From NCBI GenBank assembly GCA_963849325.1, contig CAWKHF010000003.1, positions 96,001 through 160,000 on the forward strand: a DNA stretch of 64,000 bases, given 5' to 3'. Each line of letters opens with the position of its first letter. Position 1 is the first letter of the stretch. The notes below the pieces were generated by a model. The model made no database searches. It worked only from the letters and a program-made list of their open reading frames with translations, and had not been told where the DNA came from. The DNA comes from an uncultured Planctomycetota bacterium (lineage in GTDB: Bacteria > Planctomycetota > Planctomycetia > Gemmatales > Gemmataceae). The position numbers and the translations under genes were made by a program. Below, in pieces: positions 1 to 64,000 of the stretch.

Positions 1-290
1 GCAACTCCGGCGACGGGAAGGGCCGGAGTCAGCCAGCGGGCGCGTTCGAGGGCACGACGCGCCATCAGGCGGGCCGTCGCGGCGGAGCAGAACGAATCGG
101 GCCGGCGGCCGAGATAGTCGGCCAACGCCTGCTCGCTGTACGGCACCCCCACTTCGAGCACGGTGCGCGAGCCGCCCGGCACCGACAGCAGCCAGGAAGC
201 GACACCGGCCCCGCCGCCGGTCACAGCCAGAACGTACCGATAAGGTTGGTCATGAAGACGGGCGATGAGACTGCGAACCGCGGGGTCCAT
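1..290 (-). CDS. CinA C-terminal-like protein (runs off window start)
   Basis: Manual translation MDPAVRSLIARLHDQPYRYVLAVTGGGAGVASWLLSVPGGSRTVLEVGVPYSEQAL...SFCSAATARLMARRA resembles the CinA-C motif pattern. Confidence 0.55.
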   Translation of the reverse strand, partial: MDPAVRSLIARLHDQPYRYVLAVTGGGAGVASWLLSVPGGSRTVLEVGVPYSEQALADYLGRRPDSFCSAATARLMARRALERARWLTPALPVAGV

Positions 291-296
291 GACGGA

Positions 297-1031
297 TCAG
301 GGGGCCAATAACTGCTGCTCGGCAGCGACGATTTTTTCCCACGCTTCATGGGGCGTCTCGGCGGCCCGCAGTTCATCGAGGAAGCCTGGTCGCAGGAACA
401 GGCGGGTCAATCGGGCCAGCACGCGCAGGTGCGTCCGGTCGTCGCGGCAGCAGATGAGGAAGAAAAGGTCCGTGAGTCCCCCGTGCGGAGCGCCGAAGGG
501 GATGCCCGAAACGGTGCGAGCGTAGGCCAGGACGGATTCGCCCAGGGCGGCGGGCAAGGGGCGGCGCGGGTGCGGGATGGCGACGCCGGACGGAAGGGCG
601 GTGCTGGCCATTTCCTCGCGCTGGCGGACGGCGTCCAGGATCGCCTCCGGGTCGTAGACCTGCCACGACTGCTCGGCCAGCGTCACCAGCTCCTTGAGGA
701 CCGAGGCGCGGGTGGAGGCGGCCAGCGGCACCGCCATGCTCGCCTCCGACAGCAAACCGGCCAGGAGCGGCTCGTCGCCGCCACGCGAACCGGACGATTC
801 GAGGTTGGTCAACTCCTTCTCGGTCAGGGAGGGCATCTGCGTCTCGATCCAGTGATTGATCTCCGCCCGCGCGAACCGCCATTGACCGCCGACCTTGTGG
901 CCGGGCAGATGACCGCGGCTGGCCAACTTACCCACTTCGCGCACGTCGCGCCGCAGGTAAGCGGCCAGCTGCTCCATGTCCATCATGTCACTCCCCACGA
1001 TCGACACCCCCTCCCGCGGCACGGTCGCCAT
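297..1031 (-). CDS. PTS IIA (PtsN-like) protein with N-terminal excisionase-type HTH
   Basis: N-terminal LAAYLRRD...LPGHKVGGQWRF; EIIA motif REEMASTALPSGVAIPHPR; HLRVLARL. Confidence 0.9.
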   Translation of the reverse strand: MATVPREGVSIVGSDMMDMEQLAAYLRRDVREVGKLASRGHLPGHKVGGQWRFARAEINHWIETQMPSLTEKELTNLESSGSRGGDEPLLAGLLSEASMAVPLAASTRASVLKELVTLAEQSWQVYDPEAILDAVRQREEMASTALPSGVAIPHPRRPLPAALGESVLAYARTVSGIPFGAPHGGLTDLFFLICCRDDRTHLRVLARLTRLFLRPGFLDELRAAETPHEAWEKIVAAEQQLLAP

Positions 1032-1059
1032 GGCTCTCTCTTCTACTCTCTCGTGCAAG

Positions 1060-2321
1060 TCACGTTCCCGATTCCTTGTCTGGCGGCCCGAGCAGCCCCG
1101 GCAGATCGAAGCCCTTGCCGCCCTTGAGCAGCTGCCGCTGCGCCTGCGTCTGCTGGCTGAGACCCCACAGGCGAATGAAACCCGCGGGCGGCGTCGTGGT
1201 CGAAACTGTCGCCGCTCTCGTAGGTGGCCAGCTTCTTGCTGTACAGGCTGTGCTCGCTCTTGCGGCCGACCACCGTGGCCTTGCCCTTGAACAGCTTCAC
1301 CCGCACCTGGCCGGCGACGAAGCGCTGGTTGCTGGCCACGAAGGCGAACAGATCCTGATGGAAGGCGCTGAACCACAGGCCATTATAGATAATGTCGGCA
1401 TATTCCTGCGAGACCAACGTCTTGAAGCGCTGGGCCTGCTTGCTCAGACACAGCGACTCCAGCTCGCGGTGCGCCTCGTGCAGGATCACCGCCGCCGGCG
1501 CCTCGTACAGCTCGCGCGACTTGATGCCGACCAGGCGGTTCTCGACGTGGTCGATGCGGCCGACGCCGTGCTGGCCGCCGAGCTCGTTCAGCCGCTCGAT
1601 CAGCGGCACGCCGTCCAGCGGCTGGCCGTCCAGACCCACCGGCTTGCCGTGCTCGAAGTCGATGGTGACGTAGGCCGGCTCGTTCGGCGCCCTGAGCCGG
1701 ATCGACCGTCCAGGCGAAGGCGTCGGCCGGCGGCTCGTCCCACGGGTCTTCCAGCACGCCCGCCTCGCAGCTGCGGCCCCACAGGTTCAGGTCGAGACTG
1801 TAAGGGCTTTCCTTGGTCGCCTCGACCGGGATGCCGTGCTTGGCCGCGAAGGCGATTTCCTCGTCGCGGCTCATCTTCCACTCGCGCACCGGGGCGATGA
1901 TCTTCAAATCCGGGGCCAACGTCTGGAAGGTGACGTCGAAACGAACCTGATCGTTGCCCTTGCCGGTGCAGCCGTGGGCCACGGCCTTGGCCTTGTGGTC
2001 GCGGGCGGCATCGACCATCAGCTTGGCGATCAGCGGCCGGCCCAGCGCCGTCGCCAGCGGATACTTGCCCTCGTACATCGCCCCGGCCATCAGGGCCGGA
2101 AAGACGAAGCAATCGACGAACAGGTTGCGAGCGTCCAGGGCGACGGCATCGACCGCCCCGGTCCGCAGCGCCTTCTGGCGGATGCGCTCGATGTCCTCGC
2201 CCTGGCCGAGATCCACCGTGAACGTCACCACGTCGAGGTTGTACTTCTCGCCGATCCACGGCACCATCACGGACGTGTCCAGACCGCCCGAGTACGCCAG
2301 GATGACTTTGTCGCGTGCCAT
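1060..2321 (-). CDS. argG: argininosuccinate synthase (two apparent frameshifts, ~1695 and ~1175)
   Basis: AYSGGLDTS, HGCTGKGNDQVRF, ENRLVGIKSRELYEAP, SLYSKKLATY spread over successive frames. Confidence 0.95.
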
Positions 2322-2326
2322 TTTTC

Positions 2327-2407
2327 AGTTCGGAGTTCGGAGTTCGGAGTGAAGAGTCCAATAGAGATTCTGAAACACTCAGAACTCCGAACTCCGAACT
2401 CCGAACT
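2327..2407. repeat. Heptamer tandem-repeat hairpin (AGTTCGG)n ... (CCGAACT)n
   Basis: agttcggagttcggagttcggagtg and cactcagaactccgaactccgaactccgaact are inverted arms; abuts the argG start codon. Confidence 0.9.
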
Positions 2408-2446
2408 TGGTATCATCCTAGGTGGGACCGTAGGGGACGGAAAGAC

Positions 2447-2878
2447 ATGCCCTCCGCCGCATTTCAACTTTTGAGCATTCCACGATCCGTTTATGAAGGA
2501 ATGCTGTGGCATGCACTGGCGGAGAGGCCGTTGGAATGCTGCGGCCTGCTGGCCGGCACGATACGGGAGGGCGTCGGCGAAGTGCGGATGCGCTATCCGC
2601 TGCTCAACGCCGCCGCCAGTCCCGTGGAGTTCGAGTCCGATCCGGCCAGTCATTTTTCGGCGGACAAAGACATCCGCCGTCAGGGACTCGACGTGCTCGC
2701 CGTCTACCACTCGCATCCCTCGTCGGCGCCGGTCCCCAGTCGCAAAGACCTGGCGCGCAATTGGAGTCCCAACGTGGTCAACCTCATCCTCGCGCTGACG
2801 ACGACGCCTCCGACCGTCCGCGCCTGGTGGTTAACCGCCGAGGACTACCGCGAGGCGAGCTGGGAGGTGGAAAGGTAG
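2447..2878 (+). CDS. M67 family (JAB/MPN) metallopeptidase
   Basis: PLECCGLLAG and JAMM motif YHSHPSSAPVPSRKD. Confidence 0.9.
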   Translation: MPSAAFQLLSIPRSVYEGMLWHALAERPLECCGLLAGTIREGVGEVRMRYPLLNAAASPVEFESDPASHFSADKDIRRQGLDVLAVYHSHPSSAPVPSRKDLARNWSPNVVNLILALTTTPPTVRAWWLTAEDYREASWEVER

Positions 2879-2956
2879 GTTTGCCGATTTCCCTTGTCCC
2901 GTCGGTCGCGCGCCGGTTACGATTGCAAGAGTGACCCCCGTGCAAAGGAGGCCGCC

Positions 2957-5641
2957 GTGTTGTCCGCCACCTCGCGTCGTATCCTGTTCGGCTATCCTCT
3001 CATCCTTGTCGCCGTCCTCTGTGCCACGGCCGCCGAACCGGCCGCTCGGCCCACGGCCAAGCAGATCGCCCAGTGGGTCCAGCAACTGGGGGACAACAGC
3101 TTCGCCGTGCGCGAGGACGCCTCGAAAAAGCTGTGGATGGCCGGCGACGCCGCCGAGTCCGCGCTGGAGGAAGCCGCCAAGAGCGAGGACGCCGAGGTAG
3201 TCCGCCGGGCGCACGACATCCTGGACAAGTTCAAGTGGGGCATCTATCCCGACACGCCCGCCAACGTCGTCGCCCTCATTCAGGCTTACCAATCCACCGA
3301 TGTCAACGCTCGGGCGGGGATCGTGCAACGACTTCTCCAAAGCGGCCCGCACGGTTTGCAAGCCGTCCTCAAGATCGCCAAGGCCGAGACCGACCCCAAC
3401 CAACGTAAGGCTCTCGGTCAACTGGCTTCGAGCAAGCTGCCGGCCGCGCTTCCGCAAGTCCTGGAAGAGGGCAAGTTCGAGAGGTTCGAGGCCCTTCTCG
3501 AGATGGGCCATGACAGCGAGGTCATTGACCACAATCCGTACACCGCCTACTGGTTGCTGCGCGGCAAGCTGGACCCGCGCATCGCCCACTTCCGCTCCCG
3601 GCTGGACAAACATCCCAAGGACCAGCGCAGCGCCGAGACGCTCGCCTACCTCTATCGAGCGCGGGGCGATCTCAAGGAAGCCGCCGCCGCGGCCGAGAAG
3701 GCGGGGAACGTCGATCTGCTTGAAGGCATCCTCTACGAGGCGGCTGATTGGAAGGCGCTGGCGGCGCGTCCCGATCGTTTGCCGGAGGCGGTGGGGACCG
3801 TCGATCACACGGCCTACCGCGCGGCCTACGCGCGGCTGGCCGGTGATCGGAAGGAATTCCAAGCGGCATGCGCCGAATTGCAGAAAGTGGCTCAGAAGGA
3901 GCCGCAGAGCGACGTTTGGCGATTCGCCGTCGCCAAGGCGTTCCTCCTCAACGACCGCCCCGCCGACGGCCTGGCGCTGTTAGCGAAAGTGCCCGAACGC
4001 CATCCGATCCTCTTCGAGATCCTCTGCGCTCGACTCCAATACCGCGAGGCGATGGCGCTGGTGGACCAATCCCGTCCCGCCGACAGCAAGGAACAGAAAC
4101 AGCTGGAAATCCTCAAGGCGCGGACGCTGTATCAGCTGGGGGAGAAGGACAAGGCGCAGGCATTGTTCACCCGTCTCGCCGCGCAGATCAAAGAAGGCGT
4201 TGATCTCTCGTGGGTCGAAAGTTTGCTGGAGGCGGAATACAAAGTCGGCTTGAAAGAACAGGCCTTCGAGCATTGCGCCAAGGCCATGAGCGACGGGCTG
4301 CCGAAAGAGATGAAGGTCATCCAGGCTGGGGCTTATCTGAAGCCATTCTTTCCTGATCGAGCCGAGACGGCCGAGGTATGGTGGGAACTGCTGCGCCTGA
4401 AGCACAAGGACGAAACCAACGCCTCGATTCTGAAGCGACTGCGCGACCTGATGGAGGGCAAGGTCGCCGCCAAGGAAGTCAAGGCATGCATCGAGGAGGC
4501 GGATCGGGCGCTGGCCGTCCCGCAGGAGCGGAAGGTTCCGAGAGACACGGCCCGCCGGCGTCAGGTGTGGGCCGGCGCCGTCGCGGCTGTCGGACTCGAT
4601 GACTTGGCCCATTCGCTCCTGGAGAAAGCTGGTACTCCCGAAGCGTTGCTTCGTCTCGGTGATCTTCTGGCTGGTAAAAAACAGTGGGCGAAGGCGGCCG
4701 AACGCTATCGCCAAGCATGGGACAAGGACCGGATCCACGACGATACCGTACCGGAGGGAAAGCAGCTCGATCCCTTGCCATTGTTCCTCGCCGGCTCGGC
4801 CCTGGTGAAAGCCGGCCAGAACACCGAGGGGAAAAAGCTCATCGAACAAGCGCATTGGGTGTTGTTGGGCGATGCGTCGGGGCGGTACGCCTTTCTCCAA
4901 GCCCTGACGAAGCGCGGGCATGGGGAGGCCGTGCGGCGCGAGACGGACTTGCTGCTTCGCGTCAGCGAGCCGAACTCGTACTATTGGGGTGAGGCCGCGC
5001 GTCGCCTGGGTATCGCCGCCCTCGCTCGCAAGGACTACCGCCAGGCCGCCGAGGCTTTCGAGCAATCGATGCTGCGCTGCCTCAACACGTACACGCACTT
5101 CGTACAATCGGGCGCCTACGCCGGGGTGCCGGCCCAGGTGCATCAACTGCGCGCCCGCGCCTTGCTCATCGCCGGGAAGTTCGAGCAGGCCCAACAGCAA
5201 ATCGATCTGGCGCTGGCCGCCTCGCCGGGCAACGTCGAACTGCCGATCGCTCTGGTACCGGATTTGGAACGATGCGGCCACAAGAAAGAGGCGGCGGCGT
5301 TGTTCGATCGCTGCTTCGCGGCCTACGAGAAAGTGTGTGAGGATTATCCGCGCTGCGCCTGGGCCCACAACTCGGCGGCATGGATGGCCGCTTGCTGCCG
5401 CCGCCATCTCGACAAAGCTCTGGAGCACGCTCGCAAGGCCGTCGAGCTGGCCCCAACCACGGCCGGGTATTTGGACACGCTCGCCGAGGTCTACTTCCAG
5501 CGCGGTGAGAAGGACAAGGCCGTCGCCTTGCAAAAGCGTGTCGTCGAATTGGACCCGAAGAAGGTGTATTTCCGCAAGCAATTGCGGCGGATTGAGTCCG
5601 GCGATCCCTCCGCGGAAAGGCCGGCGGAAGACGAGGAGTGA
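2957..5641 (+). CDS. Secreted HEAT/TPR-repeat protein
   Basis: Signal peptide, LGDNSFAVREDASKKL HEAT-like start, C-terminal TPRs (AHNSAAW...YLDTLAEVYFQRGEKDKAV). Confidence 0.8.
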   Translation: MLSATSRRILFGYPLILVAVLCATAAEPAARPTAKQIAQWVQQLGDNSFAVREDASKKLWMAGDAAESALEEAAKSEDAEVVRRAHDILDKFKWGIYPDTPANVVALIQAYQSTDVNARAGIVQRLLQSGPHGLQAVLKIAKAETDPNQRKALGQLASSKLPAALPQVLEEGKFERFEALLEMGHDSEVIDHNPYTAYWLLRGKLDPRIAHFRSRLDKHPKDQRSAETLAYLYRARGDLKEAAAAAEKAGNVDLLEGILYEAADWKALAARPDRLPEAVGTVDHTAYRAAYARLAGDRKEFQAACAELQKVAQKEPQSDVWRFAVAKAFLLNDRPADGLALLAKVPERHPILFEILCARLQYREAMALVDQSRPADSKEQKQLEILKARTLYQLGEKDKAQALFTRLAAQIKEGVDLSWVESLLEAEYKVGLKEQAFEHCAKAMSDGLPKEMKVIQAGAYLKPFFPDRAETAEVWWELLRLKHKDETNASILKRLRDLMEGKVAAKEVKACIEEADRALAVPQERKVPRDTARRRQVWAGAVAAVGLDDLAHSLLEKAGTPEALLRLGDLLAGKKQWAKAAERYRQAWDKDRIHDDTVPEGKQLDPLPLFLAGSALVKAGQNTEGKKLIEQAHWVLLGDASGRYAFLQALTKRGHGEAVRRETDLLLRVSEPNSYYWGEAARRLGIAALARKDYRQAAEAFEQSMLRCLNTYTHFVQSGAYAGVPAQVHQLRARALLIAGKFEQAQQQIDLALAASPGNVELPIALVPDLERCGHKKEAAALFDRCFAAYEKVCEDYPRCAWAHNSAAWMAACCRRHLDKALEHARKAVELAPTTAGYLDTLAEVYFQRGEKDKAVALQKRVVELDPKKVYFRKQLRRIESGDPSAERPAEDEE

Positions 5642-5647
5642 GGCAAC

Positions 5648-6313
5648 TCAGTGCGGGGGTGTCGAAAGGGAAGCTCCGCCCCCGTCCGGTGCGAGACCGT
5701 CGGTCGAGATCCCCTGTTGACGGAGCTGGGCTTTGACAACGGTGTCGAAACATTTCGGACAGATACCGTGGCTGAAGCGAGCGTCCGAATGCTCGCCGAT
5801 GTATTCCTCGACCCGCTGCCAGTAGTTGGAGTCGTTGCGGATACACTTGCAGTAGCAGCAAATCGGCAGCAGTCCTTGCAGCTGCTTGACTCGCTTGAGC
5901 GCCTCCTCCAGCTCCCGAACTCGTTCCGCCAAGCTCTGTTGCAGGGCCGTCATGCGCAGACCGACGTTGACGCGCGCTTGCAGCTCATCGCGGTCGAACG
6001 GCTTGGTAATGTAATCGTCGGCCCCGCTCTCCAGGCCGGCAACGATGTCTTTCTTGTCAATGCGAGCGGTCAACAAAATGACGTAGATGGATCGCTTGGT
6101 CGGATCTTCGCGCAGACGGCGGCAGACCGACAGGCCGTCCATGCGCGGCATCATCCAATCGAGGATGGCCAACTGCGGCGTGTCCGCGCGTTCCAGGACT
6201 TCGTAGGCCGAGGAGCCATCGGTCGTCACGATGACCTGATGGCCCCACTTGCGCAGAGTCAATTCCAGGGTGCGGCGCGAGATCGGGTCGTCTTCGGCGA
6301 TAAGAATGTCCAT
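5648..6313 (-). CDS. Response regulator with Cys-rich C-terminal domain
   Basis: ILIAEDD, LAILDWMMPRMDG, GADDYITKPF; tail PICCYCKCIR...FSHGICPKC. Confidence 0.9.
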   Translation of the reverse strand: MDILIAEDDPISRRTLELTLRKWGHQVIVTTDGSSAYEVLERADTPQLAILDWMMPRMDGLSVCRRLREDPTKRSIYVILLTARIDKKDIVAGLESGADDYITKPFDRDELQARVNVGLRMTALQQSLAERVRELEEALKRVKQLQGLLPICCYCKCIRNDSNYWQRVEEYIGEHSDARFSHGICPKCFDTVVKAQLRQQGISTDGLAPDGGGASLSTPPH

Positions 6314-6449
6314 GCGGCCGATTGTCCCTATTGCTGTCGTCCCACCGAGCGTCTCCCGATAGGATAGCACACACCGCGTCCGCGGGTCGTTCGGCCTCGC
6401 ATCACGGAACACGCGGTCAACCGTGGGCTTCTTTTCGCGGAGTAAGTCG

Positions 6450-8154
6450 ATGCTTGGTCTGCGTCTGCTGCTTCTGGGAACGTTCGCCCTGAGTCTTCTG
6501 TTGTACGGCCCTGCCTTGGCCGCTCTGGCCGGCGGAGAGATGACCGAGCGCGCCCGCCAGTTCGTCAAGGGCCATGAGACGCGCTTGCGGCCTCTCGACG
6601 TGGCCGCCAACCGCGCCTGGTGGGACGCCAACACCAGCGGCAAGTCCGAAGACTTCGCCCGCAAGATCGAGACGCAAAACCGCATCGACGAGGCGCTCGC
6701 CGACCCTGCGGTGTTCGCCGAACTGAAGAAGCTCAAGGAAAACCGCAAACAGATCGATGATGCCGTGCTGGCCCGCGCCATCGACGTGTTGTATCTACTG
6801 TACCTCGAAAAGCAGGTAGACACGGCCCTGCTCAAGAAGACGGTGGCCAAGGCCAACGCCATCGAGGAGAAGTTCAACAAGTTCCGCGCTCGCGTGGACG
6901 GCGGCGAGATGACCGACAACGAGGTGCGCAAGGTCCTCAAAACGTCCACGAATTCGGCACGGCTGCAAGCCGTCTGGGAGGCGAGCAAGGCTGTCGGCGC
7001 CGAGGTGGCCGACGACCTCAAGGAGTTGGTTCGTCTGCGCAACCAGGCCGCGGTCAAGCTCGGTTTCAAGAACTTCCATGCCTTGCAGCTGTACCTCAAC
7101 GAGCAGGACGGTGAACAGCTGCTCCAGCTGTTCGACGAGCTGGACCAGCTGACGCGCGGCGCCCTTCGAGGCGGCCAAGGCCGACCTCGACGCCCGCCTT
7201 GCCGGTTGTTACGGCATCCCGAAGACGGATCTGCGGCCGTGGCACTATCACGATCCGTTCTTCCAGGCGACGCCGGACGTGTTCGCCACCGACCTCGACG
7301 CTCCCTTCGCCCGCGCCGACTTGCCGGCCCTGTGCCGCGACTTCTACGCCGGCATCGGTCTGCCGATCGATCGCGTCATCGCTCGCAGCGACCTGTACGA
7401 GAAGAAGGGCAAGAGTCAGCACGCCTTCTGCACCGACATCGACCGCGAAGGCGACGTGCGCGTGCTGGCCAACGTCCGGCCGAACAACCAGTGGGCCTCG
7501 ACCCTGTTGCACGAGTTCGGCCATTCCGTCTACAGCAGCCTGAACATCCCGGCGACGCTGCCCTACGCCCTGCGCATGGAGTCGCACATCCTGACCACGG
7601 AGGGCGTGGCCATGATGTTCGAGCGCCTGAGCAAGCGCGGCCGATTCCTGGTGACGATGGAGCTGCCGGTCAAGGACGTCAAGGCGTTCGACGAGGCGGC
7701 GTCCAAGACGCTGCGCTATCAACTGCTGATCTTCTCGCGCTGGTGCCAGGTGATGCTGCGTTTTGAGAAGGGCATGTACGAGAACCCCGAGCAGGACCTC
7801 AACAAGCTGTGGTGGGATCTGGTCGAGAAGTACCAGCAGGTCAAACGGCCGCCCGGCCGCAACGCCCCGGACTATGCCAGTAAGGTCCACATCGTCAGTG
7901 CGCCGGTATACTATCACAATTACATGATGGGCGAGCTGTTCGCCTCACAGGTACATCACGCCATCGTCCGCGAACTGTACAAGGGCGCCGATCCCGGCAG
8001 CGTCGTCTACGTCGGCAACAAGGCCGTAGGCGAGTTCATGAAGAAGCGCGTCTTCGAGCCGGGCCGGAGCCTAAGCTGGAACGAATTGACGCGCCACGCT
8101 ACCGGCGAGGCGCTCAATGCCAAGGCGTTCGCCGCGGATTTCAAGGAGAAATAA
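6450..8154 (+). CDS. M2/M3-type (peptidyl-dipeptidase-like) zinc metallopeptidase (frameshift ~7160)
   Basis: Signal peptide, HEFGH, TEGVAMMF, HIVSAPVYYHNY. Confidence 0.85.
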
Positions 8155-8167
8155 GGAACTCTTTGCC

Positions 8168-8228
8168 AACAAGCCCGGAGCGTCCGCGACGGGTTCTTGC
8201 AACCCGTCGCGGACGCTCCGGGCTTGTT
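8168..8228. repeat. REP-doublet palindrome
   Basis: aacaagcccggagcgtccgcgacgggtt / aacccgtcgcggacgctccgggcttgtt perfect inverted arms. Confidence 0.9.
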
Positions 8229-8240
8229 TGAAAGCTCTCC

Positions 8241-9371
8241 ATGACACACGAACATCACCCGACGCAATCGTATTTACATAAGATCAGTCATCGGCGTATC
8301 GATCCGCCAAGGCTAACGGGGCAGACTCCCTTGCCTCGCGTCCTCGACGAGGCGTTCCTGTCGTACAACGCCGGCCGTTTGCGCGAGGCGTGCCGGCTGT
8401 ATGCGACCAAGATGCTCGCCGACGATGCCGTGGTCGGCCTATCGCTGAGCGGCGCCCTGACGCCCGCCGGCCTGGGCATGTCGTGCCTGGTGCCGCTCGT
8501 CGAGGCAGGCTTCCTCGATTGGATCGTCAGTACGGGCGCGAACCTCTATCACGATACGCATTTCGCCCTGGGCATGGACCTGCATCAGTCGCGTCCCGGA
8601 CTCGACGACTTGCAGCTCCGCGAGCACCAGGTTATCCGGATTTACGACATCGTTTTTGACTACGAGAATTTGCTCGGCACCGACCGTTTCTATCGCACCC
8701 TCTGCCGTGGCGAGGCGTTCCAGCAGACGCTGGGCACGGCGGAGTTTCACTACCTGGTTGGCAAGTACCTGGCCGCGCGCGAGGACGAGACGGGCCACAA
8801 GGGCCGCAGTCTTCTGGCGGCGGCGTATCGCTGCGGCGTGCCGATTTTCACATCGTCGCCGGGCGACAGCTCCATCGGCATGAACCTGGCCGCCCTGCAG
8901 ATGGAAGGCTCGGCCCTGCTTATCGACCCACTGCGCGACGTCAATCAGAGCGCCGCCCTTGTCTACGATGCCAAGAAACACGGCCGCAGCGGCGTGCTCA
9001 TCCTCGGCGGCGGTTCGCCGAAGAACTTCATGCTGCAAACCGAGCCGCAGATCCAGGAAGTGCTCGGCCTGCCGGAGAGCGGGCACGACTACTTCTTGCA
9101 GATCACCGACGCCCGTCCCGACACCGGCGGGCTGAGCGGGGCCACGCCGCAAGAGGCGATGACCTGGGGCAAAGTCGATCCCGAGCAACTGCCCGATACG
9201 GTGACGTGCTACGTCGATTCGACCGTGGCGCTGCCGCTGATGACCGTGTACGCCCTCGCCTCCCGATCGCCGCGTCCGTTGCGGCGGCTGATGGATCGCC
9301 TATCGGAGATGACGCGGCTACTCGAACAGGAGTATCAGTCGCGCCGAACGGAGGAGACGACCTCCGGATAG
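8241..9371 (+). CDS. Deoxyhypusine synthase-like protein (probable homospermidine synthesis)
   Basis: [43 protein letters not shown]. Confidence 0.9.
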
Positions 9372-10528
9372 TTACGGACCCAATCCCTTGCTCATTTCCT
9401 GCTGAATGCCCGCCAAATCTTCGACGCCGACCGACAGCCGGACAAGGCCGTCGGTGATCCCCTGGCGCTGTTTCTCCTCGGGGTTGACGTAGCGGTGCGA
9501 GGTGGTCGCCGGGTGACTGCACGTCGTCGTCGTGTGGCCCAGCGACGGACTGAACGGGATGCCCGGCGCCTGGCGCATGAAGCGGTTGACCGCCTCTCGG
9601 CCGTCGGCGAGATCGAAGCAGAGCATGTTGCCGAAACCGCCGCCGAGGAGACGGCTGGCCAGCTCATGGTCGGGGTGGTCGGCGCGTCCGGGGTAAACGA
9701 CGCGCGTAACGCCGGGTTGTCCGGCGAGCCAGTCGGCAAGGGCGGCGGCGTTGGCCGACGCCGCCGTCATGCGTAAGCGCAGCGTCGCCAGGCCGCGTTC
9801 GGCCAGCCAGCAGTCGAACGGGTTGGACGAGCAGGCCCCAGATGCTGCTGACCTGGCTTACCTCGGCAAGCAAGTCGCCCTTGCCGCACACGAGGCCGAG
9901 CGTCACGTCGCTGTGGCCGCCAATCATTTTCGTCAGGCTCTCCATCACCACAGCCGCGCCCAACTCCAGCGGCCGAACCAGCACCGGCGTGGCAAACGTG
10001 TTATCGACGACGAGCAGCGCAACGGGCCTCATGGGCCAGCCGGGCCAGCGCGGACAGGTCGCAGGCGCGCAGCAGCGGGTTCGACAGCGTCTCGACGAAC
10101 AGCAGACGCGCCGGCGTCTCCAGGGCGCGGCGCACTTGCTCCAGGTCGGTCGTGTCCACGAACGTCGTCTGCACGCCGAAACGTGGCAACTCCTGCTGGA
10201 ACAACTGCGTGGTCCGGCCGTAGAGGCGGTGACTGGTGACAATGCGTTGTCCCTGTTCGACCAGGGCCAGGACGATGGCGCTGATGGCGGCCATGCCCGA
10301 CCCGGTGACGAGCGCCCACTCCGCCCCCTCCAGGTCCGCCAGCCGAGCAGCAAGGCGGTGTGCGTTGGGGTGAGCGTCACGGGCATAGATGTAGCCGGCC
10401 TCGTGATCGTCGAGGATGCGGTCGAGGGCGTCGAGGTCCGGCAGCGTGTAGACCGACGATTGATACAGCGGCGGCACCAGCGGATGGCTCGGTCCCAGCG
10501 TGGACGGAGGCGTGCGGTTCTCGGCCAT
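9372..10528 (-). CDS. Trans-sulfuration PLP enzyme (cystathionine gamma-synthase/lyase family; two frameshifts)
   Basis: YIYARDAHPN, SGMAAI, VDNTFATP, ESLTKMIGGHSD, VRLSVGVED. Confidence 0.9.
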
Positions 10529-10546
10529 GACACTTTCTCCGCGATC

Positions 10547-10603
10547 TCCGAGCCTGAAGCGTAAGCGAAGGAACGGCGACTTCGCTTACGCTTCAGGCTC
10601 GGA
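10547..10603. repeat. REP-doublet palindrome
   Basis: tccgagcctgaagcgtaagcgaag / cttcgcttacgcttcaggctcgga. Confidence 0.9.
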
Positions 10604-10698
10604 CAACAACAAACATTTTGTCCGCTCGCTCTTATTGGATCAAGCGACGGCCTCTCCGTCGATGGGGGATCGCCGAGGAAAGTCCGTCGATGAAAAAA

Positions 10699-10726
10699 GC
10701 GTCAGCGAGGGGGGCCTCGCTGACGC
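10699..10726. repeat. Short REP-like palindrome
   Basis: gcgtcagcgagg / cctcgctgacgc. Confidence 0.7.
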
Positions 10727-10772
10727 CAACGCAACCTCTCTGCCCGCTGGGGAGCGGCGGAACAGAGATCGC

Positions 10773-11745
10773 TCACGGTTTGCTTTTCTGCAAGTAGTTC
10801 TGCACGGCGATCCACATGGTCCGGTGCGGCCCTTCTTGATCCTGCTTGAAGCCGAGCCGAGCCGCCGCTTCCCGCGCCTCGGTCGTCGCTATCGCGGTCC
10901 ACGAGACGAAAGTGCAAGTACCACAGCCCACCCGCCAACGAGCTGTCTCGGTCATAGACGAACAGAGGCAGATTGTTGGCGTCGCTCACCAATCGGTTGA
11001 ACTGGTCCACGATCTCCTTCGACAGTGTCTGCGGCGACACTTCCAGACTTAGATAGCGCAGCCCGATTTGCTCGAAAGTACGGCGGGCGGCGCTGTCGTC
11101 CTCGCCGGGCGCGCGGACGTGCAGGACCGTGCGATAGCCGTGCGCTTTCAGCCACTTGACGCCATCGGCGAACGGTTCCTGCCCGGCGGCGACGTTCGGC
11201 TTGACCTCGGTGAACTGCGGGATGTCCACCGGCAGCGCGGGGCTGGCGGCGCGGTCATCGCGGGCCGGAGGCGGTTCGTTCGTCTGCGGCGGATACAGTC
11301 GGGCCGACTCCTTCGGCGGGGCGGCATCTTTCGGCGGGGCGGCATCGTTCGGCATCGGCCGCGTCGACTCCGGCTCGACCGGCTCCGGCGGCGCCAGGTA
11401 CACGCCCGGAGCGCCGGACGGAGGAGCGGCAGCGCTCGGCGGCTCCCGGAGAGACATAAGCGTTCTGCTGGATTTCGCCGCCTGGCGCGGGCGATACCGC
11501 AGGGGACGGTCCCGGCGGAGGCGCGGCCACGACCGGCGCGGGGGCGCTGCTACGACGGGCGGTTGGCCGGGATTGAAGCGCGGCGGCATCGGTCCACCGG
11601 GGGAGCAAGAAGCACAGGGCGGAGCCACGGCCGGGCGGGGAGTGGCCAGGTAAGCAGTGCGCGTGCGAGGCGTACCGCAGCAGCCCGACAGCCCCGCCAG
11701 CACGGTCGCACCCATTAGCCAGAACGAGATCCATCGCCGGTTCAT
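10773..11745 (-). CDS. Pro-rich lipoprotein with C-terminal phosphatase-like (PTP/DSP fold) domain; frameshifted
   Basis: Lipobox LSGC, Pro-rich linker, AAGQEP...WLKAHGYRTVLHVR...LPLFVYD; catalytic Cys motif absent. Confidence 0.6.
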
Positions 11746-11902
11746 GACCTGTCCTCCTCTTCGTTCGCCATCCCAATTCTACGGTGGGCGACGGACAGGC
11801 CGGCAGAGCAGCACGACCAGTTTCCTGCGGAAATCCCGTAATCTGGCGTGAACGGTAGCGATTAGAGAGGTTGCAACGATACCGGACAGGACCAAGGGTG
11901 GC

Positions 11903-13079
11903 TCAGGCACGAGAAGGGACGCCGCTCCGCAACGCCGCAACGAGCCGGGTGACATCGGCCTCCGTGTGACCAGCCGTGACGCTGATGCGCAACCGCGCGG
12001 TCCCGTCCGGGACCGACGGCGGCCGAATCGCCGGCACAAGCAAGCCGTCGTTCTCCAGTCGGCGCGATAGGGCCATCGCCTCCCGCGCCGCGCCGACAAT
12101 CAGTGGTACGATGGGGCAGCACGAAGCGCCCACCCTCGCGCCAAGATCGCGCAGCTCCTGGCGCAATCGTTCGGCCAAAGAGAGAACATGCCGGCGGCGT
12201 TGGGGTTCGCTTTGCACCACGGCGACGGCGCGGCGGGCCGCCGCCGCGACCGGCGGTGCCAGCGCCGTCGAGAAGATGTACGGACGGGCGTGATTGACCA
12301 ACCAGTCGATCAGCCTGCGCGAGCCGCACACGAAACCGCCCTGCGCCCCCAGCGCCTTGCTCAATGTGCCGACCTTGATGAGCCGATCCCACGACCACGA
12401 TCCGGACGGCAACAGGTCCGTGACGCCGCGGCCGTGCTCGCCCAGCACGCCGGTCGCGTGCGCCTCGTCGATCACCAACAGACAATCGAATCGCTCCGCC
12501 AGCTCCAGTAGTTCGGCCAGCGGCGCAACATCGCCGTCCATGCTGAAGACGGTATCGCTGACGATCACTCGCCGTCGGACACGCCGGCCGACGCTGCTCA
12601 GAAGTTCGGCCAGATGATCCGTGTCGTTGTGTCGATAGACGTGAATCGATGCCCGCGAGAGGCGGCAGCCGTCGATCAGGCTGGCGTGATTGAGGGCGTC
12701 GCTGAAAACGGCGTCTGGCCGAGCAGCGAGAGAGCTGACGACCGCCAGGTTCGCGGCATAACCGCTACCGAAAACGAGTGCCGCTTCGGCTCCCTCCCAC
12801 TGAGCCAGGGTGCGTTCGAGGGAGCGCAGCGGCGGCAGATGGCCGGATACCAGGGCGGACGCCCCGGAGCCGCAGCCGTAACGCCGGGCGGCGCGGGCGG
12901 CGGCGCGCAGCCAGGCGGACATCGCCGGCCAGACCGAGGTAATCGTTGGAGGAAAAGTTAATCAGCTCGCGGTCGCGGAGGCGGATGCGCGCTCCCTGCC
13001 CGGACTGCAAACGCCGCCGGACGCGGTAAAGCCCGCGGCGACGGCGTTCCTCCAGGTCATCATCCATCCAGGCAAACAT
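11903..13079 (-). CDS. bioF: 8-amino-7-oxononanoate synthase (frameshift ~12925)
   Basis: NFSSNDYLGL, GSGAS, DALNHASLIDG, VFSMDGD, DEAHATG, GTLSKALG, AIRPPSVP. Confidence 0.95.
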
Positions 13080-13093
13080 AAAAAGAAAAACTA

Positions 13094-13224
13094 ACCGCAG
13101 AGAACACAGAGAAGAAAAAGACAAAAAAGAATGGAGAAGATCCCTTTGTTCGCGGTTCAGGAGAGTGTTGATCCCCGTTGTTCTTCTCTTCTTTTTTCTC
13201 TGTGTTCTCTGTGTTCTCTGCGGT
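13094..13224. repeat. 9-mer tandem-repeat hairpin element between bioB and bioF
   Basis: accgcagagaacacagagaa ... ttctctgtgttctctgtgttctctgcggt inverted arms. Confidence 0.85.
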
Positions 13225-13232
13225 GAAAAAGT

Positions 13233-14303
13233 CTACGAGAGTACGGGCAGCTCCCAGGTTGAGGCCGTGCGCGGTGGGAGCGGCGCGATGTCGGGATCGG
13301 CGTCGCCGACGCGGTCGTCGTGCCAGGTCAGCTCCAGGTCCTCGATCATCTGCAAATCGTCCTCGTTCGGTCGGCCGGCCGTGGCCAGGTAATTGCCGAT
13401 CAGGCCGCTCGTGCCGCCGACGTAGAAGATCCAGCTTTGCAGATCGCGCAGGTTCTTCTCACGGCCGCCGGCGATCTTCAAGTCCTGACGCGGCAGGATC
13501 AGACGCATGACGGCGATGATTTTGAGGATCTCCAAGGGCCGCAATCGCGGTGCATTCTCCAGCGGCGTGCCGGGGATGGGGAAGAGGAAATTCAGCGGCA
13601 CCACGTTGGGGTTGAGTTCCTTCAAGCTGAAGGCCAGGCTGACGCGGTCGTCGATGGATTCGCCCATGCCGAAGATGCAGCCGCAGCACGTCTCCAGACC
13701 GACGCGCTGGGCCAGCCGCACCGTCTCGACGCGCTCCTGCCAGGTGTGCGTCGTGACGATCTGCGGGTAAAACTCGCGCGACGTTTCCAGGTTGTGATTG
13801 ATGCGGCGGACGCCGGCGTCCTTGAGATCGCGGGCCTGCTCCTCGCTGAGCGTGCCGAGCGTGGCGCAGTGACAGATGCCGTCCACTTCCTTCATGGCCC
13901 GCACCGCTTCCATGATCTTCGGCCATTCGCGCTTGGTCGGACCTCGGCCGCTGTTGACGATGCCGAAGGCGCTGGCGCCGCGGTCGCGGGCGTCGGTACA
14001 CGCCTTCGCCACTTCCTCGCCGTCCATCATCGGATGGGCCGCGATGCCGGTGTCGAAGTGTCCGCTCTGGCGCAGAACTTGCAGTCCTCGCTGCAATTGC
14101 CGAACTTCGTCGGCAGGATGCTGCAAAAGGTCACGCGGTTGCCGTGGAAATGACGGCGGACCTTGTGAGCGGCGTAGAACAGGTCGTAAAGCTCCTCGCC
14201 TTCCAGGGCGAAGAGTTGGCGGGCTTCCGTCGCGCGTCAGATCGCCGCCGTCGATGATGCGACGGCTCAGCGACAGCAGGTCGGGCAGGTCGGCGGACGA
14301 CAT
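13233..14303 (-). CDS. bioB: Biotin synthase, radical SAM (frameshifts in 5' part)
   Basis: CSEDCKFC recoverable in the shifted frame, INHNLETS, CCGCIFGMGES, VPLNFLFPIPGTP, GNYLATAG; adjacent to bioF. Confidence 0.95.
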   Translation of the reverse strand: MSSADLPDLLSLSRRIIDGGDLTRDGSPPTLRPGRRGALRPVLRRSQGPPSFPRQPRDLLQHPADEVRQLQRGLQVLRQSGHFDTGIAAHPMMDGEEVAKACTDARDRGASAFGIVNSGRGPTKREWPKIMEAVRAMKEVDGICHCATLGTLSEEQARDLKDAGVRRINHNLETSREFYPQIVTTHTWQERVETVRLAQRVGLETCCGCIFGMGESIDDRVSLAFSLKELNPNVVPLNFLFPIPGTPLENAPRLRPLEILKIIAVMRLILPRQDLKIAGGREKNLRDLQSWIFYVGGTSGLIGNYLATAGRPNEDDLQMIEDLELTWHDDRVGDADPDIAPLPPRTASTWELPVLS

Positions 14304-14335
14304 GAAGCTTCTCCTGGGAGGACCAGAACGCCGCC

Positions 14336-14533
14336 TCAAGCCTTGCGGCTGGGCATACAGACGATCGACAGGACGATCAGGGCGTAGAGAATGGTCACGA
14401 CATAGGGCACCGCGGAAGTAGACTTTTCCGCCTTCTCTCCCTCGGCGGCGGGAGCCTGGGCATGCACGGCGGGGACCGCGAAGGCGAGGAGGAGGACCAG
14501 GGGGGTGAAGAAGCGGAGCCAGTGTCGCAGCAT
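14336..14533 (-). CDS. Small membrane protein
   Basis: Signal peptide plus one TM segment ending VCMPSRKA; fits operon spacing. Confidence 0.6.
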   Translation of the reverse strand: MLRHWLRFFTPLVLLLAFAVPAVHAQAPAAEGEKAEKSTSAVPYVVTILYALIVLSIVCMPSRKA

Positions 14534-14545
14534 GATGTCGGACCT

Positions 14546-15260
14546 CTAGCCGGCGCGTCGGTGCATGAGTCGGCCTCCCCAGGCCAACAGCGAAAGGCGC
14601 GCGGGTTTGACGGGCGGAGGGGGTGCGGGCGGGGACGGCGGGAGCAACCTCGGGAGGCGCCGGCTCGGCGGCGATTTCGAGCTGTCGCTGGCGTCGGCGC
14701 TCCAGCAGAAACTGCACCAGGATGCCGGTGACGATTAACGACGCGCAGCCCCAGTTCAGCAGCGGGCCGTTCCGCTGCGTCCAGGCAACACTGTCGAGTC
14801 GGCCCAGTCGGTCGAGCAAGGCCAGGCCGCTGTACGCCATGAGCAGCGAACCGACCAGGCTGGCGAAGGTGGTGATCCAGAAACGGTACAGCAGCACGCC
14901 GGCCAAGCCGCCAATGAGAAAGACGGCGATCGGCTCATCCCAGCCCGGCGCGATGGCCTGCGTCAAACCCAGCGCCGCCACACCGCCGGCCGCGAAGAGC
15001 AAGATCCGCACCAGGGACAGGGCCAACGCTCCCGCCGAGATCGCCAGCAGCAGGCCGGCCACCAACGGCTGCATGCCGTACTGCTTGCCGTGGGCCAGGC
15101 CGAGCAATCCCGCCGCCAACGTCACGCTCATCGCCAGCCAAAAGCGATGCGTTCGGCCGCCGAGCATCCACAGGAGAACTCCGATCGCCAGCCCGGTGCC
15201 GCTGATGAAAGGCGAAAGGAAGCGCGCCTCCTCCAGAATGTCCGGCGCCAGCAACTGCAT
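14546..15260 (-). CDS. Multi-pass membrane protein (DUF4203-like)
   Basis: About seven hydrophobic segments from MQLLAPDILEEA; 3' end uncertain (probable frameshift). Confidence 0.6.
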
Positions 15261-15662
15261 GCGGCAAGCTCCCTCGAAGCGTCGGCCCCTCGCGGACCCG
15301 TGGATGTCGCCTTTCTGCCTCAATGGAGGGAAGTTAACGAGGGCGGGAAACCCTGTCAAGGTGGCTCGCGTTCGCGGGTGCATCGCTAGAAGGGCGAGGC
15401 GAGCGGTTTTTCCGAGCCGCGAGCATCAGCGCGCGGCCCATTCCCGCTCGCGGCTCGGAAATCGGAGGTACATCATTTGCAAGGAAAAGATTCGACGATG
15501 TGCTTGCGGTTGAGTTTCCGGCATTCCATACTAAACAGGGTTCCCTTTCGCCATCTCCGTTGGCGGGGGCCGACGCGGAGAGGTGAGAAACGCCCTGCCG
15601 GTTCGATGGAAGGACACTTCCGGTCGCTCCGTGGCCCAGAGTTTCCCCGAAGGAGGGGCGTC

Positions 15663-16379
15663 ATGGGGAGTAACGAGGAGACCTCGAGTCATTCACCGCC
15701 GCCCTTGCCGGAGATGATCGTCCGCACTCTGCGGCACGAGGTTGGCGACCTGCTGCAATCGGTTTATTCGGCAGTGGCCATTCTTCAGGAGCGACTGCCA
15801 CGGGAACCGATGTTGGAACGAACGATCCTGACGGACCTCCGTAGCCGGGCCGAGTCGTGCAAGCATGAACTCGATGCCGCCCACGATCTGATCTGCCCGC
15901 TCGCTCTGAACCTGGACTGGGTCGATCTGGGCGAAGTGTCGGGCAATCTGGCCACGTCCTTTTCCACACGCTATCCCAAGCTGGGCATCGTGTGTGAAGT
16001 GCCGCGGCCGCTTCTGGTTTGGGGAGACACGCAGCGGCTCGTCCAGGTAGGGACCCTCCTGATGCTGTCCTTTTGCCCGACGGCGCGGAGCAAGGTGTCG
16101 ATTGGCGCATTCACGGGCGGGGAAAACGTGGAATGGCGTTTCGCTCATGACGGGCCGGCGGCCAACGACGATCAGCTGAGCTGGCTCGCCGCTCCATTCA
16201 GTACGACCCGGCACGCCCGCTTCGGGCTTGCCCTGTCCTTCGCGCGCCGCGTCACGGAGTTGCATGGCGGGAGTGTCCGGGCCGGCACGAACGCGGAAGG
16301 GGGCTTCCAAATGGGTCTCGTCTTGCCGTCCGCTCCGTCCGGAAAGGACGGAGGACCGGCCGGGGCCGGGAGTTGGTGA
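15663..16379 (+). CDS. Sensor-less histidine kinase-like protein
   Basis: H-box LRHEVGDLL, WGDTQRLVQV, PFSTT..FGLALSFARRVTELHGG. Confidence 0.8.
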   Translation: MGSNEETSSHSPPPLPEMIVRTLRHEVGDLLQSVYSAVAILQERLPREPMLERTILTDLRSRAESCKHELDAAHDLICPLALNLDWVDLGEVSGNLATSFSTRYPKLGIVCEVPRPLLVWGDTQRLVQVGTLLMLSFCPTARSKVSIGAFTGGENVEWRFAHDGPAANDDQLSWLAAPFSTTRHARFGLALSFARRVTELHGGSVRAGTNAEGGFQMGLVLPSAPSGKDGGPAGAGSW

Positions 16380-16531
16380 AACCGCAGCGATTCTCCGTCC
16401 TCCCGGTTCGAGGAGGATGCGGAAGAATCCGTGCTTGTGCTGGCGTTCGACACGGCACCTGTTAAGCTGGAAGGGCAAAGGAACCAAGCCGTCGGCGGTT
16501 CGTTTCCCTGTAGTCCTTCAGAGTGTCCTTG

Positions 16532-16620
16532 GAGGCACGAACCGAATGTGGCGGCACGTTTGTAACGTGACGTACAATCCAACACGTTGAAAACGTGTTG
16601 CCACATTTTGTTAGGGTCTC
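16532..16620. mobile_element. 89-bp MITE-like element, copy 1
   Basis: GAGGCACGAACCGAAT...ATTTTGTTAGGGTCTC ends, internal palindrome, flanked by TTG/TTG; near-identical inverted copy at 54717-54805. Confidence 0.8.
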
Positions 16621-16721
16621 TTGGCGTACCGGCATCTGAATTGCCCTTCCTCAGCGCGGCGGGCCAGATGCACAACGGTTGTGTGACAAAGCCCGCTTCA
16701 GATTGTGAGGAGGTTGGCGTC

Positions 16722-17324
16722 ATGGAGCAGTCGGCATCCATGTTGGCGCCCTTGAAGATCGTGGTGGTCGAGGACGACGCCACCGTCCGCCTATTCTTGA
16801 AGGAGACCCTGGAGAAGCTGGGCCACGAGGTCATCGGCGAGGCCGCTACCGGCACGGACATGGTGCGAACCGTGCTGGAGATGGAACCGGATGTGGTGGT
16901 CTTCGACATCCATCTGCCGCGGCTCAACGGCCTGGACGCCCTGCGACAGATCTATCAGGAGCGCGTCGTCGCCGCCGTGGCGATCACGGCCGACCGCGAC
17001 CAGGAGCTAGTTCGCCGCGCTCTAGAAGAGCACGTACTGGCCTACCTGGTCAAGCCGGTCGAGGAACACCAGCTGGGGCCGGCCCTCATGATCGCCCAGG
17101 CCCAGTTCGCGGAGTTGCGCGAACTGAGTCAGGAGAACGCCTCGCTGCGGCAGGCGTTGCAGAACCGCAAAGTCATCGAGCGAGCCAAGGGCGTCCTCAT
17201 GAAACGCTACCGCTGGACGGAGGCGGAGGCCTTCCGCCGCCTCCAGCGCGGCGCCATGAATCGTCGCACTACCATGGTCGAACTGGCCCAGAACGTCCTC
17301 AACGGTATTGAGGTGAATCTTTGA
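16722..17324 (+). CDS. REC-ANTAR response regulator (AmiR/NasT/PdtaR type)
   Basis: VVVEDD, FDIHLP, AYLVKP; ANTAR motif RKVIERAKGVLMKRYRWTEAEAFRRLQRGAMNRR. Confidence 0.95.
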   Translation: MEQSASMLAPLKIVVVEDDATVRLFLKETLEKLGHEVIGEAATGTDMVRTVLEMEPDVVVFDIHLPRLNGLDALRQIYQERVVAAVAITADRDQELVRRALEEHVLAYLVKPVEEHQLGPALMIAQAQFAELRELSQENASLRQALQNRKVIERAKGVLMKRYRWTEAEAFRRLQRGAMNRRTTMVELAQNVLNGIEVNL

Positions 17325-17337
17325 GAACGAGGCGGTG

Positions 17338-19312
17338 TTAGCGCTTGTCCCAGGTGATGGTGATGCGCGTCACGGGTTCCTCGACCCACAGGCGGACGAA
17401 GGGGATGGAGTCGGAGGGCAGTTCGGCGCGTTCGAGGCGAACGCTTTCGAGGTGGACACGGCTGGGAGCGACCCTCATGCCGGCCTGGTAATGGAGGCTG
17501 AGCATGACTTGACCCTTGCGCGTATCGGCATCGCCGCGCGACGGCACGACGTCGGCCAAGACGATGCGTTGGGAGTCGGCGCCGAGCCAGCGGGCCGAAC
17601 CGACGAGAGCGAAAGCGTGCGTGCGACGGAGCGCGAAGAGACAACCGGGCGGCTCCCCTGTGCGGCACGGGGGTAGTGTCGCCGTCCATTCGGCCTTGCT
17701 CCACTGCCGAAAGCGCTCGCGCGTTGCGGGCGACCAGCACACGACCCAGCCGATGTTGTAGCGCTCGCAGTAAACGCCCAGCTCGATCCTCCTTCCACTC
17801 CGCCAACGGCCGGCCCAGCAACACCTGGTCGGTCAGGCCGTTGGCGGTGTGCTCGATGCCGGCCTCCGGGTCCAGTCCACCGACGTAAGCCCGTTCCGTC
17901 AACAGCGGCAACAAGGCCGTCCAGTGAGCGTCCGAGGGCGTGCCGCGCCGGTCCTCCCACAAGATGCGCGCATCCGGCGTGGTGTGGGAACGCAGGATCT
18001 CCAGCAGCGCTTGCTGGTTTTCGTCGAGGCCCAACTGCAAGGGTGGAGTGCCGAGCAGTCGCGTTGCCCACTCCGCCAGCGCCGGCGGAGGGGATAATCC
18101 CAAGAGGACGGCAACCAGGGCGCCTGCGGCGAGACCGGCCCAGCGCGTACCGCGCCAACGACCGATCAGGCGGACGGCCGTGCTCAACGCATGCCCCGCC
18201 GGCAAGGCTGCGAACAGCAAGGCGGGGACGAGCAGATGATGGGCGCCCCATCGCCCCAGTGGTTCCCACGTCAGGCCGATGACGGACAGCAGCAGAAAAC
18301 TGCCCCAGGCCAGGCCGAGAAGACGGGCCGTCGCCCGCTGGCTGGTTTCGTTGTACAACAGCACGCCCGCCGCCGCCGCCGCCGCCAGGGCGCAGGCCAG
18401 CGCCTTGTCGATCGGCCCGCCCCACAACGGCGCCTCCCAGACCGAACGCAGCGTGTGGTGCGCCAGCAAAGGCGCATCGAGGTGCGTCGGCACGCGAATC
18501 CACCAGTAGCCGACCCAGTCGATCAGCCAAAAACCGTTGACGGCGATGGCGGCCAGCAAGCCGCTCAGCAGCGCCAGGTGCCAGGCCAGCCGGTGCCGCG
18601 TGCCGACACTGAGGTAGTAGACAAGGAACAAGGGCAGCAGCAGGACAAGCAAAAGCGGGTGAGCAAACCAACCGAGCAGGGCGGCAGCGACGACGCCCAG
18701 CCAGCTGAGCAGTCCGGGATCGTTGTGATAGCGGATCAGCAGCCCCGCCTGGGCCAGCACCAGCAAGGTGGCCAGCAACAAATCGACCTCACCCGACTCC
18801 AGGGCGTCGCGGCAAGGCTGGCCCCACCAGACGAGCAAGCCCAGCGCGCAGGCCAGGCACGCCGCCGCCCGACCCAGGCCGACGCTCCGCGCCGCCGCGA
18901 ACAAGAGCAGCGGAGCAAGGATACACACCAGGGCGACGCCAACCTTGTAGGCGGCGGGATAGTAACGGCCTCCGGCCACGGCCAGGATCAACTCGGCCGG
19001 CCGACTGCCGCTATCGAAGATCGGCGTCTTGGGATAGCCGGCGTGAAAGGTCGGATCGTAGCAGGACAGGTTGCCGTGCTCGTGCAAGGCCCGTGCGCCG
19101 AGGTAGCCGTGATACAGATGCAGCGGGTGCCGGCCGGACAGAATGGGGCGGTCGTCCAGCAAGCTCTCCCAGGGTCTTTCGCCGCCGAATAGGCGGAGCG
19201 TCATCCAGACCTGCCAGGCCAGTAAGGCCAGCAGAAGCAGCACCCAGGCCGGATGATCGCCAGCGCGCGTCCGAGGAGGATCGTCATTCCGTGACGGTAC
19301 AGGTCTTCCCAT
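17338..19312 (-). CDS. Multi-pass membrane protein, possibly GT-C fold (frameshift ~17780)
   Basis: Many TM segments; YDPTFHAGYPKTP loop; soluble C-terminal domain. Confidence 0.6.
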
Positions 19313-19425
19313 GAAGGGCGCATGGTAACGGCGGTGCGCCACGGCGACAAGGCGGGTTCCGGTCGCTTGCGGCTTGGCGGTGCGCGCTCAGTCGCACGCG
19401 GCTGCGAGGTGGCCGAACGCTCTTC

Positions 19426-19453
19426 TTGACAGCCTACCCCCCCCTGTTAGAAT
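19426..19453 (+). promoter_or_regulatory. sigma70-type promoter of the mcsA-mcsA-mcsB operon
   Basis: TTGACA-16 nt (includes a C homopolymer)-TAGAAT with extended -10 TG. Confidence 0.7.
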
Positions 19454-19529
19454 GGCGCTAGGTTGACACCCAAGCCGGCCGCTCCTGGTGGCATTTCCTC
19501 TGGCCGCGTGTCCGGAGGCGGATCGAAAC

Positions 19530-20012
19530 ATGAAATGTCAGAAATGTCACAACGCCGCCACCTTGCACATCACCGAGGTCCTCGGCGAAGATCAGATCGA
19601 AGAACTGCACCTGTGCGAGAGTTGCGCCCACAAGCACCTGTACGAGCCGCAGCAGAAAGCCAGCGGCGGCAAGGCGGCGGCGTCCGGCTCGGGCGAGGAC
19701 GTCGAGGAGCCGGCCGTGCTCAATCGCCAGTGCGAGGTGTGCGGCATCAAGTTCGTCGACTTCCGCAACACCGGCCGGCTCGGCTGTCCGCACGATTACC
19801 AGGAATTTCGCGAGGAGCTAACTCCTCTTTTGGAGAACATCCACGGCGAGACGCGCCACTGCGGCAAGACGCCCCGCCGCCTGCCCCAGAGCAAGCAGAC
19901 GCAGTCGGAGTTGATCCAGCTGCGCAAGCAGTTGCTCCAGGCGGTCAACAAGGAAGCCTACGAGGAGGCCGCCCGACTCCGCGACCGCATCCGCCAGCTG
20001 GAAGAGAGCTGA
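19530..20012 (+). CDS. mcsA: McsA-like protein (UvrB/UvrC motif), paralogue 1
   Basis: CQKC, LCESCA, CEVCG, GRLGCPHDY, HCGKTP, EAYEEAARLRDRI. Confidence 0.9.
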   Translation: MKCQKCHNAATLHITEVLGEDQIEELHLCESCAHKHLYEPQQKASGGKAAASGSGEDVEEPAVLNRQCEVCGIKFVDFRNTGRLGCPHDYQEFREELTPLLENIHGETRHCGKTPRRLPQSKQTQSELIQLRKQLLQAVNKEAYEEAARLRDRIRQLEES

Positions 20013-20053
20013 ACCGCAACCGGCCGCTTGCGGCTTAGCGGAAGGAACCCAAC

Positions 20054-20541
20054 GTGAAGTGTCAGTTCTGTTCCAACCCGGCCACGGTGCATCTGACCGA
20101 CATCGTCGAACTGCAGAAGAAGGAGATGCACCTGTGCCAGAGCTGCGCCGAGCAGCATCAGCTGGTCCAGCAAGCAGGAGCTGAACCTGCCGGCCATCCT
20201 GCAGAACCTGATCGGCCAGCACCTCGGCCGCAGACCGACGAACTGTCCCGATTGACCTGTCCGGCGTGCGGCATAAAGTATATGGAGTTCCGCGCCGGGG
20301 CCGGCTCGGCTGCCCGCACGATTACGAGGTCTTCCGCGGCGGACTGGCCCCGCTGTTGCAGCGGATTCATCGCTCGGATCGGCACGTCGGCAAGACGCCG
20401 CACCGTTCCGTCCTTGCCCCGGAGCAGCAGGCGGAGCTGGTGGAGCTGCGCCGCCGCTTGCAGTCGGCCGTCGAGCCGAAGCGTACGAAGAGGCCGCCCG
20501 TTTACGAGACCTGCTCCGACGAAGAAGGAAGCCACGGATGA
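20054..20541 (+). CDS. mcsA: McsA-like protein, paralogue 2 (several frameshifts)
   Basis: CQFC, LCQSCA, CPACG, GRLGCPHDY, HVGKTP across frames. Confidence 0.85.
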
Positions 20542-21606
20542 ATCTGGATAGCCTGACTCATACCAGTGGCGAATGGCTGCGCGGCAGCGGGCCGGAGTCC
20601 GACATCGTCATCTCCAGCCGCATTCGCCTGGCCCGCAACCTGGCCGCTTTCCCCTTCACCAACCGCGCCAGCAGCGGACCAGAAGGCCGAGATCGAAGCG
20701 ATCCTGCGCGACCGCATCGCCAAGCTCGACTTCGAACCCAGGCTCGGCTACGTCAACGTCCCCACCCTGTCGACGCTGGACCGCCAGTTCCTGGTCGAGC
20801 GCCAGCTCATCAGCCGCGAGCTGGCCGCCGCCGACGGGCCGCGCGGCGTCGCCCTGGGGCCGCAGGAGACCGTCAGCCTGATGGTCAACGAGGAGGACCA
20901 CCTGCGCCTGCAGGTCATGCGCAGCGGCTTCACCCTCGACGAGGCCTGGCAGGAGATCGACCGCGTGGACGACCTGCTCGAGCAGCGCGTCACCTACGCC
21001 TTCAGCGAGGAGTTCGGCTACCTGACCGCCTGCCCGACCAACGTCGGCACCGGCATGCGCGCCAGCGTCATGCTGCACCTGCCGGCCCTGGAGCACACCA
21101 AGCAGATCGAGAAGGTCTTCCGCGCCTTGCAGAAGATCAACCTGGCGGTGCGCGGCCTGTACGGCGAGGGCAGCCGGGCGTCCGGCCACTTCTACCAGAT
21201 CTCCAACCAGGTGACGCTCGGCAAGAGCGAGACCGGCATCCTCAACGAGATCCACGGCGTCATTCCGCAGATCATCACCTACGAGCGCCAGGCGCGCACG
21301 AGCTGGCTGCGCGACAACCGCCAGGGCTTGCAGGACAAGATCTCGCGCGCCTACGGCACGCTCTGCTCGGCCACGATGATGACCTCGGAAGAGACGATGG
21401 AACTGCTCTCCTACGTCCGCCTGGGCATCAACCTGCGCCTGGTCGACGACATCACCATCCCGACGGTCAACGAGCTGTTCATCCACACGCAGCCGGCCCA
21501 CCTGCAAAAGCTGATGGGCACGTCGCTGGACGGCGAGGAGCGCAACGCCGCCCGCGCGCGCTATCTCCGCACGCGGCTCCGCGAGGCCGGGGCGCATCCG
21601 AATTAG
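20538..21606 (+). CDS. mcsB: Protein arginine kinase (frameshift ~20675)
   Basis: SSRIRLARNL, LVERQLISRE, MVNEEDHLR, GYLTACPTNVGTGMRAS, YQISNQVTLG. Confidence 0.95.
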
Positions 21607-21678
21607 CCCCGGCTGTTTGCGGTTTCGCGCCGCCATTGCCGAAATCCATCGCCGCGCGGCCCCTCTCTTGAGGTTCCT

Positions 21679-24600
21679 ATGTATCAGGGGGCCGGCGATC
21701 CCCGCAGTGCCCAACGCTCGCTCGATAGTCCCGCCGGCTTCAGCCCGGAGGCCACGGCGCGCATCGTCCTCGCGCGCGTCCGCAAGTTGCTCGACGCTTT
21801 CGTGCTGGGAATGCCGGTCGAGTCCACGTCATCCGAGTCCCTCGCGGCTACGCTGAGCGATCCCGAGTTGGAGCGCGAACGTCTCTTCCTCCTCGGTTGG
21901 CTGCACTGGCTGAACGACGACCCGGCCGCCGCGGAGTCCTTGTTAGCCGAGGCGATGCGACGTGCTCGCGAGCCGAACGCGATCGAGACGCTGGCCGAGT
22001 CGGCGTACTGGTGTGCGCGCGTGCGTCTGTTGCTGGGACGAGCGGAGGCGCTGGCGGAGTTTGAGGGCGTGTTGCGCATGCTCGGCGGCTCGCCGCGGGC
22101 GACGGTATGGTTCGTCGATCTGCTCGGCCGCGCCGGCCGCGTCGATCGGGCGGAGCAGGTGTGGAAGTCGGTGCGCGGCAACCGGCGCGTGGCCGACTGT
22201 CCCGAGGCTCCCCTGCTCGAAGCGCGTTCGCTCCTGCGCCGCGGCGAGACGACGCCGGCCGAGCGACTGCTCCACGAGGCGGCTCCGGCCGCCGGCGTTG
22301 TGTGGGTCGAACGGCTCCTGTTGCTGGCCTGGATCGCCGCCAGTCAAAAACAGTTCGACCAGGCGCGCGGCCTGTTGCGGCAGGCGGAGAAGGGGCCGTA
22401 TCCATCGACGGCACTGCAAGCGTGGACGGCGAGGATCGAGCAGCGGGCCGGGGTTGAGCTATCCGCCGAGGAGGCCGCGCGGTACAGGCCGCCGTCGTTG
22501 CGGGAGTTCCTTAGCGGACAACAAGCGCGATTGGATGGACAATTGGAAGGGGCGATGGCGGCCTATCGTGCCGCGTTGGGCCATCCGGTCGCGCAGCCGT
22601 TCGCGCGCTACGCCCTGGCGTGCCTGGGGGAAGAGGACTTCGCCGCCTTGCTGGCAAGTCAACCGGGGTTGTTCCTCGCCGTGCGCTGCCGGGCGCGGTT
22701 GATGGGGGAGCGCTTTCGCCGCCGCGAGGTCAGCCCGGCGGAGTACCTCGACGCTCTCCAGAACGCCGCTGTCACCGGCTACCAGGATGCCGCCGCCGAA
22801 CACTTCCGCCGCCTCGCCACGGCCCTGCAACAGCGACAGCCCGACCCGACCTCCCTGCGCGAACTGGCCGCGCATCCGGCCACGGACGCCGTCGCTCGCA
22901 ACGCCTTCCGGGCCGCATTCGAGCTGACCGTGCGCCGATTGCCTGCCACGTCGGCCCGCGAACTGCTCCTCGAATGGTCGCAGCGCGAGGACGTGGACGA
23001 CGAGCTGCGCGGATTGGTGGGACGTCAGCTTCTGCGATTATTGTTGTTGACGGAGTCCGACGAGGAGGTTCGCGCGGCCGCCGAGCGCCTGCTGCCACCG
23101 GACGAACCGCTGCTGGTCCTGGCGAGCGGAAGGCGTCAGCCCCCGGTTGAAAATCAACAGGGGGCTGACGCCCCCCGCTCGCCGGCTGTGCGTCTATGGC
23201 AGGCCGCACAGGCCATCGCTCAGCAGATCCCAGGGCCGGAGCGCTGGCGCGATGAGGTAAGCCAACTGCGGTCGCACGCGCGCTGGAAGGGATTGGCCCA
23301 ATCGCTGCTTCTGCAAGACGCCGGGCAGCGCGGCGATGTCGCGGCCGTGTGGGCGCTGCTGGACGAGGCGGACGTCTGGCGCGGCTTGCGCGCGCCGCCG
23401 TCCTTTGTGCTGCGGACCCTGGAAAGTATCCTCGTCGCCCAGCCGGCCCATCCCGGTTGGCGGAACGGTCTGTCTCGCTGGCTGTCGTTATGGGACTTGG
23501 CCGCGCTCGGCCCGGCGGGGGCGAGGTTGGCGACGCACGCCGGTCGGACGACGGTGCGCGGCGACACGGTGGAACCGCCGCCGAGTGTCCCGGCAGTGCC
23601 CTGGCTCTTGCACCAGGCGGCGCGAGCGCTGGGCCGCGACGACGCCGTCGAAGCGCTCGTCTTCACGCGCCGCGCGCTCGCCCTCGATCCGGAACTCGCC
23701 ACCGTGCCCGTGGCGCGCGTGGTGCGCGAGGCCGTGCCGGAGCTGGAACATCGTGCCCGCGCCCAGCGCCTGGCCGCCGTCGCGTCCGCGGCGGACGAAA
23801 AGGACTCATCTCCCAGCAGCACGTTCGCTGGTGCCGTCGAGGCGCTGGCCGAGCTGCCCGAGGGAGCGGCGGTGCTCGACGCCCTGACGAACGGCGACCT
23901 CGACGCCGCTCGCGTCCGGCTCGATGCGCTGAGCGAACGGCCGCACTTGCCGCCGCGCCTGGCCCATCATCTCGCCCTGCTGATGCAGCGCGGCGCCGCC
24001 GGCCTGGAGGAACGCGAGGAGACCGACAGGGCCGAACCGTACTGGCGGCGGGCCTGGTTGTGCTGGCTGCGCTTTCTCACCACCGCCGAAGCCGACGCTC
24101 GGCGCATCGTTCTCGACGGACTTCTGCGACAACACCGTCATCGCGTCAACGACCTGTTGGCCCGCAATGCCGTCGATGCCGCTCGCCGCCATTGGGATCT
24201 CGTGCGTGAATCGCCGGTCCAGGCCGGCCCAATCGAGGACGGGCTGGGGCACGATCTGGCGGAGCGCGTCGAGCGGTTCCGCGAAGAACTGGCGACGGAG
24301 TATCTGTTGACCACGCGCGAGGCGATGCGCTTCGGGGTCATCCCGGAAGGATGTCGGGCCGACTACGAGAAGGGACTGGGCTACCTGCGCCGTCTGCTCA
24401 GCCTGGATCGCGACAACGTCCGCTTGCTGGCCGCTCTGGTCGAGATCTGCAACGACTGGTTTCTCGACCTATATCACCTGGGCGACGCGGCGGCGCTGCG
24501 GCGCAGGTTGAGCGCTTCACGCCGTTCGCCCTGCAGTTGGCGCGACGCATCGACGATCACCCCGGCGAGCTGTCGGCCCGCGCGGCCCTGTCGGATTTCT

Positions 24601-24728
24601 GGAAGTTTCGCGGCTTCCTCAGCCCCGACCGCGAGCACAAGATCGCTCTGTACCGCGAGGCGTTACGCTTCAACCCGGCCAACAACAACGTCCGCGACCT
24701 GCTGGCCAAACGAAGTGCTGAGTTCTGA
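21679..24728 (+). CDS. Large TPR-like helical protein (frameshift ~24500)
   Basis: ~1000-aa Ala/Leu/Arg-rich ORF with TPR-like units; ends LYREALRFNPANNNVRDLL. Confidence 0.7.
23121..23183. repeat. REP-doublet palindrome inside the TPR gene, in frame
   Basis: 63 bp ggcgagcggaaggcgtcagcccc...ggggctgacgccccccgctcgcc; homologous to intergenic copy at 25230-25295. Confidence 0.9.
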
Positions 24729-24761
24729 GTTCTGAGTTCTGAGTGAAGACAGAACTCAGAA
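24714..24761. repeat. Heptamer tandem-repeat element (AGTTCTG)n with short right arm
   Basis: agtgctgagttctgagttctgagttctgagtgaagacagaactcagaa. Confidence 0.85.
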
Positions 24762-24785
24762 TCCGCAAAGAGAGGACGTCACCGA

Positions 24786-25213
24786 TGCCCGCCAATCCGT
24801 TCGAGGTCCTGCGTCTGGACCCCTCCGCGACCGAGGAGGAGATCGTGCGCCAGGCCGGACGGCTCCGGCAGCGCGCCACCGACGAGACGGCGCGAAACGC
24901 CATCCGTCACGCCGTGCAGGCGCTAACCGCCCATCCCGAGGATCGGCTACGGTTGGCCCTGTGGACCCACCCGGCGCCGCGCCATCACTGGCCGGCGCTG
25001 GAAGGTCTGGTCGCCGCCTTCCAACGTCCGCCGATCGCCGACGCGGACCCCTGTCCGACCCTCGATGTGGAAGAGTTCAGAGACCTTCTTAAGTCTTTAT
25101 CCGCCGAGGAACTCGAGTTGCCCCCTCTGCCTTTCGAGCTGATCGGGGCCGACGAGGAGGGCGAGGAAATCCACCGGCAATCGGCGGAGGCGATGTGGCA
25201 GAGCTTGCTTTAG
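24786..25213 (+). CDS. J-domain-like protein lacking HPD
   Basis: MPANPFEVLRLDPSATEEEIVRQ resembles DnaJ helices I-II. Confidence 0.6.
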
Positions 25214-25229
25214 AGGCACTAACCAAATA

Positions 25230-25295
25230 GGCGAGCGGGGGGCGTAAGCCCCCTGTTGACGGCGAAAAACAGGGGGCTTACGCCCCCCGCTCGCC
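25230..25295. repeat. REP-doublet palindrome preceded by MITE-type terminal motif
   Basis: ggcgagcggggggcgtaagccccctgtt / aacagggggcttacgccccccgctcgcc; GAGGCACTAACCAAAT at 25213. Confidence 0.9.
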
Positions 25296-25969
25296 AAAAA
25301 GTTACAGCTTGCTTTCCGACTCCTGGGCGTGAGAAGGCAGTCGGCGCAAGAAAATCTACGTTGTGCGGATTTCTTTCTTGCTGAAGAATGAAAAAACGGT
25401 TAAGAAAGAGGTGTTGGCACGGGGTAAGGCTGAGACTCGCAAATCAGCCAATCCCCGTGCCACGTGTGGGAGGTGTGAATGTGCGGGAAGTCCTACTGAA
25501 AGGGCTGGGACTCGCTACCAACCCTTCTGTCTAAGAGAATTGCAACCATCGTGCCAATTCTCGGCCGTCATCCACACCTTCCCACCCTCTCTTCCTAAGT
25601 TCTCTGGAATTCGGCATTTCTGCCTGATAGCTTCGTGTTTCGCCTTGCTCGGTCTCCCTTGTTCCATTTTGCTCCAGCCCGTCAATGCGCTGTTTTGACA
25701 CATCCCGGTGCTTCATTTTGCGGAAAGTGTTTCATTTTCATCTTCTCCACGCCACCCGAACGCACGCCAGAGGACACGGACGGCACGAACGGATACTGTC
25801 AAAATGGATAGTGCTCCCTTGTACTTCCGGCTCCGCGTCGAGATTTGTGAAAGATCCCGCGAGGTAGACGCCTACTCGTGATAAAGCGCCTGGAACGGAA
25901 AAGCGCCTCTTTCCAGCCGAGCCTTCCGCGACCAGGCGGCTTGTGAACACGATCCTTGTCGGGAGTGGA

Positions 25970-26653
25970 ATGATGCCCTTGCGTCGTCCCGCGCTCAGCA
26001 TCGAACAGATCCTCATCTGGGCGGATGTCCACCGTAAACAGCGGGGCAAGTGGCCAACCTCGCGCAGCGGCGTGGTGCGCGGCGGCTGTGGAGAGAAGTG
26101 GTGGAACATCAACGAGGCCTTGATCCACGGCTGGCGCGGCCTGCCCGGCGGCGATACGCTGCCGCGTCTGCTGGCGCGTTACCGAGGCTGCCGCAACCCG
26201 CGCGGCCAGGCGCCGCTGGCGGCGGAACAGGTACTGGCCTGGGCGGACGCTTACCGTCAGCGAACCGGCCGCTGGCCCAGCGCGACCGGCCAGCCGATTC
26301 CGGAAGCGTCCGGGCTCACCTGGCGGGCCATCAATCTGGCCCTGACGCGGGGCCACCGCGGCCTGCCGGGCGGCACGTCGCTGGCCAAACTCCTGAGACA
26401 GCATCGAGGAGGATCATCTGGCAGGGGCCAGCCAACCCTGACGGTCGGGCAGGTGCTGGCCTGGGCCAAGGCCCACCGAGGACGCACGGGACGCTGGCCC
26501 TCGGCCGCTTCGGGAGCGATCTCCGAAGCGCCAACCAATACCTGGATGGCGGTCAACGCGGCGCTGTGTCATGGCAACCGCGGACTTCCGGGCGGCATGT
26601 CGCTCGCGCGCTTGCTGCGCGATCTGACCGGCCACCGAGGCCGGGCCGGGTGA
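25970..26653 (+). CDS. Protein of three tandem ~75-aa repeats, function unknown
   Basis: Three copies of L...Q(I/V)L.WA......G(K/R)WP......W..(I/V)N.AL..G.RGLPGG..L..LL; GGAG RBS. Confidence 0.8.
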   Translation: MMPLRRPALSIEQILIWADVHRKQRGKWPTSRSGVVRGGCGEKWWNINEALIHGWRGLPGGDTLPRLLARYRGCRNPRGQAPLAAEQVLAWADAYRQRTGRWPSATGQPIPEASGLTWRAINLALTRGHRGLPGGTSLAKLLRQHRGGSSGRGQPTLTVGQVLAWAKAHRGRTGRWPSAASGAISEAPTNTWMAVNAALCHGNRGLPGGMSLARLLRDLTGHRGRAG

Positions 26654-26712
26654 TCTCCGCACGCCGCAAGCGGCTTGCGGGACCGATTATGACAAAAAAA
26701 TCATTTTTTTGG

Positions 26713-26741
26713 TTGCATCGAGCCGGACTCTGTCGTACACT
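26713..26741 (+). promoter_or_regulatory. Putative sigma70-type promoter of the DUF1559 operon
   Basis: TTGCAT-17 nt-TACACT preceded by A/T tracts. Confidence 0.45.
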
Positions 26742-26822
26742 CACACTCGACTCGACTCGTTTCGTTAGTTCTCATCCCATTTCAGGCCGGAAGGCCGGAC
26801 ACACTCTGTGGCGAGGAATGTC

Positions 26823-27749
26823 ATGTTCCAACGTTTCCGCAACGCGCATCGTTCCGCGTTCACCCTGATCGAGTTGCTGGTGGTGATCGCCATCATTGCC
26901 ATCCTGATCGGGCTGCTGCTGCCGGCCGTGCAGAAAGTGCGCGAGGCTGCTTCCCGCAGCCGGTGCAGCAACAACATGAAGCAACTCAGCCTCGCCATCC
27001 AGAACCTCAACGACACCTATGGCGTCCTGCCGCCGCTGGATGCCCCCGATGCCGTCACGGCCATCCCCTCCGGGGCGTTCGCCGGCAAGAACTACACCCT
27101 CCAGGGCTTCATGCTCCCCTTCCTTGAGCAGGGCAATATTTACAATCAGATGAGCTTAGCCGGCTATGCGGGCGGACAGTACATGCGCGTGATCAAAACG
27201 TTCCTCTGTTCCTCGGACCCCAGCACGACCAACGGAATGTGCATGACCTCGAACGGCGGCGCCAACGGCTGGGCCGCCTGCAATTACGTGGCGAACGCTT
27301 ACGTGTTCGCCAACGTGCCGGCCGGCAATGGCGCGACCGGCGCGGCGCGCATCCCGGCCACGTTCATCGACGGCACCTCCAACACAATCGTTTTCACCGA
27401 GGCGTACGGCACCTGCGGCAAAAGCGGTGGCAATGTGAATGCCGGCAGTGAGTACGGAACCCTCTGGGCCGACTCCAACAGCGTATGGCGTCCCTCCTTC
27501 AACTTTACCTATGGAAGCACCAAGGGGACCATCTCCACCACGTATGCGCCCACCACGCGGTTGTTCCAGGTCCAGCCCAACTACTCCACCACCTGCGACA
27601 TCAACCTCCCGAACTCGCCGCACAACTCCGGCATCATGGCCGGCGTCGGCGACGGCAGCGTGCGTTTTATCAGCCAGAGCATCACGGTGACGACGTGGGC
27701 TCGGGCCTGCGACCCACGCGACGGCAATCCCCTGGCCAGCGATTGGTGA
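26823..27749 (+). CDS. DUF1559 prepilin-type protein
   Basis: AFTLIELLVVIAIIAILIGLLLPAVQKVREAA, DGTSNT, H-x9-DG (HNSGIMAGVGDGSVRF). Confidence 0.95.
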   Translation: MFQRFRNAHRSAFTLIELLVVIAIIAILIGLLLPAVQKVREAASRSRCSNNMKQLSLAIQNLNDTYGVLPPLDAPDAVTAIPSGAFAGKNYTLQGFMLPFLEQGNIYNQMSLAGYAGGQYMRVIKTFLCSSDPSTTNGMCMTSNGGANGWAACNYVANAYVFANVPAGNGATGAARIPATFIDGTSNTIVFTEAYGTCGKSGGNVNAGSEYGTLWADSNSVWRPSFNFTYGSTKGTISTTYAPTTRLFQVQPNYSTTCDINLPNSPHNSGIMAGVGDGSVRFISQSITVTTWARACDPRDGNPLASDW

Positions 27750-27838
27750 GTACGTCTGCTCCGGAGGGCGGCTCGCGGGCCGCCCTCTGTCCTTCCCGGA
27801 TCGGAATACCTCACCGATTCTTCCGCAGGTGCCAGACC

Positions 27839-28288
27839 ATGCTCCGAATCGATCCCTATGCCGCCAGGAGGATTGTGCTCGCGGTGGTCTTGCCGTCGGG
27901 CCTGCTCTTGGCCCTCGGTTGCCAGCGGCCAGGAGACCTGCCGTCCACTTACCCGGCCAGCGGCAAGGTCGCGTACACGGATGGTCAGCCCGTGCAGGGG
28001 GGGAGCATCGAGTTCACCCCTTCCGCGGCCGACGCCACGTTCGCGGTGACGGGCCAGATTGAAGACAACGGCAATTACACGCTGCACACCTTCAAGGGCA
28101 ACCAGAAGTTTTCCGGCGCCGCCGAGGGCCAGTATCAGGTGACCATCCTCCCGCCGCAAACGACCGACCATCAGACGGTGCGGCCCATCACCCTGCCCGG
28201 ACTCTTCACGATCACGGCGGGCGAGAACAAGTTCCCGACGTTCACCATCCCGCGGCCGCCGAAGCGGACTGGTACGTCGCCCCGTTAG
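27839..28288 (+). CDS. Lipoprotein with carboxypeptidase-regulatory-like domain
   Basis: Lipobox ALGC, YPASGKVAYTDGQPVQGGSIEF, GAAEGQYQVTI; usual DUF1559 partner. Confidence 0.8.
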   Translation: MLRIDPYAARRIVLAVVLPSGLLLALGCQRPGDLPSTYPASGKVAYTDGQPVQGGSIEFTPSAADATFAVTGQIEDNGNYTLHTFKGNQKFSGAAEGQYQVTILPPQTTDHQTVRPITLPGLFTITAGENKFPTFTIPRPPKRTGTSPR

Positions 28289-28303
28289 GGCGTTAGGAAC
28301 GAT

Positions 28304-28373
28304 TTCCCCACTAGCCCGGAGCGCCAGCGACGGGTGTTTCCGCCCGTCGCTGGCGCTCCGGGCTAGTGGGGAA
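28304..28373. repeat. REP-doublet palindrome between convergent genes
   Basis: ttccccactagcccggagcgccagcgacggg / cccgtcgctggcgctccgggctagtggggaa; same family as 8168. Confidence 0.9.
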
Positions 28374-28381
28374 CGAATTAC

Positions 28382-28996
28382 TTACTCCTTGATTTCGCGC
28401 AGACGCAGGTTGCGGAACTCCATCGGCGCGCCCTCGGCTTGAAGACCGATGTACCCCTTGGCCGGCGTCAGCCCGGTCGCCTCCCACGCCAGCTTGCCGT
28501 TGCACCAGAACGTCACCTTGTCTCCCTGGACGCGCACGCGCCATTCGTTCCACTCGCCGGCCGGCTTCTGCAATTCGGGCACCTTCTTCGCTCCCTTTGC
28601 CGAACTGGTGATCAAACCACCCTCGCCGCCCTTGGCGAGGTTGATCTGGTTGGCGTTGACCTTGCGGCCGCTGCGGATGAACAGACCGCTGTTGTAGCGC
28701 TCGCGGAGCGCCCGCCACTCCAGGCAAAGCTCGAAGTCGGCGTACTCGTGCTCGGTGGCCAGGTGGGGCGAACCGCCGCCGGACAGCGCGATGACGCCTT
28801 CTTTCACCTTCCAGTTCGGCGCCTCCGTGGCCCCGTCTTCCTTGCCGCCGCTGAAACGCCAGCCGGTGAAGTCCTTGCCGTTGAATAAAGGCTTAAAGCC
28901 CTCTTCCTTCTCCTTGTCGGCCGCCGAGACGATGGCCGACAACAGCAAGACGGCGAGACCGGTCAGGAGGGAACGAGACGTGCGCGATGGATTCAT
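28382..28996 (-). CDS. DUF1080 (3-keto-disaccharide hydrolase family) protein
   Basis: LFNGKDFTGW, NSGLFIR, GEWN, GYIGLQAEG, FRNLRLRE. Confidence 0.9.
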   Translation of the reverse strand: MNPSRTSRSLLTGLAVLLLSAIVSAADKEKEEGFKPLFNGKDFTGWRFSGGKEDGATEAPNWKVKEGVIALSGGGSPHLATEHEYADFELCLEWRALRERYNSGLFIRSGRKVNANQINLAKGGEGGLITSSAKGAKKVPELQKPAGEWNEWRVRVQGDKVTFWCNGKLAWEATGLTPAKGYIGLQAEGAPMEFRNLRLREIKE

Positions 28997-29020
28997 GGCG
29001 TGGCATCCTTGGCAAAGGGA

Positions 29021-30379
29021 TCAGGAGCGGATCAATTCGCGGATGGGCGCGCCGGTTTCGACCAGCGGGATGGGGCGGCCCTGGGCGTCGGCGAAGAGGA
29101 CGCGGCGAGCGTCGATACCGAGATGGTGAAAGACGGTGGCGGCCACGTCCTGCGGGCTGATCGGCCGATCGGCGACGTACTCGCCGCGCGGCGTGCTGCG
29201 GCCGACGACCTGGCCCATGTTCATGCCGCCGCAGCCCATGAGGACGCTGAAGGTGTTGCCCCAATGATCGCGGCCGCCCTCGGCGTTCATGCGCGGCGTC
29301 CGACCGAACTCGCCCATCGCCACCACCAGCGTCTTCTCATACAGGCCGCGCTGAATCAGATCCTCGACCAGCGCGGCGAGGGCGCGATCCAGCGGCGGGA
29401 TAAGCCGTTTCGCTCCTTCGGCCGTGGGTAAGCGGCCGGCGGTGCCGTGGTGGTCCCAGGGAACGCAGTTGACGGTGACAAAAGTGACACCGGCCTCGAC
29501 CAGCCGTCGGGCCAGCAGGGCGCTCTGGCCGAAGGTGTGCCGGCCGTAGCACTCGCGCACCGCGTCCGGCTCGGCGCCGACGTCGAAGGCGCCGGCCACC
29601 TGCTTGCTCGTCAGCAGGTGGAAAGCCCGCTGGTAATGGGCGTCCCGATCCGCCGTTTGACGCTCGCCCGCCAGGCGGAAGTGGTCCATCGTTTCGAGCA
29701 TGTGCCGGCGGTCTTCCAGGCGGCGAAAGGACAGTTCGGGGGCCAGTGACAAGCCCTTGACACGGAAATCCGCCGCGTTGGGGTCGGACTCAACAATGAA
29801 GGGGTTGGCGCCGCCGCCGAGGTAGGCGGCATAGTGGAAGAAGTTATCGGTGCCGCCGCGCAGGTGCGGAACGGCGACGTAAGGAGGCAGACCGGGCCGA
29901 TTCGAGCCGCGTAGACGGGCTGTCGCCGAGCCGAGCGACGGCCGGCGCTGCACCTTGAAGTCGGGGACGTTGAAGGCTGGTCCCTCGAAGCCGGTGAGCA
30001 TCCAGTGGTTGGACTTGGTGTGATCGCCGGAGCCGTGGTTGACGCTGCGCAGGACCGCGAGCCGATCCGCCACCTTCGCCGTCCGCGGCAGCAGCTCGCC
30101 GAACTGGGCGCCCGGCAGGCGCGTGCGGATGGCGCCGAACGGCCCGCGGAATTGCGCGACCGCCTCGGGCTTGGGATCCCACGTCTCCATGTGGCCCGGC
30201 CCGCCGCTGAGCCAGAACAGGATGACGCTGGTGTCGCGCCTCGCCGTCGAGCCGGCAGCGCGCAAGCGGCCGAGGTCGGCCAGCGAGAAACCACCCAGTC
30301 CCAGGACGCCGGCCTGGAGGAAGTTGCGGCGCGTCACACCCGAACAATCGGCCGCCGCGCTGCCCACGATCTTCAACAT
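29021..30379 (-). CDS. DUF1501 protein
   Basis: TRRNFLQAG, GGPGHMETWDPKP, LLARRLVEAGV, GEFGRTP, GRDHW. Confidence 0.95.
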   Translation of the reverse strand: MLKIVGSAAADCSGVTRRNFLQAGVLGLGGFSLADLGRLRAAGSTARRDTSVILFWLSGGPGHMETWDPKPEAVAQFRGPFGAIRTRLPGAQFGELLPRTAKVADRLAVLRSVNHGSGDHTKSNHWMLTGFEGPAFNVPDFKVQRRPSLGSATARLRGSNRPGLPPYVAVPHLRGGTDNFFHYAAYLGGGANPFIVESDPNAADFRVKGLSLAPELSFRRLEDRRHMLETMDHFRLAGERQTADRDAHYQRAFHLLTSKQVAGAFDVGAEPDAVRECYGRHTFGQSALLARRLVEAGVTFVTVNCVPWDHHGTAGRLPTAEGAKRLIPPLDRALAALVEDLIQRGLYEKTLVVAMGEFGRTPRMNAEGGRDHWGNTFSVLMGCGGMNMGQVVGRSTPRGEYVADRPISPQDVAATVFHHLGIDARRVLFADAQGRPIPLVETGAPIRELIRS

Positions 30380-30522
30380 CGGATGACCCTGCGGGGAAAC
30401 GGGATTCGGTGGGAGTTTCGACCGACTCAAGCGTACACCGTTTGCCGGCCGTTGTCACGTCCGAAGACCCTCGGTATCGAGGGTCGAGATGCGTGGGCCG
30501 ATTCTGGGAGTCCTCTGTCTTT

Positions 30523-30622
30523 CTCCCCTCTCCCCCGCTTCGGGGGAGAGGGGTTGGGGGTGAGGGGGTGGCTCCTCCCCCTCACCCCCTACCCCTCTCC
30601 CCCGCTTCGGGGGAGAGGGGAG
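30523..30622. repeat. CCCCTCACCCC-type REP doublet
   Basis: Two inverted arms, each containing cccctctccccc-gcttc-gggggagagggg. Confidence 0.9.
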
Positions 30623-30768
30623 GAGATCCGTCTAAGTTCTAGAAACCACTCGCGCACCCGAGCGGGCCGATCTTCCCTGGAAAAACGCGGCCGGCATCCT
30701 ACAACGAGGGAAAGGTTTTTTGGCGCAACCGAGCGGGTAAACCGCCCGGCACGGCGACGGGATCGGAC

Positions 30769-32172
30769 ATGGCCGAGCGTTACGATGTGTTGGTGATCGG
30801 AGCGGGGCCAGGCGGCTACGTGGCGGCGATCCGAGCGGCGCAGCTGGGCATGAGCGTGGCCTGCGTCGAGAAGCGCTCGACGCTGGGCGGCACCTGCCTC
30901 AACATCGGCTGCATCCCCAGCAAGGCGCTGCTCCACTCCAGCGAGCTGTACGACCAGGCCAAAACGCACTTCGACAAGCACGGTATCCAGATCGGCCCGC
31001 TCCGTCTCGATCTCGCCGCCATGCTCGGCCGCAAGGACCGCGTCGTCAAGGGGCTTACCGACGGCGTCGCCTTCCTCTTCAAGAAGAACAAAATCACTTC
31101 CTACGTCGGCGGCGGTCGGCTGCTGGGTGAGGGCAAAGTCGCCGTCACCGGCGCCAATGCCGAGGAGATCATTCTCGAAGCGAAGCATATCCTCCTGGCC
31201 ACCGGCAGCGAGTCGATCCGTCTGCCCTCGCTGCCTTTTGACGGCACGTCCATCGTCAGCTCCACCGAGGCGTTGTCCTTCGAGCGCGTGCCGCAGCACC
31301 TCATCGTTGTCGGCGGAGGATACATCGGCCTGGAACTGGGTTCAGTATGGAATCGGCTGGGCGCGAAGGTGACGGTGCTGGAATTTTTGCCGCGCATTCT
31401 GCCGTTGAGCGACGGCGAGATCGCCAACTTGCTGCACCGTTCGCTCCTCAAGCAGGGCTTGACGTTTCATTTGGAAACGAAGGTCACGGGTGCCGGGTCG
31501 CAGGGCGGACAGATGGTCGTCAACGCCACGCACAAGGGCAAGGACGTGCTCTTCCAGGGCGACAAGGTGCTGGTGGCCGTCGGACGCCGGCCGTACACGA
31601 CCGGGCTGGGGCTGCGCGAAGTCGGCATCAACTCCGACGAGCGGACGGGCCGGGTGTCCGTGGACGAGAATTTCGAGACGAACGTCAAAGGGGTCTTTGC
31701 CATCGGCGACCTCATTGAGGGGCCGATGTTGGCCCACAAAGCCGAGGAAGACGGCATCGCCTGCGTCGAGCGCTGGGCCGGCATGAAAACGCACGTCAAC
31801 TACGATACGGTCCCCAGTGCGGTCTACACCTGGCCGGAGGTGGCCAGCGTCGGGCCGACCGAGGAGCAGGTCAAGGCCAGCGGCCGCGAGTCTCGCGTCG
31901 GCCGCTTCCCCTTCACCGCCAACCCGCGAGCGCGCTGCATCGACGAGACCGAGGGGTTGGTCAAGGTGATCGCCGACGCCCGCACCGACCGCTTGCTGGC
32001 CGTACACATCTTCGGTCCCCACGCCTCGGAGTTGATCGCCGAATGCGTCACGGTGATGGAGTTTGCCGGCAGTGCCGAGGATATCGCCCGCATCTGCCAC
32101 GGCCATCCGACCTTGTCCGAGGCCGTGCGCGAGGCGGCCCTGGCCGTCGATCGTCGCGCCATTCACATCTAG
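30769..32172 (+). CDS. lpdA: Dihydrolipoamide dehydrogenase
   Basis: GAGPGGY, GGTCLNIGCIPSK, MLAHKAEEDG, HPTLSE. Confidence 0.97.
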   Translation: MAERYDVLVIGAGPGGYVAAIRAAQLGMSVACVEKRSTLGGTCLNIGCIPSKALLHSSELYDQAKTHFDKHGIQIGPLRLDLAAMLGRKDRVVKGLTDGVAFLFKKNKITSYVGGGRLLGEGKVAVTGANAEEIILEAKHILLATGSESIRLPSLPFDGTSIVSSTEALSFERVPQHLIVVGGGYIGLELGSVWNRLGAKVTVLEFLPRILPLSDGEIANLLHRSLLKQGLTFHLETKVTGAGSQGGQMVVNATHKGKDVLFQGDKVLVAVGRRPYTTGLGLREVGINSDERTGRVSVDENFETNVKGVFAIGDLIEGPMLAHKAEEDGIACVERWAGMKTHVNYDTVPSAVYTWPEVASVGPTEEQVKASGRESRVGRFPFTANPRARCIDETEGLVKVIADARTDRLLAVHIFGPHASELIAECVTVMEFAGSAEDIARICHGHPTLSEAVREAALAVDRRAIHI

Positions 32173-32222
32173 GTGGTGCCGTCGCGGAGTCGCGTCGGCC
32201 TCACGATCTCCCTCCTACACGT

Positions 32223-32249
32223 TACATCCTGTGTGGATGTACCTTTTTT
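32223..32249 (+). terminator. Probable intrinsic terminator after lpdA
   Basis: tacatcc-tgtgt-ggatgta stem followed by cc and T6. Confidence 0.5.
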
Positions 32250-32433
32250 CCGAAGCGAAGCGCGAAAAAGACTCAAGACGGGATTTCCTTCGCACGTCGA
32301 GGCGGTCAGAATGAACCAGTCCCGTTTTCGGCGCGGCCCATCGGGACGGATGCCGGCGTGAAGCCGGCTGATCCGCGCCGACAGCGGCGCGGATCACGGC
32401 AGGAGTCCGTGCCCGGTCGGTAACGAGACGGCC

Positions 32434-33269
32434 ATGATGCACACGGCTTGGAAAAGGAACGGCGGCGACCCGACATCCCTCGATGTCCGGGGCATCGCCG
32501 CCATCGTTTTCCTCGCGGCCGTTCTGGGACCGTGCTTGTCGGGCTTGCGTGGCGGAGACGACGCTTCGGGTCCGCTGCTGACGGCGCCGACCGAAGCGAG
32601 CGCGGCGAAGGATCTGGCCACGGAAATCCGCGTCCGAACCGCCCTGGAGGCGGATCAATCCCTGGCGCCTCGGAAGCTGAACCTGCGCGTGAAGGTGACG
32701 ACGGGGATCGCTCAACTCTCCGGACCCGTGCCTTCCGCCGAACGTCCGCCGCCGAGTCGTTGAGGTCGTGGCGAAAACCCCCGGCGTCTGGAAAGTCCAG
32801 AGCGGCGGACTGTACCTCGCCAAGGTCCATCAAGGTGTCAAGCCGTTGTCCTTGCCGCTGGAGACGGACAAGCCGACGCAAACGCGGCTCGGCGTCGCCG
32901 GTCCTCCCCTCCGGCACGCTGACCGGACGCGACCCCCTGACGAAATCGAGTCCGAATCGTCCTTCTTCCGGTGTCACCTTGTTGGCGCCGGAGTCCGCCA
33001 CGGCTCCGTCGCGCGGCCCGGAACCGGCGCGCTTGACGGGCAACCCGCGCACTCCGGCGCCGGCGGTCTCTCTCGCATCGGCCCTCGAGCGCCTGCGGCA
33101 GAGCAATCCGAAATTCCGAGCGATTCGCACCGAAGTCCACGGCACGACGGTGCGAATCTTCGCTGGCGATACCCCCGGCGAACACATCATGATCTTCGCC
33201 CGCCGTGTCTCGCGGTTGGACGGCGTCGAGCGCGTCATCGTGCAAGACACCGCTTCCGGGCCGCGCTGA
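32434..33269 (+). CDS. BON-domain protein (frameshifted)
   Basis: DLATEIRVRTAL...LNLRVKVTTGIAQLSGPVPS; second BON-like unit at C-terminus. Confidence 0.65.
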
Positions 33270-33271
33270 TA

Positions 33272-33335
33272 AGTTCTGAGTTCTGAGTTCTGAGTGAAAA
33301 CCAAACTCAGAACTCAGAACTCAGAACTCAGAACT
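33272..33335. repeat. Heptamer tandem-repeat hairpin (AGTTCTG)n ... (CAGAACT)n
   Basis: agttctgagttctgagttctgagtg aaaaccaa actcagaactcagaactcagaactcagaact. Confidence 0.9.
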
Positions 33336-33400
33336 GGAGTAGCGGGCTGGCACGCATCGCCCTTTCCTGTACCCTATTCCCCATCAGAGAGCCCGTTAAT

Positions 33401-33487
33401 TGAACCACGGATTACACGGATACCACGGATAAGAAAACCAAATTCGTATTTTGATTTATCCGTGTTATCCGTGTTATCCGTGGTTCA
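33401..33487. repeat. 9/10-mer tandem-repeat hairpin element
   Basis: tgaaccacggattacacggataccacggataa ... ttatccgtgttatccgtgttatccgtggttca. Confidence 0.9.
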
Positions 33488-33516
33488 TTGGATTAATCCT
33501 GACGATGGGGATGCTC

Positions 33517-34245
33517 ATGACAATGCGCGGCGTCATTCTCGCGGGCGGCAAGGGCACACGGCTGGGCGAGCTGACCAAGGTGACGAACAAGCACCTGTTG
33601 CCGGTCGGCCCTTATCCGATGGTGTACCATCCCCTCAAGAAGCTCGTCGGTGCCGGCGTGCGCGACATCCTGCTGGTCTCCGGCACCGAACACATGGGCG
33701 ATTTCGTCGAGCTGCTCGGCTCCGGCCGCGAGCACCAGTGCCATCTGACCTACCGCGTGCAGGACGAGGCCGGCGGCATCGCCCAGGCGCTGGGCCTGGC
33801 CGAATTGTACTGCCACGACGTGCGCTCGCTGGTGATCCTCGGCGACAACATTTTCCTGGACTCGCTGGGCGATCTCGTCGCCGCCGCCGAACGGCAGCCG
33901 GACCACGCCTGGGTCATGCTCAAGCGCGTCGCCGATCCGCAGCGCTACGGCGTCGCCGAGCTGCGCGACGACCGCATCGTCGGCATCGAGGAGAAACCGA
34001 AGAAGCCCAAGAGCGATTACGCCGTCGCCGGCATTTACCTGTATCCGCCGGACGTGTTCGGCTTCATCAAGACGCTCAAGCCCAGCGCTCGCGGCGAGCT
34101 GGAAATCACCGACGTGAACCGTCATTATCTCGAACAGGGCCGGCTCAGTCATCGCGAACTGCAAGGCTACTGGACCGACGCCGGCACCCTCGAATCGCTG
34201 GCGACAGCCAATCAACTCGTGCAGGCGGAGACACCGATCTATTGA
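33517..34245 (+). CDS. Sugar-phosphate nucleotidyltransferase (glucose-1-phosphate thymidylyltransferase, RmlA/SpsI type)
   Basis: GVILAGGKGTRL, NKHLLPV, LGDNIF, EEKP, SARGELEITD, WTDAGT. Confidence 0.9.
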   Translation: MTMRGVILAGGKGTRLGELTKVTNKHLLPVGPYPMVYHPLKKLVGAGVRDILLVSGTEHMGDFVELLGSGREHQCHLTYRVQDEAGGIAQALGLAELYCHDVRSLVILGDNIFLDSLGDLVAAAERQPDHAWVMLKRVADPQRYGVAELRDDRIVGIEEKPKKPKSDYAVAGIYLYPPDVFGFIKTLKPSARGELEITDVNRHYLEQGRLSHRELQGYWTDAGTLESLATANQLVQAETPIY

Positions 34246-34358
34246 TCGGGTGTCCATCGTTCCTCTCTCGGCCGCTCGCCTGTAACCCTCCCGCGTATCA
34301 CAGGCGTGCGGAGGCTTCGGCTGCCTCCACAAAGCATTTCACCCTGGAGGTCCATTCC

Positions 34359-35042
34359 ATGCCTGCCATTCTCTGCTCCGACGTTCCTCACCAACCGACG
34401 GCGCGGGCCGCCCGCCCGCCGCTCGACGCCGAAGAGACGCGAAGCTCGCTGCTGAACCGTGTGCGCAACGTCACCGATGCCGCCAGCTCGCGCGAGTTCC
34501 TCCATCGTTATGAGCCGCTGCTGTTATCTTTCCTCCGCGGCCGCGGCCTGCAAGAACACGATGCCCGCGACGTGGCTCAGGAGGTCTTTACTCGACTGCA
34601 CCGCGCTCTACCGTCCTTCCGGCTGGATCGTGCGCGCGGGCGTTTCCGCACCTGGCTGTGGCAGGTGACCAGCAGCGCCCTGACCGACTGGTGCCGGGTC
34701 CGCAATCGGCAGGCTCGGGCCGAGCAGGGTTGGCGCGAGCGGCAGGGCGGTGCGGAAGCCGCCGTGGAGAGCAACCGCGACGAACCGTCCCTGGAGCGCC
34801 GCCATCTGCTGGAACGCGCCCTGGCGCGGGTACGAGCGCGGGCCAAGCCGAAGACGTGGGCCTGTTTTGAGCAGCGCGTGTTGCGTGGCCGGACCAGCCG
34901 GGCGGTGGCGTCGGAGCTGGGTCTGACCGCCAACGCCGTCAATGTGAACGCCGCCCGTATCCTGGCCCGCCTGCGTCAACTGTGCGACGCTATCCGGAAG
35001 GAGGTCGCCCATGAGCCGGCCGTCCTGCCTTGCGGAAGCTGA
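34359..35042 (+). CDS. ECF sigma factor
   Basis: TRSSLLNRVR, DARDVAQEVF, RGRFRTWL, VASELGLTANAV. Confidence 0.9.
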   Translation: MPAILCSDVPHQPTARAARPPLDAEETRSSLLNRVRNVTDAASSREFLHRYEPLLLSFLRGRGLQEHDARDVAQEVFTRLHRALPSFRLDRARGRFRTWLWQVTSSALTDWCRVRNRQARAEQGWRERQGGAEAAVESNRDEPSLERRHLLERALARVRARAKPKTWACFEQRVLRGRTSRAVASELGLTANAVNVNAARILARLRQLCDAIRKEVAHEPAVLPCGS

Positions 35043-35226
35043 CTTGCTCTCCGCCGCGACCGGCGAGTCGATGACGGCGGCGGCGCGGGCGCACCTCGCT
35101 CGCTGTCCGTCTTGTGGCCGTCGCTTACGTCGTCTCCAGGGCGAAGTGGCGGTGCTGCGCCACGTTGTCGCCGGCATGGAATGGCCATCGTCCATCCCCC
35201 TCGCCCCACCCGACAACGCCGGCTGA
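35011..35226 (+). CDS. Short zf-HC2 (anti-sigma-type) protein
   Basis: HLARCPSC motif; GGAGG RBS; overlaps the sigma gene end. Confidence 0.7.
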   Translation: MSRPSCLAEADLLSAATGESMTAAARAHLARCPSCGRRLRRLQGEVAVLRHVVAGMEWPSSIPLAPPDNAG

Positions 35227-35456
35227 AGGCGCGGGTGGTCTACCCTCCTCCCTTCTAGCCGGGCAAGGATCGCGGCGCGAGCACACGCCGGCTCGTGTCC
35301 GCGATCTGTTCTGTTACGCCCTCGTGGTCTACGCAGCTGCTTCTCTTCAAATGTCTGACCGGAGGGTCCGGCGCTGGCGGTCGTCCGTCTCCACGGCTAC
35401 ACTGAGGGACAATGAATGCCGCTTGCGGCTTGGCGCACCAATGCCGGAGACCCTCC

Positions 35457-37287
35457 ATGATTTCGCGCTGGATTCTTCGCCTCCCTCCTCCTGATCCTCG
35501 TCCCCCTCGCTCACGCCGAACAACCTCCGTTCTCGCCGCAGCGCTCGGCCGAGCGCATCGAGTTGCCCGAGGGCTTCCGCGCCACGCTGTTCGCCGGCGA
35601 ACCCGACCTGATCAAGCCCATCGCCATGACCCTCGACGATCGCGGCCGGCTGTGGGTCGTCGAATCGCACTCGTACCCCAACTGGCTGCCCGAGGGCAAG
35701 CAAGGCCGCGATCGCGTCCTGATCTTCGAGGACAAAAAGGGTACGGGCCATTTCGATTCGTGTAAGGTCTTCTGGGACAAAGGCACGAACCTGTCGGGCA
35801 TCGCCGTCGGCTTCGGCGGCGTCTGGCTGTGCGCCACGCCGTACTTGTTGTTCATCCCAATGCACACCGGCGAGGACAAACCCGCTGGGCCGCCGAAGGT
35901 CGTGCTCGACGGCTGGAGCCTGCAAGCGAAGCACAACGTCTTCAACACCCTCGTCTGGGGACCGGATGGCTTCCTGTACGGCTGCAACGGCATCATGGCG
36001 ACCTCGAACATCGGCCGGCCTGGAACACCGATGGAGCAGCGCGTCGCCCTTAACTGCGGCGTCTGGCGCTACCACCCCGTCAAGGAGACTTTCGAGTCGT
36101 TCGCCTGGGGCACGACGAACCCGTGGGGACTCGACTTCGACGATTACGGCGAGATGTTCATCACCAACTGCGTCATCAAGCACCTGTTTCACGTCGTACC
36201 GGGGGCGCACTTCGACGCGCATGTACGGGCAGGACCTGGACCCGAACTGCTACGGCCTGATGGCCAGTTGTGCCGACCACATCCACTGGGGCGGCGGCGA
36301 CTGGACCACCTCGCGCGGCGGCCAGGGAGTACACGACGCCGCCGGCGGCGGTCACGCCCACGTCGGCGCTATGGTCTATCTCGGCGACAACTGGCCCAAC
36401 GAATATCGCAATCATATTTTCATGTGCAACCTCCACGGCAATCGCGTCAATCAGGACGTGCTGGAGCGTCACGGCTCCGGCTATGTCGCCCATCATGGCA
36501 AGGACTTCCTGCTGGCGCACGATTCGTGGTTTCGCGGCCTGACGCTGTTGTGCGGGCCCGACGGCGGCGTCTTCGTCAGCGATTGGCACGACACCGGCGA
36601 ATGTCACGATTACGACCGCGTCGAACCGTGCGGCCGCATCTTCAAAGTCACTTTCGGCCAGCCCGCCGCCGTCGTCGCCGGACCTGGCCGCGTTGAGCGA
36701 CGAACAACTCGTCCGCCTGCAACTGCACAAGAACGATTGGTGGGTGCGCCACGCTCGTCGTCTGCTGCAAGAGCGTGCCTACGCCGGCAAGCTCGGCAAG
36801 GATGTCCGTCCATCGCTCTTGAAGATGCTCGACGAACAGAAGGACGTGACGCGCAAGCTGCGGGCGTTGTGGGCGCTGCACGTCACCGGGCCGCTCGAAG
36901 AGAAGACGTTGCTGGACACTGCTGGGCAGCCCGCATGAGGAAATCCGCCGATGGGCCGTGCGTCTGCTCGTGGAAGACAAGCGCATCTCGGACGATGCCG
37001 TCAAGAGCTTCGCGGAATTGGCCCGTAGTGACAAGTCATCGTCAGTTCGCTTCGCGTTGGCGTCGGCGTTGCAGCGCTTGCCGCTCCGCCAGCGTTGGGA
37101 CACTGCCGAGGAGTTGGCCCGACACAAGGAGGATGCGGCCGACGATAACCTGCCGCTGATGATTTGGTACGGTATCGAGCCGCTGGTGCCGGCCGACCCC
37201 GATCGCGCTGCGAAGTTGCTGATGACGTGCCGGATATCGCTGGTGCGTCAGTACATCGCCCGCCGCATTGCCGCGATGGCCGAGTAA
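35457..37287 (+). CDS. PVC-type membrane-bound dehydrogenase domain plus HEAT repeats (N-half of the heme-binding protein family); frameshifted
   Basis: LFAGEPDLIKPIAMTLDDRGRLWV, GTTNPWGLDFDDYGE, GGGHAHVG, SDWHDTGECH, DDNLPLMIWYGIE. Confidence 0.85.
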
Positions 37288-37320
37288 ACTCGCGCCGTCC
37301 CTGAAAAGGAGCGATCTCGC

Positions 37321-38484
37321 ATGTCGATCCAGGTCGTTTGTCAATCGTGCGGTCGCCGGTTGAACGCTCCCGATGACGCGGCGGGGCGCAAGGCCAAGTG
37401 TCCCCGTTGCGGCACGATGCTGCTCATCCAGGCAACCGCGACCGTGACCGCTTCGCCATCGCCAAGACCGAAGGAGCCTACCCCTTCCAAGCGACGGATA
37501 GAGGAGCCGGAAGAACGAATAACGACCGAACCGGAGGAAACGGTGGCGACCGTCCAGGACGTAAAAAAGTCGAAACGAAAAAAACGAAGAAGCCTCCGCA
37601 AGCAGGCGGACCAAAAAGTCCCGACCTGGATATGGTGGGTGAGCAGCCTGGGAGCGGTCTCGGTAGTGGCCGGCATCATGATCGTGGGGACCGTACTTGC
37701 CGGCCACGGGGATGCCCTGCTCTTCTTCAGCGTTCTCATGGCCGTCATGGTGCCGATCAGCACGGTCATTTTGGTGCTCAGCATGTTCATCAGCAGTTGG
37801 CTGGGCGGCGGCATCGAGTTCGGGGAGGCCCACATCGTTATCCCGAAAGCCGCCGGCTTGCTGTTTCTCGTCAACCTGATCGGGCTGTTGCCGTGGGGCA
37901 GTTTGTTGGCGGCCCCGATTTGGCTGTTCGGATTGATGTTCCTGTTTGGCCTCGACCTGTGGGAGACCCGCCTGCTGTGGACGGTCAACTGGGGACTGAA
38001 TTATCTGGCTCGGCTGGCCATGTTCAGTGCGATGATGACGGCGTTTTCGCACGGCGCCTCCCGCCTCGGCCTGGATGGCCCGCCAACCCTCGGCTCGGAG
38101 CAAGAGCAAGCGCTGGAGCTAATCGTGAGCCTGGGCGGCGACTTCTCCACGGAGAACGGTGCGGAGGACGCTCCGGTGGTGAGCATCACTCTGGCGCAGG
38201 ACCCAGGCTCCCGACGCCATCCTGGCTCGGCTGAAGAGTTTCCCCAAGTTACGGAGCCTCGACCTCGACTCGACCCCGATCACCGATGCCGGCCTGGCCC
38301 ACCTGGAGGGATTGACCGCCCTGCGATCCCTGAACCTGTCGCCACGGCCGTCACCGACGTGGGCCTGGCTCGCCTCAAACGATTGAACCAGTTGGAGACC
38401 CTGACCCTTACGGGCACGCGCGTGACTGCGGCCGGGGTCGCCGACCTTCGGACGGCCCTACCGCGCGTGAGAATCATACCCTGA
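37321..38484 (+). CDS. Zn-ribbon / multi-TM / leucine-rich-repeat protein (frameshifts in LRR part)
   Basis: CQSC...AGRKAKCPRC, about five TM segments, VTDVGLARLKRLNQLETLTLTGTRVT. Confidence 0.75.
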   Translation: MSIQVVCQSCGRRLNAPDDAAGRKAKCPRCGTMLLIQATATVTASPSPRPKEPTPSKRRIEEPEERITTEPEETVATVQDVKKSKRKKRRSLRKQADQKVPTWIWWVSSLGAVSVVAGIMIVGTVLAGHGDALLFFSVLMAVMVPISTVILVLSMFISSWLGGGIEFGEAHIVIPKAAGLLFLVNLIGLLPWGSLLAAPIWLFGLMFLFGLDLWETRLLWTVNWGLNYLARLAMFSAMMTAFSHGASRLGLDGPPTLGSEQEQALELIVSLGGDFSTENGAEDAPVVSITLAQDPGSRRHPGSAEEFPQVTEPRPRLDPDHRCRPGPPGGIDRPAIPEPVATAVTDVGLARLKRLNQLETLTLTGTRVTAAGVADLRTALPRVRIIP

Positions 38485-38523
38485 GTCGTTGGCAACCACC
38501 CGCAATATCGGCGAGGAGATATT

Positions 38524-39760
38524 ATGTGGCATTGGATTTTGGCATCTGCAAGTATCGTGATAATTGGGGTTGTGCCTGCATCAGCGGCCGAGGCTCCGAG
38601 GTCCACATCCCGTGCGTTGGCGCCGTTAGTCCGCATCCTTGCCGACTCCGACGATATTGCCGTGCAACTCGATGTGCTGCGCGGCATGCACGAAGCCTTG
38701 CAAGGACGCCGGAACGTGACCGCCCCGGAGGGCTGGTCGGAGGTGTATCGCAAGCTCGCCAGCAGCAAGAACGCCGAGGTCCGCGAGAAGGTACTGCAAC
38801 TGTCCGTCCTGTTCGGCGATCCGCAGGCGCTGGCCGCGCTGCGCCGGACGGCGGCCGATCCGAAAGCCGATGCGACGGCCCGCCGCAACGCCCTGCAAAC
38901 GCTGATCGAGAAAGCGGCCGCCCGATCTGCTGCCGCTGTTGCGCAAGCTCGTCGCCGATCGCACTCTGCGCGGCCTGGCCCTCCGTGGCTTGGCGTCCTA
39001 CGACGATCCGGCAACGCCGGCCCTCCTTCTCGAACACTACGCCTCGTTCAGCGACGCCGAGAAAGCCGACGCCATCGCCACGCTCGCCTCGCGGCCGAAG
39101 TACGCCCTCGCCCTGCTCGACGCGATGGAGAAAGGGCCGCGTGCCGCGCCGCGACCTGTCCGCCTTCACCGTCCGCCAACTCCTCGCCTTCAACGACAAG
39201 AAATTGACCGACCGGCTCACGAAAGTCTGGGGATCGATCCGTCCGCCGTCGGCGGAGAAGGCGACGCTGCTGGCGAAGTACAAGGCGATGGTGCCCGCCG
39301 ACGCTCTCAAGAAGGCCGATCGCAAACACGGCCGATTGTTGTTTTCGCGCAACCTGCGCCAGCTTGTCACACGCTGTTCGGCGAGGGCGGTAAGATCGGC
39401 CCCGACCTGACCGGCTCGCAGCGCACCAATCCCGAATATCTGCTGACCAAGTTGCTCGACCCCAGCGCCGTCGTTGCCCGCGATTATCAAATGACGGTCC
39501 TCACGACGACAGTCGGGCCGTGTCATCAATGGATTGGTCAAGGAGGAGAGCGGACAAGACGCTGACGATGCAGACGCAGAACGAGGTGGTGCGTCTGCCG
39601 AAGTCCGACATCGAGGAGCGCCGCCGTTCGCCGCAGTCGATGATGCCCGATGGTCTGCTGACGCCGCTGACGTCCGGCCGAGGTGCGCGACCTGATCGCT
39701 TACGTGTCCGGTCCCGGTCAGGTGCCGCTGCCGCCAACCGCGCCGGGGGCGGGGAAATAG
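38524..39760 (+). CDS. c-type cytochrome (C-half of the PVC heme-binding family); frameshifted
   Basis: Signal peptide; CASCH recoverable at ~39355; IGPDLTGSQR, SMMPDGLL. Confidence 0.8.
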
Positions 39761-39847
39761 GCATGTCCTCTTTGCGGCTGTTCGCGGACGGCAGTTACAA
39801 TATCCATTGGGTGATCCGTTCATGTCCCGGAATCAGGAGACGGAGTC

Positions 39848-40063
39848 ATGTCCACGGAACCGACGATTGAGCAGCGATTGGCGGCGCTCGAAGCAGCCGT
39901 TAAGGAAATCCAGGACCGATTAGGCTCTCCACCCTCGGACGAGAAGTGGTGGGAGAAGATCGAACCTATCACGGATATTGAGGCGTTTCACCAGATGTTG
40001 GAATACGGCCGCGCCTATCGTTACGCTGACCGTCCGCCAGATGAACCCGGTGAGCAAGCGTGA
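39848..40063 (+). CDS. Putative antitoxin
   Basis: 71 aa acidic ORF overlapping the PIN toxin start (GTGA). Confidence 0.75.
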   Translation: MSTEPTIEQRLAALEAAVKEIQDRLGSPPSDEKWWEKIEPITDIEAFHQMLEYGRAYRYADRPPDEPGEQA

Positions 40064-40488
40064 AATACCTGCTTGACACGGACCACATCAGCTTCCTGCA
40101 AGAACAACGCGGGTCCGAATATGCGGCCTTGATTGCTCGGATCGCGCAGCACTCGTCCGCGGATTTTGCCTTCTCCATCGTCAGCTTCCACGAGCAGACG
40201 CTTGGTGGTCATGCCTTTCTGAATCGCGCCCGAACACACGCTCAGATGATTCGCGGATATAGCCAATTGATGAAAGTCCTAAAAATCTTCCTGACCACGC
40301 CGGTCCTGCCGTTCGACGCTGTGGCCGCCGCCGTCTTCGACAACTTGCAAACACAAGGAATACGTGTCGCCACGATGGACCTCCGCATCGCGGCCATCGC
40401 CTTGTCCCAAGGACTGATCCTGCTCACGCGCAATCGGCGCGACTTCGGCCGAGTGCCTGGCCTGCTCACGGAAGACTGGACAGTTTGA
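40060..40488 (+). CDS. PIN-domain toxin (VapC family)
   Basis: YLLDTD, SFHE, MDLRIAAIAL, LLTRNRRDF. Confidence 0.92.
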   Translation: MKYLLDTDHISFLQEQRGSEYAALIARIAQHSSADFAFSIVSFHEQTLGGHAFLNRARTHAQMIRGYSQLMKVLKIFLTTPVLPFDAVAAAVFDNLQTQGIRVATMDLRIAAIALSQGLILLTRNRRDFGRVPGLLTEDWTV

Positions 40489-40507
40489 AACCTCTTCCGC
40501 CGACTGT

Positions 40508-43202
<2,695 letters not shown>

Positions 43203-43206
<4 letters not shown>

Positions 43207-43874
43207 GGTGCTCCGGCGGCGCGTAGGCGGTTCATGGCGGCCGCCACCCCTTCTTTGGCGCCGAAGATCGCCGAGCCGGCCACCAGGACGCGAGCGCCAG
43301 CCTCGACCACGCGCGGCGCCGTCTCGGCGTCGATGCCGCCGTCCACCTCCAACTCAGCGTCCGGCCGGGCCTGATCGATCATCTGGCGGAGGCGGCGGAT
43401 TTTGCCGAGCGTATTGGCGATGAACTTCTGGCCGCCAAAGCCGGGATTGACCGTCATCACCAGGACCAGATCGACGTCGGCCAGGATCTCGGCGATGGCG
43501 GCGGGTGAGGTCGCCGGGTTGAGGACGACGCCGGCTTTCTTGCCCAGCGCCTTGATGTGCTGCACGGTACGGTGCAGGTTGACCGCGTTCTCGACGTGGA
43601 CCAGCATCGAGTCGGCGCCGGACTCGGCGAAGGCGTCGAGGTAGCGGATCGGCTCCTCGATCATCAGATGGACTTCCAACGGCAGCTTCGTCACTGGCCG
43701 CACGGCTTTGACGACGATCGGACCCATGCTGATGTTGGGCACGAAATGGCCGTCCATGACATCGACGTGAATGCGGTCGGCACCGGCGTGGTCGGCCTCG
43801 CGGACCTGTTCGCCCAGGCGGGCAAAGTTGGCGGCGAGAATGGATGGGGCCAGCTTGATCGCGGCGGTACTCAT
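43203..43874 (-). CDS. rpe: Ribulose-phosphate 3-epimerase
   Basis: APSIL, HVDVMDGHFVPN, MTVNPGFGGQ, EVDGGI. Confidence 0.97.
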
Positions 43875-43878
43875 ACGT

Positions 43879-44653
43879 TTATCCTTGCATATTTTCACGG
43901 AGGAGGGACGCCGGCAGGCGAGCGGCGGCGGCGGACTCGACGAACCAGACGAGCCGCCCGGCCGGCCGGATCGACTGGGACGGCAGGCGTTCCGGGTCGT
44001 CCGGCCCGGCCAGCACCTCGGCGAGACGCTCCGCCTTGTCGGCGCCGGCGACCAGGAATAACACTTCGCGGCCGCGGTTGAGGATCGGCCGCGTCAGCGT
44101 CAGGCGGTCGGTGTGCAGCTGCGGGACGTGGTTGGGTACCACCCAGCGCGTCGTCTCGCGCAGGGCGGCGGTATGCGGGAACAGCGACGCCGTGTGGCCG
44201 TCCGGTCCCATGCCCAGCAAGATCAAATCGAGCGCCGGCGGTTCGCCTCCCGCCGGTACGCCGAAGACGCCGGCGAGGACCACTTCGTAGTCCCGCGCTG
44301 CCGCAGTCTCGGTCGCTCCGCTCCGCTTCCAGGCGATGGATGTGCTCCGCCGGGATGGGTAGGTGTTCCAGCATCGTCTCGCACGCCATGCGATAGTTGG
44401 AATCGGCATGGTCCGGCGGCACGCAGCGCTCGTCGCCCCAGAAGATTTCGACGCGGCCCCAGTCCACCTGTTTGCGGAACGATACGCCGCTCAGGAGTTG
44501 ATAAAGCCGTTTGGGGGTGGAGCCGCCGGATAGGGCGACGGTGAAACGGCTGCGCTCGGCTGTCGCCGCCTGAGCGCAGCGGACGAACTCGTCGGCCGCA
44601 GCCGCGCTGAGAGCGTCGGCGTCGGCGAAGGTAAGAATAGAGCGGGTTGACAT
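43879..44653 (-). CDS. pgl: 6-phosphogluconolactonase (frameshift ~44310)
   Basis: ALSGGSTP, FWGDERCVPP, LLGMGPDGHTASLFP. Confidence 0.95.
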
Positions 44654-44710
44654 GACATGGGCCTCCTCGTATTCTTCTTTCTATCACTCCCCAATTCTCT
44701 GAACAGGCGA

Positions 44711-46467
44711 ATGATGCGGGAGCATTGGTTCCTCTGTCGCTCCGTGATGGTCCTGCTTCTGGTGGTCCACGCCCTGCTTTTGCTGTACAGCCTCCGCCAT
44801 CAGTTCGCCACCCGCAACGAAGTCGCCCATGTGCCTGCCGGCCTGTCCATCTGGCAAACGGGCACTTTCAGCCTGTATCGCGTCAACCCGCCACTGTCAC
44901 GCATGACGGCCGTGCTGCCGGTCCTCCTGGCCCAGCCTAACACCGGCTTCGCGGATCTCAGCGACGCACCGGGATTGCGGCAAGAGTGGGACGCCGCCCA
45001 TCGCTTCGCCGACCTCAACGCCTCGGACTACATGCACTTGATCCGCCTGGCTCGCCTGGCTGGCATCGCCTGGTCGCTGCTGGGAGGATGGCTGGTTTAT
45101 CGATGGGCCGGCGAACTCTATGGCAGACGTGCCGGCCTTGTCGGACTCACCTTATGGTGCTTTGGACCCAACATCCTCGCCCATGCCCAGCTTGTGACCC
45201 CGGACATACCGGCGACCGTCAGCGGATTGGCCGCCACCTACGCTTTCTGGAATTACCTGCGGCGCGGCACCTGGTCGGCCGCCCTGCTGGCCGGGTTGCT
45301 GTTGGGCGTCGCCCAGCTCACCAAGTTCACCCTGCTGGTCCTCTATCCGGTCTGGGCGCTTCTGGGCTTGCTCTACGGCCTGGTCCTGAATAACCGCGCC
45401 TGGCGGGATGTGCCGCTACGGGTGAAGATGGCGGAGGGGTTGTGCGTCGTCCTTTTGAGTCTGCTGGTGCTCAACGCCGGCTATGCCTTCGACGGCACTG
45501 GCACGCCGCTAGGCGAGTACCATTTCGTCAGCCGCCTGTTCAACGGTATCGCCGCGGAGGAGGGCGGCGGTCGCGGCGCGCCGGTGTTGGGCAATCGCTT
45601 CCACGATACCTGGCTGGCCGCCGTTCCGGTGCCGCTGCCAGAAGACTACCTCAGCGGCATCGATTTGCAGCGACGCGATTTCGAGGGGATCATGCCGCCC
45701 TCGTTCCTGGCCGGCGAGTGGCGGCGAGGTGGCTGGTGGTACTACTACCTCTACGCTCTGGCCGTGAAAGTGCCCCTGGGCAAGCTCGCCCTCGTGGGCT
45801 GGAGCCTGGTCCTCTTGGTCCTGCGGCATCCCGCCAACGCACGCTTCTTGGACGAGCTGACGCTGTGGCTACCGGCCCTGGCCGTGCTGGTGCTGGTCAG
45901 CTCGCAGACCGGCTTCAACCACCACATGCGCTATGTGCTGCCGATGTTTCCTTTCGTTTTCATCGCCGCGGCCAAGCTGGGTTACTACCTCCAGGCGACG
46001 CGCTGGAAGCGCGGTTTGGTTGTCGTCGCCCTGCTGCTGGGGTCCGTCGGCAGCAGCCTGAGCGTCTATCCACACTCCCTGTCGTACTTCAACGAGCTGG
46101 CCGGTGGACCCGATAACGGCCATCGCTATCTTCTGGACAGCAACATCGACTGGGGGCAAGACTTGCTCTACCTCAAGGATTGGGTCGAGGCCCATCCGGA
46201 GGCCGCTTCTCTCGGCATAGCCTATCACAACTACATCGACTACCGCGTCTGTGGCGCCACGTTCACAGAAGTGCCGCCGGCCCGCCCTCCAACGTGCATC
46301 CCGAGGAAATGGGGAATGCACGGTTCGGCCCGCATCCGGGTTACTTCGCCCTCGATCTACACAGCCTTAAGACGGCCCCTTACACGTATTTCGAGCGTTT
46401 CCGGCCGATCGCCAAGGCTGGCTACTCGATTTTCATTTACCACATCACGCCCGAGCAGACGGACCAA
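44711..46467 (+). CDS. GT39/ArnT-like membrane glycosyltransferase, 3' end cut by IS5
   Basis: YRVNPPL, LTKFT, YFNELAGG, DSNIDWGQD; reading frame runs into the IS end after YHITPEQTDQ. Confidence 0.85.
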
Positions 46468-47270
46468 GAGCCTATCCGGTTAACCCCATACGCTTGTAAA
46501 TGATGAAGGCGAAAGACATATGCAACAGGGCAATATAGTTCTCGGCCTTCTTGCACCAACGGATCAGAATGCCGCGGAATCGGTTCATCCAACTGTGCGT
46601 CCGCTCCGCCACCCAACGTCTCGCCTTACGGCCCGCCTTCCGCTTCACCTGCTGCGCGGCTCCCTTCTGGGGCGGCAGATGCGTCGTGAAGTAGAATTCT
46701 TCGGCAATCGCTTGCACCTCGTCATAGTCATAGCCCAAGTCCAGGCACAGACCCTGCGGCTCGTCGGGCGTCGGCTCGGGACGCTCCACGGGGATGCTGT
46801 CGAGAGTCTCTTCGACCATCTTCATGTCCGGACGGTTGGCACCGTCCACGGCCAGTCCCACCGGGATGCCCTCGGCCTCGGTCAGCAGGCTGCGTTTGCT
46901 GCCCTTCTTGGCCCGGTCGGTGGGATTTTTGCCCGTCTTTTTCCCCCCCAAGGGGTGCTTGGGTCATGCACCCGTCCATCGACAGCCAGGACCAATCGAT
47001 CCCTTTCCAGTCGTCGTAGGCCATCAAGCCGTGTTCCCAGAGTTCCCGGAAGACGCCGGCCTGGACCCATTCTTGAAAACGATCGTGGGCGGTGGAAGCC
47101 GGGCAGAACTTGGTGGCGTCCAGCGCCTTCCATTGACAGCCGGTGCGGAGCACGAAGAGGATGGCTTCCATGCAGACACGGTCGGGCTTTCGGGGCCGAC
47201 CGCCGCCGAAGCGGTGTGTGTTTGGGTGTTCGGGCAGCAGCGGAGCGATGGCCTCCCAGAGGTCATCGGA
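46468..47270 (-). mobile_element. IS5-family element, two-ORF frameshift type, 5' end missing
   Basis: SDDLWEAI..LRTGCQW; GGGGGGGAAAAAA slippery site ~46937-46949; RWVAERTHSWMNRFR; end GAGCCTATCCGG. Confidence 0.9.
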
Positions 47271-48760
47271 GTAGTCATTCACGGGCCAATTAGAGGTCAA
47301 GCGGCATGAGCATCAACGGCCGGGGTCAGCAACGACGGCAGGACGTGCCTTTCGGCGGCTGCCGCCAGGCACGCCGTCAGGTAATCCCATGCGCCCCGGC
47401 CCCGCTGACGGCACGTCTCCACCACCGACCAGATGCACGACAGGTACTCCCTGCCGTCCATACTCCGCGGGCCGTGACTCTGCTTCCGCCACAACACCCC
47501 ATGACGCACCGCACGCTCCGCCGCGTTGTTCGTCGGCTCGACACCCGACACGAACGCAAACAGGAACAACGACACCTCACACCCCAGCAGTTCGCGGCAC
47601 ACCGCTGCCGTCTTGGCGCAGCCGCACGCCGCCCCCCACGCCAAGACGGCGCGGAAGCGCACGCGAAAGTCCCGCGCGGCGTGCAGACGACCTGCGAAAC
47701 GTATCTTCGTCAACGTCCCGTCACGCACGCGCTTCCACCAGCCCAGCATCTGCCCCGACAAGGCCAACAACTCCTCGCCGACCTCCACGCCGGCGTTCTT
47801 CCGGTCCACCATCGCCTGGAAGTCCCGCCGCAGGTGCGCCCAGCACAACTGATGGCGTTCGTCGGGCAGGTGGTCGTAGACGCGATAACGGTCGGTGGTC
47901 ATCACGCGCCGGTAGTCCGTCCCTACCAGCCGGTCCAGCTCGCGGCGACTGCGGCCGCGGACGACCTGGTAAACGGTGGCCACCGCCGTGACCATCACCC
48001 ACAGCCAACGCCCCCGACCCATCGATGTCTCCTCGACGTTGGCCGGTTGCTGCCGCGTCGCCGCCAGCAACTCGTCCACCGCCGGCCGCAGTTGCCGGCC
48101 GACCTCGGCCTCGATGGCGCAGACCTGTCCGGCCGACAGCGGCACGGCGAACAGGTCGGTCAGCAGGCGGGCGGCCTTGGCCTTGCTCAGCCGGTAGGCG
48201 CCGGTCAACAGGGCGCCGGCGGCCTTCAGGCGTGGCCCGTCCTGGCCGGCCGGCGCCTGCCCGCAGGTGGTGACGCCGCAGCGGGGGCATCTCAGGCGGT
48301 GGCGACGGTACTCGGTGACGACGGGCCGGACGGCCGGCACGTCCCAGACCTGGTGACGTAGCGGCTGGGGGTCGTCGCCGCACAGCGGCAGCCGGCAGCG
48401 GCGGCAGGCCGTGGGTTTGCAGTGTTGGATGGCGTCGGGGTGGTCGGTAAGAGGGCGTTGGCTCTTGGCATGTCCAGTCTGCCCGCCGACCGCACGCCCG
48501 GTGGGCGGGCGGGGCGGGGCGCGTTTGACGGCGGGCGGATCGGAAGAGGGTGGCTTGGAGGAGTTGGTGGAGTTTTGGTTAAGGCGGGCTTCGAGGTCGG
48601 CGAGCCGTTGCTCGTAGTGCCGGATGAGAGCGCAGAGGGCAGCTTGGGCAGCCGGAGGGATTTGCTGCCACAGTTCGTCAGGGATTGGCGGAGCTGCGCT
48701 CATGCAGACTGACGTAGCGATCACGCTAGGACTTGGCAACCTCGCCCCGTGAATGAGTAC
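47271..48760 (-). mobile_element. IS66-family (single-ORF, ISBst12-like) element; transposase 47297-48703
   Basis: TIRs gtagtcattcacggg / cccgtgaatgagtac; NSSKPPSSD, QLCWAHLRRDF, PTNNAAERAVR. Confidence 0.95.
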
Positions 48761-49406
48761 GTACGAATCAGCAGTGTTTGGCCTGATACGCAGCCTCTTC
48801 CCCTACAGCATGAAATGGGGTGGGAAGTTTCGCCCGGACGGCTTCTCCAGCTTGGTGTACTCGAAGACCAACCGCTTGAACGACCTTGAGAAGTGGAACT
48901 GGAGCTACGACTCGAAGTACAGTGAGCGCCACGGCGGCTACGAGTTTGGTGCCGGTGAACACCGCAAGTTATTTGATTATATCCAGGCACTTTCTGAGCA
49001 GAAAGAACTACAGGTAAGGGGCAACCAGCTCGATGCGCACGTTATCATCAGCAATTCGCTAGAACGGAGCAAGAGGAAAGACGCTGCCAAATTCCTGCGC
49101 TGCGAGCATCGTCTGGGCAGGAAAGACCTGGCAGGGTTCAAGCTGGTATTTATGATGGAGCCATTTCTGCTGACGCTCTACGATCAGGTCCGTAGCAACG
49201 AACTAGCGCTCACGAAGCGGTGGGGCTACCTCTCCCAACGGCTCTCGTGGCAGATGCAGCAGGAGAATGCAGACGGTTACGTATTGCTAGACAAAGAGGA
49301 GGCGAACGCATTGGCCGACTGGGTGAGGGGGCAACCACCTGTTGATGATCCGGTTGACATCGTCCATCTTCAGGAAAGCCTTGACGACATGATGAGCGGG
49401 AACTGA
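48761..49406 (+). pseudogene. C-terminal fragment of a PD-(D/E)XK, FokI-like endonuclease
   Basis: KWGGKFRPDG...YDSKYS..GGYEF...RKLFDYI; the apparent ATG lies inside the IS66 TIR. Confidence 0.55.
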
Positions 49407-49532
49407 GTCCGCTGGTGAGGTCCGTTCAATAACGGCCGAAGGCAGTCCTTTCGGGGCGGGGGTGTCCGACGGCCATCGGCCCCCCATCTCTCATCCCCGA
49501 AAGGTTCCTATGACCCTGAAAGGAGCAACCTC

Positions 49533-49973
49533 ATGTCTCAAGACGCGGGCCGTTGCATCGACGGCATCGAAACCAACCGGCACGTTGTTGATTGGAACCA
49601 TCTGGCCTGGCAGACGCTGCAAAGGCTCTCGGGGATGATGGACTTGCCGCTGCTCGGCGAGGAGAGCGAAGAGTTCGCCGTCGTCTCCAAGATCCTCCTC
49701 AAAGGCATCAGGTGTCCGGGCCGGTTCTACGGGAACCCTGGTTTCAGCGTCAGTGCTCCTCCGGAAACTCCCGAGGCTGAGTTCCTGGCCGTCGTCAAGC
49801 GGGCACAGCAGGACTGGCTCAAGCAACTTCGATCCCAGCTCGCCCGCTCCAGCAGCCTCAAGCGAGAACGGAAGCGGCTGAAGCGTCACGAGGTCCATCC
49901 TCTCGTCTGGCGGCTGGTCGTGACGGGAATCCTCCTCTTCAAGGACAGCCAACGGCAACTCTGTATCGCTTGA
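49533..49973 (+). CDS. Hypothetical protein
   Basis: 146-aa ORF with strong RBS gaaaggag. Confidence 0.6.
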   Translation: MSQDAGRCIDGIETNRHVVDWNHLAWQTLQRLSGMMDLPLLGEESEEFAVVSKILLKGIRCPGRFYGNPGFSVSAPPETPEAEFLAVVKRAQQDWLKQLRSQLARSSSLKRERKRLKRHEVHPLVWRLVVTGILLFKDSQRQLCIA

Positions 49974-50132
49974 GGCAATGCCGTCGGCTGCGTGCAACAC
50001 CGGTGACCGCGAGGCCCGGAACCAAACCTCGCTCGCGACCTCCTCGGCAGGAGTCGTGAGGTGGCAACCGTCCGCCAACACTACCACAGCAGATGATCTT
50101 CTTTCAGCAGCAGTAGAAGAATCTTTTTCCAG

Positions 50133-50229
50133 CATGGGACACCAACGACACCAGAACACATGGGAAATGGGACACCACTCACATGACGGACACATGGGAC
50201 TGGAATATACATGGGACACCAACGACACC
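50133..50229. repeat. Iteron-like ATGGGACA repeat cluster
   Basis: 20-bp direct repeat catgggacaccaacgacacc at 50133 and 50210, with three partial copies between. Confidence 0.75.
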
Positions 50230-50388
50230 CGTTCCGGGTGACGAATCATCACCGGCACGGGGACAACGATGGCTCTGGGTCATCCATCACTGATGCGGGT
50301 ACCAAGTCCGAGGGGGCGGGCCGTCGGCCACCGCCGTTCATCGCCCCGCTCCCGGATCACCCTCATCATTCACCCTGGAGCCCGCTAC

Positions 50389-50802
50389 ATGCGAACGATC
50401 CCCTTGAAGAACTCGACCCGCGTAGTGGTCGTAGACGACCAGCACTACCCCTGGCTGTCCCGCTACGAATGGCGGGAGCAACGACGGCCGAAGGCCCGTA
50501 CCACATATGCCGTCGCTTCCATCCCGACCCCGGCAGGCCGCATCGCCACGGTCCCGATGCACCGGCTCATCCTGAATCTGGAACCAGGCGACCCTCGCCA
50601 GGTCGATCACCGGGACCGAAACGGCCCCAACAATCAACAAAACAACCTCCGGATCGCCACCCACAAACAGAACCTGGCGAACGTGGTCCTCCGTCTCGAC
50701 TCAACCTCCCTCTTCAAAGGCGTCAGCTACCACGCCCCCTCTCGTCGCTGGAGAGCCCGCACCGGCGAGAACGGTCACGTCTACCTGGGCATGTTCACCT
50801 GA
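50389..50802 (+). pseudogene. Phage-type HNH-AP2 homing endonuclease, truncated by IS21
   Basis: MHRLIL, VDHRDRNGPNNQQNNLR, FKGVS..RWRAR..YLGMF then a stop supplied by the IS end. Confidence 0.85.
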
Positions 50803-52150
50803 TGAACGACAACTATAATTCCCGCCCGACGACACTTAGAATTCCCGATCCAGTCCGACGACTCGCGCTCGTCAACGACACTTAGAATTCCTGATTTGCG
50901 AGCCACTGTTCATCATCGAGTGCCCTTCCTCCCGGAGGTTCTCGATGATCACCGATCAGCAAGTGCGGAGGCTCCGGCACCTCCAACGGCAAGGAGTTGC
51001 CAAAGAGGTCGCCGCAGCCCGCGTTGGCATGGATGCCAAGTCGGCGCGAAAATATCGCCGCCTCGGCCAGCTGCCCAGCGAGGTCATCAGCATGGACAGG
51101 AACTGGCGAACACATCCGGATCTCTTCGCCGAGGTCTGGCCCGAACTCGAAGAGAAGTTGCAACGCCACCCCGGACTGCAAGCCAAGACCCTTTTTGTCG
51201 CGGTTGCCGCTGGAGAAGAGTTGGCCGGCGTTGGATTTGAAGCGGCTGCCGGCCAAAGTGGTGCAGCAGGCGCGGACGCTGTTGGAGGGATCGTTTCTGG
51301 ATCGCTGCGAGAACGTGCTGGTGTTTGGGCCGCCGGGTTCGGGGAAGACTCATTTGCTCTCCGCGGTATCTCAAGAGCTGGTGCGTTCGGGCCGGCGTGT
51401 GCTGTCGCGAAAGTGCAGCCTACTGGTGCAGGATCTGTTGGTGGCCAAGCGGGATCTGAAATTGTCGTCGCTGCTCAAGCGTCTGGCTGGCTACGAAGCG
51501 TTGCTCGTGGACGAACTGGGCTATGTGCAACAAAGCCGAGAGGAGATGGAGGTTCTGTTCACGCTGCTGGCGGAGCGTTACGAGCGGGGCAGCGTGCTGC
51601 TGACGAGCAACCTGCCGTTCTCGGGCTGGGAAGCGATCTTCAAGGATGCGATGACGACGGCGGCGGTGATCGATCGACTGGTCCACCACAGCGTGATCGT
51701 CGAGTTGAACCTGCCGAGCTACCGCGTGGAGCAAGCCAAGAAGGCCAAGCAAAGTCGTCCGTCCGAGGCAGGAGAATCGGCAAGCGGCCCGGAGCCAGGG
51801 AAGCCGTAGGCAAAAGTCGCGACGCGGGGCGTGTACAAGTTGGATTTTCGGAGGCATAGCTCGGGTGTCCGATGGGGGAAAGCGGTCCCCACCACCGAAG
51901 TGGTGGAGGACCGCTGTGGTGATGCCCATCGGCCCACCGTCGGCCGGGTTATCCCTTGGTCGGGTTGCGTCCCCGCAGAGCCCGCCTCCGTTTCACCCGG
52001 CGCGAAGAGGGTAGCCGCAAGGGGGCCAGCCGAGCAAGCCCGACTGACGTGCGAATCGGGAAAAGTAAGTGTCGTTGGACCCCTGCTTGCCGGGAGGGCA
52101 ATCGGGAATTCTAACTGTCGCGGGTAGGGAAAAATAAGTGTCGCTTGACA
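50800..52150 (+). mobile_element. IS21-family element with internal deletion (istA 5' part joined to istB 3' part)
   Basis: TG...CA ends; three cgacacttagaattccc-type repeats at each end; IstA N-terminus (GMDAKSARKY...LQAKTLF) joined to IstB (GPPGSGKTHL, VDELGY, LTSNLPF, IDRLVHH). Confidence 0.92.
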
Positions 52151-52439
52151 GGCGGTTCTGATGATGGGGGCGGTTTCCGGGACCACGCCGACCCTGGACG
52201 TGAAGATGCAGGAGTCGGACGACGACACCACCTGGACCGACATCACCGGAGCCACCTTCACCGAGGTGACCGCGACCGACCAGGAGCAGCGAATCCGCTT
52301 CCTCCGCTCGAAGCGGTACTGCCGAGCATTCGCGACCATTGGCGGCACTACCCCGAGCTTCGACGCCGCGGTGGAAGTCCTGGCCCAGGCGAAGTACGTC
52401 GGCCAGGGCGGCGGCTACGACCGCTCGCCGGCGGCGTAA
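52151..52439 (+). pseudogene. Phage capsid cement/decoration-like gene, 5' truncated
   Basis: GTTPTLDVKMQESDDDTTWTDITGATFT...KRYCR resembles Bbp16-like genes that follow major capsid genes. Confidence 0.6.
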
Positions 52440-52471
52440 TCGGTCGCTGGGCAACCATCTCCTTGGTTGGG

Positions 52472-52507
52472 GCCAGTCGTCTGCGGCAAGGCGGCTGGCT
52501 CCTTTTT
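52472..52507 (+). terminator. Intrinsic terminator-like hairpin
   Basis: gccagtcgtc / ggcggctggc stem followed by tccttttt. Confidence 0.5.
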
Positions 52508-52522
52508 CATGCGGAGGCGGCG

Positions 52523-53362
52523 ATGGACGGCGGATTCCCCGACTTCACCCAGCCGATGGATATGGAGCAGTTCGCGGGCTTCACCCTGGATTCCCTGGCC
52601 CCACAAGCCAGAGCCTTGATCGAGAAGTACCTGGGCCGGAAGATCATGCAGGACACATACACCGAGTTCTACGCCGGCACGGGCCGTCAGCTCCTCGTCT
52701 TGCGGCAGCGGCCGGTCCAGTCCATCCCGTCGCTCTACGTGGACGAACTCGCGTATTGGGGGGACGCTCCAGGCTTCTTCGACAATTCCACCCTGCTCGT
52801 CGAGGGGACCGACTTCGCCCTGGACCGGGACCAGTCGGACGGCTCCTCCCGCTCGGGCCTGGTCTACAAGATCAACGGCTACTGGCCCCGGCCCGTTACG
52901 CAGGCCTACGGAGAGATCACACCGGCTTTCGGACGCATCGGCAACATCAAGGTCACCTACGTCGCCGGCTACGAGACAGAGCCGCACGAGGAGGTCTTCT
53001 CCCGAATCGACTGTACCCGCTGTGCGAACTGCTGCAAGACGATCCAGCCGGGCTTCACCGAAGAGGATGTTTTCAGGATCGCAGCCCATCTGGGCGTGTC
53101 CGAGGAGAGCTTCATCGCCTCCTACCTGGAGATCGACCCGGAAGAAGGCGATTATCGGACCAGGGGAACCCCGTGCCCGTTCCTCGGCGGGGATGATCGC
53201 TGCACCATCTACGAGGTGAGGCCCGAGGCGTGCCGGGACTTCCCGCACACGGACAAGGAGGAATTCACGAGGAGAGTCTATCTCCACGCGGCGAACACGC
53301 TGTCCTGCCCGGCGGCGTACCACGTAGTCAGGGGACTGCGGCGATCCCTCCGGCGTCGGTAG
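52523..53362 (+). CDS. Chimeric ORF: phage head-tail connector-like N-part fused to YkgJ-type Cys-cluster domain
   Basis: IEKYLGR..TEFY.GTG...L.LRQRPVQSI...GNIKVTYVAGY directly followed by CTRCANCC...CPFL..RCTIYEVRPEACRDFP. Confidence 0.7.
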   Translation: MDGGFPDFTQPMDMEQFAGFTLDSLAPQARALIEKYLGRKIMQDTYTEFYAGTGRQLLVLRQRPVQSIPSLYVDELAYWGDAPGFFDNSTLLVEGTDFALDRDQSDGSSRSGLVYKINGYWPRPVTQAYGEITPAFGRIGNIKVTYVAGYETEPHEEVFSRIDCTRCANCCKTIQPGFTEEDVFRIAAHLGVSEESFIASYLEIDPEEGDYRTRGTPCPFLGGDDRCTIYEVRPEACRDFPHTDKEEFTRRVYLHAANTLSCPAAYHVVRGLRRSLRRR

Positions 53363-53525
53363 GACGCACCCCTCTCATCATCAATGATAGATCTTCCCCG
53401 CCACAGTCAGTCCCTTTCTTCGAGCAAATCTCGAACAGGGCAGCGTTACCGGGATACCCTCATCTTGCAGGGCTTCCCTCGTGGCAGGGCGGCTGCCACC
53501 TATCCGCGACCCAGCACCTTCTCAA

Positions 53526-53920
53526 TCAGCCTCCGATCAGAATTCGGCTGGCGCCGTAGTCCTCGACGAACGGCACCTTCTTGGCATAGAAGAAGCACAA
53601 CGACGCTTCGGGACGAAGGTGGCCAGCGAAGCAGTCAAGAAGCGCTCGGTGGTTCTGGTGGTCCTGAACCCAGTCGGCCTTGAAACCCATCAACTTTTTC
53701 GCTTGGGCTTCACGGTCAATCTGCACGTCGAGCGCATGTTGCTCACCTAGCTTGGCCATCTCCTCGATCAGCATCCACGCGAACGGAATGGCCGCTGCCG
53801 AGTACGGTGGATGCCGGAGCGGGGTTGCGGCGAAGTGTCCATGAGCGCAGTCAGGGCCGCGGTTGTAGGGGTGATCCTTGGTCTTCGTGTACTCGAACGG
53901 GGCCATGAAGCCGACACGGG
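53526..53920 (-). pseudogene. Internal fragment resembling the N-terminal domain of large RecD-like helicases
   Basis: FMAPFE...HPY...HPPYSAAAIPFAWML...WVQ...SLCFFYAKKVPFVED..RILIG; no native start or end. Confidence 0.5.
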
Positions 53921-54149
53921 AGTAGGTCAGAAAGATGCTCTTGAGCAACAGGCCGAGAATGCCCCCGGAGACCGAGGCAAAGCCGCATGGTGTAGTATAG
54001 CCGCTGGTGCCGGAACGTCACCGCAAGGCCATTTCGCACAAGGAGCTTTCCCGATTGGAGAAGGAGGGGCGAGGGTTGGACGAACAGCTTCAAGAGGTGA
54101 GCAAGCGGAAAGACCACTCGTTCAGGATCAGCTCTCCGGACCCTCCGGC

Positions 54150-54635
54150 GTCACCTGGTCTTACAGCCAGCTGACCACCTTCATGCGGTGCCCGCTGCAG
54201 CACTTCTTCCGCGATCTGCTCCGGCTGCCGGAACGGTCCACGTCCGGTCCCCTGGCCCTCGGTTCCGCCGTCCATCAGGCCCTGGCACGGTTCCACCGCT
54301 CGGTACAGCAGGGCCGGCCGATCCCACCCCCCGCAGTACGCGACGCTTTCCTGGCGTCCTGGAAGGAGCGGCTGGTGGTAGCCCCACAGCGGGGCGAACC
54401 GCTGGTCGCCAAGTACCGCAACCCCGACAAGCTGCTGGCTTCGATCCCCTTCGCCGAGAAGCTCAAGAGCCTCCCCCGGCTACCGTTCGTGGGTGAACTC
54501 TCATTCCGGGACATCATAGACGTGCTGAAACGGCAACGCCGGTTCTTCACCGCCCCGGAGCGGAAGCTCATCGACCTGACCTCCCAATACCTTGAATACA
54601 AGATCGCCACCATCTCCCGTTCGGCGGGTTCCTGA
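54150..54635 (+). pseudogene. PD-(D/E)XK (RecB/Cas4-like) N-terminal fragment fused to an unrelated tail
   Basis: SYSQLTTFMRCPLQHFF...GSAVHQAL; nuclease core motifs absent. Confidence 0.6.
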
Positions 54636-54716
54636 TCGGTCGTCCAGGGTTCTTCGGTCCAGCCGTCGCTCTTCTTCTACCTTTCCCGTCCGCCATTTTT
54701 CCAGCAGCCGTACTCA

Positions 54717-54805
54717 GAGGCTCTACCAAAATGTGGCAACACGTTTTCAACGTGTTGGATTGTACGGCACGTTACAAACGTGCCGCCACATTCGGTTCGT
54801 GCCTC
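54717..54805. mobile_element. 89-bp MITE-like element, copy 2 (inverted relative to copy 1)
   Basis: GAGGCTCTACCAAAAT...ATTCGGTTCGTGCCTC; flanks TCA/TAA. Confidence 0.8.
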
Positions 54806-54832
54806 TAAACCGCCAGGGACGTGCCGATTGCG

Positions 54833-55186
54833 ATGCCCTCTCCCCGCGCTTCGCTACCCCGCATCCGCGGAACCCAACTCGGTCTGCGGAACAGGTTGCT
54901 TATCGATCAACTCAAGTCCGATATGCAAACCGGCCGTTACGCCTTTCCAGAGCACCGCGGTCAAATTGCGGGTGTGCGCGATCGCCGGGGCACTTATTAT
55001 GTAGTGGAGGGACATCATCGCATGGTGGCGGCGATGGAGCTGTTTGACGATACGGGAGATGCGGCGGCGGTCCTTGAGCTGCTGCGCTGGGGTCGATGGA
55101 CGGACGTTATCCGATCGCCTTCCGACCATCGCCCTTTGCCGTCGCGCGAGTGGTGGGGCGCCTTCCGCAACTGGCTCGGTTGGTGA
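54833..55186 (+). CDS. Stand-alone ParB/Srx-like domain protein
   Basis: IDQLKSDM..G...YYVVEGHHRMVAA. Confidence 0.65.
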   Translation: MPSPRASLPRIRGTQLGLRNRLLIDQLKSDMQTGRYAFPEHRGQIAGVRDRRGTYYVVEGHHRMVAAMELFDDTGDAAAVLELLRWGRWTDVIRSPSDHRPLPSREWWGAFRNWLGW

Positions 55187-55197
55187 ACGGGAAGGGA

Positions 55198-55842
55198 ATG
55201 TGGATGGATTCCATCGTTCTATCCTCCGCTGGATTCACCGTTGGCCCCTTCGAGGTTCCCGCCTTCCGGCTACGGGCGGGGGAATGTGTCTGTCTGCATC
55301 TGTCGGAGGCGATGGACTCTCCTGCCGTGGACCAATTGATTGGTATCCTCAGCGGTAAACGAGCCGTGTCGGAAGTTCGCTGTAGCGGTCGATCGCGATG
55401 GGCGGCCCCCGTGCGAAAGGTCCGCCACGGTCTTTTCGGCCTGTTCCGTCCGATGCGCGTCGCCGATTGGCTCGCGCGAACGGCAGGTGCGACGCCCCCT
55501 CAAACGCAGGCCATTCTTCACCGCCTGTCGGCACAAGGCCGCAACGATCGTCTCGACCGATTGGCCGGCACGTCGAGGATGTTGTTGAGCGTGGAAGCTG
55601 CCTGGCTGATAGGAACGCAGGTCATCGTCTGGACAACCGCTGGACTGGATCCGCCAGGACGAGAAGCTGTGTACCAGGCGGTTTCTTCCCATTTCCCCCG
55701 CTGGAGTGCCATTCATCTCTCGTTCTCGTTCCATCAGAACGGGCAGCGGTTGCGCGAATGTTTCGCGGGGACCAGGTGTCTCGAAGTGGGGCCAGCCTCG
55801 GCGTCTTCCCCTGTGGAAGCCGCTCACCCGAATACGAAGTGA
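55198..55842 (+). CDS. Degenerate ABC-ATPase-fold protein
   Basis: FRLRAGECVCL, LAGTSRMLLSVEAAW, TAGLDPPG; no intact Walker A or B. Confidence 0.55.
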   Translation: MWMDSIVLSSAGFTVGPFEVPAFRLRAGECVCLHLSEAMDSPAVDQLIGILSGKRAVSEVRCSGRSRWAAPVRKVRHGLFGLFRPMRVADWLARTAGATPPQTQAILHRLSAQGRNDRLDRLAGTSRMLLSVEAAWLIGTQVIVWTTAGLDPPGREAVYQAVSSHFPRWSAIHLSFSFHQNGQRLRECFAGTRCLEVGPASASSPVEAAHPNTK

Positions 55843-55845
55843 ACC

Positions 55846-56598
55846 ATGCGTAACGACGGCCGACAACCCGACGAGCTGCGGCCATTGAGTTTTCGCCGTC
55901 GCTACACGCGCCAGGCGCCCGGCAGCGTGCTCGTCCGAATGGGTCGCACGACGGTACTCTGCACGTGCTGCGTCGAGCCAGCCGTGCCGCCGTTCCTGAC
56001 CGGCAGCGGCAAGGGCTGGCTGACCGCCGAGTACGGCATGTTGCCCGGCAGCACGAACACGCGCAAGCCGCGCGACCGCGGCGGCAAGATCGATGGCCGT
56101 AGCGTCGAGATCCAGCGCCTCATCGGCCGCGCCCTTCGCGCCGTGGTCAACCTGGAAGTCCTGGGCGAACGCACTCTCTGGATCGACTGCGACGTCCTGG
56201 AAGCCGACGGTGGCACGCGCACTGCCTCCATCAACGGCGCCTACATCGCTCTCCTCGACGCGCTCGCCGTCACGCGCAAAAGCAAACCAATCCCTCTCCT
56301 TCCCCCGCTTCCCCCCGTCGTCGAGATCGTCCGCGGCAGCGTCGCCGCCGTCAGCGTCGGACTCCTCGACGGCCGGCAACTGCTCGATCTGGACTACAGC
56401 GAGGACAAGGACGCCGACGTGGATTTGAACCTCGTCATGACCGGCGGCGGCGACTTCATCGAGGTCCAGGCCGGCGGCGAGGAAGCGACTTTCAGCCGTC
56501 CGCAACTCGATCGACTGCTCGACCTGGGCAAGCGCGGCCTCGACGCCATCACGCACGCTCAGCGTGCGGCGCTCGGCGCCAATTGGCCTCTGGACTGA
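55846..56598 (+). CDS. rph: Ribonuclease PH
   Basis: GWLTAEYGMLP, EIQRLIGR, CDVLEADGGTRTASINGA, LDLDYSED. Confidence 0.97.
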   Translation: MRNDGRQPDELRPLSFRRRYTRQAPGSVLVRMGRTTVLCTCCVEPAVPPFLTGSGKGWLTAEYGMLPGSTNTRKPRDRGGKIDGRSVEIQRLIGRALRAVVNLEVLGERTLWIDCDVLEADGGTRTASINGAYIALLDALAVTRKSKPIPLLPPLPPVVEIVRGSVAAVSVGLLDGRQLLDLDYSEDKDADVDLNLVMTGGGDFIEVQAGGEEATFSRPQLDRLLDLGKRGLDAITHAQRAALGANWPLD

Positions 56599-56631
56599 AT
56601 CTCCTCGATTTGTTAAGGACGAGCGGACCAA

Positions 56632-56692
56632 ACCGAGCCGCGACCGTCAGGGAGCGGGCGAAAGCACCGCTCCCTGACGGTCGCGGCTCGGT
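56632..56692. repeat. REP-doublet palindrome
   Basis: accgagccgcgaccgtcagggagcgg / ccgctccctgacggtcgcggctcggt. Confidence 0.9.
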
Positions 56693-56712
56693 CGAGAAGG
56701 AGGAGCAGGCAC

Positions 56713-57789
56713 ATGAGAAGGTTGACATTGTTGGCGGCTTTCGGGCTGGCCCTGAGCATGGGGGCGGGGCCGGGACAGGCGGACCCGCCCGAGATGACGA
56801 ACCCGACGACTCCGGTCCCGCCCGCTCCGGGTCTGGGCAACCTGGTGCCGTCGTCCAGCCAGCCGGACATCAACGCGGCCTTGGCCGTCACGCCCGAATC
56901 GGGGGCGTGGATGATCTGCGCCGCCAGCTACCTGGGGCCGGACGCGCCGGAATTGGCCAACAAACTCTGTACCTATCTCCGCGAGCGTCGTTATGCGGCC
57001 TACATCTACAACCGGGGAAACGAGGAACGCAAAAAGTGGCAAGAGGAGCTGGACCGCTGGCAGCGGGAGCACCCCGGCTCCGTGCGGCGGTGGAAGCTGG
57101 CGCACCTGGAGGAAGAACAGTTGGCCGTCCTCATCGGCGGTTTCCGCGACGTGGACGCCGCCAACGCGGAGCTGAAGAAGGTCCGCAAGATGGAGCTTCC
57201 GATGCTGAAACTCCAATCGGGGAAACCCGCCTTCGATACGTTTGACGCTTACGAGCAAACGCCGGGCAAGACGGGCTATGAGTTGAAACGATACCCGGTC
57301 AACCCCTTCCACACCGCCTTTGTCACCCGCAATCCGACCATCTCGCAGCAACGGCGCACCGCCAACAAGGTCGATCCGCTGTGGAAGAAGCTCAATTCCG
57401 AAGAGCCGCGCAGCGTCTTCAAATGCCCCAAGCCGTGGACGTTGGCCGTGCAGGAATACGCCGGCGCCCAGGTGATTCAGCCGGCGACTGCTCCGAGCGG
57501 CTTCCTGGAAAAACTCGGCTTCAGCGAGCACAACCTCGGCAAACGTCTGGACGCCTCGGCCTTGCAGGCCCAGCAAGTGTGCGACCTGCTGACGAAGCTC
57601 GGTTACAAAAGCTACGTCCTGCACACGCGCAACAGCAGCGTCGTCACCGTCGGCGAATTCAACACCTCGAATGATCCGGAATTACTGCGCATCCAGCAGC
57701 AGCTCGCCAAGTTCTCCTTCAAGGACAAGGCCGGTCATGAAGTGGTCAAGCTGTTCGCCCGCCCTCTGCCGATGGAAGTACCCCGGTGA
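56713..57789 (+). CDS. Secreted protein with two SPOR-like units
   Basis: Signal peptide; A..LC.YLR...YAAY...VLIGGF and A..VCDLL...GYKSYVLH...VTVGEF. Confidence 0.65.
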   Translation: MRRLTLLAAFGLALSMGAGPGQADPPEMTNPTTPVPPAPGLGNLVPSSSQPDINAALAVTPESGAWMICAASYLGPDAPELANKLCTYLRERRYAAYIYNRGNEERKKWQEELDRWQREHPGSVRRWKLAHLEEEQLAVLIGGFRDVDAANAELKKVRKMELPMLKLQSGKPAFDTFDAYEQTPGKTGYELKRYPVNPFHTAFVTRNPTISQQRRTANKVDPLWKKLNSEEPRSVFKCPKPWTLAVQEYAGAQVIQPATAPSGFLEKLGFSEHNLGKRLDASALQAQQVCDLLTKLGYKSYVLHTRNSSVVTVGEFNTSNDPELLRIQQQLAKFSFKDKAGHEVVKLFARPLPMEVPR

Positions 57790-57800
57790 CTCTCTGCGCG

Positions 57801-57895
57801 GAAACTCGACCTCCTCGATTAGCCGCGACGCGCAGCGGAGCGCGACAGAATCGCGCTCCGTTGCGCGTCGCGGCTAATCGAGGAGGTCGAGTTTC
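57801..57895. repeat. 95-bp near-perfect hairpin (REP core with extended arms)
   Basis: 45-bp arms gaaactcgacctcctcgattagccgcgacgcgcagcggagcgcga with one mismatch, 5-nt loop. Confidence 0.92.
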
Positions 57896-58076
57896 GGATT
57901 TCGGGTTTCTCGCGTAGCGGGGCACACAGTTCGTTGTCCTCGTCGCCGTGGCAGCCGTGACAGAAAAGGAGATGGCCGGCCAACAGCAGAAACCCCAGCC
58001 AGCCTCCCCAGCGCGTGAGGCGAGCTTTGTGGCGAGCGAGGGAGGGCGACGGGTTCGGCGAGGTAGCGATCGTCAT
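57819..58076 (-). CDS. Small hypothetical protein; C-terminus runs into the hairpin
   Basis: ATGA overlap with upstream hydrolase; TM plus HLLFCHGCHGDEDNEL. Confidence 0.5.
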   Translation of the reverse strand: MTIATSPNPSPSLARHKARLTRWGGWLGFLLLAGHLLFCHGCHGDEDNELCAPLREKPEIRNSTSSISRDAQRSAILSRSAARRG

Positions 58077-58972
58077 TTTTTCAGCGTCTCATCGAAAAAG
58101 TCGAGCATCGCGGCGATGTTCTGGAGTAGTTTGTCGCCGCGCCAACCGTGGCCTTCTCCGGCGACCGGCAGCACCCGCGCGGCGACTCCCGCCTTCTTCA
58201 GTTTATCGGCCAGATCCTGCGATTGCTGGAACGGTACGGTACGGTCCTCCGTGCCATGCACGAACAGGATCGGGGCGGCGTGCTTGCCGGCGTAGGTTAT
58301 CGGCGACGCTTTCTTGTACGCCTCCGGCTTTTCCTGCGGCGTGCCCCCCAGCAGCGGAACGAGGTGGTCCGCCAACACTTCCTTGCCCCACACCGGCTGC
58401 GTCAAATCGGTCGGCCCGAAGAAACTGACGACCGCCTGCACGGCGCTGGACTGATCGGCGTTGCCGCCGTGGCCCTCCAGTCCGTCGTCCGGGCGCGTGA
58501 CGCCGAGCAGACAGGCCAGATGAGCGCCAGCCGAGAAACCAACGACGCCGATCCGCCGAGGATCGACGCGATAGCGGACGGCGTTGGCCCGCAGCCAGCG
58601 AACGGCCGCCTTGCAGTCCTCGATCGGGGCCGGAAAGCGATCCTTGGGAGCGAGGCGATAATCGGGACTGACGGCGACGTATCCTCGGCCGGCAAGGGTG
58701 AGGATGGTCTGCCTCATCTGCTGGCGATCGCCGCCGACCCAGCCGCCAGCGTGGATGCACAGCACGGCGGGAAAAGACCCTTCCCCCGCGAGGGGCATGG
58801 CCAGGTCCAGCTTCAATTTCGTGGTCCCGCCCTTGCCGAAGACCACGTCGCTTTCCAGCCGGACCTCCGGCCGGTGTTCCTGCCCGTCCGCCGAGAGCGG
58901 CACGGTCCCGCCCATCAGGACGGCGGCCAGAGAAGCGAAACGCAGCATACGCGAACCTGGACGCATCGGCAC
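58073..58972 (-). CDS. Alpha/beta hydrolase (esterase/lipase)
   Basis: IHAGGW, DYRLAP, GFSAGAHL, HGTEDRTVP, GEGHG. Confidence 0.92.
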   Translation of the reverse strand: MPMRPGSRMLRFASLAAVLMGGTVPLSADGQEHRPEVRLESDVVFGKGGTTKLKLDLAMPLAGEGSFPAVLCIHAGGWVGGDRQQMRQTILTLAGRGYVAVSPDYRLAPKDRFPAPIEDCKAAVRWLRANAVRYRVDPRRIGVVGFSAGAHLACLLGVTRPDDGLEGHGGNADQSSAVQAVVSFFGPTDLTQPVWGKEVLADHLVPLLGGTPQEKPEAYKKASPITYAGKHAAPILFVHGTEDRTVPFQQSQDLADKLKKAGVAARVLPVAGEGHGWRGDKLLQNIAAMLDFFDETLKK

Positions 58973-59097
58973 TCCTCCTTGAGCGAGGGGCGGGCTTCCA
59001 TTGGCCCGTCGGCGACAAGATGGTAATATCGCCTTGACGCCGGCGAATTACAATAGAGGAGGAAGCGCGTACGCCCTTTCACCACGAGCGGACCATC

Positions 59098-61299
59098 ATG
59101 AAGCGAACGCAATCTCCGGCCGTGGCCCTCGCCGAGCGTCTGTGTCGGCCGCAGCGCATCGGCGTCTTCGGGCATCGCGGCGTAGGGAAGACCACTTTGT
59201 TGACGATGCTCTACCGCGAGGCCGTCGGCGGACGATTGCCCGAGCTGCGCCTGGCCGCCGCCGACGCTCGCACCGCGGACTATCTGTCCGACAAGGTACT
59301 ACAGCTCGAAGCCGGGAAGCCGCTGCCGGCCACGCTGGGCGAGACCGAGCTGCGCTTCCACCTGTACTGTCGCGGTACTCGCCTCGATCTGCTCTTCAAG
59401 GATTATCAGGGCGAGCACGTCGCGCTGGGCCGTCAGGAGCCGATCCGCGACTTCCTCCGCGACTGCGACGTTGTTTGGCTCTGCCTCGACGTTCCCGTGG
59501 CGGATGCCTCCGCCGCCTGCCTGCAAGCGCAGCAGGAAGTCGAGCAGATGGTCGAGGACTACCTGGTCGCGGAGGCATCGGACGCCCCGCCGCGTCCGAT
59601 GGCGCTGGTGCTCACCAAGGCGGACCTGCTTCCGGGCGGGCTGGCGGACGATTCCGCCACAAACGAGGTCGTGCAGGATCTTGTGGACCGTCACTTCCGC
59701 ATGACCCGGCACACGCTGGAGCTGCACTGTCCAGGACACGCCCATTTCGCCGTCAGCAGCCTGGGTGGCTCGATGCCGGTGGGGGCAGAATCAGCGGGAT
59801 CGTTCACACCGCGTCCGGTGGGCTTGGCCGCCCCGCTGACCTGGCTGGCCGATTCCCTGCGCGCACAGGATGAGGCGCGACTGAACCAACTCTGGAACCT
59901 GGCCGGCCGCGACGTGCGTCTCCTCGAACGCTGCGTGGCGGCGTTCGCCCGTCGCTATCCCGGCACTCCCGCCGCTGCGACCTTCCAGCGCCGTCTGCGC
60001 GCCTTGCGACGACAGCGCCTGCGGCGACGGACTTTCGCCGCTGCTCTGACGGCGGCCTGTCTGTTGCTGTCGGCGTGGACCTACGATGCCTGGGGCGAAC
60101 AGCGCGCCGCCCGCTTCGCCGCCGACAACGCCGACGATCCCGTGGCCGTGCGGTACCATTGGCTCTCCTATCAATCCTGGCACCCCACGCGCCATCTCCT
60201 CCGTCCAGCCGCCGCGCGGGCAGAACAGCAGCGCTTGCGGGAGCTGGACGAACGCATCCACGCCAGGCAGTACGAGGAGAGCCTGACGGAACTCCGCCGT
60301 CGCGCCGCCGACCCCGACGCCGATGTGGAGGCGGTGTGGCAGCAGTTGCAGACCTTCCACCGCGACTTCCCGGAGCACAACGTTGACAGCGAATGGCAGC
60401 AGTTCCGCGCCACCCTCAAGGAGCGCCGCGATGCCGAGCGCGAGCGCCGCGCCGAATTGGCGTTCGCCGAGTTGGAGCGAACCGGAGAACAAAGCGATCT
60501 CTCCGCCCGCATCGATCGGGCTGACCACTTCCTCCATGACTTCGCTGGGACCGCCCACGAGTCGGAGGTACGCCGTCGCCGCGCCGCCTGCCTGTTGCGC
60601 CTCGATGAACGCGACGTGGAATCGGCGCGCGCTTACTCGGCCGGCCAACCGCTCAACTTCCAGACGCGGCGCCAGCGCTATCAGCGTTACCTCGAACGTC
60701 ATCCCGATGGTGCGTTCGTCAAGGAAGCGAACGAGGCGCTGAAGAACATCGACGCCGATTGGGACCGGCACGACTTTCGGGCCGTGCGCGATCATTTCCA
60801 GGCACATCCCGGCGACGTGAAGGAACTTCAGGTGCTATGCCGCAGTTATCTCGCCGTCCATCCGCACGGCCGCTTCCGCGACGCCGCCCACGATCTGCTG
60901 CGCTGGACCGAGCGCGTTACCCAACCGGGCGAATATCGCGTCGTCCTCAAAGGCGGCAGCTTCGATCGCAAGGTCGCCCATTTCTTCAGCCGCGGGCCGT
61001 CGCTGTCGGTGGAAATCGAGGTCAACGGCGTCCGCTATGGGCCGAGCAACATCGTGGCGCGCAATTATCAACCGGAGTGGAACTACGAATTCCCGCGCCG
61101 TGTGCGCTGGAAGCTCGGCGATCGCGTGCGCATCCTCGTCACCGACAATTACTACTGGGACCGCCGCGTGGCCGATCTTTCCTCCGACGACAACGACCCG
61201 CTGGCGATACGCATGCTCGGCGGCGAGGTGAATACGGGCAAGAACAGCCTAATGTTCGAGTCGGACTTCATCATGCCGGCGATGCCGAAGATTGAGTAA
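59098..61299 (+). CDS. TRAFAC GTPase - TM - helical region - C2-like domain protein
   Basis: G1 GHRGVGKT, G2 PAT, G3 DYQG, G4 TKAD, G5 SSLG; TM FAAALTAACLLLSAW; C-terminal NYQPEWNYEF...VRILVTD. Confidence 0.85.
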   Translation: MKRTQSPAVALAERLCRPQRIGVFGHRGVGKTTLLTMLYREAVGGRLPELRLAAADARTADYLSDKVLQLEAGKPLPATLGETELRFHLYCRGTRLDLLFKDYQGEHVALGRQEPIRDFLRDCDVVWLCLDVPVADASAACLQAQQEVEQMVEDYLVAEASDAPPRPMALVLTKADLLPGGLADDSATNEVVQDLVDRHFRMTRHTLELHCPGHAHFAVSSLGGSMPVGAESAGSFTPRPVGLAAPLTWLADSLRAQDEARLNQLWNLAGRDVRLLERCVAAFARRYPGTPAAATFQRRLRALRRQRLRRRTFAAALTAACLLLSAWTYDAWGEQRAARFAADNADDPVAVRYHWLSYQSWHPTRHLLRPAAARAEQQRLRELDERIHARQYEESLTELRRRAADPDADVEAVWQQLQTFHRDFPEHNVDSEWQQFRATLKERRDAERERRAELAFAELERTGEQSDLSARIDRADHFLHDFAGTAHESEVRRRRAACLLRLDERDVESARAYSAGQPLNFQTRRQRYQRYLERHPDGAFVKEANEALKNIDADWDRHDFRAVRDHFQAHPGDVKELQVLCRSYLAVHPHGRFRDAAHDLLRWTERVTQPGEYRVVLKGGSFDRKVAHFFSRGPSLSVEIEVNGVRYGPSNIVARNYQPEWNYEFPRRVRWKLGDRVRILVTDNYYWDRRVADLSSDDNDPLAIRMLGGEVNTGKNSLMFESDFIMPAMPKIE

Positions 61300-61352
61300 T
61301 GTCCTGAGCCGAAGGCGTTGGAGGTCGTCTCTGGAAGATAGGAGAACCGGCT

Positions 61353-61712
61353 ATGCCCTTAACGATACAGCCCGAACCCGTTTCTCTCCGCATGGACGAA
61401 TGCGGGGTCATCCGCGTGGGAGACTCCCAGGTCGTACTCGACATCGTGATCCGCGCTTTTAATAACGGTGCCGACCCGGAGAGCATTGTCCACGGCTATC
61501 CCACGCTGAACCTCGCTGACGTGTACGCCGCGATCGCCTACTATCTCCGGCACCGGAAAGAAGTGGACGAGTACCTTCAGGCACGCCGAGAGGAGGCGGA
61601 GCAGCTGCGGGAGGTGATCGAGGCGAAGCAGCCGGATCGGCCCGAGTTGCGAGCGAAGTTGCTGGCCCGGAAGGCGCAGATGGAACGAGAACATGCTTCC
61701 TCTGGCAACTGA
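61353..61712 (+). CDS. DUF433 antitoxin-like protein
   Basis: IRVGDSQV.LDIV..F..GADPESIVHGYPTLNLADVYAAIAYY. Confidence 0.9.
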   Translation: MPLTIQPEPVSLRMDECGVIRVGDSQVVLDIVIRAFNNGADPESIVHGYPTLNLADVYAAIAYYLRHRKEVDEYLQARREEAEQLREVIEAKQPDRPELRAKLLARKAQMEREHASSGN

Positions 61713-62043
61713 TGAGGACGTGCATGATAACATCATCCGAGGGCTGCGCCGCCGTGAGCCGGCCCTGGATATTGTCCGAGTTGTGGACGTTGGCCTGGGT
61801 CATACGCCTGACCCGCTCATTCTGGAATGGGCGGCTGGAGAGGGGCGGATACTCGTCACCGGGGATCTAAACTCGATGGTCGGGTTCGCATGGGGCCGGG
61901 TGCAAGCGGGGCTGCTCATGCCAGGGGTGCTGGCCTTGAAGGAAAACATTGGTATCGGCAGAGTGATTGACGACATCCTCCTCGTGGCGCAATGCTACAC
62001 ACCAGAAGAGATGAAAGACGATGTCTTGTACATCCCCTTATGA
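61693..62043 (+). CDS. DUF5615 PIN-like toxin
   Basis: LATDED, PDPLILEWAAGEGRILVTGD. Confidence 0.85.
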   Translation: MLPLATDEDVHDNIIRGLRRREPALDIVRVVDVGLGHTPDPLILEWAAGEGRILVTGDLNSMVGFAWGRVQAGLLMPGVLALKENIGIGRVIDDILLVAQCYTPEEMKDDVLYIPL

Positions 62044-62109
62044 CTCGGATGGACGGGAGGTAATCCCGAGTCAACTGCCGGGTCAAGCGTGTTAAGGGGA
62101 AAGAGGGAA

Positions 62110-62157
62110 GAAGGTGCCAGGAACCTTTAAGATCGTAAAAGTTTCCTGAATCCCTTC
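62110..62157. repeat. Degenerate palindrome between convergent genes
   Basis: gaaggtgccaggaacctttt-like arm / aaaagtttcctgaatcccttc. Confidence 0.5.
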
Positions 62158-62158
62158 C

Positions 62159-62976
62159 TCACCCGAGCCGTGCTCCGCAATCTCGGCAGTGCCACTCCGT
62201 TTCGGTCATCAGCAAGCCAACCCAGAACAACGGGAAGAAAAAGACCAGCAGCAGGGCGAAGGTGATCCAGCCGGCTTGCGAGATTTGCGTCCGCGCGTAG
62301 GGCGACTCGGTGCTCCCGCAACGATCGCATTCGACGGGGCGGGGTCGTTTCTTCGGCTTGCGGCCGTGTGCGTGATGATGATGGTCGCGGTAGCAGCCGG
62401 CCGAGCAAAAGAGCGATCCACAATCGGGACAGGTCTGGACGCGCGGACGCCGGGTGATGTCTGCGCCGCACTCCAGGCAGCTTTCTCGCCGGGCCACGGG
62501 CGCCGCCTCCACAACCGGCGGCGTCTCTTCCACCAGTTCGACTTTGAGCGTGGGGACAGGGGCGCTGCCGGCAGGGATGGTTGCGGCGTTCGGCCCACCG
62601 TCGCAGCTGGATCCTCCGTGGCCAGGATCGTTTTGTTGAGGGCCGGGGCTGGGAGAGGCGTGGACGACTGAGGAATTTGCAGGCGTTGATTGCAATCGGG
62701 GCAATTCAATTTCTGACCGGCGAAACTGGCCGGTGATTCCAGCGACTTCTTGCAGCGCGGACAGCTGTAGCGAATCATTGCCTCCGGCTGGGCCAGGATG
62801 GTCCGATTGACAGCGGCGGGAGCGTTGGCCGCGGAGCGCGCCAGCAAAGGCGAGGCAGCCGCTGGCTTGATGGGGAAGACCGAGAAACAGGCGGAGCAGC
62901 GCATGTCGGGTCCAGAGGCGGATTCCGGCGTCTGGCATTGCTGTCCGCACATCGGGCAAGTGATGTTGGCGACCAT
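62159..62976 (-). CDS. Multi-Zn-ribbon protein with C-terminal LITAF-like domain (frameshift ~62600)
   Basis: CPMC/CSAC, CPRC/CPDC, CLEC..CPDC...FCSAGC, CDRC-hydrophobic stretch-HCRDC. Confidence 0.75.
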
Positions 62977-63003
62977 GAATGGGTTCCTATCGGGGCAAGG
63001 CGA

Positions 63004-63659
63004 TTAACGATGGTGCTGGGGATGAGCGTGATAGCAATGATCGCGGTAGCAGCGGGCCGAGCAGAAGAGCGACCCACAATCGGGGCAGGTCTGAACGCGC
63101 GGCCGCTGAGTGACCTCGACGCCGCACTCCAGGCAATACTCCCGTCGCACGGGAGCGGCCGGCGCAGGAAACGATGCCGGGAGCGCCGTAAGGATCGGCT
63201 CTTCCTCGGCCGGCGGACGAGGAGCGGTGCGCACGGGCGAGACAGGGACGGCGGCGCGGGCGCCTCCTCCTTGGCGAGAATGGTTTGGTTGTCCGACGGC
63301 GAAGGCGTGGAGGAAGCCTGCGGAATTTGCAGCCGCTGGCCGCAGTCAGGGCAGTTGATCTTGTGGCCGGCCTGGTCCGCTGGTGATTCCAGAGGTTTCT
63401 GGCAGCGAGCGCAGCGATAATGGATGCGTGGTGCCGGCTGAATCGAAGCGGGACGGGCTTGCGGCCTCTCCTGGACGGTGGATGTCTTTTCCGACGCCAA
63501 CGGTCGGGCTGTCAACGAGGGCGGCGATACGGACCCGCATTGAAACGCCTGAGTACACGCGGGGCACACCACCTGCTGTCCTAACGAGCGTTCCGGTACG
63601 CGGAAGCGGTGTCCGCATGCCGGACAGGCGATGTTCATGAACATGGATAAGCTCTCCAC
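63004..63659 (-). CDS. Paralogous multi-Zn-ribbon protein without LITAF (frameshift ~63240)
   Basis: CPAC/CPAC, CARC/CPDC, CLEC..CPDCGSLFCSARCYRDH. Confidence 0.75.
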
Positions 63660-63830
63660 AAGCCGAAAGGAACGAGCAGGAGTCGGACGTTATACTACCT
63701 TGGAAGCGGGGTCGAAGACAGCAAAAATCCATTCGATTCCTCACCGAGAGGAGCGATCCCCGCTGGACATCAATAGCGACGCGGCAGATCTGTCTTGGCG
63801 CTATCGGTGGAGGAGAGGTTAAATCCTTTC

Positions 63831-64000
63831 ATGATCGAACAGGCGATTTACGGAGGGCAGGATACGGGCGGTTATCGCTTCCTGGCTCGCTCTCCTGGCT
63901 TCCGCGACGATTGGCTGGCGGAGGCGGAGCGCGTGTGTACCGGCTTCGGCGAGCGGCCGGCCGGTGTCGCCTGTCCGGCCTGCGTCTTCGCGCGGCCGTT
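63831..64000 (+). CDS. GAP1-N-like (GTPase-associated protein) gene start, runs off window end
   Basis: Manual translation MIEQAIYGGQDTGGYRFLARSPGFRDDWLAEAERVCTGFGERP. Confidence 0.6.
   Translation, partial: MIEQAIYGGQDTGGYRFLARSPGFRDDWLAEAERVCTGFGERPAGVACPACVFARP

Follow-up and report, generated by a model that had tools for sequence, protein, structure and literature searches.

The question raised by this locus is whether a gene for a membrane GTPase with a C2-like end and a GAP1-N-like gene downstream of it belong together and, if so, in what kind of system. A sequence-only reading of the window (the whole stretch of 64,000 nt of Gemmataceae DNA that was analysed) had proposed an operon for a double-GTPase conflict system in which a lipid/Ca-binding C2-like sensor is coupled to a cytoplasmic GTPase. 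On the basis of domain profiles, structure models and a comparison set of 80 relatives, with 10 loci read for their neighbourhood, the reading preferred here, with a probability of about 0.55, is that of a two-part transmembrane GTPase switch, made up of the 733-aa GTPase and the GAP1-N2 protein and vertically inherited in one Gemmataceae subclade.

Architecture of the membrane GTPase

The gene and the parts of its product are the following:
59098..61299, + strand: membrane GTPase gene, DO-GTPase2 family; ORF of 733 aa with an ATG start
59146..59817, + strand: G domain (residues ~17-240), predicted cytoplasmic, with an Arf/Arl/MglA-like fold
60034..60102, + strand: hydrophobic helix (residues ~313-335, Kyte-Doolittle), probable single transmembrane segment, N-terminus inside
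60133..60927, + strand: helical-hairpin repeats of ~53-57 aa (residues ~346-610), predicted extracytoplasmic stalk
60922..61296, + strand: C2 domain (residues 609-733), from Foldseek, PDB profiles, Pfam in relatives and hhalign

The G domain is an intact TRAFAC-type domain of the DO-GTPase2 family, as the earlier family assignment had it. Pfam PF19993 matches residues 20-206 with 41.2 bits (cut-off 27, E 2e-10), and each of the motifs (P-loop G25-x4-G30-K31-T32-T33, T79, D102-Y-Q-G105-E106, T173-K-x-D176 and S220) is retained by 59-65 of the 66 family members aligned. Foldseek matches of the domain include Arl3, Arl13B, Arf1, MglA and Rab33. The motifs, membrane helix and helical region read from the sequence are all present, whereas the term double-GTPase does not apply to a protein with a single G domain encoded by a single GTPase gene. 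The protein has more than 100 homologues that align over its full length (57-84% identity), and its gene is intact in the source assembly and has a dN/dS of ~0.16, with dS saturated. The AlphaFold2 model (mean pLDDT 87.6) comprises helices at residues 244-608 and a beta-sandwich at 609-733.

The hydrophobic helix is probably a single transmembrane segment with the N-terminus inside, a topology read from charge distribution only, with an Arg-rich stretch on the N side. Its hydrophobicity in the source copy is moderate (Kyte-Doolittle 1.33 over 19 residues); across the family the helix is uncharged with a median of 1.63, at least 1.6 being reached in 37 of 66 members, and distant homologues have clear transmembrane helices at the equivalent place (1.96 and 2.30). 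The region that follows contains at least four tandem helical-hairpin repeats: short and long helices alternate in the model, units 2 and 3, 3 and 4, and 4 and 5 are related by hhalign at 90-96% probability, and weak YfiO/BamD-like Pfam matches occur in 5 of the 66 family members.

The identification of the C-terminus, beyond the membrane helix, as a C2 domain is supported by three lines of evidence, in agreement with the resemblance noted earlier. The best Foldseek matches of the beta-sandwich are C2 domains, including Itch (2nq3, E 1.2e-4) and E-Syt C2B (7a1r, target TM 0.71, rmsd 3.2). At the profile level, 9 of 16 C-termini in the family, though not that of the source copy, have a Pfam C2 match (best E 1.4e-4), and 11 of 14 weak PDB profile matches of the C-terminus are C2 proteins. 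Finally, a homologous domain from a planctomycete, itself above the Pfam C2 cut-off, is related to it by hhalign at 97.3% probability (E 2e-11). Acidic loop residues are typical of Ca-binding C2 domains; by comparison with general C2 motifs they are mostly replaced in the source copy, and the proposed Ca/lipid sensor is not supported. In another planctomycete family the same layout of head, transmembrane helix, helical region and C2 is found with a Ser/Thr kinase as the head, as expected if the C2 is a modular outward-facing domain. Bacterial clusters named automatically 'C2 domain-containing protein' in the ESM Atlas (scores 0.88, taken as a lead only) indicate that bacterial C2 domains as such are already in databases.

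The partner gene and the intervening insert

The surroundings of the GTPase gene in the source genome are as follows:
58073..58972, - strand: BD-FAE esterase gene (PF20434, 201.6 bits), divergent neighbour; context, outside the system
61353..61712, + strand: DUF433 gene, antitoxin-like, part of the insert (PF04255, 31 bits, cut-off 23.6)
61693..62043, + strand: DUF5615 gene, PIN-like toxin-like, part of the insert (PF18480, 28.3 bits, cut-off 23.8)
62159..62976, - strand: zinc-ribbon gene in two overlapping frames in the assembly, with N-terminal zinc ribbons (frame 62209-62976) and a LITAF-like zinc ribbon (frame 62159-62959, 26.1 bits, cut-off 23.8)
62775..63659, - strand: second zinc-ribbon gene, tandem paralogue of the first (Zn_ribbon_4 31 bits, Zn_ribbon_6 27.2 bits)
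63831..64000, + strand: start of the GAP1-N2 partner gene (PF20013), which is split into three frame pieces and extends outside the window as far as contig position C3:161072 (L003 6073)

The source assembly (8.2 Mb) contains exactly one DO-GTPase2 and one GAP1-N2 match, 2.5 kb apart. The downstream ORF (63795..64000+) has an in-frame ATG at 63831 that gives MIEQAIYG. Its in-window part scores 15.8 bits with the GAP1-N2 profile, below the Pfam cut-off of 24; read past the window end, the gene reaches 30.4 bits (E 4.6e-7, L003:4796-5188), confirming the GAP1-N suggestion. The protein consists of GAP1-N2, an alpha/beta domain, a strong transmembrane helix and a C-terminal domain of ~100 aa. In its AlphaFold2 model (pLDDT 89.9) the first domain has the order beta-beta-alpha-beta-beta-beta-alpha, and Foldseek matches comprise TagF (E 7e-5), folliculin (8.9e-4), DENND1A/B-Rab35, DENND10, C9orf72-SMCR8 and the Lst4 longin domain. 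The cytoplasmic half is thus predicted, from the model, to fold like longin+DENN GTPase regulators; at the sequence level no match of the partner to these regulators or to TagF was found.

Four other genes lie between the two, namely the toxin-antitoxin-like pair, whose members overlap by 20 nt, and the two zinc-ribbon genes on the opposite strand, which share direct repeats of 113 nt (84%) and 60 nt (73%) ~650 nt apart. In the source genome this 2.5-kb insertion has uncoupled the GTPase and partner genes, and the operon proposed earlier does not hold there.

Distribution among relatives and competing readings

The GTPase gene is present in 22 of the 80 relatives. In 12 of these 22 (the co-occurrence expected by the sequence-only reading) the partner is the next gene downstream in the same orientation, with a gap below 200 nt; it is 5.3 kb downstream behind a kinase-cyclase gene in one and on a different contig in eight, and in the remaining one no partner was found. 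The two genes are adjacent in most relatives whose contigs allow a view. The GTPase gene occurs in 21 of 30 relatives with a MurB identity of at least 67% vs 1 of 50 others, and in conserved synteny with the esterase, RNase PH and murB; the esterase-GTPase arrangement is kept in six relatives (G079, G075, G069, G038, G030 and G061), and the partner sometimes adjoins murB. Clade restriction, synteny and low dN/dS argue for vertical inheritance, and the pair looks stably transmitted in one Gemmataceae subclade and not mobile.

In the proposed switch both proteins would reside in the cytoplasmic membrane with their N-termini inside, the longin+DENN-like module of the partner would bind the G domain and set its nucleotide state, as an exchange factor or as a GTPase activator, and the extracytoplasmic parts of the two proteins would touch each other. 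The C2 tip may bind a conserved ligand of the cell's own, for example a membrane leaflet or a component of the cell wall, and the state of the envelope and the GTP/GDP state would be coupled in one direction or the other.

The pair could instead be an NTP-dependent conflict (anti-invader) system of the GAP1-N2 type, with the C2/helical module as the sensor of an invader and the GTPase licensing the response. Both core families define such systems, which were proposed as NTP-dependent biological conflict systems by Kaur, Burroughs, Iyer and Aravind (eLife 2020, PMC7159879); passages of that paper note GAP1-N2 systems in planctomycetes and describe GTPases in which beta-sandwich or other binding domains come after a C-terminal transmembrane helix, as well as GAP1 proteins with C-terminal transmembrane helices, and a toxin-antitoxin-like pair has landed inside the source locus. 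This reading, which was also that of the earlier note, is nevertheless unlikely. The 10 loci read contain no effector, FNIII-repeat or other variable gene and no hypervariable region; when the GTPase, the partner and the third gene (the TM1382-like gene) are compared with PADLOC, a marginal PbeC (E 0.0022) is the only match at E <=0.01; the GTPase gene has a single copy, is restricted to one clade and lies in synteny with housekeeping genes; the putative sensor is conserved like the G domain (mean identity in the family 64% vs 66%); and the partner is near-universal among the relatives. The pair looks more like a switch in the cell envelope than like mobile defence.

A further reading separates the two proteins: the GAP1-N2 protein would work with the TM1382-like (Nudix-like) gene, and the GTPase-C2 protein would be an independent envelope protein whose gene by chance inserted upstream in a single clade. 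Of the 80 relatives, 73 have a member of the partner family and 22 the GTPase (any PF19993 match being found in only 40), and in seven GTPase-negative genomes read no GTPase stands beside the partner, which can therefore work without this GTPase. The TM1382-like gene, whose product matches PDB 3e57 (E 5e-17), is present in 58 of the 80 and directly follows the partner in 42 of those 58, and in at least three relatives with long contigs (G038, G009 and G063) GTPase and partner are unlinked. Separate action is still improbable, since linkage to DO-GTPases defines the GAP1-N2 proteins as described in PMC7159879, the sole members of both families in the source genome are neighbours, the intergenic gaps in relatives are tight (11-160 nt), and the extra C-terminal domain of the partner tracks the GTPase: 18 of the 19 relatives with a full-length partner also have the GTPase, and in most of the other 54 partner-positive genomes the match is confined to profile positions 1 to ~300. 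The GTPase and the long partner occur together within one clade, which may reflect a single evolutionary event.

The three frame pieces of the partner align in order to single ORFs of 407-502 aa in relatives, and as 19 of 72 conserved-gene (orthologue-like) probes, including that for seryl-tRNA synthetase, match the source assembly in two or more frames, its two frameshifts are most likely assembly errors (indels). It is accordingly doubtful that the module is decaying in the source genome, with the partner a true pseudogene, the third gene lost and the pair split by the insertion: three frames, an insert and the lack of a TM1382-like match in the source assembly are what decay would leave, but the frame breaks extend to essential genes, the pieces have no in-frame stops and a dN/dS of 0.13-0.23 (dS saturated), the GTPase gene is intact, and the TM1382-like gene was likewise not found in 22 of the 80 relatives, including G079, G069 and G030, which keep the pair.

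Comparison with known systems

The putative switch shares with the GAP1-N2-type systems, as passages of PMC7159879 describe them, a G domain of the DO-GTPase family with a Glu after the Walker B DxxG, a GAP1-N2 gene directly downstream (here, in relatives) and the membrane anchoring of both proteins, the GTPase by a C-terminal transmembrane helix followed by a beta-sandwich-type domain and the GAP1 protein by a C-terminal transmembrane helix. It differs from those descriptions in having a single GTPase gene, whose product carries one G domain and lacks N-terminal zinc ribbons, a partner of ~410 aa with GAP1-N2 and part of the next domain but without GAP1-C, no FNIII-repeat protein, effector or variable genes, and vertical, syntenic, single-copy inheritance. 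Its outward domain is specifically a C2, a term that does not occur in the main text of that paper.

Longin-DENN regulators (DENND1 with Rab35, folliculin-FNIP with Rag, C9orf72-SMCR8 with Arf) and bacterial TagF are the best Foldseek matches, at low TM-scores, of the cytoplasmic 260 aa of the partner, which is likewise encoded beside an Arf/MglA-like GTPase; in contrast to them, the partner has a membrane anchor and an outward-facing C-terminal domain, and its GEF or GAP role is putative. The arrangement also recalls MglA-MglB, a Ras-like GTPase with a Roadblock-fold GAP, in that a bacterial small GTPase is accompanied by an adjacent gene for a longin/Roadblock-type regulator, and MglA is among the Foldseek matches of the G domain. 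MglA and MglB are soluble cytoplasmic polarity proteins, whereas both proteins here are predicted to span the membrane and to carry extracytoplasmic domains.

With the eukaryotic C2 domains of extended synaptotagmin, Munc13, dysferlin and Itch, the C-terminal domain has in common the beta-sandwich fold (target TM-scores 0.59-0.71) and alignable P-x-W-N/D-x-x-F and V-x-D strand-end motifs. Unlike them, it does not keep the acidic loop positions in the source copy, is predicted to lie outside the bacterial cytoplasmic membrane, and is joined to a GTPase here and to a Ser/Thr kinase in other planctomycetes.

The GTPase, its helical stalk and its C2 domain

The 733-aa open reading frame at 59098..61299 (+) matches the DO-GTPase2 family of Pfam (PF19993) over residues 20–206 (41.2 bits against a cut-off of 27, E 2e-10), as do 63 of the 66 members of its own family; DO-GTPase1 (PF19975) is reached with 17.8 bits, under its cut-off, and an NCBIfam search returned P-loop-level matches only. 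The five G motifs announced by the sequence-only reading are all there: in a 66-sequence alignment, G25-x4-G30-K31-T32-T33, T79, D102-Y-Q-G105-E106, T173-K-x-D176 and S220 are each retained in 59–65 rows. Among them is E106, the Glu after DxxG in Walker B (kept in 59/66), a residue which Kaur et al. (2020; PMC7159879) give as a feature of the DO-GTPase family. Across the whole assembly (8.16 Mb in 14 contigs, 84.7% complete, with the window on contig C3) this gene is the sole match to PF19993 and its partner, a GAP1-N2 gene, the sole match to PF20013.

An AlphaFold2 model built on the 66-row alignment (mean pLDDT 87.6) comprises a G domain (residues 1 to ~240), helices running into a long helix that contains a hydrophobic segment, a stretch in which short helices alternate with long ones (residues 348–608) and a beta-sandwich with the C2 fold (residues 609–733, block-mean pLDDT 85–96). 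Foldseek comparison of the G domain with the PDB retrieves Arl3, Arl13B, Arf1, MglA and Rab33. The helical region consists of tandem repeats of ~53–57 aa each, of which the neighboring units 2–3, 3–4 and 4–5 align with 90, 93 and 96% probability (hhalign); weak YfiO/BamD-type matches occur in 5/66 family members. A short GTPase gene in one relative (G013, C111:22317-24688, open frame of 553 aa) matches the G domain and C2 end only, with the helical repeats apparently absent, and a short-form partner lies directly after it.

The structural neighbors of the C-terminus in the PDB are the C2 domains of Itch, E-Syt (C2B), Munc13 (C2B), dysferlin (C2A), cPLA2, intersectin and SMURF1. A profile of 16 family C-termini searched against the PDB found C2 proteins in 11 of its 14 matches, with weak E-values, and aligned the family motif P-x-W-D/N-Y-E-F with the C2 motif N-P-x-W-N-E-x-F. 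The Pfam C2 family (PF00168) is matched by 9 of these 16 C-termini (best E 1.4e-4) and by 5 of the 66 full-length members. The C2-like domain proposed by the sequence-only reading thus holds as regards the fold; at the level of the profile, the copy under study, taken singly, has no match to PF00168. The same reading had made this domain a lipid/Ca-binding sensor. Ca sensing is no longer claimed because the loop positions which we take, from classical synaptotagmin-type C2 domains, to be the Ca ligands read GPS and TDNY in this copy as opposed to GPD and TDHD in many relatives; the acidic loop cluster, which applies to Ca-dependent C2 subtypes only, is not kept here.

The hydrophobic segment of this GTPase is weak, with a Kyte-Doolittle value of 1.33 against a family median of 1.63 (at least 1.6 in 37/66 members). 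Two distant proteins from planctomycetes of other families, one in G153 and one in G273, have strong transmembrane (TM) helices between head and tail (Kyte-Doolittle values of 2.30 and 1.96). The G153 protein (L028, a stretch read from that genome, 517-2853) bears a TM, helical and C2 tail on a DO-GTPase2 head (C2 19.2 bits), and the genome encodes two GTPases with the TM-helical-repeat-C2 tail in tandem. In G273 (stretch L029, 148-2169) the tail is carried by a Ser/Thr kinase head; its C2 domain scores 25.5 bits against a cut-off of 22 and aligns with the GTPase-family profile at 97.3% probability (hhalign, E 2e-11). The strong helices and the head-and-tail layout of these distant homologs support an arrangement like that of receptor kinases, in which the GTPase would span the membrane and expose its C2 domain on the outer side. 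Conservation is about equal in the C2 and G domains, whose mean identities with this copy are 0.64 and 0.66, respectively; the stalk ranges from 0.51 to 0.67.

The partner gene, the insert and the quality of the assembly

The partner was perceived in the sequence-only reading as a GAP1-N-like gene at the window end, forming one operon with the GTPase. The gene is real: its frame opens at 63795 (+), has an ATG in phase at 63831 (MIEQAIYG) and is still open where the window stops, and although the 68 residues inside the window give GAP1-N2 15.8 bits only, the 131-aa frame read onto the contig matches PF20013 with 30.4 bits against a cut-off of 24 (E 4.6e-7, profile positions 1–102 of 139). The single operon has to be abandoned for this genome, since the two genes, on the same strand and 2.5 kb apart, are separated by four others, two of which are on the minus strand:

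61353-61712, + strand: DUF433 gene (PF04255, 31 bits, over cut-off)
61693-62043, + strand: DUF5615 gene, PIN-like (PF18480, 28.3 bits, over cut-off), sharing 20 nt with the DUF433 gene
62159-62976 and 62775-63659, - strand: two tandem zinc-ribbon genes, their paralogy shown by repeats

The DUF433/DUF5615 pairing is presumably a toxin-antitoxin system. The zinc-ribbon repeats have a period of ~650 nt and 73–84% identity, and neither gene is confined to a single frame in this assembly; one has a LITAF-like C-terminal zinc ribbon. A repeat search at the insert boundaries found this tandem paralogy only, with no flanking direct or inverted repeats marking a mobile element, and a promoter and terminator scan of 58900-64000 gave no sites above those of shuffled sequence. 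In G038, a genome of the same genus, the order is RNase PH, a 358-aa gene, esterase and GTPase on one flank and partner, a 372-aa gene and murB on the other; both halves keep the flanks seen here, which indicates that the junction was broken independently within the genus. A zinc-ribbon gene is likewise divergent from the partner gene of G038.

Beyond the window the partner is read in three frame pieces (L003, the continuation of contig C3, 4796-5191, part of 4912-5379, and 5249-6073): after 131 codons its frame closes, the coding sequence moves into a second frame and later switches back. Successively, the pieces match residues 1 to ~100, ~95–176 and ~175 to the end of single 407–502-aa frames in eight relatives. 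The partner could be taken for a pseudogene on account of these splits, a reading that is disfavored because several unrelated genes of the assembly are frame-split relative to G038, because 19 of the 72 orthologue-like proteins taken as probes from the loci of relatives match the assembly in more than one frame (two or three), and because each piece is free of in-frame stops and has a dN/dS typical of neither decay nor saturation of change at the protein level (0.18, 0.13 and 0.23 against G038, next to 0.16 for the GTPase and 0.09 for MurB; dS is saturated and the values are rough). The probes are partly redundant, the 19 representing ~15 distinct genes on eight contigs (C1, C2, C4, C5, C6, C8, C9 and C12), seryl-tRNA synthetase among them. 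Small indel errors seem to be numerous in the assembly, and apparent pseudogenes in it should not be trusted without the reads. For the partner region, no public sequencing run was listed, nor any RNA data set. Elsewhere in the window (52145-54635), a 405-aa frame with an unrelated-looking front half ends in a CxxCxxCC zinc/iron-chelating domain (56 bits) and is followed by a frame with a PD-(D/E)XK nuclease domain (52.8 bits); these could be further frame-fused or mobile-element genes.

The partner was modeled on the intact G038 copy (58-row alignment, mean pLDDT 89.9). The partner has ~410 aa. Its model begins with a beta-beta-alpha-beta-beta-beta-alpha domain, continues with an alpha/beta domain and then a strong TM helix (Kyte-Doolittle 2.92), and ends, past a variable, disordered linker, in a four-helix C-terminal domain of ~100 aa without any family match. 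The secondary-structure order of the first two domains may correspond to a longin domain and a DENN-type alpha/beta domain after it. Foldseek retrieves TagF (E 7e-5), folliculin (8.9e-4) and DENND1A/B (318–323 columns, E 5e-3 to 9e-3), with TM-scores of 0.19–0.39, and further DENND10, C9orf72-SMCR8 and the longin domains of Lst4 and GATOR1; the matched DENND1A/B structures are bound to Rab35. A PDB profile search with the partner family gave no meaningful match, hence no sequence-level match to any solved structure. GAP1-M (PF20014) was not found at the partner gene of five genomes at E<=1 or in protein scans; it is carried by 10–35% of the members of Atlas clusters neighboring the partner. 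Aligned with eight canonical GAP1-N2 proteins of the same family (640–770 aa), the partner profile matches past the end of GAP1-N2, up to residue 209 (hhalign 69.7%, E 4e-5). A complex predicted from the G038 G domain (residues 1–295) and partner (1–265) scored 0.13, under the mark of 0.32, a value that favors neither binding nor its absence.

Distribution and inheritance

The GTPase has more than 400 close homologs of equal length, the named ones all from Gemmataceae, and a search of 1.84 billion cluster representatives yields 308 matches at E<=1e-3, in which full-length relatives reach as low as ~36% identity. It is present in 22 of 80 genomes sampled from Gemmataceae, in which the partner was searched with a profile of its own family (alignment A2) and with the Pfam version. 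The expectation that the two genes co-occur in relatives is borne out in 12 of these 22 genomes (G079, G072, G046, G075, G071, G040, G030, G061 with two loci, G029, G002, G013 and G049), where the partner follows immediately on the same strand, <200 nt behind the GTPase. It fails in G066, where the profile search found no partner, and in 8/22 the partner is on another contig; several of those GTPase contigs span only 2.7–3.7 kb, while in G038, G009 and G063 both contigs are long and the genes are truly unlinked. The partner of G069 is 5.3 kb downstream of its GTPase, with a kinase-cyclase gene between them. This intervening gene (stretch L022, 2099-5710) encodes a 1204-aa Ser/Thr kinase-DUF5939-adenylate/guanylate cyclase.

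MurB, found in 80/80 relatives, serves as the yardstick of relatedness. The GTPase gene occurs in 21 of the 30 relatives with a MurB identity of at least 67% and in 1 of the other 50, the exception (G049) being an assembly of 65% completeness with a fragmented MurB match. GTPase and MurB identities fall together (70/86% in G038, 62/75% in G079, 60/75% in G046, 55/67% in G040 and 52/68% in G009). A BD-FAE esterase gene lies divergently upstream of the GTPase here and in six relatives (G079, G075, G069, G038, G030 and G061), and RNase PH or murB is close to the locus in several genomes. Elsewhere in the phylum, nine of 200 genomes have GTPase matches, all of them weak (22–31% identity). Clade bias, identities that track MurB, synteny and the weak matches elsewhere together fit a lineage-specific gene that is inherited vertically.

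The partner is distributed far more widely, its profile matching 73/80 relatives at E<=1e-10, whereas any PF19993 match is found in only 40/80. Full-length partners (profile 1 to ~412) occur in 19 genomes, 18 of which have the GTPase (the exception is G047); most other partner-positive genomes match from 1 to ~300 only, which takes in the TM helix and the domains on its cytoplasmic side, in frames of ~280–400 aa, and no GTPase of this family adjoins the short partner in seven GTPase-negative genomes read. That the GTPase-C2 gene and the extra C-terminal domain of the partner go together in one clade is suggestive, not statistical proof, as the clade may reflect a single event.

A gene of ~200 aa homologous to Thermotoga TM1382 (PDB 3e57, E 5e-17; weak NUDIX match, E 0.057) is present in 58/80 relatives and stands directly after the partner in 42 of these 58, so that the two form a conserved dyad independent of the GTPase. 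It was not found in the assembly under study; the G038 copy is located as follows:

L024 (stretch read from G038) 5857-6456: TM1382-like gene, matching PDB 3e57

The partner is <2 kb from murB here and in 14 of the 73 partner-positive relatives, whose MurB identities extend from 37 to 86%. By this distribution, the partner and the TM1382-like gene together make up the most deeply conserved unit, which has an ancient place near murB and is predicted to be older than the association with the GTPase. Between partner and murB lies a 372-aa gene (L003 6099-7217, -; contig C3 161098-162216) which appears frame-split relative to G038. In many division clusters ftsQ sits at this place; ftsQ was considered for the 372-aa gene and dropped, there being no Pfam or PDB match.

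Possible role and relation to known GTPase systems

The locus provides an intact G domain and a cognate GAP1-N2 partner whose gene is tightly coupled to it in relatives, each protein having one hydrophobic helix with conserved domains on either side. In the proposed working both would lie with the N-terminus in; the predicted longin+DENN-like module of the partner might act on the G domain as exchange factor or activator, its C-terminal domain would contact the stalk or C2 part of the GTPase outside the membrane, and the C2 tip would bind a conserved envelope ligand. A role of this putative switch in envelope growth is worth testing because of the conserved murB synteny and because no FtsZ/tubulin-family gene was matched in the assembly (84.7% complete; search control positive in 13 of 14 genomes). 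At its boldest, the combination of an Arf/MglA-like GTPase, a longin+DENN-like regulator and an extracytoplasmic C2 domain may be a bacterial switch for envelope remodeling or growth, possibly in the FtsZ-independent budding and wall growth of Gemmataceae, a reading to which we give about one chance in ten. To our knowledge that mode of budding and growth is still unexplained. The three parts are otherwise typical of eukaryotic membrane traffic; if the switch exists, C2 domains have a prokaryotic, extracytoplasmic history, and if the partner is longin+DENN-like, the repertoire of prokaryotic GTPase regulators extends beyond MglB.

Apart from any role, the bacterial C2 domain is itself well supported, its place being predicted to be outside the cytoplasmic membrane, and the domain is common to GTPase and Ser/Thr-kinase heads in Planctomycetota. 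According to a 2012 analysis (PMC3495828), C2 domains were not known outside eukaryotes. Among the papers listed by literature searches on bacterial and planctomycete C2 domains no description was found, and those of one such listing use none of the terms 'bacterial C2 domain', 'prokaryotic C2 domain' and 'C2 domains in bacteria'. Bacterial C2 candidates do now exist in databases: the Atlas has clusters of Myxococcota and Pseudomonadota that bear the automatic name 'C2 domain-containing protein' (scores 0.88) and are taken as a lead only.

We know of no source on GAP1-N2/DO-GTPase systems but one comparative-genomics paper, and of no test of them. A literature search on the family names returned Kaur et al. 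only, with one unrelated alignment-methods paper containing the word 'double-GTPase'. The literature searched yielded no mention that the outward domain is a C2 domain or that kinases share it, nor of the effector-less minimal architecture, the clade-wise vertical inheritance or the near-universal short partner with its TM1382-like gene. The terms 'longin', 'DENN', 'Roadblock' and 'C2 domain' do not occur in the main text of Kaur et al. (PMC7159879), whose architecture tables may already list the present arrangement. The paper does describe GAP1-N2 systems in planctomycetes, GTPases in which a C-terminal TM helix precedes a beta-sandwich or another binding domain, and GAP1 proteins with C-terminal TM helices.

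The sequence-only reading had made the pair a candidate GTPase-centered conflict system. Like the GAP1-N2-type DO-GTPase systems of Kaur et al., the pair has a G domain of the DO-GTPase family, the Walker B Glu and a GAP1-N2 gene downstream. The conflict reading is nevertheless unlikely because of the vertical pattern, the lack of accompanying effectors, a PADLOC search with nothing beyond one marginal match, and a C2 domain conserved to the same degree as the G domain. At 10 loci (this one and nine of relatives) the neighbors of the pair are esterase, RNase PH, MurB, the TM1382-like gene and unrelated genes, with no effector-like, FNIII or variable gene beside it; the neighborhoods thus differ from those of Kaur et al., where FNIII-repeat proteins, effectors or variable components occur. 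The partner, unlike theirs, is missing GAP1-C and has no room for such a domain. Two paralogous GTPases and N-terminal zinc ribbons are frequent, though not universal, in their systems; here there is one GTPase, and no zinc ribbon precedes its P-loop, which starts at residue 25. Compared with the known systems, the family represents a minimal form composed of two membrane proteins, sometimes with a third, and no effectors, and being both minimal and stably inherited it offers a clean system in which to ask what the GTPase-GAP1 core does.
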